Source: an uncultured Chloroflexia bacterium
Lineage (GTDB): Bacteria; Chloroflexota; Anaerolineae; CG2-30-64-16
Assembly (NCBI GenBank): GCA_963810095.1
Contig: CAWEMM010000006.1
Location: forward strand, 704,001-768,000
Direction of reading: 5' to 3'
DNA length: 64,000 nucleotides
The notes beneath the pieces are model-generated. The model saw only the letters and a program-made list of their open reading frames with translations. It had not been told where the DNA came from and did not search any database. Below are positions 1 to 64,000 of the stretch, in pieces (within the stretch, counting starts at the first letter, position 1; the number at the start of each line of letters is the position of its first letter). The position numbers were made by a program, and so were the translations under genes.

Positions 1-2594
1 GACGCACAGCTTTCCTTCGCGGCGAGACAGATCGCATCGGGACGCGGCCCGGCCAGGGGTCGACCGTTACTGATCCCAGGACGAACTCGTCGCCGGCCGG
101 GTTCCCCGACGCAGTGGCCGGGGCGCCCTCGACGCGCGACAGTCGTTTGCCTGTCTGCCAATCATACCAGCCCACCACCAGGTCATAGCGGCCGGGCGCC
201 AGGCCGGCAGGCACGACGATTGAGTGTGCGTCGATCACGCCCGCAAGTCCGTCGCTTGCGGCTCGCCAGCCGCTGGTCGGGCGCGGGCGTGAACCACGTC
301 GGCTGGCGCGTCGCCCATGGCGACGGTCTGGTCCGTCGCATCGCGCAGGTGCAGGAAGACGTTGTAGTCCCTCGGAGGCGGGCCGAGCGGCCTGCCAGTA
401 CAGCAGCACGGGCAGCTGGCCGCCGGGGGCCGCGGCGAGCGGCGCGCTCAATTCCCGCAGCCGGACGCTCCAATTTTCGCCCGGCGAAGGTCGCTTCAGC
501 CTTGTCGACCGGGTACAAGGGAGCTTCGTAGACGTCCACGAGGCCGTCTCGGCGGGCGAAGGCCGGCAGCCTGCAGCGATCCGTCGCGGCGCGACTTCGG
601 CGTCGGGGACCGGCCCGCTTGCACCGGTCGGTGCGGGCGCGCCGTCGCTGCGCCAGTTCCGCCCGCACCGTCTGCCCGCCGCTGGCAACGCTCAACACCG
701 GGGCGAACGCCCGGGGCAGGTACCACGGCGTCGTCTCGACGACTACCGACTCACCCTTCTGCCACGTCGACGGCGGCCGCCAGAGCAAGGCGGGCGTGGG
801 TCGCAAGCTGCGTCGTCCACCACGCTCCCGGCCGGATCGCGGCCGGTGTAGCGGATCTCCAGGTCTTGGGGCAGCGGGTCGTCTGTCAGGCGCTCGAGGT
901 AGAACCGGAAGCGGGTGGTGCGCCAGCGCGGCTCGTCGACGCACGTCGAAGCCGGTGAAGCGTAACCCGGGGCCAAACTGCGCCTCAACGGGAATCTGCG
1001 GCTCGGCTTTGCCTGTGTGAAAGTGTAGAAGTCCGGCCGGCAACTCTGCCCCCCTCGCGCCTTTGGCAAGGAGGATGAGCCCGTCGGCCGCATCGACGAT
1101 GCCCCAACCCTCGTCGCGCACCAGGCGCTCGACGCGCGCCTTGACATCGGTCGCCTGCATGTCGTTGACCGCCTGCCACGTCGACCAGCGCATAGGTCGC
1201 ATCGCCCAACTCGGAGAACTGGTAGATCTTCTCGCGGTGGGCAAGGTGGGGGTGCACGGCCGAGGTCGCCGAAACAGCGGCGTCCGCCGGGATCTGGCGG
1301 GCGAGCCGGTCCACCGCCGCATGGTGCGCGGTAGTACGCGGGCCACTGGAACTGCCGGGCGAGCGGCGTCCAGCCACGGTCAATCTGGGCGCCGGCCCGA
1401 CGAGTAGAGCAGCCAGATTGCGCCCAGCGCCAGGATGATCGCCGTGTTCGTCACGCGGGGGCGTGAGCCGGAACGGGATTTGCCGCTCGACAAATCGCTG
1501 CAGGCGGCGGGCGCCGTAGATGGCCGCAATGATGAAAACAGGGACCAGCGGGCGCCGAGTAGTGCTGCTCGCCCGAGTACTGGCCGGGATAGCTCGACAG
1601 GGTGTTCGCGATCAACACCGGCAGCCCGAGCAGCAGATATTCGGGCGCCAGCAGCGCCAGCCAGCCCACCGCGCCGAACAGCCCGCCCAGGTAAGCGAGG
1701 CGGGCGGGCTCGCGCAGGAGTGCGAGGCTGCCCTCGAGCGCGCCGAACAGGCCGCCCGTAAACTGGTAACGGTTCTCCAGGTAAATCGGGCCGCTCGTCC
1801 CGTAGTATTGCCGCGCGAGGGGCGCCACGATCAGGAACGTCGCGATGAGGAACCACGCGGCGCTCACCGGCTAAAGGCCAGCCCATGCTTGGCGCCGCCC
1901 GAGAAGGCCGAACGCACCCGCTCGCCCAAGGGCCGGCGCGTTGAGGTGCGCCAGGCCGAGCGGAACGCGGGATCTGAGACGATGAAGAACAGGCCGAGCA
2001 TGCCCGTGAGGGTCGGGAGGTTCTCCTTGCCCGCCATCACGAGAATCGCCCATGCCCACATCGGCCGCCACCGCCGCTCAGTCCCATACCAGAAGGCGAA
2101 CAGGAACGGCGTGACGACGAGCGGGTCGGCGTGGAAGTCGGCCACGTTTGCGGCCTGCAGCGATGGCGCCAGCAGGTACGCGGCGCTGAAGAGCAGCGCG
2201 ATCCACTCGGCCTGCCTGGCCCTGGTTCTCGGAACGTGCGCCGGGCGATCCAGAACACGGGCAGCGCGCCGAGGGCCAACGCCAGCGACTGGATGATCAG
2301 CATGGCGCGCACATCGTTCCAAACGAGGTAGACCAGCGACAGCGGCAGCAGAATCGGCTCGAAATGCTCGGCCACCCGCGGGGCTTGCACCACGCCCAGC
2401 GTCCGTTCGAGGAACCGTCCCTGCAGCGTGTTCCACATGGGCTGGTCGATGAACGACAGGTCTGCGGCAAAGGTATTGAGCGTGGCGTGGCGCTGGAGCG
2501 TGTACGCGCTGAAGAAGGCCGCATAGGCGAAGATCAGAAGCGCGAGCAGGATGACCGGAATCGAGAGCCGGCGCGTCGTGGTGGATTCTTGCAT
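1..2594 (-). CDS. DUF2079-family multi-pass membrane protein (GT-C glycosyltransferase-like) with extracellular Ig-like C-terminal domains; frameshifted, runs off window start
   Basis: Stitched from ORFs 2037..2630, 1864..~2230, 1451..1867, 985..1383 and 183..1346. Motifs DLSFIDQPMWNT, EHFEPIL, DFHADP, KE, HYSAP, HLAHREKIYQF; tail LPAGLAPGRYDLVVGWYDWQTG. Confidence 0.75.
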
Positions 2595-2687
2595 GGGCTG
2601 AGATGCGGCAGGTGCGAACTGGCATGGCATGGGTTCGATACAGGACCGTCTCGATCGTCACGGCGAGCGTTTTACGTGCCGCGTTTG

Positions 2688-3983
2688 CTACGCAGTCCGC
2701 ACTTGCAGCGCCGCGCGGAGGTCGGCGATTTCCGATTCGAGCTGGCCGATCTCGGCGAACAGTTGGGGCGGCGCCGCGAGCAGCTGCTCTGCCCCGCACC
2801 ATCTCCAGTTCGACCAGCCGGCCGCGGCGCAGGTTGAGCTGCATGATCAGCGAGCTGACGTCATGCTCGCGCTGGCGGGCGAAAACCGAGCGCATGGCGT
2901 CGGGCGAGGTGCGCAAGCACGGGCCCGGCCGCAACCTGTCTGCGCGCGGGCATCCAGCCACCCCTGCAGGAACGCGTTGCCGATCGCGTAGCGGCTCCCG
3001 ACCTTGCGCAGGTAGCCCAGGCTGCACGAGGTTGGCTACTCGCTGCTTGAGTTCGGCGGGCTGCTCGAAATCCATGCGTTCCAGTTCCCGAGGATCTGCC
3101 CGGTGTACGGCATGGATGCTTAGCAGCAGCTCGCGGTCGGCCGCGGTCAGCTGCCCTAAATCATACTCCAGAAAGCCCGCAACCATCGAATCGACGCTGA
3201 GGGCCGCGTCGTCTGGCACAGAGAGCGTGCCGTCTTCGCCGAGAAGGCCGGGAACAGAGGAGCTGAAGGAGAAGGGGGTGGTCGTTCGTCGCGTCCTTGA
3301 TCGCCGCGACCGCCGCCGCGCTGGCCTTGATGCGGCCCCCCCGAGGCGCCTGAGATTGTACGATCAAGCTCTTGGCGTCGGCAGGGGCCAGGCTGCCAAG
3401 CGTGTGAGACATATCGAAGCCCGCCAGGAACGGGGAGGTCGGCCAGCCCCGGCAGATATCGTAGAGCCGGTACGCTTCGCGGGTGGACGCCATCACCGCC
3501 CGCATGCCCGCGCCCCCGGTCAGCAGCCGGTGCAGCCGCTGCATGGCGCGCGGCTCGGCCGCAGCAATCGGCAGCAGCGCTTCGGTTTCGTCGCACAGCA
3601 GCAGCAGCTCGACGCGGCACCGGGTCGCGAGGCGCCGAAGGTGCGTAAGCAGAGTCAGCGCGTCTTCTTCGTCGGCCATGGCCGGCGAGACGCCGAGCGA
3701 GTGCGAAGGCTTCGAGATTGTCGCGCACCGCCTCGGCCAGGCCCGCGCCCAAGATCGGCGTACGAGGCGCAGCCCTCGAGGCTCCAGAAGAGCGGCGCGC
3801 AGCCCGGGCTTGCGCGCGGCCAGGAACTCGAGCTGGCGCAGCAGCGACGTCTTGCCCACCCGGCGATTGCCGACAATCCAGTGCGCCCGCGCGCCGCCCG
3901 TCGAGGAGCGTCTCGATCAGCTCCTCCCGGCCGTAGTGCTCCCGACCGGTCACGTAGGCCCCAATGATATACGGGTTGCGCAC
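2688..3983 (-). CDS. STAND-like P-loop ATPase (AAA_16/AAA_35-like) with C-terminal helical hairpin; frameshifted
   Basis: NPYIIG...HYGRE N-terminus, Walker A GNRRVGKTS, Walker B LLLLCDE, NDHPLLLQLLC (GxP-like). Pieces in ORFs 3156..3983, 3161..3859 and 1864..3219; TAG at 2688-2690. Confidence 0.7.
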
Positions 3984-6262
3984 GGTGCGATCCTAAGGGA
4001 CTCGTCCCCGGCCCGTTGTTCCAGGGCACGTCGGCGCCCGCAATGCGCAGGCGACCGTTGAGCAGCGCATGCTGTGCAGCCGCCCGGCCCAGGGCGACCA
4101 GGCGGGCAGGGCTGCCCCCGGCACGCGGCGAGCGCCGCCCGCTCCGCCTCCGCATCCCAATCGAGCAAGCCATACGTGCCCTGGCGCAAGAGCGCGGCGG
4201 CGTCTGCCGGCGCCAGCGGCGTGAGCACGACCGCGTGGAACAAGTCGGCGAACCCGTCGACCACTTGGGGCGCGATCTCCGCGGCAAGCACCAGGCGAAT
4301 GGGCGAGGCCGCGCCAGAGGCCGCAACCAACAGCCGGCGGAACGCATCACCCGTCCGGGCTTCGTATCCATCCAGAACATCCGCGTTGTCGAGGAGAAAG
4401 ACGAGGATCAGCGGCCGGGCGAGCTGGGGCCGGAGCCACGCCAGCAGCACGTTGAGATCAGAGGCGAACTCCTGCTCGCCATAGTCGCCTCCCGCGCCAT
4501 CATTCCACCTCAGCCTCGGCCGGGGACCGGCGATGAACGGGATCAGCGCGTCGGTGGTTGCGGTCGTAAGCGCACCGAACAGCTCGGGCTCGCGCACGGT
4601 TGCCAGGTCCAATGATGCCGGGGCAAGATGCACCCGGCCGCCGCCCGCGGCAGGGAGCGCGAGTGCCGCCTGGCCTAGGGTCGAGGTCTTGCCCATCCCC
4701 CGATGCCCTGAAAGGAGCACGTTCTGGCGCTGCACCGCGTCGACGATCTCGCCCACCTGCTCGGGGCGCAGCGGCAGCCGCTCGGAGTAGAGATCCACGC
4801 TCCGGTCGGCGACCGCCCGGAAGCGTGCGTCAGCAGCGTCTGCCGCGTGCTGCAGCGCGTCGCCGCCGCGTCTTCCCGGCCGCGAGGGTGGTCGCGCCCG
4901 CCGTCAGAATCAGGGCCACCCCGCCGAAGCCCGCATAGATCGCGTCCTGTCGCACGCTGAGGCCGGCGGGCCCGCGCGCCAGCTTCGGGACGACGACCGT
5001 CACCTGCGACTCGGCCGAGCGGTTGAATGCGTCGTCTTGGGCCCACACCCGCAGCACGTGGGCGCCGGGCGGCAGGGCCCTGCCGGCATAGATCGAGGAC
5101 GACGCGAGATTGCCGCGTTCGGCCTCGGTGAGCAGGCGGGGCACCGCATCGACACCTTCCAGCCGGGTGAACACCCGAAGGCGATTCACGGGCGTGGCGC
5201 GGTCGCCCACGGCAATCTCGATGCGTTCCAGCCGGTCGGTTGCCAGCTTGAGCTTACCCGAGTCGGGACGGGCGCCGTTCACGCCGACAACTTCGACGGT
5301 GGGCGGGCTTGAGTCGGGCCGGTACGCGACGAGCCCGCCGACGGTCGCCACCCACAAGACGTCTTCGCCCCCCCAAGCCAGCGCGGTGACTCTCGCCGCG
5401 GGCAGGAAGGCGGGATCGTAGGTTTCCCAGATGCCTTCTTGCCCCGCGAAGACGCCCTGGGGTGTGCCGGCCCAGATGCTGCCGTCCAGAACTGCAAGCG
5501 AGGTAATATCTCGGGTGGCGGGCGCCGCCAGCTTCAGCCACTCGCCGTCGCGGAGCTCCCACAGCCCAGAGTCCCCGCCAGCAACCAGCGAGCCATCCCG
5601 CTGTTCGGCAATCGCCGTGATCCGGCCTTCGCCGGCCCCACGCTCGCGCGCCCGACCGACCGTCCACGCCCCGCCAGAGTCCCCCTGACGTGCCGGCCCA
5701 GATGCTGCCGCGTTTCGTCCACATGCAGCGCGGGCACCTGCAGGTCCTGAAGCTCCGGGACGGGTTGCAGCGCACCGTCCGCCTGCCACAGATACAGACC
5801 GCCCGTGCCGCCGAGCAGGAGTGCTCCGTCGGGTGCCTGCGCGAATGCGAGGATCGGAAGGGTGCGCAGCCCGGCCAGCCCGATGCGGCGGAATGGTCCG
5901 CCGTCGGCCGGCAAGTACCCCAACCCCCCGCCCGTGGACACCCAGAGGCGGTGTTGGCGATCCAGGAACAGCGCGACCACCCGGCTGTCGGGCAGCCCGT
6001 CCCGCGGCTCAATCGTGCGCCAGGTCTTCCCGTCCCAATGTGCCAGCCCACGCTCCTCCGAGCCTACCCACAGTCCGCCCCGGCCATCGGGTACGAGCGC
6101 GGTGATTCGCTGTCCCTTCAGAGGTGCGGCATCGATCGTCTGCCATGCGCCGCCGGTTGCGCCCGCGGCTGCGTGCGCAGGCGAAAAGACAGACAGCGCG
6201 GCCGCCGCGGCGCAGGCGAGCGCAAGGATGAGGCGAGGCAAAACCAAGCGTATGGATCTCAT
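3980..6262 (-). CDS. Signal peptide + two-component-regulator-type beta-propeller + Ig-like domain + TM helix + cytoplasmic STAND-like ATPase (probable single gene, frameshifted; 3' end approximate)
   Basis: ORF 5534..6262 has a signal peptide and repeats ITALVPDGRGGLWVG, DGLPDSRVVALFLDRQHRLWV. ORF 4830..5789 has more blades, HVLRVWAQD and TM IYAGFGGVALILTAG followed by RRRR. ORF 3950..4798 has Walker A GHRGMGKTS and Walker B LVFLLDNAD. Confidence 0.65.
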
Positions 6263-6335
6263 GGCGTCCTTCCGATCCTAAGGCGCGGTCCGACGCTGCG
6301 ATCATAGCACTAATTGCTGGAAATAGCAACCGTAT

Positions 6336-9114
6336 TTATTTGACGATTTGGAGTTCGAAGACCTGTGCGGCCAGCCGGGGCTCGTTGAGCGGAAAGCCGA
6401 ATGACAACTGGACAGGGCGGATGGCATCGGAGGCTTCGGCGGGCTGGGCCCACCCCGCCGCTTCCCCCTTGGCGGCGATGAAGGCGTGACCCCAGCGGAA
6501 GTGGCCGCGCAAGTCGGCGGTGAGGCCCAGGGTGTGGAGCGCATCCACTGCCTCTTGCCCCAGCTGCGCCGACGCCTCATCACGCACCGCGCCGGCTACC
6601 ACTGTGCCGTGTGCGAGGCCTGCGACCCACCCGGCCAGCTTGCGGCCGGCATCCGGGTCGCCGCTCGTGTCGAAGTTGGCAGCGTCCAGGAAGCGCCCAT
6701 TGCGGTCGAAGGCGGCGAGGTTGTACCCCCGGCGGTTGGGCGACACGTCGCGGCCGTCGAGGTAGATATGGCCGAAGTCCCCCGCTTCCTGGCCCGCGCT
6801 GCGCACGAGCAGCGCGGCCGGCCCGGCCCGGCTGAGCCGCCGGCCCAGCTCGCTCACGTCGATCGTGCGATCGAAGCGCAGCCGGACGTCGCTCAGCAGC
6901 GGCCGGTTTGCATCCGCAGGGATACTAAACTCGATCCAGCCCGGCTGCATCGGAAGAGGTACGCGGCCGGTTTCGCGGCCATCCGCCACCAGCGTCAGGC
7001 GCTGGTCGGGCACGAGCGCGCCGGCGTTGATGCGCAGCGTGGTCGCCCCAGGCCCAAGCGGTAGCAGAAGGCGCGCTTCAGGCCGCTCGGCAAAGAGACC
7101 GGTTGGTTGGCCCGCCGGGTCCAGCCCGGTCGCACCGGGCGCAACGCTGCTCCAGCCCTCCCCCAGGATCATGCGGTCCGCGTCCGCACCCAGCCGGTAG
7201 CTTGTTGGGGCATCGCCCACTGCGGCCGGGTCGATCCGGTAGAGGGCCAGCGCGCCGTCCTCGGCCACAAGTGTCAGGGGGAGCAGGTCCTGCGCGGCCG
7301 CTTCCACGCTCGCAGGCAGCTTTTCGCGGTGGACCATGACGTAACGGATGCCCGTGAACGCGGCCCAGCGCCGCGCTGCTTCACGATCGGCATCCGTGAC
7401 GGCCCGCGCGCCGAGCGCCGCCCGCAGCGCATCATGCTGCGGCAGGTCGGCCGCATTGGTCAGCGCGATCAGGCGGCTGAGGGTGGGCAGTTCGCTGAAA
7501 TACTGGAACTTGTACTCGGGATTGCGGGAAGTATTGCCGCCCAGCACCCGCTTGCCGTGCAGCGCCTGGTTCCACAGCTCTTGCATGATGAGCACGTCTT
7601 GCTTTCCCGCGACGCGCGCGCCGTTCCGCCAGCCCAGCGGCAGTTCCAGCAGCGCGAAGTCGCCCGGCTCCTGCGCCACCCGCCCATATAAGGCCGGCAC
7701 GCGGAGGTCGGAGCTGGGCAACGGGACCGACAAGTGCTCGAAAAGCATCAGGCCAAGCACCAGCCACAGCGGCCACAGAGAGGGCAGTGGAGACCGGAGC
7801 TTCTCCTTTCCCGCAGCGGGAGACGTCGAGCGTGACACAACGGCATGGACGCCGGCCCCGACGAGCGGCGCGAGGGACAGGAGCAGCATCACGGCGTAGC
7901 GGCTCGGATAGCGGTTACCCTTGAAGAACGGCAGCACCTCCATCAGGCGGAACGGCAGGGGGATACCCGTGTCGTGGCCGGCGATGCGCAGGTTGGGCCC
8001 GAGTGTCAGCAGGAAGAAGACGGCTGCCGAAACGCCCCACAGCCAGGCGTCCGGGCGCCGTCGGGTGCGCCAGAAACCCACCAGGGCCAGCGCCAAGGCA
8101 ACATACCCGACGTAGATGTGCTGGCCCTTATCGACGGCGAAGTACGTGCCGTCGGGCTGGGGCGTGGAGTTGTCCGACCATGCCCGGACAATTCCGCCAA
8201 GCACCGGGTGCAGCTGCGTGGGGACAAGATAGCCGGCGAGGTCCGCGGAGAAAACGTCGGCGAAGCCGCCGCCAGAAGTGAAGAAATCACCTTCAGCGCG
8301 CAGGTCGGGCAGCATGTTCCCCAGAACGGGGGCAATCCCGATCGCGAAGATAAGGCCGGTGACGGCGAACCGGCCGGCCAGTGGGAGGACGGCACGGCCC
8401 CCCGCCCCCCCCGGAGCCCGCGGCCCCACCCCGGCTGCCCGCCTCCCGCCGCGCGAACAGGGCAATGAGACCCCAGACGAGGGCAAGCCCGGCAAAGACG
8501 AGAAGGAACGATGCGTAGGTGAGCTCCGCATACGCTTGCAGCACCAGAAACAGCCCGGCCAGCAGCGCATCGTGCAGCCGGCCGCCCGGCCGCGCCGCAC
8601 GCCAGATGTACAGCGCGGCGAACGGCGCCCACTGCGAGCTGGCGATGTTCCCTTGCCCCAGCGCAGCGTAGAACAGCTTGCTGGACGCGAAGGCGTACAG
8701 CGCGCCGGCGACGAACGCCGCTAGCTCGGCCCGGCGGCCCTTCGCGTCCTTCAGAAACTGCCGGGCAAGCAGATAGCCGCCCAGCCCGCTCAACACGTAG
8801 GAGAGGAGCAGTTGAACGTTGTAGGCCGGGACCGTCCCGAAGACGGCCACGATGGGCGCGGCGAGCATCCCGTTCAGAACGGTGAGCGTGTAGAAGGCCA
8901 GGTTGATGCCGATGGGCCAGAACTGCCAGGCGGAGACAAACGGGTTCTGCGGCTGGTCGATCAGGGCGTGCTTGACCCACCAGAGGTTCCAAGCGAGTGA
9001 GGGGTCATCGATGCCATCGCCGGGCACATGCGTGGCGAAACGCGCCGCCATGGGCCAGGTCAGGACCAGCGCCAGGACGGTATAAGCCAGCAGGACCCGC
9101 AGATATCGCGGCAC
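6336..9114 (-). CDS. YfhO-like/GT-C multi-pass membrane protein with C-terminal ILEI/PANDER-like domain; frameshifted near 8400-8600
   Basis: N-terminus LTWPMA...GDGIDDPSLAWNLWW (ORF 8293..9231); FSADLAGY, RYPSRY (ORF 6336..8600); ILEI-like RGYNLAAFD...NFDT...AGAVRDEAS...FRWGHAFI. GTG at 9114 with GGGAG upstream. Confidence 0.7.
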
Positions 9115-9245
9115 GCGGAACTCCCGGGAGGAGAAATGTCGAATCAGGAGCATTATGCCATAGGGAAGCGCGAACACGCCTTTCGCCGCGGATTCGGCCC
9201 CGGATCGTTTCGGGCCTATAATCCGGAGCAACCAAGGAGCGTTCT

Positions 9246-9752
9246 GTGCAGTTACTCTTTTTGCGACACGGACCGGCTGAACCGAAAAGTGAGTGGCGGG
9301 GCGACGACGACGAACGACCTCTGACGGCGGAAGGCAGGCTGCTCGTGGCCCAGGTGGGGTGTTCGCTGCCCGCGCAGCAAATGGTCCCCGCGCTGATCCT
9401 CACCAGCCCGCTTGCCCGCGCACGGCAAACGGCCGAGATCGTGGCAGAATGCCTGGGCATTCCGGACAAGATAGCCGTCGACAAGCGACTCGCGCCTGAC
9501 TTCAGCTTGAAGCACCTCGAGAAGCTGCTCCGCGAGAACGCAGACTGCCCGGTCCTCATGCTGGTTGCGCACGACCCTGACATCAGCACCCTGGTGCGCA
9601 CGCTGACCGGTGCGGGGCGGCTCTCGGTCCGCAAAGGTGGGCTGGCGCAAGTCGAAATCTCGGATGCCAAGGCCCTCAAAGGCCGCCTGGTGGCCTTGCT
9701 CGTACCCACCCCGGCGAACCCTCAGCCCCCCTCGACCGACGGCGACGGCTGA
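9246..9752 (+). CDS. sixA: Phosphohistidine phosphatase SixA
   Basis: LRHGPAE, DDERPLTAEG, TSPLARARQTA, LVAHDPD motifs. Confidence 0.85.
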   Translation: MQLLFLRHGPAEPKSEWRGDDDERPLTAEGRLLVAQVGCSLPAQQMVPALILTSPLARARQTAEIVAECLGIPDKIAVDKRLAPDFSLKHLEKLLRENADCPVLMLVAHDPDISTLVRTLTGAGRLSVRKGGLAQVEISDAKALKGRLVALLVPTPANPQPPSTDGDG

Positions 9753-9773
9753 GCCGCGCGCCTGCGATGCCCC

Positions 9774-10410
9774 CTACGCAGCGGCGATGTAGGTCGCGAT
9801 GAGAATGTAGTGGGCCAGGCAGCCCAGGATGATGAAGATGTGCCAAATCTCGTGGAAGCCGAACACGCCGGGCCATGGATTCGGCTTCTTCAGCACGTAA
9901 ATCACGGCGCCGGCTGTGAACAGGAGCCCACCGAGTACAAGCCACGCAATCGCGGGGGCGGGCATGGTGGCGATGATCTCCTTGAAGCCCAGAATCCCGA
10001 GCCAGCCCATTACGAGGTAGACCCCCGCGGTGATCCAGCGGGGCGCGTTGATGACAAACAGCTTTACGATCACCCCCGTCAGGGCCATGCCCCAGATCAC
10101 CACGAGAACGCCCCAGCTCCAGAACCCCGTGAAGAAATGGAGGCAGATCGGGGTGTAGGTCCCGGCAATAAGCAAGTAGATCGCGGAATGATCCAGCTTG
10201 CGCAGCCACCCCAGCACCCCCGGTCCCTTGTTGACCAGGTGATAGGTAGCGCTGGCCGAGAACATTGCGATCAGGCTCAGCCCGTAGATCAGCAGAGAGA
10301 GCACCTTTGCCAGATCGCCCCAGCCCATCACCAATAGCGCGATCAGCCCGATCAGCCGACGCGCCTGCAGCAACCAGGTGCGTGAAGCCGCTGACCGGCT
10401 CGCGAAACAT
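9774..10410 (-). CDS. Hemolysin III / PAQR family membrane protein (one frameshift near 10360)
   Basis: MFREPVSGFTHL N-terminus; SATYH, LRKLDHSAIYLLIAGTYTP, FGFHEIWHIF. Confidence 0.9.
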
Positions 10411-10733
10411 CGGGCGTCGCACCACGCCCTGATTCGATAGATACTGGGTTTCCGTCATCGTCCGCACCTTTCTCGCCCCACACTGCGTCTTGGCCTACAC
10501 TGCGTCTCGCCCCATACTCCGCGTCATCGTCGACGGTGGCTCCATCATCGCACCCGATGCCGCCGACGTCAAGCAATCTTCCATCCGACACCCCTTTGAG
10601 TTTCCCCCTTAATGCGTTAAGATATCAGCCGCCAGAGATGACCGGGGCCGGTCGTCCGTGCTCGGGGCGTACGCAGCTGGGCGCAGCCTGCGTGGCAGTT
10701 TTCTCTGTATACAACCTACCATCGGGAGCATTC

Positions 10734-12155
10734 ATGGGCCGCTATCAAGACGCCCTCGACTATATCTTCAGTTACGTCAACTACGAGAAGAAAGCACGTT
10801 ATCCCTACGACGCGGCGACGTTTGACCTCTCCCGGATGGAGCAGGTGCTGGACCTGCTCGGCCGGCCCCACGAGAAGTTTCGCTCGGTGCACATTGCGGG
10901 CACGAAGGGTAAGGGATCGACCTCGGCCATGGTCGAATCGATGCTGCGAGCGGCGGGCTATCATACCGGCCTGTTCACCTCGCCGCACCTCCACTCGTTC
11001 AGGGAGCGCATCCGCCTGGGCACCCAGCTCATGAGCAAGGCCGACCTAGTGGCCCTGCTCGACCGCTGCCGGCCCGCGCTCGAAGCCACACCGGGCATCA
11101 CTGCTTTCGAAGTGATGACCGCGATGGCCTTCCAGTACTTCGCCGAGCAAGGCGTCGAATGGGCCGTCGTCGAGGTGGGCCTGGGCGGGCGTCTGGACGC
11201 CACGAACGTCGTCCATCCCGCCGTCTGCGCGATCACCTCCTTGAGCTACGATCACGTCGAACTGCTCGGCCACACCCTTTCGCTGATCGCATTCGAGAAG
11301 GCGGGCATCATTAAGCAAGGCGTGCCCGTGGTCAGTGCGCCCCAGGAAGAAGAGGCAATGGCGGTCATCCAGCGGGTGGTCAGGGATACCGGCGCGAAGC
11401 TGACGGTCGTTGGGCAAGATTGGACGTGCGAAAAGGACGGCTTCGACCTCACAGGCCAATCGCTGACGGTCACCGGGCCGGGCGGGACGCCGAAATTAGA
11501 AAACCTGCGCATCCCGCTGCTGGGCCAGCACCAGCTCGACAACGCCACCTCGGCGGTCGCCATCGTCCAGCAGTTACGAGACGCGGGTGTTACCATCGCC
11601 GAAGAAGCGATCCGGCAGGGCCTCCAGTCGGCGCGCTGGCCCGGGCGCTTCGAGCTCCTCAGCCACTCGCCCATGCTCGTGGTCGACAGCGCGCACAATG
11701 AGAACTCGGCGCACAAGCTGCGTGCGGCCCTGGCCGACTATTTCCCGCGGCCACCCAGGCGCCAGCTGTGCCTTGTGTTCGGCGCTTCATCGGACAAGGA
11801 TATCGCCGGGATGTTGCGCCAGTTTCTCGAGCCGGAGCGTGTCACGGGCTACCCGCCCGCCGACAAGGTGATTGTGACGAAAAGCGGTCATCCCCGCTCG
11901 GCCGAGCCCGCGCAGCTGGCCGACCTGGTGCGCCACGTCAACAGCAGCGCGCCCATCAGCGTCCAACCCGACCTGGTCGCGGCGCTGCGCGAGGCATTGG
12001 CCTGGGCCGGCCCGCAAGACCTGATATGCATCACCGGTTCGATCTTCGTCGTCGCACAGGCGCGGCTCGAGTGGACGCACCGGCATCCCGAAGCCTTTGC
12101 CGCCGACGACTGGGTGTGGCAGGACGAAACCGCAGGCGAGACGGTGCCTGATTGA
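10734..12155 (+). CDS. folC: Folylpolyglutamate synthase / dihydrofolate synthase
   Basis: HIAGTKGKGST, FTSPHL, EVGLGGRLDATN, EKAGIIK, WPGRFE, DSAHN, ITGSIF. Confidence 0.95.
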   Translation: MGRYQDALDYIFSYVNYEKKARYPYDAATFDLSRMEQVLDLLGRPHEKFRSVHIAGTKGKGSTSAMVESMLRAAGYHTGLFTSPHLHSFRERIRLGTQLMSKADLVALLDRCRPALEATPGITAFEVMTAMAFQYFAEQGVEWAVVEVGLGGRLDATNVVHPAVCAITSLSYDHVELLGHTLSLIAFEKAGIIKQGVPVVSAPQEEEAMAVIQRVVRDTGAKLTVVGQDWTCEKDGFDLTGQSLTVTGPGGTPKLENLRIPLLGQHQLDNATSAVAIVQQLRDAGVTIAEEAIRQGLQSARWPGRFELLSHSPMLVVDSAHNENSAHKLRAALADYFPRPPRRQLCLVFGASSDKDIAGMLRQFLEPERVTGYPPADKVIVTKSGHPRSAEPAQLADLVRHVNSSAPISVQPDLVAALREALAWAGPQDLICITGSIFVVAQARLEWTHRHPEAFAADDWVWQDETAGETVPD

Positions 12156-12169
12156 GGAGCAAGACCCTG

Positions 12170-14791
12170 ATGAATCAGGATGCCTTGGACAGGCGCATGG
12201 ACGATCGGGAAGCGCCCGGCATAGACGACCAGCCGGGCTGGGGACACAACTGGTCCCTCGTGCAGATGTTGGCGCGGCGCAAGCCCGGGCGCCAGCGCGA
12301 GGCACGCCGGCCCCGGGTGCAGGATGTCGATACACACGAGGGTAACGAGTACCCCGTGCTCGCGCTGCCCGAGACCGTCGTCTTCCCGAACATGGTCACA
12401 CCCCTGTTCCTTGGGCGTGACCGGACCTCGTTGGCCGTCGAAGCGGCGGAGTCAACCGAGAGCCCCCTGCTGGTTGTCGGCGTGCGTGAACACGCCAGCG
12501 AACTGGAGCCCGAAGCGCTCGAGCTCGCGGACCTCTACCAGATCGGCACGGCCGTCGAGATTGGCCGGGTGCTGCGCATGCCCGACGGCTCGACCACCGT
12601 GCTCGTGCAGGGCATCGAACGGGTGCGGCTGACCGAGCTGATCGACACGTCGCCATATCTCCGCGTGCGCGGCGCGCCCATCTACGAGGACGAGCGCCAC
12701 GATATGGCGTCCGAAGCCCTGATGCGCGCCGTGCTCGCCCTGTTCGAGAAAGTCGTCTCCCTCAACCCGAACCTGCCCGACGATTCGTTCGTCGCGGCCA
12801 TGAACGAGAAGGACCCGGGCGGCCTGGCCGACCTGCTGGCCCACGTCCTCGACGTTGAACCCAACATCCGCCAGGAGCTGCTCGAGACGCTCGACCCGCA
12901 CCTGCGGCTGCAGCGCCTGAGCATCATCCTCGGCCAAGAGCTGGATGTGCTCGAGCTCGAGGACCGCATCCAAAACCAGGTGCAGCAGGAGGTCGACAAG
13001 AGCCAGCGCGAGTACTACCTGCGTGAGCAGATGCGCGCGATCCAAACGGAGCTCGGCGAGGTGGACGAGGAGCAACGCGAGCTGGTCGAGCTGCGCGAGA
13101 AGATCGCCGCGGCCCGCCTGCCCGAGTCTGTTCGCACCAAGGCCGAGAAGGAGCTGGGCAAGCTGGCGGCCATGCCGCCCGCGTCGCCAGAAACGACCGT
13201 AGTGCGCAACTACCTGGACTGGCTGCTCGATCTGCCCTGGTATACGGCAACCGAGGATAACCTGGACGTGAAGGCCGCGGCCCAGATGCTCGAGCACAAT
13301 CACTACGGCCTGCCCCGCGTCAAGGAGCGCATTCTCGAACACATCGCCGTGCGGAAGCTCGCGCAGGACAAGATGAAAAGCCCGATCCTCTGCTTCGTCG
13401 GACCGCCGGGCACCGGAAAGACGAGCCTGGGCAAGTCAATTGCCGAGGCGCTCGGCCGCAAGTTCGTGCGGCTGAGCCTGGGCGGCGTGCGCGACGAGGC
13501 AGAAATCCGGGGCCACCGCCGAACCTATATCGGCTCACTCCCGGGCCGCATCATCCAGACCATGCACTCGGCCGGCGCGGTGAACCCGCTCTTCATGCTG
13601 GATGAGATCGACAAGCTCGGCATCGACTTCCGCGGTGACCCTGCGTCTGCCCTGCTGGAAGTGCTCGATCCCGAGCAGAACCACGCGTTCAGCGATCACT
13701 ACCTGGAAGTGCCGTACGACCTGAGCCGGGTCATGTTCATCACCACGGCGAACCTGCTCGATCCGATCCCGCCGGCGCTGCGCGACCGGCTGGAGGTGAT
13801 CGATTTTCCCGGCTACACCGAGGAAGAAAAGCTGGCCATCGCCCGGCAGTTCCTCATCCCGCGCCAGTTGGAGTCGCACGGGTTGACCGAGGAACACATC
13901 CAGTTCAGCGTGGCGGCCCTGCGCACGATGGTGCGCGAGTACACCTACGAAGCCGGGGTGCGCAACCTCGAGCGGGCCATCGCTAACGTTTGCCGGAAGG
14001 TCGCGCGGCGGGTGGCCGAGGGGCGCAAGGCCCCCCACCGGATCACGCCCGCCACGGTGACTGATTTTCTGGGCCCCCCTGAGTTCACCGAGTGGCTCGC
14101 GCTCGAGACGGACGAGATCGGGGTGGTGAACGGGCTGGCCTGGAGCGAAGCGGGCGGCGACGTGATGCAGGTCGAGGTTTCGGTCATGGAGGGCAAGGGC
14201 TCGCTGACCCTCACCGGGCAGATCGGCGAGATCATGCAGGAATCCGCGCAGGCCGCACTGACGTACGCGCGCGCGCACGCCCGGGAATTCGGGTACGGCG
14301 ATCTGGACTTCGACAAAGTCGACATTCACATCCACGTGCCCGAAGGTGCGATCCCAAAGGATGGCCCAAGCGCAGGCGTGACGATCTGCACCTCCCTAAT
14401 TTCCGCCCTGAGCGGGTGCCCGGTGCGGCATGACGTGGCGATGACCGGCGAGCTGACCTTGCGGGGCCGGGTGCTGCCGATCGGCGGGCTTAAGGAGAAA
14501 CTTCTTGCCGCCCACCGGCTGCACATCAAGACCGTGCTGATCCCCAAGCGGAACGAGCGCGACCTGATGGACGTGCCCCGCGACGTTCAGCGCCAACTCA
14601 AACTGGTGCTGATCGAAAAGGTCGACGAAATCCTGCCGCACGCGCTGCTGGCGCCACCCGAGGCGCCGCCCAAGCCCAAGCGCCCGCCCCGCCCGCGGAA
14701 GAAGGTCACGCCTCCGCCTGAGAACGGTGCGGACCGCGGGCCCGAGGCCGCCGGCGTCGCAACCGCAGTGTCGTCCGAGACCGATATGTAG
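12170..14791 (+). CDS. lon: ATP-dependent Lon protease (LonA)
   Basis: LON substrate-binding N-domain, [21 protein letters not shown] catalytic Ser, GGLKEK. Confidence 0.97.
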
Positions 14792-14818
14792 CACCCGGGA
14801 GCCCGGGAGGAGGAGCGC

Positions 14819-16015
14819 ATGTTCAAAGGCCGCGGCGGCGTCGTGCTCTTTATCATCATCATCGTCCTGGTGATCGCCGCGTACTTGCTCCTGCGCCGAG
14901 GCGGGAGCCTGCCGTTCTTTGGCCGCACGACAGAAACGCCGACCATTCCCGTCGACTTGCAGGCCATAGTTCCCCCGGGCTGGACCGTCCTCTCGGATCC
15001 CCTCGTGCAGTGCGACTTCGACGGGGACGGCCTCCTCGAGTGGCTCGTTTTCTATCGCTACAACAGCACGACCCTGCCTGTGCCGTTCGAGAAGGCCGGG
15101 ACGACCCTGACGTTTGCGCCGTACGGGGGCGTGATCTTCGATACCCAAGCCGACACCCTCCAGCCGCAGCCCGACAGCCCGGGGCCCTACCGGGCCTCGA
15201 ATACGGTCCCGTACAAACTGCTGCCGGATTACTATGCGGGGAAGGGGCAAGGGTACCTGGCCGAGACCGGCATCGACGTGGAGTACGCTCCGGCCATCAA
15301 GGCGGGTGCAGGTTGTTCGACCAGCGAGATCAACGTCTTCGGCTACAGCGGGGGTCAACTGCCGACCCGCGTGTCGGTCTTCCACTGGGCAGGGATCGAA
15401 GCGGGCTACCAGGTGGCCCACTTCCCCGGTGACGCGCGGGTGAACTGGACGACGGGCGCCGAGGGTAAGGTCAACGGCGCCACGACCTATAACCGCCTCC
15501 AAAACCACCGCAGCGTTCTGTGTGACGTTCAGGCCTTCCTGCGGCCCGATCTGAGCGTCCTCACATTCATCCCCAATGCGGCGGTTCAGACCATCGACTT
15601 CTGCTTTGGCGCACCCAACGATCCGGTCTATCCGGAAGGCGTCGTGGTGGCCGTCCTGCGCGGCGCGCCCCCGCCCACGACCACCGGCTTACCCAGTTAC
15701 TTCCTGGACGATGCGATCGTCCCGGCCGAGCTCCAGTTCCTCACGGACCCGGTGCACGAGGCGGTCAATATCGTCGCGCTCGGCAACCCGTCGAGCGTGA
15801 CACCCGTGCCCGTGCGGGGCGCACCCTGCACGACGGACCAGATCAGGACGGCCGACAAGGACCAGTTCTGGTGCGGCCGTGAGAGCGTGCGGGTGGAGAC
15901 GCGCATGATTCTCAACGGCGTCCCGCGAGATGCCGTATGGATCCTGGAGAGCGTCGTGCCCACCACTCCGAACGCCGGGCTCTACTGGCGCATCTCGGAG
16001 GTCGAGCTGTCGTGA
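14819..16015 (+). CDS. Hypothetical membrane-anchored extracellular protein (398 aa)
   Basis: GGAGGAG RBS, N-terminal hydrophobic anchor, DFDGDG Ca-binding-like loop, several Cys; open frame with GC-rich codon usage. Confidence 0.8.
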   Translation: MFKGRGGVVLFIIIIVLVIAAYLLLRRGGSLPFFGRTTETPTIPVDLQAIVPPGWTVLSDPLVQCDFDGDGLLEWLVFYRYNSTTLPVPFEKAGTTLTFAPYGGVIFDTQADTLQPQPDSPGPYRASNTVPYKLLPDYYAGKGQGYLAETGIDVEYAPAIKAGAGCSTSEINVFGYSGGQLPTRVSVFHWAGIEAGYQVAHFPGDARVNWTTGAEGKVNGATTYNRLQNHRSVLCDVQAFLRPDLSVLTFIPNAAVQTIDFCFGAPNDPVYPEGVVVAVLRGAPPPTTTGLPSYFLDDAIVPAELQFLTDPVHEAVNIVALGNPSSVTPVPVRGAPCTTDQIRTADKDQFWCGRESVRVETRMILNGVPRDAVWILESVVPTTPNAGLYWRISEVELS

Positions 16016-17443
16016 GCCGGCCGCCCTACGACCTGGATCGCCCTCAACTCGATAATCTTCTCGCTGCCGGCCCGGGCGAACGAGCGGCCTTCCTGCCGGC
16101 CAATCCGGCCCCCGCCCGGCTTGCGGAAACCCTGGTCGCGCTGGCAAACGCCCACGGCGGACTCGTGCTGATCGGCGTGAGCCCGAGCGGTAAGGCCACC
16201 GGGATTAACGAGTCGGAGGAAGGCCGCGCGGCCAGCCAGACCCTCGTGCAGGAAGCTGGCCTGCTGGCCACCCCGCCGCTCATCCTGCCGCTGGTCACCT
16301 TCGTGCCGCTCGATGCGGGCAAGACTCTTTGCGTGGCCCAGGTGCCGCCCGGCATGCCGCACGCCTACAGCCTCAACGGCCGCTACTTGACCCGAACCGG
16401 GGCGGCCAATCGCCTGTTGAGCGCGTCCGAACTCACCGCCCTGCTGCTCAGCCGGGCAGAAGCGGGGTTCGAAGCCCGGACGGCGCCGGGCGCGACCCTC
16501 GCCGACCTCGATCTCGACGCGGTGCTGGCCTACGTCGACCAACTGCCGGGCCTGGTCGGCGAGGGCTGGCAGCGCGTCCTGGCGAGCCGGGGGTGCCTGG
16601 CCCCTCAACCAGGAGGCGCCGGCGAGGCGCCGGGCCTGGCGCCGACTTATGCAGGTATCCTTGTTTTCGGCCGCCAGCCACAGCGTTTCCTCCGCAACGC
16701 GCAGATCACGCTGATCCGCTACCCCGGGACAAACATGGGCGACGAGTTTGTCCGTGACGACGCCAGTGGAACGCTGCCCGAGCAGATACGGCGGGCCGAG
16801 ACCTTTGTGACGACCAACATGCGCCGGGGCATGCGCATCGGCGGGGTGGCGCGCACCGAGGTGAGCGAGTACCCGCTGCCCGTGGTGCGGGAGGCCATTG
16901 TCAACGCGGTGGCGCACCGCGATTACGCCATCCGCGGCGACGACGTGCGCGGTGCTGATGTTCAGCGACCGGATGGAAATCTACAGCCCGGGCCGCCTGC
17001 CGGGCCACGTCACCCTGGACAATCTCCTGACCGAGCGTTTTTCGCGCAACGAGGCAATCGTGCAGGCCCTATCCGATCTCGGTTTCGTCGAGCGGCTCGG
17101 CTACGGCATCGACCGGATGGTCGCGGCGATGAACGACGCGGGGCTGCCGGCCCCCACGTTTGAAGAGACCGTCGCAGGCTTCCGGGTGACCCTCCACGGC
17201 CGCGGCGAGAACCTGGTCAGCCCCGAGCCTGCCCCGCGCTGGCGCAACCTGCGGCTGGAGCCCCGCCAGGAACGCGCCCTCGCATACCTCGCCGAACACG
17301 GCGCAATCACCAACCGGGAGTTCCGCGAGCTGGTCCCCGACATCAGCGACGAGACCGTGCGCCGCTTGTTGGCGGACCTCGTCGACCAGGGGCTGATCAT
17401 CAAGGTGGGCGAGCGGAAGGCCACGTACTACATCCTGAAGTAG
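16012..17443 (+). CDS. Schlafen/AlbA_2 + HATPase_c_4 (RecG-C-like) + winged-HTH protein; frameshift near 16950
   Basis: [67 protein letters not shown]...[11 protein letters not shown] overlaps the upstream stop. Confidence 0.85.
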
Positions 17444-17462
17444 GAGCGAGCCGGCTGCACGT

Positions 17463-17912
17463 TTAGACCCACTGGCCGAGCTGAAACTCTGCGGCAAACG
17501 GATTAACGGTTCGGATCCCTTCGACCACCGCGCCATCGCTGAAGTCCTCGCTGAAAATCACAGGGATCTGGTTCAGGCGAGCGGTGGCCCAGATCTGGGC
17601 GTCCCAGATCCGCATCTGGTGCTGAAGGGCGCCGCGCGCCGCTTCCAGAACAATCAGCGGTGTGATATCCAGCACGGGCCAAGCCATGATCATGTTCCTG
17701 ACCCGCTCGTGGGCTTCCTCGGATGTCAGTGGATCGGCGATGCGCCGGGTGACAGCATTATGGAACTCAATGAGGACCTGGCTACTGAGGATACCCTTTC
17801 TGCTGGCAGCGAGTTCATTGAGGACGCCCAAGGCCTGGACCTGTTTGATTGGCTCTGATCGATCATACGCGTAGACGACGACATTGGTATCGATCAGAAT
17901 CCTATCGGTCAT
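17463..17912 (-). CDS. vapC: PIN-domain toxin (VapC family)
   Basis: ILIDTNVVVY, QVLIEF, IWDAQIWATA, SEDF, NPF. Confidence 0.9.
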   Translation of the reverse strand: MTDRILIDTNVVVYAYDRSEPIKQVQALGVLNELAASRKGILSSQVLIEFHNAVTRRIADPLTSEEAHERVRNMIMAWPVLDITPLIVLEAARGALQHQMRIWDAQIWATARLNQIPVIFSEDFSDGAVVEGIRTVNPFAAEFQLGQWV

Positions 17913-18159
17913 GTAAATCCTCACGGCTCCAGGTTCGCTGGCCCGCAACAGGTCCTTTTGCCATGCGTAAGCGGATAAAGTCCTGTTCCCGTGCCCAGGC
18001 TTCCGATGCAGCCCAAGGATGTCGCAGAATCCTCGTCTGGTTGTCAATGGCCTGGCGGATAATCTCGGCCTCACTGGTCCCGGTTTCGGCTACCTGACGC
18101 TTGAGCGCAGCCTCCTGCTGAGGATCGAGATATACCTGCTTGCGGAGCTTTCGCACCAT
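17902..18159 (-). CDS. Ribbon-helix-helix (CopG-like) antitoxin
   Basis: RKQVYLD...SEAEIIRQAID RHH pattern, C-terminal WSREDLHDR; overlaps the toxin start; AGGAG RBS. Confidence 0.85.
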   Translation of the reverse strand: MVRKLRKQVYLDPQQEAALKRQVAETGTSEAEIIRQAIDNQTRILRHPWAASEAWAREQDFIRLRMAKGPVAGQRTWSREDLHDR

Positions 18160-18176
18160 CTTAGCTCTCCTGGTCC

Positions 18177-18219
18177 GATGTATACATTACATTATACATC
18201 ACCAGGAACACAGATTCAA
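18177..18219 (-). promoter_or_regulatory. Sigma70-type promoter of the TA operon with palindromic operator
   Basis: Minus strand TTGAAT(18219-18214)-N17-TATAAT(18196-18191); perfect IR GATGTATA-N8-TATACATC at 18177-18200 over the -10. Confidence 0.8.
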
Positions 18220-18374
18220 CTGGCGCGAATCCGGACCAGGAATCTATCCGAAGATGCTCTGGCCGGTCTCGTACGCCGGCCTGGCTGGCGCCCGGACCAG
18301 GCGGGGCACGGTCAGAGACCGGCCCCAGCTTACTCTCGGATAGGTACTAATGAGCACAAACACGATCATGACTT
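18214..18374 (-). ncRNA. Candidate 6S-like structured RNA
   Basis: Rod hairpin 18244-18343 (CTATCCGA/TCGGATAG, GGCCGGTCTC/GAGACCGGCC, CCTGG/CCAGG), flanking unpaired strands, a weaker closing stem, and a TATGAT -10-like hexamer at 18386-18381. Folded by eye only. Confidence 0.4.
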
Positions 18375-18491
18375 GCGAGCATCATAGCCTCAAGTCCGCG
18401 AGCCGGACGGCCCCCCGAGGTCCTTTGTTTTTCACCGGAACATTCCTTCACATGTTCCGTTTAAGTTAAGGATTGTCGCATCCACCACGCC

Positions 18492-18520
18492 TTGCCGCGC
18501 CTGTGGTCTGCGCGTATAAT
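18492..18520 (+). promoter_or_regulatory. Sigma70-type promoter of HMG-CoA reductase
   Basis: TTGCCG-N17-TATAAT. Confidence 0.6.
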
Positions 18521-18608
18521 TACAGAAGTGTCCCTGATACTTCTGCCAGACTCTTATCAGCAACCCGCAATCATTTGGATACCTTTGTCCAGCTAAGGGA
18601 GAAAAACT

Positions 18609-20156
18609 ATGCTGATCCCGAGCCTGCTGCTTAAGAAGCTTTACACTCTCGGCAGCCTGAAGAACACGGCTGATGGCGTCGCTTTTTCGATTAAGAACCG
18701 CCTCAGCGACGCAGAGCTGATCGCGCTGAAAGCCGTCGCGATCGACGGCCACGAAATTCCACCGCAACGCCATCCGGCTGTCGATGGCCGACGGGCGCGC
18801 GCTGCGTCCCGAGCAGATCTCCGCCGCCAGTCCGCTCGTCTTTCCCGCTGCGCACCACGGTCGACATCCTGCGCCGCGATTCCTGCCCTGCGCGACGGCA
18901 AGCATACCTTCGGTCGTTGGCTTCGAATCGCGCCCGTTTGGCAAGCTCCAGTTCTCGGTCGAGGATGCGACCAGCGCCGCGGTCGAGGAACAGGTTCGGA
19001 TCCCGCGGGATGCGAACGACGACTACAACGAAGCCGATCATTGCCGAGCGCCAGGCCTTTGTCGAGCAGTTTTCCGGCCAGCGGCTCGACCACGTGAAGC
19101 ACTACTCGTTCGACGCGCAACGGGTGAAGGGCAATGTGGAGCATTTCACCGGCGTCGCGCAGGTCCCAATCGGCTTCGCAGGGCCGATCAAGATCGACGG
19201 CGAAGCCGCGCAGGGTGAGTTCATCATTCCGCTGGCGACGACGGAGGGGACGCTGGTGGCCTCCTACAACCGGGGCATCAAGGTGATCAACCTGTGCGGT
19301 GGCGTCAAGTGCACCGTCATCGACGACGTGATGCAGCGCGCGCCCGTCTTCGCGTTCGACGATGCCCGCGGGCGCCCGCGACTTCGTCAAGTGGATCTGC
19401 GACAACTTCGACAAGATCAAGGAAGAGGCCGAAGCGACTTCGAAGGTCGCCAAGCTCAAGTACATCGACCCGTTCCTCGCCAACAAGTTCGCCTACCTGC
19501 GGTTCAACTTCTTCACGGGCGACGCGGCAGGCCAGAACATGGTTGGCCGGGCCACTTTCGCCGCCTGCAGCTGGATCATCGACCATTATCCCGGCATCCG
19601 GCGCTTCTACCTGGAATCCAATTTTGCTACGGACAAGAAGGCCTCGCAGATCAACATCATGCGCACCCGCGGCAAGCGCGTGACGGCCGAGGTCATCGTG
19701 TGCCGCGATACCCTGATCCAGCAACTGCGGGTGGAACCCGAGCAACTGGCGTATCATCACGGCGTAGCAAACGTGGGCGCATTCCTTTCGGGCGCCAACA
19801 ACAACGGCCTGCATGCGGCGAACGCCATCACGGCCATGTTCATTGCCACCGGCCAGGATGTGGCGAACGTGGCCGAGTCGTCGGCCGGCATCATCTACAC
19901 CGAGCTGACGCCGGACCGCGACCTGTACCTCTCGCTGACGCTCCCGTCGCTGATCGTGGCGACCTACGGCGGCGGCACGGGCCTGGCCACGCAGCGCGAG
20001 TGCCTCGAGATGCTGGGCTGCTACGGCAAGGGCAAGGTGCACAAGTTCGCCGAGATCGTCGCGGGCGTAGCGCTCGCCGGCGAGCTGTCGCTGGCATCCG
20101 CCATCTCGTCGCTCGACTGGGTGTCGTCGCACGAGACGTACGGCCGGAACCGGTAA
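18609..20156 (+). CDS. Class I hydroxymethylglutaryl-CoA reductase with extra N-terminal domain; frameshifted
   Basis: NVEHFTG, PLATTEGTLVASYNRG, TGDAAGQNMV, SNFATDKK, ATGQD, YGGGT, LAGELSL, catalytic His in SSHETYGR (ORFs 18609..19097, 18784..19218, 18917.., 19362..20156). Confidence 0.88.
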
Positions 20157-20172
20157 CGGGGTTCGGTATTAA

Positions 20173-20214
20173 GGGTGCGGCCTGCAGAGAACCGGCTCTC
20201 TACAGGCCGCACCC
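20173..20214 (+). terminator. GC-rich stem-loop after HMG-CoA reductase
   Basis: GGGTGCGGCCTG/CAGGCCGCACCC 12-bp IR plus inner AGAGA/TCTCT, followed by TAATTTTCT. Confidence 0.6.
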
Positions 20215-20247
20215 CTAATTTCTGATTGCGCCACATTTCTGATTGCA

Positions 20248-20276
20248 TTGACAAAGCCTTCACTTACGACGATACT
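20248..20276 (+). promoter_or_regulatory. Sigma70-type promoter of the GH13 gene
   Basis: TTGACA-N17-GATACT; AGGAGGAG RBS downstream. Confidence 0.6.
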
Positions 20277-20312
20277 TCCTCGCACAACTTGCGTTGCTCG
20301 AGGAGGAGACTC

Positions 20313-22050
20313 ATGTCCGGCCGTCGTTTTGCGCCGAGGTCCCTGGCACTAATACTGCTGCTGGCGCTGATTTTGGCGGGCTGCACGCCCGGCGCGACGC
20401 CTGCACCCACGGCCGCTGCGCCTGCGGCCCGCACCACGCCCGTTCCCCCCACGGCTGCGGCCGACGGCAACCTTGCCGCCCACGGCAACGCCGCGCGCCT
20501 ACGCGTGGCGCCACACGCCCGCCCCGGCCACGAAATGGTGGAACGACGACGTCTTCTACGAGATCTTCGTCCGCTCCTTCCAGGACTCAGACGGCGACGG
20601 CATCGGCGACTTCAAGGGGCTGAGTCGAAGCTGGACTACCTGAACGACGGCGATCCGAACACGACCGACGATCTCGGCGTCACGGGCATCTGGCTCATGC
20701 CCATCCACGCCGTCCCCGTCTTATCACGGCTACGACGTCACCGATTACAAGGCGATCAATCCGGAGTACGGCACGATGGAGGACTTCAAGGAGTTCCTCG
20801 ACGAGGCGCACAAGCGCGGCATCAAAGTCATCATCGACCTGGTGATGAACCACACCTCGTCGAAGCATCCCTGGTTCGTCGAGGCGCAGGATCCCGAAGT
20901 CGCCCAAGCACGACTGGTACGTGTGGTCTGAGACGCGCGACGGGGCCGGATTGGCATGAGGCGGGGCAAAAGGTGAAGTACTACGGCGCATTCGGCGGCC
21001 ACATGCCCGACCTGAACTACAAGAACCCGGAGGTCACGGCGGCGATGTTCGACATCGTGCGCTTCTGGCTCGAGGACGTGAGGTCGACGGCTTCCGGCTC
21101 GATGCGATCAAGTACCTGTCGAAGAAGACGGCCGGACGGTCGAGCACGCGCCGGCCACCTTCAAGTGGCTGAAGGAGTTCTACAAGTTCTACAAGAGCTT
21201 CAACCCGGACGCGTTTACCGTCGGCGAGGTGTGGGCCGAGACGAGGATCGTCGCAAGTTTATGTTCCCGACAAGGTGGACATCGCTTTCGAGTTCGACAT
21301 GGCCGAAGGCATGGTCACGTCGGCCAAGCTGCGGGACGCCGCTAACGTTGCGCAAACCCAGGCGAAGGTCGACAAGCTCTACCCGCCCGGCCAGTTCGCG
21401 TTCCTTCCTCGCCAACCACGACCAGAACCGCACCCGCTCGGAGGTCGAGGAGGACGGCCAGGCGCCGCCGCCGCCAGCCTCGACCTGCTCTACCCCGGCG
21501 TGCCGTTCATCTATTACGGCGAAGAGATCGGCATGCAGGGCGTCAAGCCGGACGAGAATATCCGCCGGCCGATGCAGTGGACCGCGGCGGGGGGCTTCAC
21601 GACGTGGCGAGCCGTGGAACGCGTATTTCGACGACGAGGCGACCCGGAACGTCGCGGCGACAAAGCGCCGACCCGGCCTCGCTGCTCAACCACTACCGCG
21701 ACCTCATCCGCCTGCGCAACACGTATCCCGCCCTGCGCACAGGCGATTGGCGCGGGGTGACCGTCGAGAGGCGCGTCCGTCGGTTTACAGCTTCATGCGC
21801 TAGCAGGGCGACGAACGTTTTCTGGTGCTCGTTAACCTGGGCAAGGAGTCCGTGACCGATTACGCCCTGAGCCTGGAAGCTCAACCCGGCGCCAATCCTT
21901 CCGCACGGCCGGTAAAGGCAGAGTTGGTATTCGGGTCCGGAAGACGCGGCCCAAGACATCCCGACGATGCCGACCGACGGTTTCGAGGGTTACAAGCCCA
22001 TTGCGACCTTGCCTCCCTACAGCACGTTCGTGATCCGGTATTCGCGATGA
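20313..22050 (+). CDS. GH13 alpha-amylase family lipoprotein; multiple frameshifts
   Basis: Lipobox LAGC, Pro/Thr/Ala linker, [70 protein letters not shown]. Confidence 0.85.
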
Positions 22051-22864
22051 CGCTGCCGGGAGTTTCGCTGCCCGATGACCGCTACCGCCGGGTGACCGGC
22101 TTCGTGCTCGGCGCGCTCGTGGGCCTCACCTACGCGGCGGTATACCAGTTCGGCGATCAGTTGGCCCTGCCCGGCGTGCCCCTCTACCAGCCGCCGTTCG
22201 GCTTGGCCGGCAACTCGTCATGTACGCGCTCGGCGGCGGGCTGCTCGGCCTCATTACTGCCTGGCCGCGCAGCGGCCTGGTCGGGACTTTCATCGCCGCG
22301 GCCCTCAGTGCGGCAGTTCTCATCCTGTCTTCCCTGATCAGTGCGAACGCGGCCGCACGTACGGGCGTGGGCGCCAGCGTCATCCTCGCGCTGTTCGTCG
22401 GGCTGCCTTTCTGGGCGCTGCTGGTGCCCATGCTGGGCGCGCTGCGCTGGGTGGTGAGCCACGACGAAGAGGCGCGTCGCGACGACCAACCGTGGTATCG
22501 CCGGGCCTGGCAGCCCGTCATCCTCCTGCTCATCGTCGGGGTTGTGGGCCTGACCGGCCTCTACCACGAGCGTGCGCGGCTGCTCATCGCCAAGACGCAC
22601 ACGATGCTGCAGGCCGCGCAGTCGGGCGGCCCGCTGCCCGAACCGCTGGCAGATACGGCCTTCGCAGACCCGCGGCCAGGGTCCATATGAACTTTCCTGG
22701 GAACAAGATCGATAGAGCGGTATCGCATCCCGCGTCCGGGCAAGAATTTCGATCAGCATTCAGTGGTGGTGGCACGGTTCAGGAATGGGTGGAACCTCGT
22801 CTGTCTCTACATCGACCCGACCGACCCGCCGCTCTGTAAGGAGATGGAGGTACTTCCGCGTTGA
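22047..22864 (+). CDS. Hypothetical multi-pass membrane protein, paralog A; frameshifted
   Basis: ATGA overlap with GH13. LALPGVPLYQPPFG...NFDQHSVVVARFRNGWNLVCLY...PLC aligns by eye with the next gene. Confidence 0.65.
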
Positions 22865-23757
22865 GAGATAGTCGGAGTGATGTATCGACCTGGGAACGCG
22901 CAACAACACTCGACCCGGCCGCCGCGGCCGCCCGCGACCGTGACCGGCTGCGTGCCGGCATCGTCCTCGGCGCAGTGCTCGGGCTCGCTTATGGACTGGT
23001 GTCGCAACTTGTCAACCGCATCGCACTCCCCGGCATCCCATTGTACCAGCCGCCCGCCGGGCCGCTGGGAAACATGCTGCTGAGCGCGGTGATGGGCGCC
23101 GTGTTGGGCGGCATCACCTGCTACCCGGCCAGCGCAGCCCTCGGCATCCTGTTTGGTGGGCTCGCGTCGCTGGCCGGCATTCTGATCTACATGCTCATCC
23201 GCCTGGGCGGCTTGGGCTTCGGCGGCGCGCTGATCGGCAGCGTGATTTTCTCCGTACCGATGGCGTGGCTGACCATCCCGCTGCTGGCGCTGCTGCGGTG
23301 GGTGGCCGAGCGGCAAGTGGAGGCGCGCCGGGTGGGCGAACCGCTGCTGCGCCGCATGTGGCTGCCGGCCGTCTTGGTCGTCGCCATGATCTTCGTCGCC
23401 TCATTCGAACTGCTGCCCGCAGCGGGCCAGGATAACCTGCGCCGCACCGACGCCTTGATCCAGCAAGGACTGCAGGCGGACTCCGCGGCCGCCCTGCCCG
23501 AGCCGCTGCGCGGGCCTCACATGACCACGTTCCCGCCTGCTCAGAAGACTGGGTACACGCTCGAGTGGACGAAGTACGACCTGGACCGCTTCAACGAGCT
23601 GCGCCCGCCCGCGAACTTCGACCAGCACGCCGCGGTCATCGCCCGGTTCCCGGGCAGCTACTACCTGGTGTGCCTGTACCCGACGCCCAAACAAACGCCG
23701 AACTGCGCGAACTATGACCGGATGCCGGAAAAAGCGCCCGAGCGGAGGGAATCGTAG
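22861..23757 (+). CDS. Hypothetical multi-pass membrane protein, paralog B
   Basis: About 5 TM segments, IALPGIPLYQPPAG, C-terminal NFDQHAAVIARFPGSYYLVCLY...PNC. Confidence 0.75.
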   Translation: MRDSRSDVSTWERATTLDPAAAAARDRDRLRAGIVLGAVLGLAYGLVSQLVNRIALPGIPLYQPPAGPLGNMLLSAVMGAVLGGITCYPASAALGILFGGLASLAGILIYMLIRLGGLGFGGALIGSVIFSVPMAWLTIPLLALLRWVAERQVEARRVGEPLLRRMWLPAVLVVAMIFVASFELLPAAGQDNLRRTDALIQQGLQADSAAALPEPLRGPHMTTFPPAQKTGYTLEWTKYDLDRFNELRPPANFDQHAAVIARFPGSYYLVCLYPTPKQTPNCANYDRMPEKAPERRES

Positions 23758-23772
23758 CAGCATGGAGGACTC

Positions 23773-23843
23773 ACCATAAAGACACCAAGACACGCAGAAT
23801 CACAGAGGCTTCGTGCATCTCCGTGTCCTTGAGTCTTTGTGGT
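23773..23843. repeat. Palindromic intergenic repeat (CACNAAGR 8-mer family), copy 1
   Basis: ACCATAAAGACACCAAGACACG...CGTGTCCTTGAGTCTTTGTGGT. Confidence 0.8.
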
Positions 23844-23873
23844 TCGCCTAAGCCTTCAAGAACGGAGCCGCCG

Positions 23874-24347
23874 ATGGATGCACCGATAGCGATCCAGGAC
23901 CTCTACCCGGAGAACGTGGCCTACTGCTACGGGTGCGGCCGCCTGAACGACGCAGGGATTGCAGATCAAGAGCTTCGCCGAGGGGGAAGAGACCGTATGT
24001 CACTTCATGCCCCGCCCCTATCACATGGCCGTGCCCGGCTACGTTTACGGCGGGCTGATCGCGTCCCTGATCGATTGCCACGGCACGGGGACAGCGGCGA
24101 TCGCCGCGTACAAGGCCGAGGGCCGCGAGCCGGGCACCGAGCCGCCCATCCGGTTCGTGACTGCGTCGCTGAAGGTCGATTTCCACCGGCCTACGCCGCT
24201 CGGTCCCGTGCTCGAACTGCGCGGGCGGGCGCGCGAGGTGCGCGGGCGCAAGGTGTGGCTGGATATCAGCTGAGCGCCGAGGGCCAGGTCTGCGCCCCCG
24301 GCGAGGTCCTGTGCGTGCGCATGCCCGAGGATTTCGGGTCAAAGTAG
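23874..24347 (+). CDS. PaaI/hotdog-fold thioesterase; frameshifted
   Basis: CYGCG, GYVYGGLIASLIDCHG, VTASLKVDFHRPTP. Confidence 0.85.
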   Translation: MDAPIAIQDLYPENVAYCYGCGRLNDAGIADQELRRGGRDRMSLHAPPLSHGRARLRLRRADRVPDRLPRHGDSGDRRVQGRGPRAGHRAAHPVRDCVAEGRFPPAYAARSRARTARAGARGARAQGVAGYQLSAEGQVCAPGEVLCVRMPEDFGSK

Positions 24348-24375
24348 CAGGCTTCAGTAGCAGTGGGGAGGGAAT

Positions 24376-25229
24376 ATGTTTGCGCCGGATCTGCTCAAGG
24401 ACAAGGTGATCCTGATCACTGGCGGCGGCACCGGCCTGGGCCGGGCCATGGGCGAGCGGTTTCTGCAGCTTGGCGCCAAGCTTGCCATCGCCAGCCGCCG
24501 GGAGCCGGTTCTCCGCCAGGCCGCGGACGAGATGATGGCCGCCTGCGGCGGGGAGGTCTTGCCCGTCGTGTGCGACGTGCGCGACCCCGAAGCGGTCGAG
24601 GCGATGATGGAGGCGGTCTGGGCGCACTACGGCGGGCTGGACGTCCTGGTGAACAATGCCGCGGGCAACTTTGCCAGCCCCACCGAGAAGCTGTCGCCGC
24701 GGGCGGTCGACTCCGTCCTGGGCATCGTGCTGCACGGCACCTTCTACTGCACGCTGGCGGCCGGCAAGCGCTGGATCGCCTCGCAGCAGCGCGGGCGGAT
24801 CCTGAACATCGTCGCCACGTACGTCGAGTCCGGTTCGGCCTATGTGACGCCCTCGGCCGCGGCCAAGGCCGGCGTCATGGCGCTCACCCGCTCGCTGGCG
24901 GTGGAGTGGGGCAAGCACAACATCACGACGGTGGCCATCGCGCCGGGCCCTTTCCCCACAGAAGGCGCGTGGTCGACGACTGATGCCCGGCGAACAGCAT
25001 GACCGAGCTCGCGCTCAACCGCATCCCGCTCAGGCGGGTGGGGCGGCACGAGGAGCTGGCGAACCTGGCGGCCTACCTGCTCTCAGACATGGCCGAATAC
25101 ATCAACGGCGACTGTATCGTGATCGACGGCGGCGAGTGGCTGAAGGGTGCGGGCCAGTTCTCGTGGCTCGAGATGCTGAGCGACGACGACTGGGCGCAGC
25201 TCGCCGCCCGCGCGCGCCAGGGCAAGTAG
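24376..25229 (+). CDS. SDR oxidoreductase (2,4-dienoyl-CoA reductase-like); frameshift near 24985
   Basis: TGGGTGLG, NNAAGNF, SAAAKAG, IAPGPFPT, RIPLRRVG, INGDCIVIDGG. Confidence 0.85.
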
Positions 25230-25235
25230 CATCTC

Positions 25236-25295
25236 ACCACAAAGACACCAAGACACGAGGTCGACAACGGCCTCGTGTCTTCATGCCTTTGTGGT
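25236..25295. repeat. Palindromic intergenic repeat (8-mer family), copy 2
   Basis: ACCACAAAGACACCAAGACACGAGG...CCTCGTGTCTTCATGCCTTTGTGGT. Confidence 0.85.
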
Positions 25296-25322
25296 TACAT
25301 CCCTCCGCTCAAGGAGTCAATC

Positions 25323-26483
25323 ATGCTTCCCCAACTGCCGACGTCGTCGTCATTGGCGGCGGCGTCATGGGCGCCAGCGCGGCCTATCACCTGGCCGCCG
25401 CGGGCGTCAAGAATGTCGTCCTGCTCGAGAAGCACGAGTTTCTGGGCGCGGAGGCCACCGGCAAGTGCGCCGGCGGCATCCGCTACCAGTTCAGCACCGA
25501 GATCAACATCCGCCTCTCGCAGATCAGCCTGCCCATGCTCCAACGGTTCGAGGAGGAGACCGGGCAGAGCATCGACCTGCGCTGGCCCGGCTACCTTTTC
25601 CTGCTGGACAACCCGCACGACCTCGCGGTGTTCCGGCAGAACGTGGCGCTGCAGAACTCGCTCGGCGTGCCCTCGTGCATCCTTTCGCCCGACGAGATCG
25701 CGGACACGGGTCCCGCTGCTGAACCTCGAAGGCGTGCTTGGCAGGCGCGTGGCACGCGGGCGACGGCCTGGCCGACCCGAACGGCGTGGTCCAGGGCTAT
25801 GCGGCGGCGGCCCGCCGGCTGGGCGCGAAGATCTTCACGGCGACCGAGGTCACAGGGATTCGGTCGAGGGCGGCCGGGTTACCGGCGTGTCGCACGCCGC
25901 AGGGCGACATCAGCACGCCGGCGGTCGTGAATGCCGCCGGCCCGTGGGCGGGCAAGGTCGCCGCGCTGGCCGGGCTCGACTTGCCCATCGTCCCGCTGCG
26001 CCGGCAGATCGTCGTCACCGCGCCGCTGAAGGGCGTGCCCGACGACTTTCCCTTCGTGCTCGACTTCAGCCGCTCGCTCTATTTCCACCGGGAGGGCAAG
26101 GGCATCCTGACCGGCCAGTCGAACAACAAGCGAGAAGCCGGGCTTCGACCAGTCGATCGACCACGCCTGGACCGAGCAGCACCTGGAGAACGCGATGTGG
26201 CGCTTCCCGCTGCTGGCCAAGGCGGGCCTGCTGCGCGAATGGGCGGGCCTGTACGAGGTCACGCCCGACGCGCACCCGGTCATCGACACGCGTGGCACGA
26301 TCCGCAGGGCTTCACCATCGTCGCAGGCTTCAGCGGGCACGGCTTCATGCACGGCCCCGTCGCCGGCCTGCTGGCGGCCGAGCTCGTGCTCGCACGGCGC
26401 AGGCGCACACGCTCGACATGCACCAGCTGCGCTTCAGCCGCTTTGCCGAAGGCGACCTGGTGACGGAGCACAACGTCGTCTAA
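25323..26483 (+). CDS. FAD-dependent oxidoreductase, DAO/sarcosine oxidase beta-like; frameshifted
   Basis: VVIGGGVMG, TGKCAGGIR, VVNAAGPW, WAGLYEVTPD, GFSGHGFM. Confidence 0.85.
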   Translation: MLPQLPTSSSLAAASWAPARPITWPPRASRMSSCSRSTSFWARRPPASAPAASATSSAPRSTSASRRSACPCSNGSRRRPGRASTCAGPATFSCWTTRTTSRCSGRTWRCRTRSACPRASFRPTRSRTRVPLLNLEGVLGRRVARGRRPGRPERRGPGLCGGGPPAGREDLHGDRGHRDSVEGGRVTGVSHAAGRHQHAGGRECRRPVGGQGRRAGRARLAHRPAAPADRRHRAAEGRARRLSLRARLQPLALFPPGGQGHPDRPVEQQARSRASTSRSTTPGPSSTWRTRCGASRCWPRRACCANGRACTRSRPTRTRSSTRVARSAGLHHRRRLQRARLHARPRRRPAGGRARARTAQAHTLDMHQLRFSRFAEGDLVTEHNVV

Positions 26484-26545
26484 GGCGAAGCAGACCTCGC
26501 GCGTACTGATCGCCTCGGAGGCTCTTGATCCTATGGGAGGAATGC

Positions 26546-28052
26546 GTGGACATCGTTGTCAAGCAAGGTAACATCGCGCAGGAGGCAGCCGAACTGATCG
26601 TCGTCAACCTGTTTCAGGGCGTCACGCTGCCCGGCGGCGCAACCGGCGCGGTCGACGGCGCGCTCGGCGGCATGATCCGCGACGTGCTGGCCACGGGCGA
26701 CTTCACGGGCAAGGCCGGCGAGACGCTCGTGCTCTACACTCGGGGCGCAGTCCCTGCGCCGCGGGTGCTGATCGTCGGGCTGGGCGAAGCGGCCAAGTTC
26801 GACCTGCAGGGCGTGCGGAACGCGTCGGCCACGGCAGCGCGCAAGGCACGTGAACTGGGCGTGAAGCGCTTCGCCACTATCGTGCACGGCGCCGGCATCG
26901 GCGGGCTGGAGCCGGAGCGCGCCGGCACAGGCGCTGGCGGAGGGCGCGCTGCTGGGCCTGTACCGCTTCGAGGGCTACCGCTCGAAGCCGCCCGAAGGAC
27001 TGGAAGCCCGACCCGGAGAAGATGACCGTCGTCGAGTTCAGCGGCGAGCGGAGCGCGGCGCTCGAGGCGGGCATCCGCCGGGGCGAAGCCGTCGCCGCGG
27101 GCGTCAACCTCGCCCGCCACCTGGTCAATACGCCGGCCAACCACATGACCCCGGCCGTAATGGCCGAAGCCGCCGAGGCACTCGCGCGCGAGACCGGGCT
27201 TGATTTCGAAGCACTCGGCCGCGCCGAGTGCAAAGCGCTCGGCATGGGCATCTTCATGGCCGTCGCCGAGGAATCGGAGCAGGACCCGAAGCTGATCGTC
27301 CTCGAACACAACAAGGGCGCCCGCAACCTGCCTACCGTCGTGCTCGTCGGCAAGGGCGTCACCTTCGATTCGGGCGGCATCTCGATTAAGCCGGGCGAAG
27401 AGATGTGGAAGATGAAGGGCGACATGGCCGGCGCAGCGGCGGTGATCGCGTGCCCTCGGCGTTGCTGCCCGCCTGAAGCTGCCGCTCCACGTCGTCGGGC
27501 TTGCGCCCTGCGCCGAGAACCTGCCCGGCGGCCGCGCACAGAAGCCCGGCGACGTCTTCACGGGCATGACCGGCAAGACGATGGAGGTCATCAGCACGGA
27601 CGCCGAAGGCCGGATGCTGCTGGCCGACGCGCTTGGCCTACGCCGCCCGCTTCAAGCCGGCCGCAGTGATCGATATTGCCACGCTGACCGGCGTGCAGAG
27701 CATGGCGCTGGGGCCACATGCCGCCGGCTTCTTTGCGAACGACGAAGCTCTGGCGACCCGGCTGGTCGCGGCAGCCGAGGCGTCGGGCGAGCGAGTGTGG
27801 CGCTTCCCGCTGTATGATGAGTACCTGGAGCCGATCAAGAGCCAGGTGGCCGACGTAAAGAACACGGGCGGCCGCTACGGCGGGCTGGGGACCAGCGCGA
27901 AGTTCATCGAGCACTTCACCGAGGGCTATCCCTGGGCCCACGTCGACATGGCGTCGATGTCGCTGGCAGATGACGACAAGCCGGCCAAGCCTAAGGGCGC
28001 GACAGGGTACGGCGTGCGCTTGTTCACCGCGCTGCTGGAGGGCTGGAGGTAA
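26546..28052 (+). CDS. pepA: Leucyl aminopeptidase (M17); frameshifted
   Basis: [49 protein letters not shown]. Confidence 0.92.
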
Positions 28053-28080
28053 GCCGGACCGCGGGTCAGGCTGAGGCTAA

Positions 28081-28156
28081 AACACAAAGACACCACGGCA
28101 CAAGGCGGGCGGACTTCGATCAGGTTCCAGCCGGCTTAGCTTGGTGTCTTTGTGTT
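28081..28156. repeat. Palindromic intergenic repeat (8-mer family), copy 3, between convergent genes
   Basis: Perfect 15-bp IR AACACAAAGACACCA/TGGTGTCTTTGTGTT. Confidence 0.85.
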
Positions 28157-28180
28157 AACCAGAGGGCGCCGCCGGCCACA

Positions 28181-28621
28181 TCAGGCTTCCGGGCAGACTT
28201 CGAAGCTGTGCGTGATCTGGGTCACCCCGCGAATCGTTGCCGCCACCGAGCAGTACTTCTCCTCAGACAGCTTGATCGCACGCTCCACCTTCTTCGGGTC
28301 CAGCCCCACCCCGGTCGCCTGGTAGTGCAGGTGGATCTTCGTGAACTGCCATGGCGGCTCGGGTGCTTGCTCTGCGTCCGCGGTGATGAGCAGGCTTGCG
28401 AGCGGCTCGTGCTGCTTCTGCAGGATATCCACCACGTCGTAACCGGAGCACGATGCCAGCGCGACGACCAGAAGATCAGACGCCTTCGCGCCGCGCGCCT
28501 CGGTCCAGCTCGGGTCGCTCGGCTTCTGCCACGTACCCGCAACGACTGTCCGCCCCAGGGTGTCGAGGCCCACGAACATGCGGCTGTCTTCACCCAACCA
28601 CTTGACATTGATTCTTCCCAT
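28181..28621 (-). CDS. OsmC/YhfA family protein
   Basis: [19 protein letters not shown]. Confidence 0.88.
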
Positions 28622-28742
28622 GATGCCTCCGATAAATGCTGCTGCTGTGCGCGGTGCGAAGCGAACAAGGACCGCGAGCAGCTGCGCCTGGCTGCCCGTT
28701 TTATCTTTTGACGCTCAAAGCATGTGCCGGGTTACACCCAAC

Positions 28743-30958
28743 TCAGAGCGCTGCGACCAGCAGCAGGGTCATGTCGTCGGCCTGCTCCGCGCCGTTCCGA
28801 TATGCTTCGAGCTCGTGCGCCAGTGCCCCGCACATTTCATTCGCCGCGCAGGCCGCCATGCTGCTCTACCAGGCCGGTGAGCCGCGACAAGCCCAACAGG
28901 GCGCCGTCCCCGTTCATCACGTCGGTGAGTCCGTCCGTGTAGAGCACGAGCCGGTCGCCCGGCTGCAGCACGACTTCGTGCTCGACGAGCGTCGCCCCCA
29001 CGTCCTCGAACACGCCGAGCAGCATCCCGTTGCCCCCGAGCTGTTCCACGGCGCTCCCACGGAGCAGCAATGGCCGGTCGTGCCCCGCGCGCGCATACAC
29101 CAGCCGGCCGGTGTCCCCGTGCAGGACTGCATAGAAAACCGTCACGAACATGCCCTGCTCGCCCAGTTCGAGCAGCAGGCGATTCACGTTGGCGAGCACG
29201 ACCCGCGGCGAAGGCTCTCGGGTCGCCTCGGCGCGGATCAGGCTCCGGCTCAGCGCCATGTAGAGCGCCGCGGCCATCCCTTTGTCCGACACGTCCGCGA
29301 TCACCAGTCCCACCCGGGCATCGCCCAGGTCGATCACGTCGTAGAAGTCGCCGCCAACCTCCCGGGCGGGCTCGTTGTACGCGGCAAAAGCATAACCGGG
29401 CAGGCTCGGGAAGGTGTGGGGCAGGAAGCTCTGCTGCACTTGCCGGGCCAGTTCCAACTCGCGCGCCATGCGCGCCTTGACTGCCAGCTCGGCCTGCGCG
29501 GCTTCGAGCGCCGCCACCTTGGCGCGTAACTGGGCCGTCAGCCCCGCCCGCTGCAGCGCCAGCGCGGCCTGGGCCGCAAACGTCTGCAGGAGGGCAAGGT
29601 GGCCGGGCGCAAAGCTGGTGCGCACCGTGCTGTGGACGTACAGCGCACCGACCGTCTCGCCTTGGGCCGCCAGCAACACACGGACGCCTGCCCTGAGCAC
29701 CGCGCCCTCGACATCGGGGGTGCGCCAGGGAATGCCCGGGGGCCAGCTGTCGAAGGGTGCAGGCCGGCCCCGCGCCTGCCTCGCCGGAAGGCAGGACACA
29801 CTTCTTCGACCGGTTGGGGCCCGGGCAGCCTGTCCGCGCCCCAGCCGGCCTCCCCGAGCGCGACTCCCTGGCCGTCCGTCGCCGCGTATAACACGACACG
29901 GTCCGCGCCGCACAACTCGCGCGCCTGCTGGCAGATGTGGCGTGCCAAGGCCTCGGGTGTCGCATCGGATAGGAGCACCTCGCTCATCCGCTGCAAGCGA
30001 CACCAGGGCCTCTGTCCGCTGCGCCGACACCCGGTGGGCCGACTCCAACTCGGCGACCTTGCGCTGCAGCGAGGCGTTCGCCTCACGAAGCGCCGCCTCG
30101 CTGGCCGCCTTGAGCGCGTGCGCGTGCTTGATCTGCATGGCTTCCAGCGATAAGACGTCGTCAAGCGTGAAAAAGCCATCCTGGGCCAGTTGGAGTGCGT
30201 ATGCCTCATAGGAGACGACGGTCTGCCGCTCAACGGGCCGGTAGATGTCGAACAGGGTCACCTCGCCCGAGCGCCCCGAGCCATCGCAGCGGGCGCACCC
30301 GTTGGCCTCGTGCGCCACGGTCGGCAGTTCCAACGGCAGTGGGAACCTGGCGCGGAGCTCGGCCAGTTCCAGGGGATTCGGAGGGCGGGAGGTCAGGCAG
30401 GTGGGGCAGAGCGCGGGCATGCGCTGGCTGCTGAGCGACCCAGTCCAGGTGGTGGAGCAGAAGCTCGCGGTCGGCGCCGTCGTCCACCAACTGGCGAACC
30501 AGGCCCACCCCGCGATAGGGTGTGTCGATTTGGGCGAGCACCTTGACGCCCCGGCCGGCGAGTTGGAGCGCGGCTTCCGCGACCCGGGCATCCTCGATCT
30601 TCTCCACGATCAGGAGCTCGGGTGGGAGGCCCATCAACGCAAGCAGGCGGGCCCGCACCTCGTCCGCATCGCCCGCGGCGACCACGTCGACACGCCGGCG
30701 TTCCTCACGCCGCACCCGCAGCATGTCGCGGTTGCCCGAGATGATGACGACGCGACGCTTTGTCTGGGCGAGCAGCCGTCGGGCAACCAGACGAAATAGA
30801 GACCCGCGGCCAGACGGCAAGGGCAACTGGTCGGCTATGGAAACCGAAGGGGGGGTCTCGATGCCGGCAACCAGCACAAGACCGGCCGGCTCGACGACAA
30901 GTTGCTCGACTGCCTCGGCCAGCGCGGGCAGATGATGGATGTCGCTCAGGTCAAGCAT
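28743..30958 (-). CDS. Fusion: degenerate PilB/GspE-type ATPase domain + coiled coil + GAF + PP2C/SpoIIE Ser/Thr phosphatase; frameshifted
   Basis: ORF 30230..31081 continues into 28837..30591. LCPTC...GCARCDGSG Zn motif; GAF VGALYVHS...LLQTFAAQAALAL; PP2C EVGGDFYD, IADVSDKG, RAGH, LYTDG, DDMT. Confidence 0.75.
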
Positions 30959-31053
30959 GAGGCTATTAATGACACACCTCCGAGGTTTGCGCCACTCTGC
31001 AGCGCTGGAAACCTCGGAGGTGTGGAAGGGGTCGACGTGTGCAGGGGCCAGGC

Positions 31054-31435
31054 TCAGGCGGCGCGGTCGCTCCGGTGCCACCAGACGTAGGCGACAATGC
31101 CTGCGATGGAGACGGCGGATCCGACGGCGGCTGCGGCAGCGGCGCCGAGAACCCAGCGCCGCTCGAGGCCGTCCCGTTCTCCGGTCACATCGCCCGACCG
31201 GTCGGGAGTGGCAAACGCAGCTTGAGTGTTTTGCTGCCGAGCGGCGGAGACAAGGCTGCGCTCGAGGTCATCACGGAACTGCACGGCGGGCGTCATAGGA
31301 AGCAGCAGAGCGGCCAGTTCGCGCGCGAGCGCCAGGAACGGCATGACGGTCAGACACGTCCGCAGGTTGAGGCGTTGCGGGCGTGCGCGTCATGAAGAGG
31401 ACCTGGGGCAGGAATGCAAAGAGACTGCCAGACAT
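31054..31435 (-). CDS. Small single-TM protein, probable anti-sigma factor; 5' part frameshifted
   Basis: Follows the ECF sigma; FLALARELAALLLPMTPAVQFRDDLERSL helix, C-terminal TM; ATG at 31435 with GAAAGG RBS. Confidence 0.55.
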
Positions 31436-31539
31436 ACTAGACCTTTCTTACGTGCGCAGTGATTGCTTGCGAGTTGATCGCTTGCCCATTCGGCGCCAGC
31501 GACTCGCCCCGCCTTTCCAGGCGTCCACCGTTTCCAGTG

Positions 31540-32139
31540 CTACCAGTCGCGCGCTTCCAGATCGGCCTTCAGGGCTTTCAACGTCCTGAAATACAACGAC
31601 TTGATCGCGCTTTCTGTTCGCCCCATCACCGCGCCGATCTCTTCGTTGGACAACCTGTCGGCGTACTTGAGAATCAGCAGGCGTTGCCGCTCCTCGGGTT
31701 GCCGTCGAATTGCCGACCACAGCGCACTGCGCCGCTCGTTGCTCTCAGCCACCCGCTCCGGGCCATCCGCGGGCTTCCCGGTGAGCTCCAGATCCTCCAG
31801 TGAAGTCAGTTTCCACCGGCTGTGTGACCGGTGGTGGTTGGCTACCAGGTTGTGGGCAATGCGATACAGCCATGCCACGAACGGCACGCCGTGATCCGTG
31901 TACTTCGGGAGATGCGTCAGCGCCTGGTGAAAAGTACGGGCGGTCAGGTCCTCCGCATCCGCCACGTTGCCCGTCCGGTAGTAGATGTACGTATAGATCC
32001 GATCTACGCACCGGCGGTACAATTCACCAAACGCACCGGGGTCCTCCTTTGCCAACTCGACCAAGGCTCCCTCGGTCAGATCGGCGTAAGGACTCTCCGG
32101 CGCCACTCCGTCTGTTACCTGGCTCTGCAAACGTGGCAT
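31540..32139 (-). CDS. ECF RNA polymerase sigma-70 factor
   Basis: AFGELY, DAEDLTARTF, WLYRIAHN, LSNEEIG...ESAIKSLYFR. Confidence 0.92.
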   Translation of the reverse strand: MPRLQSQVTDGVAPESPYADLTEGALVELAKEDPGAFGELYRRCVDRIYTYIYYRTGNVADAEDLTARTFHQALTHLPKYTDHGVPFVAWLYRIAHNLVANHHRSHSRWKLTSLEDLELTGKPADGPERVAESNERRSALWSAIRRQPEERQRLLILKYADRLSNEEIGAVMGRTESAIKSLYFRTLKALKADLEARDW

Positions 32140-32225
32140 ATCCTAAAACACCCGCATGCCAAAAAGGACGCGTCGCGTCACGAAGTTTCCGTTAAGGTCT
32201 GACAGCATGGCTGTTCGACCGCCTG

Positions 32226-33071
32226 TCAGTCGAGCGCGACTGACGCAGCTCCAATCGTCCCGGGACCAACGTGCACACCGATCACGGGGCCCAGGTCGGC
32301 CACGAAGAAGCGCGCGGTCTCGAACGACTTGGAGAGTTTGGCTCCCATCGCCCACGCCTCTTCGGGCGCCAGGGCATGAGTCAGCGCCAGCTGCACATGG
32401 GCGCCGCGTGCGGCGGTCTCCTTCAAGAGCAGATCCTGCGCTGCTTCAATGGCCTTGGCTCGGCTGCGCACGCGCGCCAACGGCACGACCTCACCGTCGA
32501 CGATGCCCAGCAGGGGCTTGAACTTCAGCAGGGTGCCCACAAAAGCCTGCGCTTTGCCGATGCGCCCGCCGCGCTGCAGATACTCGAGCGTCTCGAGCAC
32601 GAAAACGAGCCGGACCTTCTCACGCAGGGCCAGCAGGCGCGCGACGATCTCGGCGCGGGTTGCACCGGCGTCGACCATCTGCACCGCCTCCTGCACCAGG
32701 AGCCCGAGCCCGATGGAAACGTTCTTGGAATCGATCACTTCCACAGCCCAGCCGGGATGGCTCTCGTACGCGATGATCGCGGAGCTCAGCGTCCCGCTGA
32801 GCTTACCCGAGAGAGGTAAGGCGATGACCTCATCGCCCGCAGCCGTGAAGCTTTCGAAGAGGCTCAGGAAATCGGACGGGGCCGCCTGGGAAGTGGTAGG
32901 CAGCGGGTTGCTTTTCGGGAGACGATCCCAGAACTGCTCGCGGGTAATGTCTTGACCATCGCGCAGCGCTTCCTGGCCGAATACGACGCTGAGCGGCACA
33001 ACCGTAAGGCAAGGGTGGTGCAAGACCTCGGCCGGGGCCTCGCAGGTCGAGTCTGTAATAATGCGGATCAT
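32226..33071 (-). CDS. DegV family fatty-acid-binding protein
   Basis: IITDSTC, PTTSQ, LSGKLSGT, IDS, YLQRGGRI, KPLL, HVGPG. Confidence 0.93.
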   Translation of the reverse strand: MIRIITDSTCEAPAEVLHHPCLTVVPLSVVFGQEALRDGQDITREQFWDRLPKSNPLPTTSQAAPSDFLSLFESFTAAGDEVIALPLSGKLSGTLSSAIIAYESHPGWAVEVIDSKNVSIGLGLLVQEAVQMVDAGATRAEIVARLLALREKVRLVFVLETLEYLQRGGRIGKAQAFVGTLLKFKPLLGIVDGEVVPLARVRSRAKAIEAAQDLLLKETAARGAHVQLALTHALAPEEAWAMGAKLSKSFETARFFVADLGPVIGVHVGPGTIGAASVALD

Positions 33072-33105
33072 AGGGGATGACTCCTGACAAGAAGTGAACC
33101 CACAC

Positions 33106-33134
33106 AGTTTAGGCGCGAGGGGGGACTTTGTCAA
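33106..33134 (-). promoter_or_regulatory. Sigma70-type promoter of degV
   Basis: Minus strand TTGACA-N17-TAAACT. Confidence 0.65.
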
Positions 33135-33162
33135 CGAAAACGCGAACGGCCCTCCAGCCGCG

Positions 33163-33198
33163 TCAGAAACCAGGCCGCTGTGCGAACCTGGTTTCTGA
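33163..33198. repeat. AGAAACCNGG-type palindrome (REP-like or terminator)
   Basis: Perfect 12-bp IR TCAGAAACCAGG/CCTGGTTTCTGA just after the M24 stop. Confidence 0.65.
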
Positions 33199-33211
33199 TG
33201 ACAGGAGCTCC

Positions 33212-34318
33212 CTAAAGCACTTCGAGGATCGCCGGTCGCTCCCAGCTTACGCCGTCGACCTCGACCCGCAGCATGGGCCAGTCGGAGATGGTCGTCAGCA
33301 CTTCGTTGCGCTCGGCGCCAACGACGATCGTGTCTTCCGACTTAACGCCCGTGATGCTCGGATTCCACGCGTACACCTCGCCCTCGGTCACCACGTGCCG
33401 CGCACCTGGCGTCGCAACGAATTCGCGCGGCTCGTAGGCGGCCGGTCCGCCCTGGTGGTGCAGCTGCCATTCGTCCGGATAACCCGTCTCGGCGTAAGCG
33501 GCCTGCGCGGCCGCGAAGACGTCACCGAGCGCAACGCCCGGCCGGGTCTTGGCAATGAAGGTCGCGTCCACCTGTGCGCACGCCTGCTGCTTGCGCTGCA
33601 GTTCCTCGGGCAAGGGCCCGAAGTGCACCAGGCGCGTGACCGACGCGACGAGTCCCTGACGCCGCCCACACAGCACCAGCATGGCGTATCTCTCGAGCTT
33701 CTTGCCCGTGGGCAAAGGGTGGCGGAAGCGGAAGATACGCTCGTCCGTCGCAACCAGGTTGACGATGGGCAGCGCGCCTTGCGCATACGCCGCCTGGGCC
33801 AGCAGTCCGGCGATCTCCATTTCGGTCAGCCCGGGGCGCACCTGGCGAATGGCGGCATTCATCGCGTTCGCGCACGCTTTCCCAAGTTGCTGGAACCGCG
33901 AGAGCTCCTCCGGCGTCCTGGAAGCGCGGAGGGCGGCGATCTCAGCAGTGAGGTCTACACTGCCGGGATGGCCGCCATCCGAGCCCAGCCGCTTGCCCTC
34001 GAGCAGCTCTTTGGCCCGGGCGTTTGGCCCATACCACGGGTCCACTACCGGCTCGAAACCGAGCCCTTCGAGGGGCTCCTCCGCAGCCAGGCGAGTGGCC
34101 TCGATATTGGTCGTCAGCACATACTGGCTATTGGGCGTAACGACAATGCTGGCCGCGCCGAATGTCGAAGCCGTGTTGACGTAGCTGGCAGCGCCCTCCG
34201 CCAGCCATGCGAAATTCGCAACCCGCCCCAGCACGAGGGCATCGAGCGCACGTGCATGGATCAACTCGCGCAGCTGCGCCAGCCTCTCGTGTGTCTCCGA
34301 CATGTGGGTTTCCGTCAT
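33212..34318 (-). CDS. M24 (pita-bread fold) Xaa-Pro peptidase/creatinase-like protein with non-canonical metal ligands
   Basis: N-terminal creatinase-like domain, RPGLTEMEIA, FRHP, HHQGG...YEPRE, WNPS, KSEDT. Confidence 0.85.
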   Translation of the reverse strand: MTETHMSETHERLAQLRELIHARALDALVLGRVANFAWLAEGAASYVNTASTFGAASIVVTPNSQYVLTTNIEATRLAAEEPLEGLGFEPVVDPWYGPNARAKELLEGKRLGSDGGHPGSVDLTAEIAALRASRTPEELSRFQQLGKACANAMNAAIRQVRPGLTEMEIAGLLAQAAYAQGALPIVNLVATDERIFRFRHPLPTGKKLERYAMLVLCGRRQGLVASVTRLVHFGPLPEELQRKQQACAQVDATFIAKTRPGVALGDVFAAAQAAYAETGYPDEWQLHHQGGPAAYEPREFVATPGARHVVTEGEVYAWNPSITGVKSEDTIVVGAERNEVLTTISDWPMLRVEVDGVSWERPAILEVL

Positions 34319-34408
34319 TGGATTTCTCCAGTCGCTGGTGAATGAGCGCCCCGCGGCGCGCCCGCGTTTGGGCACACCGAGGCACTAAAACGATTTCAAT
34401 CGCCCGGC

Positions 34409-34437
34409 ACTATAGCCCGCGGCAAGGGGCATGTCAA
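34409..34437 (-). promoter_or_regulatory. Sigma70-type promoter of the M24 gene
   Basis: Minus strand TTGACA-N17-TATAGT. Confidence 0.7.
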
Positions 34438-34549
34438 GTCCTTTTGGCGGGCAGGTCAGCTTGTGATACACTGTGCCATTGCAGTCCGTCAGGCTACCAC
34501 CATTCCCGTCCTGACCGGACCATTTACCGCCCAAGAGGTGCTTCGGCCA

Positions 34550-35383
34550 ATGAAGAGGCCACTTCTTTTGACCATCCTGACGGCCTTCGCCGTCATTGCG
34601 TTCGTCGCCATGGTCGCGCCGGTGTTCGGCGCGCCGCCGAGCCAGGAAGCGCGCCCCGTCATCGCGCAGCCGGGCGAGGGCGCAGCGGTGCGCGACGTCG
34701 TGCAGATTATCGGCACCGCCACGCACCCCCAGTTTCAGCGCTACGAACTGTATTACGCGCCGTACCCCGTGCCTTCCGACCAGTCGTGGATCTTCATCGG
34801 CGATGCCCACAACAACCAGCAGCCGCTTGGCTTGCTCGGCACCTGGGATTCCCGCTCGGTGCCCGACGGCAGCTACGCATTGCGGGTGCGGGTGGTCAAG
34901 GCCGACGGCAACTACCTTGATAGCGACCCCCGCCGGGTCACCGTCGCAAACACCCGGCCCGCTGAAACGCCGACGCCCGAGACGCCGTTGACACCGCTGC
35001 CCGAGCTGCCGCCGACCGAGGCGCCAGCTAACGAAACGGCCGTCGTCGAGGCGCCCACGGCACCGGCGCCGGGCTCAGTCGCCGTGCCGACCATTGCGCC
35101 GACGCCAACAGAGGAAGTCACGGTCGAGGCCGCCGGGGGCAGCGCTCGACCGGGTTCCAGCCCGACGCCGCGCGGCACGGTGGTGATTGCCAGCACGTCA
35201 AGCGAGTCAACATCGGTCGGAGAGAGTGCCACCTCGATCGCGAACCAGGTCTTCAGCAGCAGCAAGCTGATGGACACGGCCAAGAAGGCAGCCACGTACA
35301 CTCTCGCCGCCTTCGTCCTGGTCGGCCTGTTCTTCGGGGTCAAGGGCATCCTCGTCTGGTTGTGGTATAAGATCAAGCCGTGA
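34550..35383 (+). CDS. Hypothetical secreted protein: Ig-like domain, Pro/Thr linker, C-terminal TM
   Basis: Signal peptide, IAQPGEG...VQIIGTA...WDSRSVPDGSYALRVRV, PT-rich stalk, hydrophobic C-terminus; GAGG RBS. Confidence 0.75.
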   Translation: MKRPLLLTILTAFAVIAFVAMVAPVFGAPPSQEARPVIAQPGEGAAVRDVVQIIGTATHPQFQRYELYYAPYPVPSDQSWIFIGDAHNNQQPLGLLGTWDSRSVPDGSYALRVRVVKADGNYLDSDPRRVTVANTRPAETPTPETPLTPLPELPPTEAPANETAVVEAPTAPAPGSVAVPTIAPTPTEEVTVEAAGGSARPGSSPTPRGTVVIASTSSESTSVGESATSIANQVFSSSKLMDTAKKAATYTLAAFVLVGLFFGVKGILVWLWYKIKP

Positions 35384-35456
35384 TGCTGCGGCATCCGGCC
35401 GCACACGCTTTTCTGGGGCTGTCCGGCGCGGGCAGCCCTTTGCCGTATTGAAGGAC

Positions 35457-36137
35457 ATGCCTGGTTTACGGGCGCTTTTGGCGCAACGCAGCAAGCCGGC
35501 AGCAGGTGACGCCGCGTCTATGGGCGCGGCGATGGCCGGAATGATCGTCGGGCTGGGCAACCCCGGCCCTGAATACGCGCGCCATCGCCACAACATCGGC
35601 TTCCAGATCGTCGACCAGTTTGCCGAACGCCACGGCCTGGAGTTCGACAAGTTTCAGAAGCGGGGCCGCCTCGCCGTGGGCCAGGTGTCCCTGCATGGCG
35701 GTTGGGCCGGGCGGGTGCTGCTGGCGAAACCCATGACGTACATGAACAGCAGCGGCGAGGCGGTTGGACCGCTGGCGGCCTTCTACAAGATCGCGCCCGC
35801 CAACATTCTCGTCGTCCACGACGATCTCGACCTGCCGCTCGGGCGGCTGCGCCTGCGGCCGAACGGCAGCCCGGGCGGCCAGAAGGGCGTTGCATCGATC
35901 ATCAAGGCGCTTGGCACGGACACGTTTTGCCGGCTCAAGGTTGGCATCAGCCGGCCCGGGGGCGCGAACAGCGGGGCCTCGCCCGCGATGGATCCGGCCG
36001 CCTATGTCCTGCAGCCCTTCTCGGGCGAGCAGGAAAAGGAGATGGGGTTGGCGCGCGTCCGGGCAGTGGACGCAATCGAGATGTGGCTGGCGGAAGGCAT
36101 CGAAGCTGCCATGAACGCCTTCAATGCGGCCGCATAG
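35457..36137 (+). CDS. pth: Peptidyl-tRNA hydrolase (start uncertain)
   Basis: IVGLGNPG, RHNIGF, KPMTYMNSSG, HDDLDL, YVLQPF. Confidence 0.93.
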   Translation: MPGLRALLAQRSKPAAGDAASMGAAMAGMIVGLGNPGPEYARHRHNIGFQIVDQFAERHGLEFDKFQKRGRLAVGQVSLHGGWAGRVLLAKPMTYMNSSGEAVGPLAAFYKIAPANILVVHDDLDLPLGRLRLRPNGSPGGQKGVASIIKALGTDTFCRLKVGISRPGGANSGASPAMDPAAYVLQPFSGEQEKEMGLARVRAVDAIEMWLAEGIEAAMNAFNAAA

Positions 36138-36158
36138 GGGATGCGGCCAGGGGTTTTT

Positions 36159-36231
36159 ACCACAGAGAACCAAAGGCACAAAGCTGCTCCGAGAGCCTTT
36201 GTGAAACTTCGAGTCTTTGGTCCTTCGTGGT
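36159..36231. repeat. Palindromic intergenic repeat (8-mer family), copy 4
   Basis: ACCACAGAGAACCAAAGGCACAAAG...CTTCGAGTCTTTGGTCCTTCGTGGT. Confidence 0.75.
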
Positions 36232-36242
36232 GAAGCCAGAGA

Positions 36243-39200
36243 TTGCAGCTGACACAACTAGTGAAACTTAACGGGTTACTGGACTTAGGCCAGGGGCTGA
36301 CCGCCATCGACGAAATGGCGGCCGCGCTGGCCGCGGGCGAAACGCCCGCAACACCGCTCGACGTTTATCACTCCGCCCGGCCCTACGTCGTGGCGGCGCT
36401 TGTACGCGCCCTAAACCGGCCCCTGGTCGTCGTGACGCCGCGTTCGGTGCGCGCCCGCCAGTGGGTCGACGAGTTGCGGGTCTGGCTGCCGGACGAAGTG
36501 CCCGTCTATAACTTCGCAGACCCCGACGCCCTGCCCTACGAACGCATTCCCTGGGCCCCCGAGACACGCCAGCGCCGGCTGGAAGCCCTGCTAGGGCTGC
36601 TCGCCTGGGCAAGCCCGACGCCGGCTGCCCCGTTTGCCCCCGTGGCCGTCGCTTCCGCCCGTGGGCTCATGCAGATGACGCTGCCCGTGCGCGAGATGCG
36701 CCTTGCCATGCGGCCTATTCGCCAAGGCATGGCTTTCGACCTCGACCGGGTCCTTCTGAGCTGGGTAGGCCTGGGGTACGAGTCTGCGGCAGTCGTCGAA
36801 GCGCCGGGCCAGTTCAGCCGCCGGGGCGGCATCGTCGACGTCTGGCCGTCCAACCTGCGGCGGCCGATCCGCATCGAGCTCTTCGGCGACGAGGTCGACA
36901 GCTTGCGCACCTTCGACCCGTCGACCCAGCGCACCATGGACCGCATCCAGGAATCCTCGGTCGGCCCGGCCAGCGAGGCGCTGCCGAAGCTGGGCGAGCG
37001 CGCGAGCGAACGGCTGGCGACACTCGACCTCTCCACGTGCCATCCACCCGCCCGCATGGAGTTCGAGCGCGAGATGCAGGCGCTGCGATCCGGATCGGGA
37101 TTCCGCAGCCTCGAGTGGTACATGCCGTACCTGTATGCCCAGCCCGGCGTCTTGACCGACTATCTCCCGGCCCTCGGCGCGCAGCAAGGCGCGGGGCAGC
37201 CGCCCGCGGCGCACCTCATCGTTGAGGATGCGGGCGAATTGCTCGTCAGCCTGGCCGATCTGGAGGGCCAGGCCGAGCAGTTGGGCCGCGACTTGAAAGC
37301 CGCAGGCGACATCCCCGAGGTTGTGCTGCCGCCCTACTTCGTCGCGGGCGCCCTCGTCGAAAAGCTCACCAGCCGGCCGGTGATCTACCTCGGTCACACG
37401 ACCCTTGCCAATGGGGGCGCGCCCAAGGGCAGCGACGGCAACGGCGAAGCGTTGGCGCGTCATTTCCATGCCGGGCCGCGCTTTGGTGGACAGGTGCGCG
37501 TCGATTCTCACCGAGATCGAGCCCCCGCTGCGCAACGGCGAGCACGTGGTGATGGTGAGCCGCCAGGCGCCGCGCCTCGCGGAGCTCCTGCGCGAGAACG
37601 GCCATGCCGTGGCGCCCGCAGACAACGTGCCGCAGCCCCCGCCGCCGGGGCTCACGCTCGTCCAGGGCGTCATGGAGGAAGGCTGGCGGCTGGGGCCGAA
37701 CGGGGCAACAAACCAGGTTTCTTCGGAGAAACCTGGCGCGGCGGGCGCACCCCTCTGGTTCCTGACCGACGCAGAGTTGTTCGGCTGGGGAAAGCCAAAG
37801 CCGCGGCGGCCACAGCGTACGAGAGCCGTCGCACCCGAGGTCTTCTTCGCCGACGTCCAGGCCGGCGATTACATCGTTCACCTGGAGCACGGCATCGGCC
37901 AGTTCAAGGGCCTGATGAAGATGGCCGTCGACGGCGTCGAGCGCGAGTACCTCCAGGTGGAGTACGCGCAGGGCGACCAACTGTACGTCCCTGTCCACCA
38001 GGCCGACCGGCTCGCGCGCTACGTGGGCGCGGGCGACGCGACGCCGTCGCTGCACCGCTTGGGCACGGCCGACTGGGAACAGGTCAAGGCGCGGGCGCGC
38101 AAGGCGGTTGCGGAGATTGCCGACGAACTGCTCGAGCTGTACGCGGCTCGCGAGGTCGTCGAAGGACACGCCTTCAGGCCCGACGCAGCCTGGCAGCAGG
38201 AGCTCGAGGCGAGCTTCCCGTACGTGGAGACCGAGGACCAGTTGGTCGCGATCGAGTCGGTCAAGCACGATATGGAGCAGCCGCGGCCGATGGACCGCCT
38301 GATTTGCGGCGACGTGGGCTACGGCAAGACGGAAGTCGCGCTGCGTGCCGCGTTCAAGGCGGTCATGGACGGCAAGCAGGTGGCGATCCTGGTGCCGACC
38401 ACCGTTCTGGCCCAGCAGCATTACACAAACTTCAGCCGCCGCCTCGCAGCGTTCCCCGTGACGGTCGCCATGCTTTCGCGCTTCCAGACGCCCGCGCAGC
38501 AAGACCGCACGCTTTCCGGCCTCGCCAACGGCTCAATCGATCTCGTCATCGGTACGCACCGCCTGCTGAGCAACGACGTCTCGGTCAAGGACCTGGGTCT
38601 GCTGATTGTGGACGAGGAGCAGCGTTTCGGCGTGAGCCACAAGGAGAAGATCAAGCAGCTGCGCACCGAGGTCGACGTGCTGACCCTCACTGCAACGCCG
38701 ATCCCGCGCACGCTCCACATGAGCCTGACGGGCGTCCGCGACCTGAGCACGATCGATACGCCGCCGGAAGAGCGGCTGCCGATCAAGACGTTCGCGGGTG
38801 ACTTTGACGAAGGGCTGGTGCGCCAGGCGATCCTGCGCGAGGTGGACCGGAACGGCCAGGTCTACTTCGTCCACAATCGGGTGCAGGGCATCGAACAGAT
38901 CGCCGCCAGAATCCACAAGATCGTGCCCGAAGTGCGGATCGCGATTGCGCACGGCCAGATGCCGGAGAAAGAGCTCTCCGCGGTCATGTTGGCCTTCGCC
39001 GAGGGCGATTACGACGTGCTGATCTGCACGACGATCATCGAGTCGGGCCTGGACATTCCCAACGCGAACACCATCATTATCAACCGGGCCGACACATTCG
39101 GCTTGGCCCAGCTCTACCAGCTGCGCGGCCGTGTCGGACGCTCCGCCGTGCGCGCGTACGCGTATTTGCTGGTCGACAAGTACAAGACCCTGACCGAGGA

Positions 39201-39939
39201 CGCACGGCGCCGGCTAGAAGCCATCCAGGAGGCGAGCGACCTGGGCGCGGGCTTCCGCATCGCCATGCGTGACCTGGAAATCCGGGGGGCCGGCGAGCTG
39301 CTGGGCGCCCGCCAGCACGGCCACATCGCGGCGGTCGGTTTCGACCTGTACACCCGGCTGCTGGCGCAGGCGGTGCAGGAAGCGCGCGAGCGGGCTGGCG
39401 GCGCGCCGAGAATGCGGGACGACGACGAAGCGGAACGTGCATCGGAGGCCGGGGGACCGCTGCGCAACGTGCTCGAGGACCCACTGGCGCCCACAGTGCA
39501 GCTCGACCTCAACCTGCCGTCACGCATCCCCGAGGAGTACGTGCCCGAAGGTGCGCTGCGCCTGCAGCTCTACCGCCGCCTGGCCGGCCTCACGACGCTC
39601 GAAGCGGTCGCCGAGATGGCCCAGGAGTTCGCCGACCGCTTCGGCCCGGTGCCGCAAGAGGTGCAGAACCTGCTGTACGTCGTGGGCGTGAAGGTGCGGG
39701 CGGTCAATGCGGGCGTCGAGGCCATCGGCATGGAGGAAGGCCAGCTCCTGATCAAGTGCTCATGTCTTGAAGCGATGGATCGCCTCAAGCTGCAGGAGCG
39801 CTTGAAGGCGCAAGACGTGCCGGGCAGGGTGTCGCGGCGGGCCGTCTGGATCGAGATGCGCGAAGGCGGAGCCCCGGCGCCCGCGGGCGGCGCCTGGCAG
39901 CGCGACCTGGTCAAGGCGCTGGAGCTGATGCGGGAATAG
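36243..39939 (+). CDS. mfd: Transcription-repair coupling factor; one frameshift near 37500
   Basis: UvrB-homology N-terminus ([22 protein letters not shown]), [55 protein letters not shown]. Confidence 0.96.
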
Positions 39940-39959
39940 AACTCGTAAGCGGGGTTTCG

Positions 39960-40036
39960 TCACCACAAAGACACCAAGGCACGAAGTTTCACAAGGTCCC
40001 GGTGAGCGCCTTGGTGTCTTCGTGCCTTGGTGGTGA
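39960..40036. repeat. Palindromic intergenic repeat (8-mer family), copy 5, between convergent genes
   Basis: TCACCACAAAGACACCAAGGCACGAAG...CTTGGTGTCTTCGTGCCTTGGTGGTGA. Confidence 0.85.
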
Positions 40037-40057
40037 AAACTCAACCCGCCGCCGCAG

Positions 40058-41686
40058 CTAGCGGTCCGCCGGCGCGTAGTCGTGGAACTGCGAGCGCAGC
40101 ACCTTCTTGTCGAACTTGCCCACGCTCGTCTTGGGCAGCGACTCCACGAAGACCACGTCGTCAGGCATGTACATGTGGCTGAACTTGGGGCGCAGCGCGG
40201 CGTAAATGTCCTCTTTCGTGATCGTGTCTTTGTGCTCGGGCTTGGGCACCACGCACGCCAGCGGCCGCTCCTGCCACTTCGGATGCGGGATCGCAATGAC
40301 GGCCGCCTCGGCCACCTTCGGACAGCCCATGATCGTATTCTCCAGGTCCTGGCTCGAGATCCACTCGCCGCCGCTCTTCACCAGGTCCTTCGTCCGGTCC
40401 ACGATCTGCATATAGCCATCCGGGCTGATTGTCACCACGTCGCCCGTCTTGAACCAGCCGTCGGAGAATGACTCCGGCGTCCGGTCGTCGTTGTAGTATG
40501 CGGATACGATCCACGGACCTTTGACCTGAAGCTCGCCGTAAGACTTGCCGTCCCAGGGTACTTCCTTGCCCGCCTCGTTAATCGCGCGGATGTCGACGCA
40601 GGGCACGGGTGCGCCCTGCTTGGCGCGCACCACGTACTGCGCTTCCTTGTCGAGATCCTTGTGCCACGAGCGCAGCCGGCTGACGGTGCCCAGCGGCGAG
40701 GTCTCGGTCATGCCCCACGCGTGCATCACCTCGATGCCGTGCCGCTGCTCGTACGCCTCAATCATCGACTGGGGTGCGGCCGCGCCGCCCACAATCATCA
40801 TGCGCACGCTGCTCAGGTCATACAGCTCGCGGTCGAGCAGGGCCAACATGCCCAGCCACAAGGTTGGCACGCCGGCGGTTAGGGTCACGCGCTCGGCCTG
40901 GATCAACTCGGCGAGGTCGCGGGGCGTCATGTGCGGCCCCGGCATAATCCACTTCACCCCTACCATCGTCCCCGCGAAGGGTGTGCCCCAGGCCAGGACG
41001 TGGAACATGGGCACGACGGGCATGAACACATCATGCTCGCCCATGCCGAAAGAGTCGGTCATGGTCAGCCCGAGGCTGTGGAGGAAGATCGAGCGGTGTG
41101 AGTACAGGACGCCCTTGGGGTTGCCCGTCGTGCCCGACGTGTAGCACATCGCGGCCGCATCGTTCTCGTCCAGCACGGGCCAGTCGAAATCGGGCGACTC
41201 TGCAGCCAGCAGGTCTTCGTAGGCATAGACGGGGCTCAACGTGCAGCCCTCAGGCACCTTTGCACCCATCACGATGTACAGCCTGGCGCAGCTCAACATC
41301 GGCGCCATTTTTTCGACGAGCGGCAGCAGCGTGGGATCGACGAAGATGATGCTGTCTTCCGCATGGCACAAAATGTACGCCAGTTGGTCGACGGCCAGGC
41401 GGATGTTGAGCGGGTGGAGCACCGCGCCCATGCTAGGGATCGCGAAATACAGCTCGAGGTGCCGCGAGTTGTTCCACGCAAACGTCGCCACCCGGTCGCC
41501 CGGCTGCACGCCCAGCCGCTTGAGCGCATTGGCCAGTTGGCCCGCGCGGTCGAACATCTCGCGGTACGTGTACCGCTCCAGGGTCGGCCCCGCCTTCGTC
41601 ACGATCTCCTTGTCGGGGAACAGGCGCTTCGCCCGCTCCATGATCGCCGTGACCGTCAGGGGGTAGTCCATCATCAGCCCGCGCAT
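40058..41686 (-). CDS. Medium/long-chain fatty-acid-CoA ligase (AlkK/DmdB-like)
   Basis: YTSGTTGNPKG, PMFHVLAWG, HAWGMTE, KTGD, DRTKDLVKSGGEWI, PKTSVGK; AGGAGG RBS. Confidence 0.92.
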   Translation of the reverse strand: MRGLMMDYPLTVTAIMERAKRLFPDKEIVTKAGPTLERYTYREMFDRAGQLANALKRLGVQPGDRVATFAWNNSRHLELYFAIPSMGAVLHPLNIRLAVDQLAYILCHAEDSIIFVDPTLLPLVEKMAPMLSCARLYIVMGAKVPEGCTLSPVYAYEDLLAAESPDFDWPVLDENDAAAMCYTSGTTGNPKGVLYSHRSIFLHSLGLTMTDSFGMGEHDVFMPVVPMFHVLAWGTPFAGTMVGVKWIMPGPHMTPRDLAELIQAERVTLTAGVPTLWLGMLALLDRELYDLSSVRMMIVGGAAAPQSMIEAYEQRHGIEVMHAWGMTETSPLGTVSRLRSWHKDLDKEAQYVVRAKQGAPVPCVDIRAINEAGKEVPWDGKSYGELQVKGPWIVSAYYNDDRTPESFSDGWFKTGDVVTISPDGYMQIVDRTKDLVKSGGEWISSQDLENTIMGCPKVAEAAVIAIPHPKWQERPLACVVPKPEHKDTITKEDIYAALRPKFSHMYMPDDVVFVESLPKTSVGKFDKKVLRSQFHDYAPADR

Positions 41687-41828
41687 GGCGCACCTCCTAT
41701 ACTTGTGCAAAGCAGAACACAGTTTTCTTACGAGGATAAAATTAGTATAGCACAAAACACCCGAGTTGCGACGATGGGTTCAGCGGTCGCGGTGCGAAGT
41801 GGAAGGGCGACGCACGCCCGAGGAATGC

Positions 41829-41854
41829 CGAGGGGCCGGCGGTCCGGCCCCTCG
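41829..41854 (-). terminator. Stem-loop after ridA
   Basis: Perfect 11-bp IR CGAGGGGCCGG/CCGGCCCCTCG. Confidence 0.55.
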
Positions 41855-41876
41855 CAGGGGCACGGTCACTGCGCCC

Positions 41877-42263
41877 CTATTTCTTCGTTTTCCGGGCGAT
41901 CATCTCGATCTCGATTCGAGCGCCGCGGGGCAGCCCGGCCACGGCCACCGTCGTGCGGGCGGGGTACGGCTGCTTGAACATGGTGGCATAGACGGTGTTC
42001 ATGGCCGCAAAATCGGCCATATCGGTCAGGTAGACGTTCACCTTGACCACGTCTTTCTGGCTCAGCCCGGCTGCTTGGAGCACGGCGAAGAGGTTGCGGA
42101 AGCACTGCTCGGTCTGTGCACCCACGTCGCCTTGCACGAGCTCTCCGGTGCCCGGATCCAGCGGCGTCTGGCCGGAAAGATAGAGCCGCTTGCCTGCCCA
42201 AACCGCGTGTGAATAGGGGCCGATGGCGCTGGCGCCTGGCGCACTCACTGCCTCACGTGTCAT
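41877..42263 (-). CDS. ridA: RidA/YjgF family enamine deaminase
   Basis: AIGPYSHA, LSGQ, VVKVNVYL, YPARTTV, IEIEMIA. Confidence 0.9.
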   Translation of the reverse strand: MTREAVSAPGASAIGPYSHAVWAGKRLYLSGQTPLDPGTGELVQGDVGAQTEQCFRNLFAVLQAAGLSQKDVVKVNVYLTDMADFAAMNTVYATMFKQPYPARTTVAVAGLPRGARIEIEMIARKTKK

Positions 42264-42402
42264 TTCGCATTCCTCCTGCAAGTTCGATGGCCTATGGTGC
42301 AGTGTACTCAAAAAAGCCGGTACGTCCAGCCGCGCCGCACGAGCGGCATCGAGTTATGTTATGATGGCCGCATCGAACCTTAGCCCGGTGTGAGGAGGTC
42401 GA

Positions 42403-42774
42403 ATGGATCCGGAGGCATTGTTGGCGAGTCTCCCCCCGCCGACCGAGCAAGACATGCTGGCGCTGCGCGACCACGCGCAGCAATACACGTTGGTATTTCT
42501 GCGTGAGGGGCCCGCATCGCGCGCAGACGAGGTTCGCAATGCTCGTTACCAGGCCCTGCACCTGCAGCACCTGACCAAGCTACAGCTGATCGGCAAGCTG
42601 GTGCTGAACGGGCCTATCCTGGCCGATCACGAGATCGTGGGAGTGAGCGTCTACGCGGCCGGCCTCGACGAGGCACGGGCGCTGGCCGAGGCCGATCCCA
42701 AGGTCAGAGAAGGCTACCTGACGGTCGAAGCGATCCCCTGGATGGCGGTGCCTGGCCCGGCGGGAGCGGACTGA
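42403..42774 (+). CDS. YciI-like protein
   Basis: HLQHL, KLVLNGP, EARALAEADP; GAGGAGG RBS. Confidence 0.75.
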   Translation: MDPEALLASLPPPTEQDMLALRDHAQQYTLVFLREGPASRADEVRNARYQALHLQHLTKLQLIGKLVLNGPILADHEIVGVSVYAAGLDEARALAEADPKVREGYLTVEAIPWMAVPGPAGAD

Positions 42775-42800
42775 GGCCGGGGACGGGAAGGGGGCAAGGG

Positions 42801-43160
42801 GTGGAAAAGATCAACCTGATGGAGAAGTTCACACGGTTCGGCGACCAGTGGCAGCCCAAGATCGTCGCGGAGCTCAACGGCCAGTACTTCAAGCTTGCCA
42901 AGCTGCAGGGCATCTTCGTGTGGCACCACCACTCGGAAGCGGATGAGTTATTTTTGGTGGTACAAGGACGCCTGACGATCCAGCTACGCGAGGGCGAAGT
43001 CGTGCTCGACGCGGGCGAGATGCTCGTGGTGCCCGCGGGCGTGGAGCACCGGCCGGTCGCCGACGAAGAGACATGGGTGATGCTGCTGGAGCCGAAAGCG
43101 ACGCTGAACACAGGCAACGTGCGCGACGAGCACACGGTTGAGGGACTTGACTGGATATAG
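42801..43160 (+). CDS. Cupin-domain protein
   Basis: FVWHHH...DELF...VPAGVEHRP, NTG. Confidence 0.9.
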   Translation: MEKINLMEKFTRFGDQWQPKIVAELNGQYFKLAKLQGIFVWHHHSEADELFLVVQGRLTIQLREGEVVLDAGEMLVVPAGVEHRPVADEETWVMLLEPKATLNTGNVRDEHTVEGLDWI

Positions 43161-43236
43161 CGCCGCGCAGACGTGCCACGAATGTGGGGGAATATTGGGG
43201 GATAACGAGGGATAAATGGGGGATAAGCGATGGTGT

Positions 43237-43286
43237 AGAAACCGGGTTTCTGCGCCAGCGAAGCCGGCAGGTGAAACCCGGTTTCT
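43237..43286. repeat. AGAAACCGGGTTTCT-type REP-like double palindrome between convergent genes
   Basis: 14-bp IR AGAAACCGGGTTTC/GAAACCCGGTTTCT, each arm nearly self-palindromic, starting at a GTAG. Confidence 0.7.
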
Positions 43287-43302
43287 CACACTGTGTCCAA
43301 CC

Positions 43303-44973
43303 CTATGACTTCGCCAGCTCCCGCCGCAGCATCTTGCCGATGGCACTCTTCGGCAGCGCCGTGCGGAACTCGACGTACTTGGGCACCTTGTAGCCGGTCA
43401 GGCTCTTCCGGCAGTGCTCCTTGATCTCGGCCTCGGTCGCGGTCATGCCCTCGCGCAGCACGACGTAAGCCTTAACCGCTTCGCCTGCATGCGGGTCGGG
43501 CACGCCGGCCACGCCCACTTCCTGCACCGCGGGATGGGTGGCGATAACCTCTTCAACCTCGCGCGGCCACACCTGGAAACCGCTCGGCTTGATGACGTCC
43601 TTCTTGCGGTCGACGATGGCCAGATAGCCGTCCTCGTCCAGGTATCCCAGGTCGCCCGTGTAGAGCCAGCCGTCGCGCAGCATGTCGGCCGTTTCCTTCG
43701 GCCGCTGCCAATACCCGGTCATCAGCTGAGGTGCGCGCACGGCCACCTCGCCGATCTGGCCGCACGGCATGTCGGTCGCCGCAGTGTCCGGGTCGACAAT
43801 GCGCACCTCCACGTCGGGCACGGGCATGCCGACAAACCCGGCTTTGTACGGGCCGGCGATCGGGCTGATCACGGTGGCCATGAAGGTCTCGGTGAGCGCG
43901 TAACCTTCGACGATGCGTCCCCCGGTGAGCGCCTCGAACCGCTGTTTCGTGTCGAGCATGAGCGGCGCCGCCCCCGAAATGCACAGCGTGATCGAAGTCA
44001 TGTCGACCTTCTTCGACTTGATCTTCTCGTGGTTCATCAGCGCGTTAAATAGCGTGGGGACGCCGGGCAGGAACGTGGGCTTGGTTTTCTCGATATTGGC
44101 CACCACGTCGTCCAGGTCACGCGGGTTCGGGATCATGATCATCGAGCTGCGCCCGAGCATGGCGACCGGGAGCACGCCCGCGGCCGCAAAGACGTGGAAC
44201 AGGGGCAGGTTGGTCATGAAACGATCTTCCCACTCGACGAGTGAGCTCGCGAACCAGGCCCGCACCTGCAACCCGGCTTGCACCAGGCCCAGGTGAGACG
44301 ACAGTGCGGCCTTCGAGATGCCCGTCGTACCGCCGGTAAAGAGGATCAATGCCGGATCTTGCGGCTTAACGTCGACGGTGGGCCGTCCCTTGCCCTTGTA
44401 CTCGTGGATGAGATCCTGGAACCAGAGGTCGTTGTCGCGCAGGCTCACCCGGTCGCCTTCCTTCTTCTCCTTCAGAAGCATGAACGCAACCATCAGCACC
44501 TTGGGCAGATACTCACGAATATTGGTGGCGACAATGCGCTTGAGGGGCGTCTTCGGCTGCACCGCCTTGACCTTCTCGTAAAAACGGGTCAGGACGATCG
44601 CAATCTCGGCCCCACATTCCCTGAGCGCGTGTTCGAGTTCGGGTGCGGTGTACAGCGGGTTGATGGGAGCGGCGACTGCGCCGGCCTTCCAGATGGCGAA
44701 CTGTCCAATGACGAACTGGGGGGTGTTGGGCATAACTATCGCAACGCGATCGCCCTTCTTCACCCCGTTCGCGACGAGGGCCTGTGCGAGTGCATCGCTG
44801 CGCCACTCGAGCTCGCCGTAGGAGATTTGCTCACCTTTGAAGATGAGCGCGACGTGGTGCGGCCGTAACTGCGCCGTCTCCCGCACGTGATCGAGCATCG
44901 TGATCTGGGGATAGGGCTCCAGCGTATGCGGCACGCCGGGGTCGTAGTGCTCCAACCAGGGTTTAGCCGACAT
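43303..44973 (-). CDS. Long-chain fatty-acid-CoA ligase (FadD-type)
   Basis: KPWLEHY, FTGGTTGISK, EGYALTE, YTGD, DRKKD, PKSAIGK; GGAGG RBS. Confidence 0.92.
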   Translation of the reverse strand: MSAKPWLEHYDPGVPHTLEPYPQITMLDHVRETAQLRPHHVALIFKGEQISYGELEWRSDALAQALVANGVKKGDRVAIVMPNTPQFVIGQFAIWKAGAVAAPINPLYTAPELEHALRECGAEIAIVLTRFYEKVKAVQPKTPLKRIVATNIREYLPKVLMVAFMLLKEKKEGDRVSLRDNDLWFQDLIHEYKGKGRPTVDVKPQDPALILFTGGTTGISKAALSSHLGLVQAGLQVRAWFASSLVEWEDRFMTNLPLFHVFAAAGVLPVAMLGRSSMIMIPNPRDLDDVVANIEKTKPTFLPGVPTLFNALMNHEKIKSKKVDMTSITLCISGAAPLMLDTKQRFEALTGGRIVEGYALTETFMATVISPIAGPYKAGFVGMPVPDVEVRIVDPDTAATDMPCGQIGEVAVRAPQLMTGYWQRPKETADMLRDGWLYTGDLGYLDEDGYLAIVDRKKDVIKPSGFQVWPREVEEVIATHPAVQEVGVAGVPDPHAGEAVKAYVVLREGMTATEAEIKEHCRKSLTGYKVPKYVEFRTALPKSAIGKMLRRELAKS

Positions 44974-45182
44974 CACAACCTCCAAACTCAAGCAGAAAGA
45001 GAGGGCCAACCAACACGGAGACGCAGGATGGGGAAGCGCCAGACGGGCCCGTTAAGTCGGTCGGACCGGCGGCGGTTTGGAGCCTGCCGGGCAAGCCCTG
45101 CCCTCCCCACCACCTTAACGATAGCGGCACGTTGCATCAATGTCGGTGACGCGCGTGACAAACAAGAGCGGTTTTCGCCCTG

Positions 45183-46469
45183 CTACATGGCCCGACGAAG
45201 GGCGTACGCGTCGCGTTCAAGCCCTTCGCGGAACTCCGGATGTGCGATATCGATCAGCGCCCGCATGCGCTCGCGCACGGTCTTCCCGTGCAGTTGTGCC
45301 ACGCCGAACTCTGTAACAACATAGTCGACGTCGTTACGAGACGTGGTGACCACTGCCCCGGGTTTCAGGGCCGGTACGATGCGGGAAATCGTGCCGTTCT
45401 TGGCCGTGCTGGTCAGAACGATTACCGCCTTGCCGCCTTCCGCCAGCCGGGCGCCGCGCACGAAGTCGACCTGCCCGCCCACGCCGCTGTACTGCGTCTG
45501 GCCGAGCGTGTCCGCGCACACCTGCCCGAGCAGATCCACTTCCAGCGCGGCGTTGATGGCAACCATGTTGCGGTTCTGGCAGATCACTGCCGGGTTGTTG
45601 GTGTAGCTGACGGGGTGCATCTCGATCAGGGGATTACGGTCGAGCCAATCATATAAGCGCCGCGAGCCCATGATAAAGGTCGCGATGATCTTGCCCGGAT
45701 GCAAGGTCTTCTCCGCGTTGGTGATGACGCCCTCGCACACCAGGTCCATGACCGCGTCGGAGATCATTTCGGAATGCACCCCGAGGTGTTTGCGGTCCCT
45801 CAGCCGGCTGCACACCACCTCGGGCATTGCGCCGATGCCGATCTGCAGCGTCGCGCCGTCGTCGATGAGCGCGGCCGCGTTCTCGCCGGTGCGCCGCTCG
45901 GCGTCGTCGGGAGCGCTGGGGGGCACTTCGGGGATGGGGCGGTCCACCTCGACCAGGTAGTCGATATCCGAAACGTGAACCATGCAGTCCCCGTAGAGAC
46001 GCGGCATGGTCGGATTGACCTCCGCAATAACCGTCCGGCAGACCTGGGTCGCTCGCAGCGAGTAATCGACGGACACGCCGAGGCTGCAGTAACCGTCTTC
46101 ATCGGGAGGCGACACGCTGACCATGGCAACGTCCGCGGGGATATGCGTGCCAATGATCGAAGGCACCTGGCTGAAAAAGCAGGGCATGAAATCGGCCCAG
46201 CCATCGTTCACAGCAACACGGGTGCCGGTGGAGCAGAAGAGCGAGACGTGGCGGATGCTTTCGGAGATGTCGGGGCGCAGGTACGCGGGCCGGCCAAGGA
46301 TCAGGATGGCGGCGGTCCGCACCCCGCGCAGCTCGGCGGCCCGACCCGCGAGGGCCTCCAGCACGGTCCGCGGCTCCCCGCACGCGTTAGCCACCATGAT
46401 TGTGTCGCCCGAGCGGACAGCCTGGACCGCTTCCGCGGGGGTCACCCAGTTACCACGTGATCGGTTCAC
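45183..46469 (-). CDS. Acetyl-CoA hydrolase/CoA-transferase (4-hydroxybutyrate CoA-transferase-like)
   Basis: LQIGIG, LGVHSEM, SGVGGQVDF, VTEFG, IAHPEFR. Confidence 0.92.
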   Translation of the reverse strand: MNRSRGNWVTPAEAVQAVRSGDTIMVANACGEPRTVLEALAGRAAELRGVRTAAILILGRPAYLRPDISESIRHVSLFCSTGTRVAVNDGWADFMPCFFSQVPSIIGTHIPADVAMVSVSPPDEDGYCSLGVSVDYSLRATQVCRTVIAEVNPTMPRLYGDCMVHVSDIDYLVEVDRPIPEVPPSAPDDAERRTGENAAALIDDGATLQIGIGAMPEVVCSRLRDRKHLGVHSEMISDAVMDLVCEGVITNAEKTLHPGKIIATFIMGSRRLYDWLDRNPLIEMHPVSYTNNPAVICQNRNMVAINAALEVDLLGQVCADTLGQTQYSGVGGQVDFVRGARLAEGGKAVIVLTSTAKNGTISRIVPALKPGAVVTTSRNDVDYVVTEFGVAQLHGKTVRERMRALIDIAHPEFREGLERDAYALRRAM

Positions 46470-46695
46470 GGTCGTCTCCGTTTCCGCTGGCGAGGTTTGA
46501 GAGGGATAGGATCAATATAACATAAGGCACCCTAGAACACGAAGCGCGAAAATCGCGCGGCCATATGCGCGCTTAACGTGGGGGGTGCGCGCCTTCGGGT
46601 CCCCGTGTTCCAACCCTTCAGCGTCCACCGCCTCCCATCCCGGCTGTGATACAATACCCCGGCAACCTCGTCATTCACCCGGAACGGAGCATCCG

Positions 46696-49251
46696 ATGCC
46701 ACACGAACTGACCGCCGACCAGCTGCGCCGCCGTTTCGATCCTTCCCGATTCACCTTCCGGTCTACTGCCGACGCACCGGACCTGGGTGGCATTATCGGC
46801 CAGGATCGGGCGGCACGCGCGATCGAATTTGGCCTCGAAATCCCCTATCCGGGTTACAACGTCTTCGCCACCGGCCCAACCGGCGCAGGAAAAACGAGCA
46901 TCATCACGCGCTTTCTGCAAGACAAGGCCGCGAGCCGGCCGGTGCCCCCCGACTGGGGCTATGCTCACAACTTTGCCGACCCGGACCGGCCGCTCGCGCT
47001 CCGGCTGCCGCCCGGCGGGGGTCTCAAGCTGCGCGACCAGGTCAACGCGCTGCTCGCCCAGGTGGGCCAGGTGCTGGAGAAGCTGTTTGTCAGCGACCAG
47101 TACGTGCAGAGCCGCAACGCGCTCGGCCGCCAGCTCGATCAGCTGCGTGGTGACCAGTTCCGCGCGCTCGAAGCCGCGGTGCGCGAGCAGGGCTTCGTGC
47201 TGAACCGGAAAGAGGACGGGTTCATGCTGACCCCGCTCAAAGACGGCCAGCCGCTGACGCCCGAGCAATACGAGGCTTTGCCCGAAGAGGAACGCAATGC
47301 CATCGACGGCAAAGGCGGTGCGCTACAGGAGCAAATGGAGCGCACCGCACGCCAGGTCCAGGAGTTGGAAGATGCGGCGCGCGCGCGCCTTGCCAGTATG
47401 GACCAGGAGGTCGCGGCATCGGTGCTGCAACCGCTCTTCGAGCGGCTGGGCCAGGAATACGCCGATTGGCCCCAGGTAACGAGCTACCTCGCCACCGTCC
47501 ACGCTCATATCGCAGCAAACACGGCCGATTTCCGCCAGGGCCAGGCATCGGCACCCAGCGCGGGCCAGAATCCGCCGGAGAGCGAGACGCCGCCCTGGCT
47601 CCGCAGCCGCCCATCCTCGCCTATCGACCGTTACCGGCTGAACGTGCTCGTCGACAACAGCGGGCTGACGGGCGCGCCCGTGGTCGACGAGACGAACCCG
47701 ACGTACGGCAACCTGATCGGCCGGGTGGAGATGCGCGCCCAGCTCGGGACGCTGGTCACCGACTACCGGTATATCAAGCCCGGCGCGCTGCACCGCGCCA
47801 ACGGCGGCTATCTCCTGCTCGACGCACGTGTGCTGCTGCGCCAGCCCGGCGCGTGGGAAGGGCTCAAGCAGGCGCTGCGCAACCGCCGCATCCGCATGGA
47901 AGACGTGCTCCAACCGCCGGGGGTGCTCGCCACCACGACGCTCAACCCCGAACCGATTCCGCTCGACCTCAAGGTCGTCTTGATCGGCGACCTGCAGACG
48001 TACTACGCGCTCTACAGCCTCGACGAGCAGTTCGCCAAGCTCTTCAAGGTGCGGGCAGATTTTTCGTCGGAGATGGACTGGACTGCGGAAAACGAGCAGC
48101 GCATTGTCGAATTCATCCGCAACCGGTGCGACGAGGCGGGCCTGCCCCAATTCGACATGGGCGCAGTGGCCGAGGTCGTCGAGTTCAGTGCGCGGACGGT
48201 GGAGGACCAGGACAAGCTCACCGCCCGGTTCGCGCTGGTCACCGACGTGATCCAGGAGGCCGCGTTTTGGGCGGGCCGCGCGGGGCACGAGCTTGTCACG
48301 CGGGAGGACGTGCAGGCAGCTCTCGCCGCGCGAGAAGGCCGCTCGAACCAATACGAGGAGCGGATGCGGGAGATGATCGCGGACCGGACCATCATGGTGG
48401 ACACGTCTGGAGAGGTCGTCGGGCAGATTAACGGGCTGGCGGTGCTCGACCTCGGAGACTATGCCTTCGGGAAGCCCAGCCGTATCACGGCGACGACGTT
48501 CCAGGGCCGGGCGGGCGTGATCAACATCGAACGCGAGGCGCGCATGAGCGGCCGGACCCATGACAAGGGTGTCCTCATCCTGGCCGGGTTCCTCGGCGGC
48601 CGCTACGCGCAGGACAAGCCGCTCAGCCTGTCGGCCAGCGTCACGTTCGAGCAATCCTACGATGGTGTGGACGGTGACAGTGCGTCGTCGACCGAACTCT
48701 ACGTGCTCATGTCGAGCCTGGCCGCGCTGCCCATCAAGCAGTCGATCGCGGTGACCGGCTCGGTCAACCAGCACGGCGAGATTCAACCTGTGGGCGGCGT
48801 GACCCACAAGGTCGAAGGCTTCTTCGAGACGTGCAAGGCGGCCAAGGGCGGCCTGACCGGCGAGCAGGGGGTCGTCCTGCCGGCCTCCAACGTCGCCAAC
48901 CTGATGCTGCGCGACGAGGTGGTCCAGGCGGTAGCCCAGGGCAAGTTCCACATCTGGCCGGTGACGACGATTGACGAGGGGATCGAAATCCTGACCGGCG
49001 TGCCGGCCGGCGAACGCGGCGAGGACGGGAGCTATCCGGCCGACAGCGTCAACGGCCGGGTCGACCGCAAGCTGTTTGAGTTGGCCGAGCGCCTGCAGCG
49101 CTTTGGCCGGGATGGGGGGAACGGGCGGGAGAAGACCGAGCGCCACGGCGAGCCAGAAACGAGCCCCGAGCCGCCCCTGCCCGGCGATCAACCCGAACCC
49201 ACGCCCCCCGAACCCGAGCTGCCCGGCGACCGCCCCGAGCCGGCCACGTAG
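46696..49251 (+). CDS. LonC/AAA_32-type S16 protease
   Basis: IIGQDRA, GPTGAGK, LHRANGG, GQINGL, EQSYDGVDGDSAS, TGSVNQ, KVEGFF; Pro-rich tail. Confidence 0.9.
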   Translation: MPHELTADQLRRRFDPSRFTFRSTADAPDLGGIIGQDRAARAIEFGLEIPYPGYNVFATGPTGAGKTSIITRFLQDKAASRPVPPDWGYAHNFADPDRPLALRLPPGGGLKLRDQVNALLAQVGQVLEKLFVSDQYVQSRNALGRQLDQLRGDQFRALEAAVREQGFVLNRKEDGFMLTPLKDGQPLTPEQYEALPEEERNAIDGKGGALQEQMERTARQVQELEDAARARLASMDQEVAASVLQPLFERLGQEYADWPQVTSYLATVHAHIAANTADFRQGQASAPSAGQNPPESETPPWLRSRPSSPIDRYRLNVLVDNSGLTGAPVVDETNPTYGNLIGRVEMRAQLGTLVTDYRYIKPGALHRANGGYLLLDARVLLRQPGAWEGLKQALRNRRIRMEDVLQPPGVLATTTLNPEPIPLDLKVVLIGDLQTYYALYSLDEQFAKLFKVRADFSSEMDWTAENEQRIVEFIRNRCDEAGLPQFDMGAVAEVVEFSARTVEDQDKLTARFALVTDVIQEAAFWAGRAGHELVTREDVQAALAAREGRSNQYEERMREMIADRTIMVDTSGEVVGQINGLAVLDLGDYAFGKPSRITATTFQGRAGVINIEREARMSGRTHDKGVLILAGFLGGRYAQDKPLSLSASVTFEQSYDGVDGDSASSTELYVLMSSLAALPIKQSIAVTGSVNQHGEIQPVGGVTHKVEGFFETCKAAKGGLTGEQGVVLPASNVANLMLRDEVVQAVAQGKFHIWPVTTIDEGIEILTGVPAGERGEDGSYPADSVNGRVDRKLFELAERLQRFGRDGGNGREKTERHGEPETSPEPPLPGDQPEPTPPEPELPGDRPEPAT

Positions 49252-49273
49252 GGCGCAAGATCGGGGTAAGGCT

Positions 49274-49347
49274 TAACCACAAAGCCACCAAGAAACGGAG
49301 GTGCACGAAGCATTTAGTGTCTTGGTGTCTTTGTGTCTTTGTGGTTA
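49274..49347. repeat. Palindromic intergenic repeat (8-mer family), copy 6, between convergent genes
   Basis: TAACCACAAAGCCACCAAG...CTTGGTGTCTTTGTGTCTTTGTGGTTA. Confidence 0.85.
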
Positions 49348-49350
49348 TCC

Positions 49351-50466
49351 CTATAGCGACGCCAACACCGCGTCCGCCTTCTGATGCAGCAAGTACAGCG
49401 GAACGCTCTGCGGGCACGCGCCGCTGCAAGACTCGCACTGCACGCAGTGGCCTGCGAGGCGGGCCGCACACGCCAGGTGCGCGCACGCTGTTTGGACCGC
49501 GGTGGGCGTGTGCCCATTGTGTGGGGCGAGCGCGTCGCCCAGGCAGTTGGTGTAGCACTGGAACGGGCACACGCTGCGGCAGCCGTCGCAGTGGACGCAG
49601 TTGCCGAACTGGGCGCTCCAGAAGGCCGCCCGGTCGGCCAGCGACCAGCGCTCGAGCGCGGCCAGCTCGTCGCCCGCAGGCAGCCCGGCGGTATCCAGTG
49701 CCCCGGGCAGAAGCACGTCACACTGGCCCTGTTCGACGCCCTGGCCAATCAGGAACAGCGCTTGCGGCACCTGGATACCGTCCTCGCGCAGCGCGTCGAT
49801 GCACGCCAACTCGGCCGGGCGGACCACCACGGCAACGTTTTGCTCCGCGACCGTTTCCAGGAGCGTCGCCAGATTCGGGTAGCCCCGACCGCCCGCAAAG
49901 AGGCGCTGCGCCTGCTCGACCGTCCGCGCCAAGGTCGGCCGGATCTCGTCGCTCCCCTGGCCCCATGCCAGCACGCCTTCCACCTTGCCCGACCGCAGCA
50001 GTTCGACCGCCAGCTTTCGCAGCGCTTGGCTCGTCGCCGCGGGTGCGTGCGCCGAGACGTTGCGCGTCGATAAGGTTGCCAACTCGGCGCGCAGGTCGGT
50101 GCTGCCGTCAAACGCCCACGGTCCCAGCCGCCGCACACTCGCGTTGAATGCCGCCTGGCTCCAGTTGTCGGGCGCGCCCTCGACCAGGGCCAACCGCTCG
50201 CGATCACAACCGACAAAGTGCAGCAGCTCGCGCAACACCAGGACACGCCGGCGGTGGCTCTCGGTCGCCCGGCCCACCCAGGCCACCATCACGCCGTCCG
50301 CGCCATGGGCAAACGCAGTCAGGATTTTGAGGATGTCAATTGAGCCCGTCGTGGTCGTCTGTACGAGCCGGGTATTTGCAGGCGCGCCAGCCGGCGCGAC
50401 GACGGTCCGTCCCAGGACAGCGGTTTCGGATGTGGAGCGAGTTGGAGCGAAGGGCATGGTGGTCAC
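49351..50466 (-). CDS. Degenerate MvhD/FlpD-like domain fused to an FdhB/FlxB-like 2x[4Fe-4S] domain
   Basis: GSID...AFAHGADGVMV...RRRVLVLRELLHFVGCDRERL; CVHCDGCRSVCP and CVQCESCSGACP. Confidence 0.7.
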   Translation of the reverse strand: MTTMPFAPTRSTSETAVLGRTVVAPAGAPANTRLVQTTTTGSIDILKILTAFAHGADGVMVAWVGRATESHRRRVLVLRELLHFVGCDRERLALVEGAPDNWSQAAFNASVRRLGPWAFDGSTDLRAELATLSTRNVSAHAPAATSQALRKLAVELLRSGKVEGVLAWGQGSDEIRPTLARTVEQAQRLFAGGRGYPNLATLLETVAEQNVAVVVRPAELACIDALREDGIQVPQALFLIGQGVEQGQCDVLLPGALDTAGLPAGDELAALERWSLADRAAFWSAQFGNCVHCDGCRSVCPFQCYTNCLGDALAPHNGHTPTAVQTACAHLACAARLAGHCVQCESCSGACPQSVPLYLLHQKADAVLASL

Positions 50467-50511
50467 GGCGATTCTCCGAGTCGCAGCAGCAAGCGCTGCT
50501 GCACAATAAGT

Positions 50512-50603
50512 TCGTGCCTATTCACACGATCTAATTGTGCATTATAGAACGAATCGGGTTGCCGGGTATGATCTAGCGCATGTTTCCGTGGGAAATTTCA
50601 CAA
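50512..50603. promoter_or_regulatory. Three Rex-like GTG-N8-CAC boxes and a minus-strand TATAAT
   Basis: TCGTGCCTATTCACACGA 50512-50529; TTGTGCATTATAGAACGA 50535-50552; CCGTGGGAAATTTCACAA 50586-50603. Confidence 0.5.
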
Positions 50604-50615
50604 AGTCGCGCCCAC

Positions 50616-51483
50616 TCACGAGCGCGCCAGCTTTACCAGCTCGGCCAGGCTCTGCTCCGGATAGCCGAAGCGGGGATAGTCTGACGGAAAAGTCTGGTAG
50701 CCCGCTTGCATGAGGCCCTTGACGTTGGTCGAGCTAACGGGGAGGCGCACGAGCGGCTGTTTCTCCAGCAGCTCGACCCCGAGCAGCACCGGGCGAATCG
50801 GGAGCGACACGGTGAGGCGCTTGAGGCCGTAGCCGCGCACGATCGCATCCATCACCTGGCGCAGGGTGTACGGCTTGGGTTGTGGCAGGTTCCAGGAGCG
50901 CGCCCGCAGGCCCTGGCCGCCCGCGACAAAAATGTCCCGAAGGATTTCCGATAACCGTCCTACGCCGAGGACGTACAGCAGTTGCCGGCCGCCGCCCAAC
51001 ATGGGGATCACCGGGCTGCGCCGTGCCGATTCGACCAGCTTGGCGAACATGCCGCCCTGACCGACGACCACGCCGAGGCGCACGACAACCTCGCCTGCCT
51101 CGTTGAAGGCCTGCTCCAGCGCCCACTTGCCCCGACCGTATTCGGCCAGGGCGTCCTCGGCTGCCGACAGGCTGCTCAGCAAGACCTGCACGCCGGCGCC
51201 CGCGGCCTGGCCCTCTTCCAGCCAACGCTGGGTGCCGCCCACGTTAACGTCGTAGCGGTCAGGCGCAGGATCAAGCGCCGTGTGCAGGATAGCGTCGGGA
51301 TGGACTTCGGCCAGCACTGCGGCCATGGACTCACCCAGCGCCACGGGGTAGACCTGGCGGTAGGCGGGCGGCGCGGCCGCGCCGGCCCGGTCCACGCCGA
51401 AGACTTCCCAGCCCTCGCCGGCCATGCGCCGGGCGACGTGACCGGCGATAAAGCCGCTCGCGCCCGTAATCAGCACCCGCTGA
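50616..51483 (-). CDS. NAD-dependent epimerase/dehydratase (extended SDR); start uncertain
   Basis: RVLITGASGFIA, LLSS, YGRGK. Confidence 0.8.
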
Positions 51484-53146
51484 CCCCGCTGAGCAGGCGC
51501 TGCGGCCGCCCGGAGGCTGGCGGGCCTCGCCGCTCGCTGAGGCACCCACGGCCGCAGCCGCACCCACTGCCGAAGCGGCCACCCGCATCGCGTTGGTCAT
51601 CATGCCAAAGGACATGTTCTTGGCCGGCAGGTCGGCGAACCCGGCCGAGTCCGCCACATAGACGCGCTCCGCGCCGGCCAGCCGGCCGTCGGGCCAGCAC
51701 TGATACTTGGCGGGCGCCTTCCGCATGGGCAGCGTGCCCGCGTAGTGAATCGCATGGCCCGTCTCCGGCTTGTAGATCAGCATCGGGTGCGTCCACAGCC
51801 CGAGCCGGCGCATGGCGCCGAGCAAACCGCCCAACTGGCGCAGATCGATCGCATTGGGTTTGCCCACGATGCGCAGCCGCCCGTCCGGCTTGAGCGAGAT
51901 GGACGCGGGACCCTGCACGCTGACGGAGAAGTACAGCTGCATGACGAGCATGGCCGGGAGCATGGTCTTGATCAGCGCGAGGTTCGCGCGTGCCGACAGG
52001 GGGAAGCGGCCAAAAAACTCCGCACGCATCGGCGAGGTGATTTCGAGGATGCTGCCCTGGCCGAGGCAGCCGTACGGCGTCGGGTCCCAGATCAGGTTAA
52101 GCTGGGTCAGGCCGAACGTATGCGTGTCGAGCCGCCGCCCGATCGCAGACGGGATGACGAACGGGATCTGGACGGCGGGGTTTTCGAGCAGCGGCAGCCG
52201 TGTGTCCGTATCCCCGTTGCTCCGCAGCACGATCTTCGTCGTTCCGATCACGCCGGCCGCCAAGAGCAGGATGTCACCTTCGAACGTCACAGACCGGCCG
52301 GTTGCGAGCTCACGGGCGGTGACCGTAACGGGCGCGCCCCCGCCGTGCACACCGGCGCGCTCTTCGTATGACTCCACCAGAAAGCCGGGGCGGTAGTCAA
52401 CCTGGCCGCTTGCGATGAGCTTGCGTAGCGTGACCGCAGGCGTGTAGAGGTAGGACTGGTCTTGCCAAAACTCGGTGTTGCTATAGTCACAAGGCGCCCG
52501 GCCTTCGTGCTCCACGCTCGAGCGCGCCGATGCGCGGCCGGCCCATCAGGATGCCCGCCGTCCGCATCTGCTCCCGCTGTTTGCGGTACGCCGAATAAAC
52601 CTGGCCTGCATTCCGCGACAGCTTCACCGGCGGCAGCAGCCCTTCCGAACTGCCGAAGTAGGGCGCCAGGTCGTCGCCCGCGCCGCTGATGCCCACCTCC
52701 CGCGTCAGCACATCCGCGTAGGGGTCGAGGTCTGCCGCCCGGATCGGGAAGCCGGCGAGGTCCGCGTCGACGAACCGGTACAGCCCCGCGCCCCATGCAT
52801 TTCCGAGCCCGCCGAGCGCAAACGACTGCATGGCCTGGAAATGCTCGGCGTCGAGCGGCGAAAGCTCGGCCGCGCCCGCGGTAATGAACCGGCTGTTGGG
52901 CGCGTTGAGCTTGGCAATCCCGGTTTCCCCGGTGATGATGTCGCTGACGCCGGAAAAGTCCGCGCCGATGTGGAGATCGAAGCTGTCATTGCGCTCGCGC
53001 CACTCGTACAGGTTGCCCTCGGCGCGCGTGGCGTGCTTCGGCTGCACCCCCACATCCAGCATGAGGGTCCTGATGCCCATACCCGCCAGCTGCAGCGCGG
53101 CCGCGGCTGCCGATGCCCCGGCCCCGACGACAATCACGCGCTTCAT
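51484..53146 (-). CDS. GMC-family FAD oxidoreductase; frameshift near 52510, 3' end uncertain
   Basis: VIVVGAGAS, GGLGNAWGAG, LAAGVIGT, HYAGTLPM, VYVADSA, MTNAMRVA. Confidence 0.8.
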
Positions 53147-53559
53147 TCGCTGCCTCCCGCCGGCACCCGGCGCAGCAAGCCGAATCCCTTCACCATCAAC
53201 CACGCGGTCCGGACGGTCATAAAGCCCACGCTCAGAAAGGCCCCGGGCAGGTTGTCGCGATGACTGATAAAGAGACCCTGGTTCTCCGGCACTGTCTCAG
53301 CGAGGTAGGCCATCAAGCGGAACTTGCGGGTGAGCAACGGCAGCCGCCGGGTGTAACGCGCAGCCAGCTCGAGCGCCTCAAGGTCCAGGTCGCTCGCAAC
53401 GGCGGCCCGGTACTGCGCGAGCTCGACAGGTGCGACATGCGCCTCGAGCCGGGCGGAACCCTCGGCAAAACGTTGTGCGACAACCGGGGGGATGCGCCGG
53501 CCGAACAGCGTGTGGTAGATCCGCTCGGATTCTGCGAGGTAGGGGGGCGTGTCGGACAT
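53143..53559 (-). CDS. Hypothetical protein
   Basis: 138-aa ORF with ATGA overlap onto the GMC start; DLEALELAAR, YLAET. Confidence 0.65.
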   Translation of the reverse strand: MSDTPPYLAESERIYHTLFGRRIPPVVAQRFAEGSARLEAHVAPVELAQYRAAVASDLDLEALELAARYTRRLPLLTRKFRLMAYLAETVPENQGLFISHRDNLPGAFLSVGFMTVRTAWLMVKGFGLLRRVPAGGSE

Positions 53560-53567
53560 GGAAACGA

Positions 53568-54050
53568 TTATAACCTCAGCCAGGTCAGGTCGTCAGTTTG
53601 TACATGGATGACGCCGTCGTCGTCGATGAAACGCTCGACCGCGTCCTGTGGGAAAGCTATCAGATCGAACGGCGCGGTGCGGTCCAGGCCCTTGGTTGCC
53701 CGGCCCACGATTTCGGCCAGCGGCCCCAGCGGCGCGCCCCACTTCGCAAGGGCGAAGTGCGTGCGCCTGTAGCGCCGGGCGAGCGAGCGAATCTTCGCAG
53801 TGGAGACCTCGCCTGCCTCGCCCCAGAACACGGGCTCGCCTGTCGAATCGAGCGCGACCACGTCCGGCTTGTAGCGGTCGCCGATCTTGATCTCGACCAC
53901 GAGCTCGGGGTACTGCGGCAGGTACAGCGCCCACACGAGCGCCTTCATCACCACATGCTCCGTACTCTCCACCGGCTTCTTGACAAACACCACTTGGCGT
54001 CCGTGTGCGCGCAGCGTCCATTTGCGCCGCAGGTGCAAGTCGTCCGTCAT
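53568..54050 (-). CDS. YaeQ-like PD-(D/E)xK-fold protein
   Basis: ESTEHVVMK, YKPDVVALD...FWGEAG; GGAGG RBS. Confidence 0.6.
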   Translation of the reverse strand: MTDDLHLRRKWTLRAHGRQVVFVKKPVESTEHVVMKALVWALYLPQYPELVVEIKIGDRYKPDVVALDSTGEPVFWGEAGEVSTAKIRSLARRYRRTHFALAKWGAPLGPLAEIVGRATKGLDRTAPFDLIAFPQDAVERFIDDDGVIHVQTDDLTWLRL

Positions 54051-54153
54051 GCGGGCCGGCTCCCTCCAGCGTGCGCACGCATCCTTCGACTACGCCGCGC
54101 CTCGTCGAAGCGGTCTCTGCTCTGGACGCCTGGATTCATCCCTCCAAGCACGC

Positions 54154-55586
54154 TCATTCCGCACGCTCGCCCGTCGCGCCCTCGCGCAGCGCGCGATAGT
54201 CGGCCCGCAGCGCCGCCAGCTCGCCGCTCGGCAATGGGTGATCGCCGTAGTGCACGCGCATGTAGGCCAGCGTGATCCTACGCAAGCGCTCATCCTGCCC
54301 AGGGAACGCCTCGGCCAGGACAGGCAGGTACACGTCGGGCGGCTGGCTGGCGCGGCGGGGGTGGCCGCGCTGCCGGGCGATGCGACAGACGTTGGCGTAG
54401 ATGTTCTGCACCGAGATGGCCGCCAACAGCTCTCGCCCCACGCCAAACCGGCGGATCAGGGCGCCCGCGCCCCGCAGCGCATCCCCTGCCCGCCCGAAAA
54501 GACCGCCCCCAAACGTGGCCCGCTCGAGCCCTTCGTCCTCATCCTCGCTGCGCAGCCCGCTCTTGCGCACCCGTTCCAGGTAGAGCAGGAGGAAGATGAT
54601 CGCGCCCACGACGACGAGGACGAGCATGAGACCCAGGATCGCATCCCGGGCGAGGTCAAACGGCCAGCGCGGCAGATTCTCGAACGGGCTCGTGCCCGTT
54701 CCACTCCCGCTGACGCCGGGGTTCAGCTCCGCACCGCTGTTTCGCCCGCGGTTCAGCAGATCGGTCAACCAGGCCTCGAACCAAAGCAGCACGGGGTCGA
54801 GCAGCCGGCCGAGCAGGACGGTCAGCGCGAGCAGCAGCGGCTTGATAACCTGCCAAAGCGGGTCGAACAGCCGGAAGAAGGCGGTAATACCGGCTCGCGT
54901 GTAGGCAAGGGAGAACAAGGCGGTGGCTGCTACCGCGACCAGCACGGCCAGCCCGATCTGCACGAGGCGGCGCAGGGGCAGCAGGCGGCCGCTGCTTTGT
55001 GCCTCGCTCGCCTTCTCCGACACCCGGCTGATTGCGACCGCGGCCAGCCCAAAGGCCAGGTAGAGCCACAGCAGGCCAATCGCCGCCGCCCCGCGCAGCC
55101 CGGACAGCAGCGCGCCGCCCAGGAGCAGCAGGAGCAGGCCGACCCGGAACGTGACGCCCACGCTGAAGAAGTTCAGGTCGCGCGAGGTCGCGGCGGAGGC
55201 GCGCTGCCACAAGAGCACGTTGAGGCCCCCCAGGACGAGGAGCGGCGGGAGCCCCCCGCGCCAGTTGGCGGTCTCGCCCAACCCGCGTCCGATCCACGAA
55301 AGATCCCACGGCGGGCCGCCGGGATATAGCACGAACCGGGCGAGCAGCACCGTCACGAGGACCAGCCCACCCAAAGCGACCAGGTCGTAGCGCGGCGAGT
55401 CGGCCGCCCGGCTGAGCAACTCGAGTGCCAGCATCCACCCGACCAGCCCGGCCGCGCACACGAGATAGGCCGGCGCGATGGATAACGGTCGCGGCCACGC
55501 TAGCAGGAAAACGCGCTGATCCAGGTCGCCTGCATCAGTGCGAGCAGGAGGTGGAGGAGGGCGATCCGGCGATTGGCGAGCAGCAT
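54154..55586 (-). CDS. DUF4129-domain multi-pass membrane protein; 5' frameshift
   Basis: Many TM segments; IYANVC...GHPRRASQPP...ITLAYMRVHYG. Confidence 0.78.
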
Positions 55587-55598
55587 GACGCCGGCCTC

Positions 55599-56951
55599 CT
55601 ACACCGCTGCCGGCGCGATCACGTCGGCCACCAGGTGCGGCAGATGATAGACCGTGATGCCCGGCAGCAGCCGCTCGGGCGGCTGCTCGGCCAGGGTGAA
55701 GAGGACCACTTTGCGTCCGGCGCGGCGGAGATCGAGCAGCGCGGCGAGCAGATCGTCGTGTGCGATGGCGGTGACCACCAGGAGCGTGGCGCCCCAGGGC
55801 AGGCGCGGCGACTCATGCAGCAGCAAGTTCTCGATCGGGGAGGATGCAAACGGCGTCACAGCCGCGAGCAATTCCAGGATGCGGACCAACTGGCCGGGGC
55901 TGCGGCCGGGCAGCAGCCTGAGCGGCTGGTCGCTGCCGGGCAGTACGCCGTTCGCAATCAAGCCAACGGGCAGCCGCTCGTCCGAACAGACCTGGGCCAG
56001 GCTGCCTGCCACGCTCACGGCCCGTTCCATCAACTCGGGGATGTGGCCCAGCCAATGCCGTTCGAGGGTCGCGACGTTCAGGAAGATCAGCACCTGGGGC
56101 TCCTGCGTCGGCTCGTACTGGCGCGAGAGCAGCTCCTGGTGCCGAGCGGTCGCCTTCCAGTGCACCCGCTTCAGCCCGTCTTCCGGCTGCCAGCCACGGA
56201 TGCCGGCGGTGCGCAGCGGGTCTTCGACCAGCCGGGCATCCGCAGTGCGCTCGCCAAAAGGATTCTTCGCGGGCAGGCGCAGTTCTTCAGCCGGATAGAG
56301 CCGCGGGTAGACGATGAGGCGCTGCAGCCCGGGAAGGGTGCCCCGGCGGGTAAACATGCCGAAGCCGTCACCCGTCGTCAGCGTGGCAGGCCCGTAGAGG
56401 TAATACCCGCGCTTGTCGCACTGCACTTTGAAGCGCCGGGTCAGGCGGCCGAAGATACCCGGGTTCCAGAAGGAAAGGAACTCCCCCTGGTTGGTCGCCG
56501 CGTTCATGCGGACTTCGTGCCCTGCCACGGTGAGGTTGGCCGGAAAGCCATCTACCACGTGCAGCCAGGTCACCGGAAGGAATTTGCGATTGCGCACCTC
56601 GAGCGTCAGCTCGACCGTCTCGCCAAGAAAGGCCCGCGTTTCCGACAGCTTCCGGGTATAGTCCACGCCGTAAAGTGCGAGCGCGTTCCACACTGCCGCC
56701 AGCGCCGGCAAGACGAGCAGCGCGCCTGCGCCGGCAAGCAGGAACGCATTCCGGGTGGCCAGCCCCCCAACCGTGAGCAGGACGGCAAGGAGAATCCAGG
56801 CGTCGGTAAACTGCGTGTCCTTCGAGTTGTCGACGAATCGTTTGCCGCGCAGCTCGCCGACCGCGCGGTCGTACGCCCGGCGGCCTAGCTGCGCCGTTGG
56901 GCGCCGCCTCATCTCCTGCCGGACATTTTCCTCAATGCCGGGATCGACCAT
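55599..56951 (-). CDS. DUF58 domain protein
   Basis: RGYY, GDGFG, LIVYP, IRGWQPEDGLKRVHWKATAR. Confidence 0.9.
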   Translation of the reverse strand: MVDPGIEENVRQEMRRRPTAQLGRRAYDRAVGELRGKRFVDNSKDTQFTDAWILLAVLLTVGGLATRNAFLLAGAGALLVLPALAAVWNALALYGVDYTRKLSETRAFLGETVELTLEVRNRKFLPVTWLHVVDGFPANLTVAGHEVRMNAATNQGEFLSFWNPGIFGRLTRRFKVQCDKRGYYLYGPATLTTGDGFGMFTRRGTLPGLQRLIVYPRLYPAEELRLPAKNPFGERTADARLVEDPLRTAGIRGWQPEDGLKRVHWKATARHQELLSRQYEPTQEPQVLIFLNVATLERHWLGHIPELMERAVSVAGSLAQVCSDERLPVGLIANGVLPGSDQPLRLLPGRSPGQLVRILELLAAVTPFASSPIENLLLHESPRLPWGATLLVVTAIAHDDLLAALLDLRRAGRKVVLFTLAEQPPERLLPGITVYHLPHLVADVIAPAAV

Positions 56952-57890
56952 TTACTCCACCACCGGCACCGGGACGGCCGAAATCACCTCTTCGACCACC
57001 TGCTCCGGCGTTCGGCCGCGCAGCCGGACCTGGGGGCTGATGTGAACCCGATGGACCAGCACCGGCGTGGACAGGTGCTGAACGTCGGAGGGAATGACGA
57101 AATCGCGGCCGCGCAGGGCCGCCAGCGCCTGGCTGGCTTTGAACAACGCGAGCGTGCCCCGTGGCGACACGCCCAGGTCCACAGCCTCGTGCTCACGGGT
57201 GGCGCGGCAGACCCGGACGATGTAATGCCGGACGTCAGGATGGACGTGAACCTTGCACACGTCAGCCTGGAGCGCCCGCACCTGGTCGCCCGAGGCCACC
57301 GGCGACAAGCCGACGATGGGGTCGTCGGCCATGTAGCGCAGCAGAATCTCGTCTTCCTCTGCCTCGCTCGGATAGCCGGGCTTGAGCAGCATCAGGAAGC
57401 GGTCTTGCTGGGCCTCGGGCAGCGGGAAGGTCCCCTCGAGCTCGATGGGATTCTGCGTCGCCAGCACGAGGAAAGGCGGCGCGAGCGGGTAGGTCTGGCC
57501 GTCCGCCGTGACCTGGCTTTCTTGCATCGCTTCCAGCAAGGCCGATTGGGTGCGCGGGGTGGCCCGGTTAATCTCGTCCGCGAGGAGCACGTTGCTGAAG
57601 ATCGGGCCCGGCCGGAACTCGAACTCGCCGGCCCTCTGGTTGTAGATGGAGAGCCCCGTGACGTCGGACGGGAGCAGGTCGGGCGTGAACTGGACGCGCG
57701 CGAACCGCATGTCCAGGCTGCGCGCGAGCGCCTTCGCCAGCGTCGTTTTGCCCGTGCCCGGCACGTCTTCGATCAGCACGTGCCCCTCGACCAGAAGCGC
57801 GGTGAGCAGCAGCTCGATTGTGCTGGCTTTGCCGATGATGGCCCGGCCGACGCTGTCCTGCACCGCCTGGCTAAACTGCGAAAAATCCAT
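56952..57890 (-). CDS. moxR: MoxR family AAA+ ATPase
   Basis: EDVPGTGKT, RVQFTPDLLPSDVTG, LADEINRA, ATQNPIE, FPLPEAQ, GVSPRG. Confidence 0.95.
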   Translation of the reverse strand: MDFSQFSQAVQDSVGRAIIGKASTIELLLTALLVEGHVLIEDVPGTGKTTLAKALARSLDMRFARVQFTPDLLPSDVTGLSIYNQRAGEFEFRPGPIFSNVLLADEINRATPRTQSALLEAMQESQVTADGQTYPLAPPFLVLATQNPIELEGTFPLPEAQQDRFLMLLKPGYPSEAEEDEILLRYMADDPIVGLSPVASGDQVRALQADVCKVHVHPDVRHYIVRVCRATREHEAVDLGVSPRGTLALFKASQALAALRGRDFVIPSDVQHLSTPVLVHRVHISPQVRLRGRTPEQVVEEVISAVPVPVVE

Positions 57891-57916
57891 ATGCCTACAC
57901 TTCCCAAACGTCGTTC

Positions 57917-57990
57917 AGCACAAAGACACGAAGGCACCAAGTTCCTCGAAGAAACTTTGTGGGTCTTCGTGTCTTTGCGCCTTTGTGGTT
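57917..57990. repeat. Palindromic intergenic repeat (8-mer family), copy 7
   Basis: AGCACAAAGACACGAAGGCACCAAG...CTTCGTGTCTTTGCGCCTTTGTGGTT; abuts the S9 stop codon. Confidence 0.85.
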
Positions 57991-59947
57991 AACTCAGCTT
58001 CTCCTTGAAGAAGCACGTGATCTCGTTATAACACCGGACCTTGTTTTCGAGCTTGGTCACGTCGTGGCCTTCGTTCTCGAACAACAGCAGCGTGACGTCC
58101 TTGCCCTGCGCTTGCAGGTTGCGCACCAGGTCCTCCGACTCGGCGGCGACGACCCGCGGGTCGTTGCGGCCCTGGATCACGAGCATCGGGCAGGCCAATT
58201 GGTGCAGGTAGGTCGACGGCGAGCGCTCGAGCAGCCACTCGCGGTCGCGTTCCGGATGACCCAGCACGATCTCGAAGTACGGCTTCCACGTTTCCGGAAT
58301 GCGTTCGAGGAACGTGACCAGGTTGTACGGGCCGAACATGTCGACCGCTGCCGACCACAAGTCCGGGTGCATCCCCGCCTGCATCAGGGTCATGTAGCCG
58401 CCGTAGGAGCGCCCGACCACGCCGGCGCGGGACGTATCGACCCGCGGGTGGTTCTTGAGGCTTTGCAGGCCCGCGACCTGGTCGAGCCGGTCCTGGCCGC
58501 CCCAGTCGCGATCTACCCGCTTGGTGTAGTCCAAGCCGTAGCCGTGGCTGCCGCGCACATTCGGCACGAAGACGGCGATGCCGTTCAGCGTCAGGAATTG
58601 GATCAGCGGCATCGAGAACCAGGTGAAATCCGGCCGCTCCTGGCCCTGCGGGCCGCCGTGGATGTAGACGACAAGCGGCCGCTTGCCCTCGAAACCCAGC
58701 TCAGGTGCGGGCAGGTAGAGCCGGGCGGGCACATGCAGCCCGTCGTGCGAGGTGAAGCCGGCATCTTCGCCGCGGGCGAGCAGCCTGTCGGGGATGCCGA
58801 GCACGCGGTTGCGTGTCAACTGCGTGACGCGCTTGCCCGTCTCACCGGCAAACGACGCGGGCAGTGGATCGACCTGCTCGACCAGGAAGATCTGAGAAGG
58901 CGAGGTGGCCGTGGAGAAGCCGACCGCGTAGGCATCGCTGGCGGAATCGTAGCGAATGGAGTGCTCGGCAACGCCCCCTGCAAGCGGGCCGTCGCCGCAG
59001 ATCACAGGCCCCAGGGTCATCCGCAGGGTGGTCCTGCCGAATGTGCCTTCGTAAGCCCACGTCTCGCCGTCGATGTTGTAAACGACGAGATACCGGTCGC
59101 CGTGCAGATACTGGAGGTCTTCGAGCTCCCCGCTCGCTTCGTGCACCGCCCCGACGATCTCCACCGGGCGCACACGCTCCGCATGGTCAAGGGTGAAATA
59201 GGCCAGGCCTCCCCGATCGTCGAACAGCGTGCACGTCATCAGGACGCCGTCGGGAGCGACCGGGTATGCGGCGCGAATGCCGTTGAGAGGCGTCTTCTGG
59301 CCCGGCGTCCGCTGGGCCATCGGCACACCGAATATCGTCTGCAGCGAAGCATCCTGAGCGGAACGCAGTGGAGTCGAAGGATCCTGCCACAGGAACAGCG
59401 CGACGTCTCCCTCCTCGTAGCTCTGGCCGAGGACGACCGTCGTCAGGTCGTCGTTCGCGCCCAGCGGGCTGTACCCGTAGGGTCCCGAGCCCAGCAGCGC
59501 CAACTCACCGGTGCTCAAATCGACGCGGAACGTATCGACCACCGGCTCCTTCCGGCGATCGACGCCGAGGAACGCGAGGTTCCGTTCGCCGTCCGCATGC
59601 TCGAGCGAGCACTGCATGCCTGCAAACTGCGGGAACAGGGGCGCCGGTATGCCGCCCTCGAGCGGCAACACCATGGGCTGGTAATTCTCGTCACCGTCCC
59701 GGTCGATCATGACGATCACCTTGCCCAACTGAGGAAAGACATAAAATGGGAGCCCATCGAGCAATGTCGGAGTCATGAGCGCAACGTTCGGCGGCAGCAG
59801 CCTCTCGGGCACGCTGCCAGCCCGGTCCATCGCGTACAGGCTCAGCCGGCCCGAAAGATCGCTGATGAAGTAGACCCGGTCGCCGGCCAGCTGCGGCCTG
59901 AGGAACAACGGCGCCGCAAGCAGCGACTCGACTTTGAAGTCGGGCAT
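57989..59947 (-). CDS. S9 family serine peptidase (prolyl oligopeptidase/acylaminoacyl peptidase)
   Basis: HGGP, NVRGSHGYG, GRSYGG, QGRNDPRV, NEGH. Confidence 0.92.
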   Translation of the reverse strand: MPDFKVESLLAAPLFLRPQLAGDRVYFISDLSGRLSLYAMDRAGSVPERLLPPNVALMTPTLLDGLPFYVFPQLGKVIVMIDRDGDENYQPMVLPLEGGIPAPLFPQFAGMQCSLEHADGERNLAFLGVDRRKEPVVDTFRVDLSTGELALLGSGPYGYSPLGANDDLTTVVLGQSYEEGDVALFLWQDPSTPLRSAQDASLQTIFGVPMAQRTPGQKTPLNGIRAAYPVAPDGVLMTCTLFDDRGGLAYFTLDHAERVRPVEIVGAVHEASGELEDLQYLHGDRYLVVYNIDGETWAYEGTFGRTTLRMTLGPVICGDGPLAGGVAEHSIRYDSASDAYAVGFSTATSPSQIFLVEQVDPLPASFAGETGKRVTQLTRNRVLGIPDRLLARGEDAGFTSHDGLHVPARLYLPAPELGFEGKRPLVVYIHGGPQGQERPDFTWFSMPLIQFLTLNGIAVFVPNVRGSHGYGLDYTKRVDRDWGGQDRLDQVAGLQSLKNHPRVDTSRAGVVGRSYGGYMTLMQAGMHPDLWSAAVDMFGPYNLVTFLERIPETWKPYFEIVLGHPERDREWLLERSPSTYLHQLACPMLVIQGRNDPRVVAAESEDLVRNLQAQGKDVTLLLFENEGHDVTKLENKVRCYNEITCFFKEKLS

Positions 59948-59990
59948 GAATCCTCCTGAGTTAATCGTGCCGACAAGTATACCACACTCC

Positions 59991-60024
59991 TTGACACCCC
60001 CCTCTCTGTGATCTTATAATCACA
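59991..60024 (+). promoter_or_regulatory. Consensus sigma70 promoter with overlapping palindrome
   Basis: TTGACA-N18-TATAAT; TGTGAT-N6-ATCACA at 60007-60024. Confidence 0.7.
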
Positions 60025-60200
60025 ATACAAAGCTTTATGTCACGGTCGTCCTTGCCCTGTCCAGCCGGTGTCGAGTCGCTGTAATCCCCCCTTTGCGTCA
60101 TCACCGACCGGCCAGCGCGCGCAGTGTTGCCGCGGCCCCTTGTGAGGTTACCTGGTCTGGTTGCCCAGCGAGAAGCCTAGAGCTAGCGAGGAGTGCAGAG

Positions 60201-61908
60201 ATGGAAAAACCATGGCAGGCGTTTTACGAGCCGGAAGTACCGCACAGCATCGACTATCCGTTGGAACCGCTTCACCAGATGCTCGAGAACAGCGCACGCA
60301 AGTATCCCGAGCACCTGGCCCTCAAACTGATTCTCCGCTACCTCGGCCCGCTCCGGTTAGGCGGCACGATGACCTACCGGGAGCTTCTCAACAACGTCGA
60401 CCGTTTTGCGGCTGCGCTGCACGCCCTCGGCGTTCGCAAGGGCGACCGCGTCGCGTCTGATGCTGCCCAACCTGCCCCAGTTTGTGATCGCGTTTTTCGG
60501 CGCGCTGAAGGTCGGCGCTGTCGTAGTAAACACCAATCCCACCTACACGGCCCGCGAGATCGAACACCAGTTTGCCGACTCTGGCTGCGAGACCGTGGTC
60601 TTGCTGAGTGCGTTTTACGACCGGCTCAAAGAGGTGCAGGAGCATACGCAGGTCAAGCGGGTCATCATTTGCGACGTGACCGATTACGTGGCCGCGCCCG
60701 GCAGCATGCTGGCGCAGCGCACGCTCAAGAAGCACGGCCAGATGGTCGACATCACTTTGGGCAACGGCATTTATTCCTTCAAGAAGCTACTGGAACAACA
60801 CCCGGAAGCCCCGCCGCGCGTAACGACTGATCCCCACGAAGTCGCCCTCTTCCAGTACACCGGGGGAACGACGGGCGTGCCGAAAGCCGCGTGCCTCACC
60901 CACTATAACCTTGTCGCCAACACGATCCAGGTCAAGAACTGGATGAAGAACCTCGAAGAAGGGAACGAGCGCATGATGGGCGCGATCCCCTTCTTCCACG
61001 TCTACGGTATGACCGTGGCGATGCTGCTGTCGGCCTACATGGCGGCGGAGTTGATCATTGTGCCCAACCCCCGGCCCATCGACGGGGTCATGCTGGCGAT
61101 TCAGAAAGAGCGTGCGAGCATCTTCCCCGGCGTCCCCACGATGTATATCGGCATCATCAACCACCCGGAGGTCCAGAAGTACGATCTGAAGTCGGTGAAG
61201 GCGTGCATCAGCGGCGCGGCGCCGCTGCCCATGGACGTGCAGATCAAATTCGGGGAGATCACCGGCGGCCGCCTGGTCGAAGGCTACGGCCTGACCGAAG
61301 CCGCGCCGGTGACCCACTGCAACCCGATCTACGGCCAGCGCAAGGCCGGCTCCATCGGCCTGCCCCTGCCCGACGTGGACGCACGCATCTTCGACTACGA
61401 GAAGTTCGTCGAGAAGCCGGTGGGTGAAGAAGGCGAGTTGTGGCTCAAGGGCCCCCAGGTGATGCAGGGCTACTATAACAAGTCGGACGAGACCGCGAAC
61501 ACCATCACCCAGGACGGGTGGCTGCGCACCGGCGATATTGCCCGCCAGGACGAAGAAGGCTACTTCTATATCGTCGACCGGCTGAAGGACATCATCATCG
61601 CGTCCGGCTTCAATATTGTCCCGCGCGAGGTGGAGGAAGTCCTCTTCCTGCACCCCAAGGTGCAGGAGGCGGTGGTCGCCGGCGTGCCCGACAAGTACCG
61701 CGGGGAAACAGTGAAGGCCTACGTCGTGCTGAAGCCACAAGAGACCTGCACCGCGGACGAGATCAAGAAGTTCTGCGAAGAACGGCTGGCGCCGTACAAG
61801 GTGCCCAAGCAGATCGAGTTCCGCTCCGAGCTGCCGAAGACGCAGGTCGGCAAGTTCCTGCGCAGGGTGCTCGTCGAGGAAGAAAAGAAGAAGCTAGAAA
61901 AGGCATAG
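60201..61908 (+). CDS. Long-chain fatty-acid-CoA ligase (FadD-type); frameshift near 60455
   Basis: MEKPWQAFY, QYTGGTTGVPK, EGYGLTE, RTGD, DRLKD, PKTQVGK. Confidence 0.92.
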
Positions 61909-61916
61909 GGAATAGG

Positions 61917-62000
61917 ACGCAGATTGAACTGATCGGACTGATTTACCTGATCCTGTCTGATAGGAATCATGTAAATCAGTCTGGTCAGTTGAATCTGCGT
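61917..62000. repeat. Long imperfect palindrome built of 9-nt CWGAT-containing units
   Basis: ACGCAGATTGAACTGATCGGACTGATTTACCTGAT...ATCATGTAAATCAGTCTGGTCAGTTGAATCTGCGT. Confidence 0.75.
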
Positions 62001-62031
62001 GCCATGCCTCTGCCAACAGGGAATAGACTCC

Positions 62032-63380
62032 ATGTGTGACACCGTCGTTGCCCTGTCCGCCGCCACCGCCGACGGCTCGGTGCTGTTCGCAAAGAACAGC
62101 GACCGCGAGCCGAACGAGGCGCAAGCCATCACCTTCGTCCCACGCTGCGAGTACCCCGCGGGCGCGTCCCTTCAGTGCACATACGTTGCGATCCCGCAGG
62201 TGCGCGAGACCTGGGCCGTCCTGCTTTCGCGACCCTTCTGGATGTGGGGCGCGGAGATGGGCGCAAACGAGCACGGCGTCGTCATCGGCAACGAGGCGAT
62301 CTTCGCCAAGGCCAAGCCGGCCAAGACCGGCCTCACCGGCATGGACCTGCTGCGGCTGGCCCTCGAACGCAGCACGTCGGCCGACGAGGCGTTGGAAACA
62401 ATTACCTCGCTGCTCGGGGCCCACGGCCAGGGCGGCTCGGGCGGCTACGGGCACGCGTTCTACTACCACAACAGTTATCTGATCGCGGACCGCTCGACGG
62501 CCTGGGTGCTGGAGACCGTGGGGCGCGAGTCGGCCGCGCGCCGCGTGCGCGAGGTCGCAACGATTTCGAACGGCCTGACCATCGAAGACAACTTCGACCT
62601 GGCTTCCCCTGCAGTGCTCGCACCCCGTGAGGCCGGCTCGACGGCCTACAGCTTCCGCCGCGCGTACTCCGACCGGCTCTACACGGGCTTCAGCGGCTCG
62701 CACAACCGGCAGTGTTCCACGGAGGCGTCTCTGAAGGGTTCGGGCGGCGCAACCGTCGAGAGCCTGTTTGCTCTGCTGCGGAGGCACGCCCGGTCTGACC
62801 GCTACGACCCCGCCCACGGCTCCAACGCCGACGTCTGTATGCATTTCGGCGGCGGCCCAATTCGCGTGAACCAAACCACCGGCTCGATGGTGGCCCACCT
62901 GCGAACCGATGGAACGGCAACCTATTGGCTGACCGGGACAAGCGCGCCCTGCCTCAGCCTGTTCAAGCCCTTCTCGTTCGACGGCTTTCGCTCCGGCGCC
63001 GCCTCACAATTGCTGTCGGCCCTCGGTCCCGAGCCCGGGACCCAGGACGACGGCGACGCCGGCAACGGCGTTGCATCGCTCTGGTGGCAAGGCGAGCGCC
63101 TCCACCGGGCCGTCCTGCGCGACTATCCTGCCCGCTCGGCCGCGTTCCTCCCAGAGCTCGCAGGCTCCAGGCCGAATTTGCGGCTTGCGCAGCCGACGCA
63201 AGCCGCGGCCAGAATATCGACGCAGCCACCTCCGCCAGCCTCGTGATGCAAGCGCGCAGCGCCGTCGCGGGCTGGACCGGCCGGGTGGAAGCCTTGCGGC
63301 CCCGCACGGGGGGCTTCTCGTTCTATCAACGCGCCTGGCACGCGCAGAACCAGGCCGCACAACTGCCCATGGGCGAGTAG
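62032..63380 (+). CDS. Secernin / C69 dipeptidase (Ntn hydrolase); frameshift near 63165
   Basis: MCDT N-terminal nucleophile, AKNSDREPNE, WGAEMGANEHGVVIGNE, GMDLLRLALER, TSAPCLSLFKP. Confidence 0.92.
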
Positions 63381-63402
63381 CCTCCCGCATAATTGTTCTG
63401 CC

Positions 63403-63431
63403 TTGCGTTACCACTTCCCGCGGTTTACAAT
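63403..63431 (+). promoter_or_regulatory. Sigma70-type promoter of the DMT gene
   Basis: TTGCGT-N17-TACAAT. Confidence 0.5.
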
Positions 63432-63460
63432 GCCCCTAACCAGCCGTTCGGAGTCATTTG

Positions 63461-64000
63461 TTGTCAAGCGCCACTTCTGCCGTATCCGAGAAGGCCGCGG
63501 TCCCTTCGCGCCTGTTGCCCTATCTCGCCCTCGTCGTCGGCGTCCTCTGCATCAGCTTCACCGCAATCTTTACAAAGCTTGGCGGCATGCCCGGTCCCGT
63601 CACGGCTGCCTGGCGCATGCTCGTCGCCACCCTGGTGCTCGCCATTCCCTTCGCACGGCATCCGCGTCGCTGGAGCGCACATGAACGCGCGGGGCTGAAA
63701 TGGGGCGTTATGGGCGGCCTGTGGTTCGCCGTTAACCTGGGTATGCTCACCTCCGCCCTCCTGCTGACCTCGGCCGCAAACGCCACCCTGCTCGACAACA
63801 CCGCTCCGATTTGGGTGGGACTCGGCGCCTTGTTCCTCTTCAAGGAAAAGCTCGGCCCCCGCTACTGGGTGGGGCTGGCACTGGCGCTCGCGGGCGCCGC
63901 CGTGGTCACCGGCTTCAATGCGGCGGCCCGCCTCCACCTGCAAGCCGGCGACGCGCTCGCGTTCCTCGGCGCGTTCTTTTACGCGGGCTATCTGCTGAAC
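63461..64000 (+). CDS. DMT/EamA family transporter (truncated by window end)
   Basis: Frame read by hand: PYLALVVGVLCISFTAIFTK...AAWRM...TSAANATLLDNTAPIWV...LFKEK...GDALAF. Confidence 0.85.
   Translation, partial: MSSATSAVSEKAAVPSRLLPYLALVVGVLCISFTAIFTKLGGMPGPVTAAWRMLVATLVLAIPFARHPRRWSAHERAGLKWGVMGGLWFAVNLGMLTSALLLTSAANATLLDNTAPIWVGLGALFLFKEKLGPRYWVGLALALAGAAVVTGFNAAARLHLQAGDALAFLGAFFYAGYLLN

Follow-up and report, generated by a model that had tools for sequence, protein, structure and literature searches.

A GspE/PilB-type ATPase fold stripped of its catalytic residues and fused to GAF and PP2C phosphatase domains in Chloroflexota

Sensor PP2C phosphatases govern sigma-factor partner switching and stress responses. 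With RsbU, RsbP, RsbZ and other PPM/PP2C members, the protein described here shares a C-terminal phosphatase domain of the SpoIIE/RsbU type, a GAF domain and predicted dimerizing linkers; unlike the genes of RsbU-type systems, its gene is not flanked by genes for STAS or kinase partners. In PPM phosphatases, coiled-coil linkers join N-terminal sensor domains to the PPM dimers, and the inputs named in PMC12143880 are PAS, receiver, GAF, HAMP and the RsbU N-domain, the term 'ATPase' being unmentioned there, whereas the first input of the present protein is a dead secretion ATPase. Among NCBIfam families, the nearest to the C-terminal half are Pseudomonas aeruginosa RssB and SiaA, whose linker and PP2C regions align (E-values of 2e-23 and 1.2e-12); however, the scores stay far under the family cut-offs (83 vs 700 bits) and the N-terminal domains are different.

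The N-terminal half has its closest counterparts in the assembly ATPases GspE, PilB and PilF (PF00437; EpsE, PDB ID: 1P9R; PilF, PDB ID: 5OIU; PilB, PDB ID: 5TSH and 5ZFR). Shared features comprise the C-terminal fold of about 250 residues, the order of the motifs, and the CXXC-x33-CXXC Zn subdomain that sets the clade of assembly ATPases apart from PilT. Unlike these motors, the protein lacks the N1E and N2E domains, has its catalytic motifs replaced, carries a disordered insert between β1 and the P-loop, is fused to signaling domains without a link to pilus or secretion genes, and is predicted to form a dimer rather than a hexamer. A further likeness concerns the S-helix, an ERT-signature helix which, according to PMC1592074, typically lies between a sensory domain and an output domain, the latter also including PP2C and cyclases. 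The long conserved parallel helix is common to both, and the Arg and Thr of the ERT core are kept (R319 and T320, each in 51/54 sequences), but the first core residue is Gln instead of Glu (Q318, 41/54), the helix spans about 59 rather than about 40 residues, and it leads into a GAF domain instead of straight into the output.

A search of the openly accessible literature found no description of such a pseudo-ATPase or of a fusion between PP2C and a T2SSE/GspE-like domain. Likewise, P0001, an intact homolog, passes no NCBIfam model, and a curated family with this architecture was not found; an earlier note on this DNA had also known of no characterized protein of the kind.

The gene lies on the minus strand of the window, i.e., the whole stretch of 64,000 nucleotides that was analyzed, and comprises the following parts:

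28743..30958, minus strand: whole gene, from ATG at 30958 to TGA at 28745-28743; product of about 736 aa after discounting five insertions
30148..30958, minus strand: pseudo-ATPase domain, residues 1-270, with the fold of the GspE/PilB C-terminal ATPase domain and without N1E and N2E
29970..30147, minus strand: long helix/coiled coil of 59 residues (about 271-329), S-helix-like, with a conserved Q-R-T core
29608..29957 (approximate), minus strand: GAF domain, placed by Pfam and the model, with three insertions in or beside it
29395..29607 (approximate), minus strand: second helical linker, joining the GAF and PP2C domains (P0001 helices 456-490 and 496-516)
28746..29394, minus strand: SpoIIE/RsbU-type phosphatase domain (PPM/PP2C), conserved Asp residues intact (Pfam E-value of 1.3e-41)

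Five single-base insertions interrupt this one gene in the window. When all five bases are taken out by script, a single open frame of 736 aa results, and the read-through product is identical to the intact 742-aa P0001 in 587/742 alignment columns (79%). Intact fused relatives of 737-756 aa include five database proteins (737-746 aa) and four genome loci, and the 33 genomic loci all fall in one ORF cluster with a median length of 748 aa. A search of Chloroflexota for combined T2SSE, GAF and SpoIIE domains had been suggested earlier: about 90 clusters (at 50% identity) have the same domain layout, and the copies that could be located come nearly all from metagenome-assembled genomes of Anaerolineae-type Chloroflexota, which to our knowledge are known almost solely through metagenomes. 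The N-terminal module is modular, as one member carries a GAF-PAS-cyclase arrangement instead of GAF-PP2C: in P0055, the same module and GAF domain are followed by PAS and a class III cyclase output in place of the phosphatase. In P0015 a GNAT domain is added. In P0151 a cyclase is joined to a T2SSE C-terminal domain that has GSGKST and hhhhDE motifs.

The N-terminal module has the GspE/PilB ATPase fold, with the catalytic residues lost and the tetracysteine site retained, and its likeness to secretion ATPases far exceeds chance. Among PDB sequences compared with the family profile, EpsE and PilF score with E-values of 9e-13 and 8e-12, and hhalign matches true PilB/GspE at 99.66% (E-value of 2.7e-25, 253 columns). 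With the AF2 model of the domain (pLDDT 94.4), Foldseek retrieves PilF/PilB/GspE at an E-value of 8.6e-19 (TMq 0.69), and VIA places model residues 1-275 on PilB residues 294-568 (Z 24.2, rmsd 2.9 Å, 249 residues aligned). The VIA ranking of folds descends from the Zn-bearing assembly ATPases (Z 22-24) through PilT (about 19) to CpaF (about 17). Residue 1 of the protein corresponds to PilB residue 294, at column 291 of 575 in the PilB profile, and N2E is therefore missing. The PilB/GspE fold that had been recognized by eye is hence confirmed by profile, hhalign, Foldseek and VIA comparisons, and the absence of any profile or structural match for residues 1-270, which would have told against it, did not materialize.

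With Pfam, the broken pieces in the window give no T2SSE match at E<0.1, while four of the five intact homologs match with E-values from 5e-7 to 5e-5. Relative to the T2SSE gathering cut-off of 24.9 bits, P0001 (29.1) and the N-domain of L006 (25.8) score above, P0002 (24.2), P0004 (22.6) and P0005 (22.6) score under it, and P0003 has no match. Among the relatives, 48/71 match T2SSE at E<=1e-3, the match covering merely profile positions about 200-340 of 370.

The motifs of the ATPase domain can be located in the window as follows:

30821..30862, minus strand: variable insert rich in Pro and Ala (residues 33-46), separating strand β1 from the P-loop remnant; modeled as disordered
30800..30820, minus strand: Walker A remnant L-P-S-G-R-G-S, residues 47-53, with Arg in place of Lys and Pro in place of the second Gly
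30590..30625, minus strand: Walker B remnant PPELLIVEKIED, residues 112-123, acidic at the PilT-like Gly site and Lys at the catalytic Glu site
30521..30550, minus strand: remnant of the HIS-box, GVKVLAQIDT (residues 137-146), in which neither histidine is kept
30286..30408, minus strand: tetracysteine Zn motif CPTC-x33-CARC (CM subdomain), with four Cys in 71/71 sequences

All motif strings quoted in the earlier note are present in the minus-strand translations, including QRMPALCPTC, GCARCDGSGRSGE and GFFTLDDV. The roles of the Walker A, ASP-box (Mg coordination), catalytic Glu and HIS-box motifs are taken from PMC5424180. The Walker A region in the window reads GLVLVAG, a 14-residue insert and then LPSGRGS; instead of GxxGxGK[ST], the family has G32 (invariant, 71/71), the insert, and P-L-P-S-G-R-[SAGT]. 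The insert measures 8-16 residues, is missing from P0086, and falls under pLDDT 50 at residues 39-48 of the P0001 model. In the P-loop remnant, S49 (67/71), G50 (69/71) and R51 (63/71; Lys in 3/71) are conserved, while the Ser/Thr of the motif is kept in 30/71 and lost in 41/71 sequences. The Glu of the ASP-box is replaced, with Arg or Lys at position 77 in 48/71 and Arg at position 81 in 58/71. Position 119, the canonical Walker B site, is acidic in 68/71 (Asp in 50, Glu in 18), whereas the catalytic Glu site at position 120 holds Glu in just 7/71. In the HIS-box, the first His site is occupied by residues of the Leu/Val/Ile type and the second by Asp in 55/71.

The substitution of the catalytic Lys, Glu and His, asserted earlier for the one protein, thus holds over the 71-sequence alignment and extends to the ASP-box Glu. 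Judged from this alignment, all residues required for ATP hydrolysis are shown to be lost, along with N2E, which supplies arginine fingers and hexamer contacts. Ordinary Mg-ATP binding by the domain appears doubtful, because the P-loop has undergone Gly to Pro and Lys to Arg changes and loss of its Ser/Thr in 41/71 sequences. The charge swaps (Arg at the ASP-box, Asp at the Walker B Gly and second HIS-box sites) could fill the old pocket with salt bridges.

The tetracysteine motif, defined as CXXC-x21-40-CXXC for the PilB/GspE clade in PMC5061722, is retained as a putative Zn site with a spacing of 33, although in two close relatives the first pair is CxC. The claim that all four Zn cysteines remain is borne out by every one of the 71 relatives.

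Downstream of the module, the earlier description of a coiled coil, a GAF domain and a SpoIIE/RsbU-type phosphatase with intact metal motifs agrees with Pfam, the invariant Asp residues and the model. The helix following the module spans residues 276-334 in the P0001 model. GAF (PF01590) scores 37-44 bits in the homologs, against a cut-off of 22.4, and matches 60/71 relatives; in the window, its two halves lie in different frames and score 24.9 and 21.3 bits. SpoIIE (PF07228) scores 143.1 bits in the window piece, against a cut-off of 25, and reaches E-values of about 1e-50 in homologs; it is matched in 57/71 relatives, the others being mostly truncated fragments. Residues D542, D545, D560, D680, D732 and D733, which we take to be the PP2C metal ligands, are invariant in 54/54 sequences, and the phosphatase domain is intact at the sequence level. 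In the closest pair, the dN/dS ratio of 0.25 is the same for the N-terminal and PP2C domains and drops to 0.05-0.06 in the linkers, with dS near saturation (0.8-1.15); the ratios of distant pairs were discarded due to saturated dS.

A homodimer prediction with two copies of P0001 residues 1-480 scored 0.56, as compared with 0.00 for the best of three controls; in a benchmark, this score was reached by 20/30 same-chain pairs and 1/23 single-chain proteins. The runs agreed in at least 84% of contacts with a partner pLDDT of at least 77, yet one of three scored 0.09, and coiled-coil dimers may score high merely by resembling solved structures. The predicted contacts follow a heptad pattern over residues 271-327 and include residues 152-161, residues 201-212, which lie between the two pairs of Cys, and residues 248-251. 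From this model we infer a parallel homodimer held through the coiled coil. Activation of the PP2C dimer is probably linker-controlled, by analogy with the RsbU-type phosphatases.

The domain layout supports the view that the N-terminal module occupies the place of the sensory input domains in PP2C phosphatases. The protein is likely an intact cytoplasmic sensor phosphatase, in which the N-terminal 270-residue pseudo-enzyme serves as an input and a coiled-coil dimer switches the PP2C domain. Residues 1-270 descend from an assembly ATPase of the GspE/PilB type, more precisely from its C-terminal ATPase domain, and the dead module, probably with the GAF domain, would constitute the regulatory input. 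The trigger might be the binding of a phosphate-bearing small ligand or a partner protein at the remodeled arginine-rich pocket; alternatively, an alteration of the Zn site might act as the trigger. The coiled coils may respond to the resulting change in the module by shifting in register or changing in rigidity, which would activate or inactivate the dimeric PP2C in the manner of RsbU and other PPM phosphatases. The likely substrates would be STAS-type anti-sigma antagonists in their phosphorylated form, with genes elsewhere in the genome. Of the earlier proposal of a secretion-ATPase fold reused as a sensor or oligomerization input, the reuse itself is supported by the place of the dead fold at the sensory-input site and by the signaling-type helix that follows it; the accompanying idea of co-assembly with PilB is not (see below).

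More tentatively, the dead GspE/PilB domain may represent an unrecognized modular sensory class, whose arginine-rich pocket or Zn site would bind a specific signal and whose S-helix-type coiled coil would relay it to exchangeable outputs, namely PP2C for the majority of members and a class III cyclase for at least one. Nucleotides, second messengers and other phosphate-rich metabolites would be candidate signals for such a class.

The main alternative, on the whole rather doubtful, is that the dead module acts as a dimerization or docking scaffold without sensing of its own, similarly to the N-terminal domain of RsbU, and that the GAF domain is the true sensor. Such a role would be in keeping with a predicted dimer interface that takes in N-domain elements and the Zn subdomain, with charge swaps befitting a filled, non-binding site, and with the tetracysteine Zn sites of EpsE and PilF, reported as structural in PMC5061722. 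However, the S-G-R remnant, R81 (58/71), R84 (64/71) and R89 (56/71) are conserved, and these residues are off the error-filtered list of dimer contacts, on which an unlisted residue is uncertain rather than excluded. The RsbU N-terminal domain requires a partner protein, while a conserved partner gene was not found beside the gene described here.

It is improbable that the tetracysteine site works as a Zn or redox switch, in which oxidation or loss of Zn unfolds the CM subdomain and so regulates the phosphatase. The invariance of the four cysteines (71/71) would suit a switch, but structural Zn predicts it equally, as in real GspE/PilB. Residues 201-212 of the CM region do lie within the predicted dimer interface; an OsmC-family gene adjoins in the window as well as in the nearest relatives, but this adjacency is confined to 2/33 loci and close kin. 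Even less probable is that the domain persists as an ATPase or an NTP-binding switch with a non-canonical chemistry based on the Arg of the P-loop and the canonical Walker B Asp. The acidic residue at that site, the conserved S-G-R and the existence of the cyclase-fused P0151 with its GSGKST and hhhhDE motifs are outweighed by the disappearance of both His and of the Glu residues at the catalytic and ASP-box sites, the absence of N2E with its arginine fingers, and the frequent loss of the P-loop Ser/Thr.

The interruptions of the gene can be assigned to the assembly. In the window translation, the codon phase runs 1>0>2>1>0>2, i.e., through five frame changes, each a step of +1, as expected from one error mode. 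The insertions are positioned as follows:

30437: assembly insertion 1, one surplus base, left out by the contigs of runs X1 and X3
29998: assembly insertion 2, base left out by the contig of run X4
about 29795 and about 29766-29771 (29766..29796): insertions 3 and 4, single-base, inferred from frame logic and homologs alone
28847: assembly insertion 5, base left out by the contigs of runs X2 and X3

Short-read contigs from four runs of one study, possibly including the source sample of the window itself, remove three of the five insertions; positions 29624-29854 are covered by no contig. In the window, pepA and four other ORFs are likewise split across frames, yet intact in relatives. Because the short-read contigs drop three of the bases and neighboring housekeeping genes are equally fragmented, the breaks are assembly errors and the gene itself is intact. 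The two indels suspected earlier, at about 30430 and 28850, lie close to bases that the reads drop at 30437 and 28847, but the frame changes number five, not two; the real stop that had been feared between the N-terminal domain and GAF-PP2C is contradicted by the reads, which lack the extra base at the 30437 break. That the frameshifts are genuine, reflecting a decaying pseudogene or separate genes for the N-terminal domain and GAF-PP2C, is very unlikely: the five frame changes in the sequence as given would point that way, but they are opposed by the contigs at three sites, the similarly broken pepA and other genes, the uniform +1 steps and the intact fused ORFs in relatives.

Genomic context offers little guidance. 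In the clustering of neighboring ORFs, no partner family recurs beyond about 7/33 loci and pilus genes do not recur; platform, pilin or secretion genes show no association with the gene across the 33 loci. As the neighbors are not conserved, the context yields neither a substrate nor a partner. STAS and HATPase_c_2 genes do not recur next to the phosphatase across the loci, while in its own genome STAS and RsbW-type genes adjoin other PP2C paralogs. A functional link to an upstream ECF sigma factor and a small membrane protein (a weak anti-sigma match, 18 bits) was considered and rejected, as the pair occurs in 5/33 loci, all close kin.

Three carrier genomes, G024 (98% complete), G001 (75%) and G007 (90%), yielded no T2SSE match above the cut-off besides this gene and no match to the T2SSF platform protein. 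The sole candidate motor in the genome of the window is a Tad/CpaF-type ATPase without the Zn motif, and G004 and G012 likewise hold Tad/CpaF-type ATPases only. The suggestion that the module reports on the pilus by assembling together with a real PilB is therefore unsupported, as neither a real PilB nor a platform protein was found in carriers such as G024. Although PilB/GspE is the nearest fold, and real motors pack the C-terminal domain on the N2E of a neighbor (as described in PMC5424180), these gene inventories and the lack of recurring pilus genes make it most improbable that the module caps or joins a true hexamer of PilB/GspE and signals the state of the pilus or secretion system.

Single-base insertions are frequent in the assembly of the window, so that gene calls made from it come out fragmented, and the architecture escapes routine annotation, database sources naming the phosphatase alone. 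With the protein read as a sensor phosphatase that carries a pseudo-ATPase input, the catalogued inputs of PP2C phosphatases would gain a recruited secretion-motor ATPase, stripped of catalysis and selected in about 90 clusters with at least two kinds of output. It would exemplify the natural conversion of a motor enzyme to a regulatory pseudo-enzyme, and may make it possible to test the function that the tetracysteine Zn subdomain of GspE/PilB has in isolation.

On the minus strand of the window, the gene coding for a PilB/GspE-type ATPase module followed by a helix, a GAF domain, a linker and a SpoIIE/RsbU-type PP2C phosphatase is represented in the six-frame ORF list by three overlapping pieces, given below after the whole gene:

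28743..30958, minus: whole gene, with its ATG at 30958 and its TGA ending at 28743
30230..31081, minus: N-terminal piece, in which the motif strings quoted in the earlier note are present
28837..30591, minus: long piece with both Cys pairs, the coiled coil, half of the GAF domain and most of SpoIIE
29538..30233, minus: third-frame piece with the other GAF half

In these broken pieces, Pfam recognizes SpoIIE (1.3e-41) and the split GAF halves, with no T2SSE match at E<0.1. A tblastn search with an intact homologue, together with a three-frame read, places five frame changes in the gene, each shifting the codon phase by +1 (1>0>2>1>0>2). The indels suspected earlier are borne out by Logan contigs from four sequencing runs (X1-X4) of one freshwater-sediment study, compared with window 28700-31000: exactly one base fewer is present in the contigs at 30437 (X1, X3), 29998 (X4) and 28847 (X2, X3), and one base-lacking contig differs from the window at no other position over 217 bases. 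These are three of the five sites; the other two (~29795 and ~29766-29771) fall inside the uncovered 29624-29854. As all four runs belong to one study, possibly including the window's own sample, the contigs are not independent of the window. Removal of the five bases by script yields one uninterrupted frame of 736 aa, identical to the intact 742-aa homologue P0001 in 587 of 742 alignment columns. The frame breaks in the gene are assembly errors.

Many genes between 15961 and 39933 of the window are frame-split relative to the intact ORFs of its relatives:

26510-28049: pepA (M17 aminopeptidase), five HSPs with four frame changes, intact (506 aa) in the related genome G024
24370-25226, 25403-26480 and 36261-39933: examples of other frame-split ORFs

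Besides pepA, four frame-split window ORFs have versions of 521, 1267, 397 and 285 aa in the relatives. Single-base indel errors are frequent in the window's assembly, and its completeness estimate (88.5%) may be depressed by them as well.

Queried with the N-terminal 175 aa, a word-indexed search among longer proteins returned five intact ones of 737-746 aa (66-73% identical), whose sources name only the phosphatase. Genome searches located copies in 5 of 40 relatives, all belonging to one family (5 of its 24 genomes); the copies are full-length and uninterrupted in G007, G004, G024 and G012, and split once in G001. A search of 1.84 billion cluster representatives with an N-domain profile (residues 1-270) matched 93 proteins at E<=1e-30, nearly all of them from their residue 1 and most 714-800 aa long, while genuine PilB/GspE proteins rank below the family with far weaker E-values. 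Among 71 aligned members, GAF is detected in 60, SpoIIE in 57 and T2SSE in 48; truncation seems to account for many of the shorter members. Scanning 185,579 species genomes with a pattern gave 33 loci, of which 32 are titled as Chloroflexota MAGs (Anaerolineae, Anaerolineales, Thermoflexales, Ardenticatenaceae, 'Chloroflexia') and one is labelled Acidobacteriota; among 400 other genomes of the phylum, evenly sampled, only 1 matched at E<=1e-25. The family is real and its distribution narrow. All located copies are from Chloroflexota except P0002, in a Nitrososphaerales archaeon bin, and locus L043, in an Acidobacteriota bin; both labels likely reflect mis-binning.

The PilB/GspE identity proposed for the N-domain is upheld by profiles and by predicted structure. 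A profile of eight N-domains matches the PDB sequences of EpsE (9e-13), PilF (8e-12) and PilB (5e-9) from Walker B to the Zn-motif. Profile-profile comparison with seven genuine PilB/GspE proteins (99.66% probability, E 2.7e-25) places residues 1-273 on columns 291-564 of 575, i.e., the complete C-terminal ATPase domain with its P-loop half. The AF2 model built from the 71-sequence alignment (pLDDT 94.4, pTM 0.91) matches PilF, PilB and GspE at Foldseek E-values of 1e-18 to 1e-15; in VIA-align, its residues 1-275 superpose on PilF 128-400 or PilB 294-568 (Z 24.2, rmsd 2.9 A, 249 residues), with lower Z for PilT (~19), CpaF (~17) and VirB11 (~16). T2SSE clusters are also reached by a protein language-model look-up. 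These fold and profile matches show that the N-domain derives from the Zn-bearing clade of assembly ATPases. The N-terminal domains N1E and N2E of the real motors are absent from the gene product.

Motif roles are those of the real ATPases as given in McCallum et al. 2017 (PMC5424180).

Catalytic motifs in the family, column counts over 71 sequences
Walker A (GPTGSGKT): G32, a disordered insert of 8-16 residues, then P-L-P-S-G-R
Walker A columns: S49 67/71, G50 69/71, R51 63/71 (K 3/71); next Ser/Thr kept in 30/71
ASP-box glutamate positions: R/K 48/71 and R 58/71
Catalytic Glu after Walker B: E 7/71, otherwise R, Q, K or H
Walker B Gly (atypical in PilT-like ATPases): D 50/71, E 18/71
Two HIS-box histidines: first hydrophobic, second Asp 55/71

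P0086, a member without the insert, has the P-loop remnant directly after strand beta-1, which supports the Walker A assignment. In real motors, arginine fingers are contributed by the N2E of the neighbouring packing unit, whereas the gene product has no N2E. G32 and the four cysteines of CXXC-x33-CXXC are invariant (71/71), the spacing falling within the CXXC-x21-40-CXXC by which the GspE/PilB metal-binding domain is defined in PMC5061722. In loci L003 and L004 (genomes G007 and G004), the first pair reads C-x-C instead of C-x-x-C, with all four cysteines kept. For G007/G004, the closest intact pair, dN/dS is 0.25 in both the N-domain and the PP2C domain and 0.05-0.06 in the two helical linkers, rough ratios given a dS of 0.8-1.15. 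Judged from its sequence, the N-domain is catalytically dead but conserved, and the 71-sequence columns agree with the earlier reading of substituted catalytic positions and four retained Zn cysteines. The conserved S-G-R, R81, R84 and R89 hint at a site for an anion or phosphate. The pocket could equally be self-filled, with the N-module serving a purely structural or docking role; the proline of the P-loop and the swapped charges fit this alternative.

In the full-length AF2 model of P0001 (pLDDT 89), a single helix (276-334) leads to the GAF domain (339-455), two further helices (456-490, 496-516) and the PP2C domain (527-741). Six aspartates, which we take to be metal ligands, and the GGDFYD, DVSDKG, TDG and DDMT blocks are invariant in 54 of 54 members; the PP2C domain is intact. 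The conserved core of the first helix (E308, R314, V315, L316, Q318 in 41/54, R319 and T320 each in 51/54, L323, S325) resembles, by these residues, the S-helix. The latter is described in PMC1592074 as a parallel coiled coil marked by an 'ERT' signature, typically found between N-terminal sensory domains and outputs that include PP2C phosphatases and cyclases. For two copies of P0001 1-480, pairing is predicted with a score of 0.56 (best of three controls 0.00), a value attained by 20 of 30 proteins solved as one-chain pairs and 1 of 23 solved as single chains; coiled-coil dimers may, though, pass such prediction through likeness to solved structures. The pairing runs share at least 84% of contacts with partner pLDDT of at least 77, and one of the three scored 0.09. 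Along 271-327 the contacts are spaced as heptads; 152-161, 201-212 (between the Cys pairs) and 248-251 also take part.

The module also occurs with other outputs. In P0055 (825 aa), the same N-module and GAF lead into PAS and a class III nucleotide cyclase; P0015 has an extra C-terminal GNAT domain. In P0151 (511 aa), the T2SSE C-terminal domain is better preserved: Walker A (GSGKST) and hhhhDE look intact, and the tetracysteine motif is present. There the domain is fused straight to a class III adenylate/guanylate cyclase, and P0151 may be a relative from the same recruitment that has degenerated less. These proteins imply that the ATPase domain was recruited into signalling proteins either repeatedly or stepwise. 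Ranking just below the family in the profile search are proteins of ~1000 aa (e.g., P0094, P0099, P0108, P0137) with two tandem full T2SSE domains; P0137 carries T2SSF segments as well.

The gene order in the window and its closest kin is pepA, OsmC, the phosphatase gene, a 96-aa membrane protein, an ECF sigma factor and DegV:

31054-31344 and 31540-32139, minus: ECF sigma factor (BldN-like, under the equivalog cut-off) and 96-aa protein

The latter has a hydrophobic stretch at its C-terminal end and a weak match to anti-sigma (18 bits). Just 5 of 33 loci, all close kin, have both beside the phosphatase gene, and no other neighbouring ORF family occurs in more than ~7 of 33. A strong hairpin of ~23 pairs (30973-31024, minus) lies between the membrane-protein and phosphatase genes, ~15 nt upstream of the ATG, before which no Shine-Dalgarno sequence is evident; its 111-nt stretch folds at -45.6 kcal/mol (z -4.1). 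At loci L003, L004 and L007, the start codon is likewise closely preceded by a hairpin, which is followed by a T-rich tail. The structure may terminate or attenuate transcription of the sigma operon. In the window's own genome, STAS and RsbW-type genes adjoin other PP2C paralogues and not this gene; by default, its substrate would be guessed to be phospho-STAS proteins from other loci.

Co-assembly with a real PilB, as proposed earlier, is not supported. No T2SSF platform protein was found in G024 (98% complete), G001 (75%) or G007 (90%), incomplete genomes in which absence is no proof, and their above-cut-off T2SSE match is the phosphatase gene itself or none; G004, G012 and the own genome encode Tad/CpaF-type ATPases without the Zn motif. 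Given G024, co-assembly is unlikely as a general mechanism. The own genome's sole strong T2SSE match is a frameshift-split Tad/CpaF-type ATPase (locus L001, G000:C12:272306-273122).

The protein would most likely be a parallel dimer; its regulatory input would be the dead ATPase module together with GAF, acting via the coiled coils upon the PP2C dimer. Such a linker mechanism is on record for RsbU and has been modelled for PPM phosphatases linked to GAF, PAS, receiver or HAMP domains (PMC12143880, in the text of which the word 'ATPase' does not occur). Searches of the non-subscription full-text literature and of NCBIfam yielded neither a description of the architecture nor a curated family for it. 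Within that scope, the gene encodes a sensor PP2C phosphatase whose pseudo-ATPase input module is without precedent.
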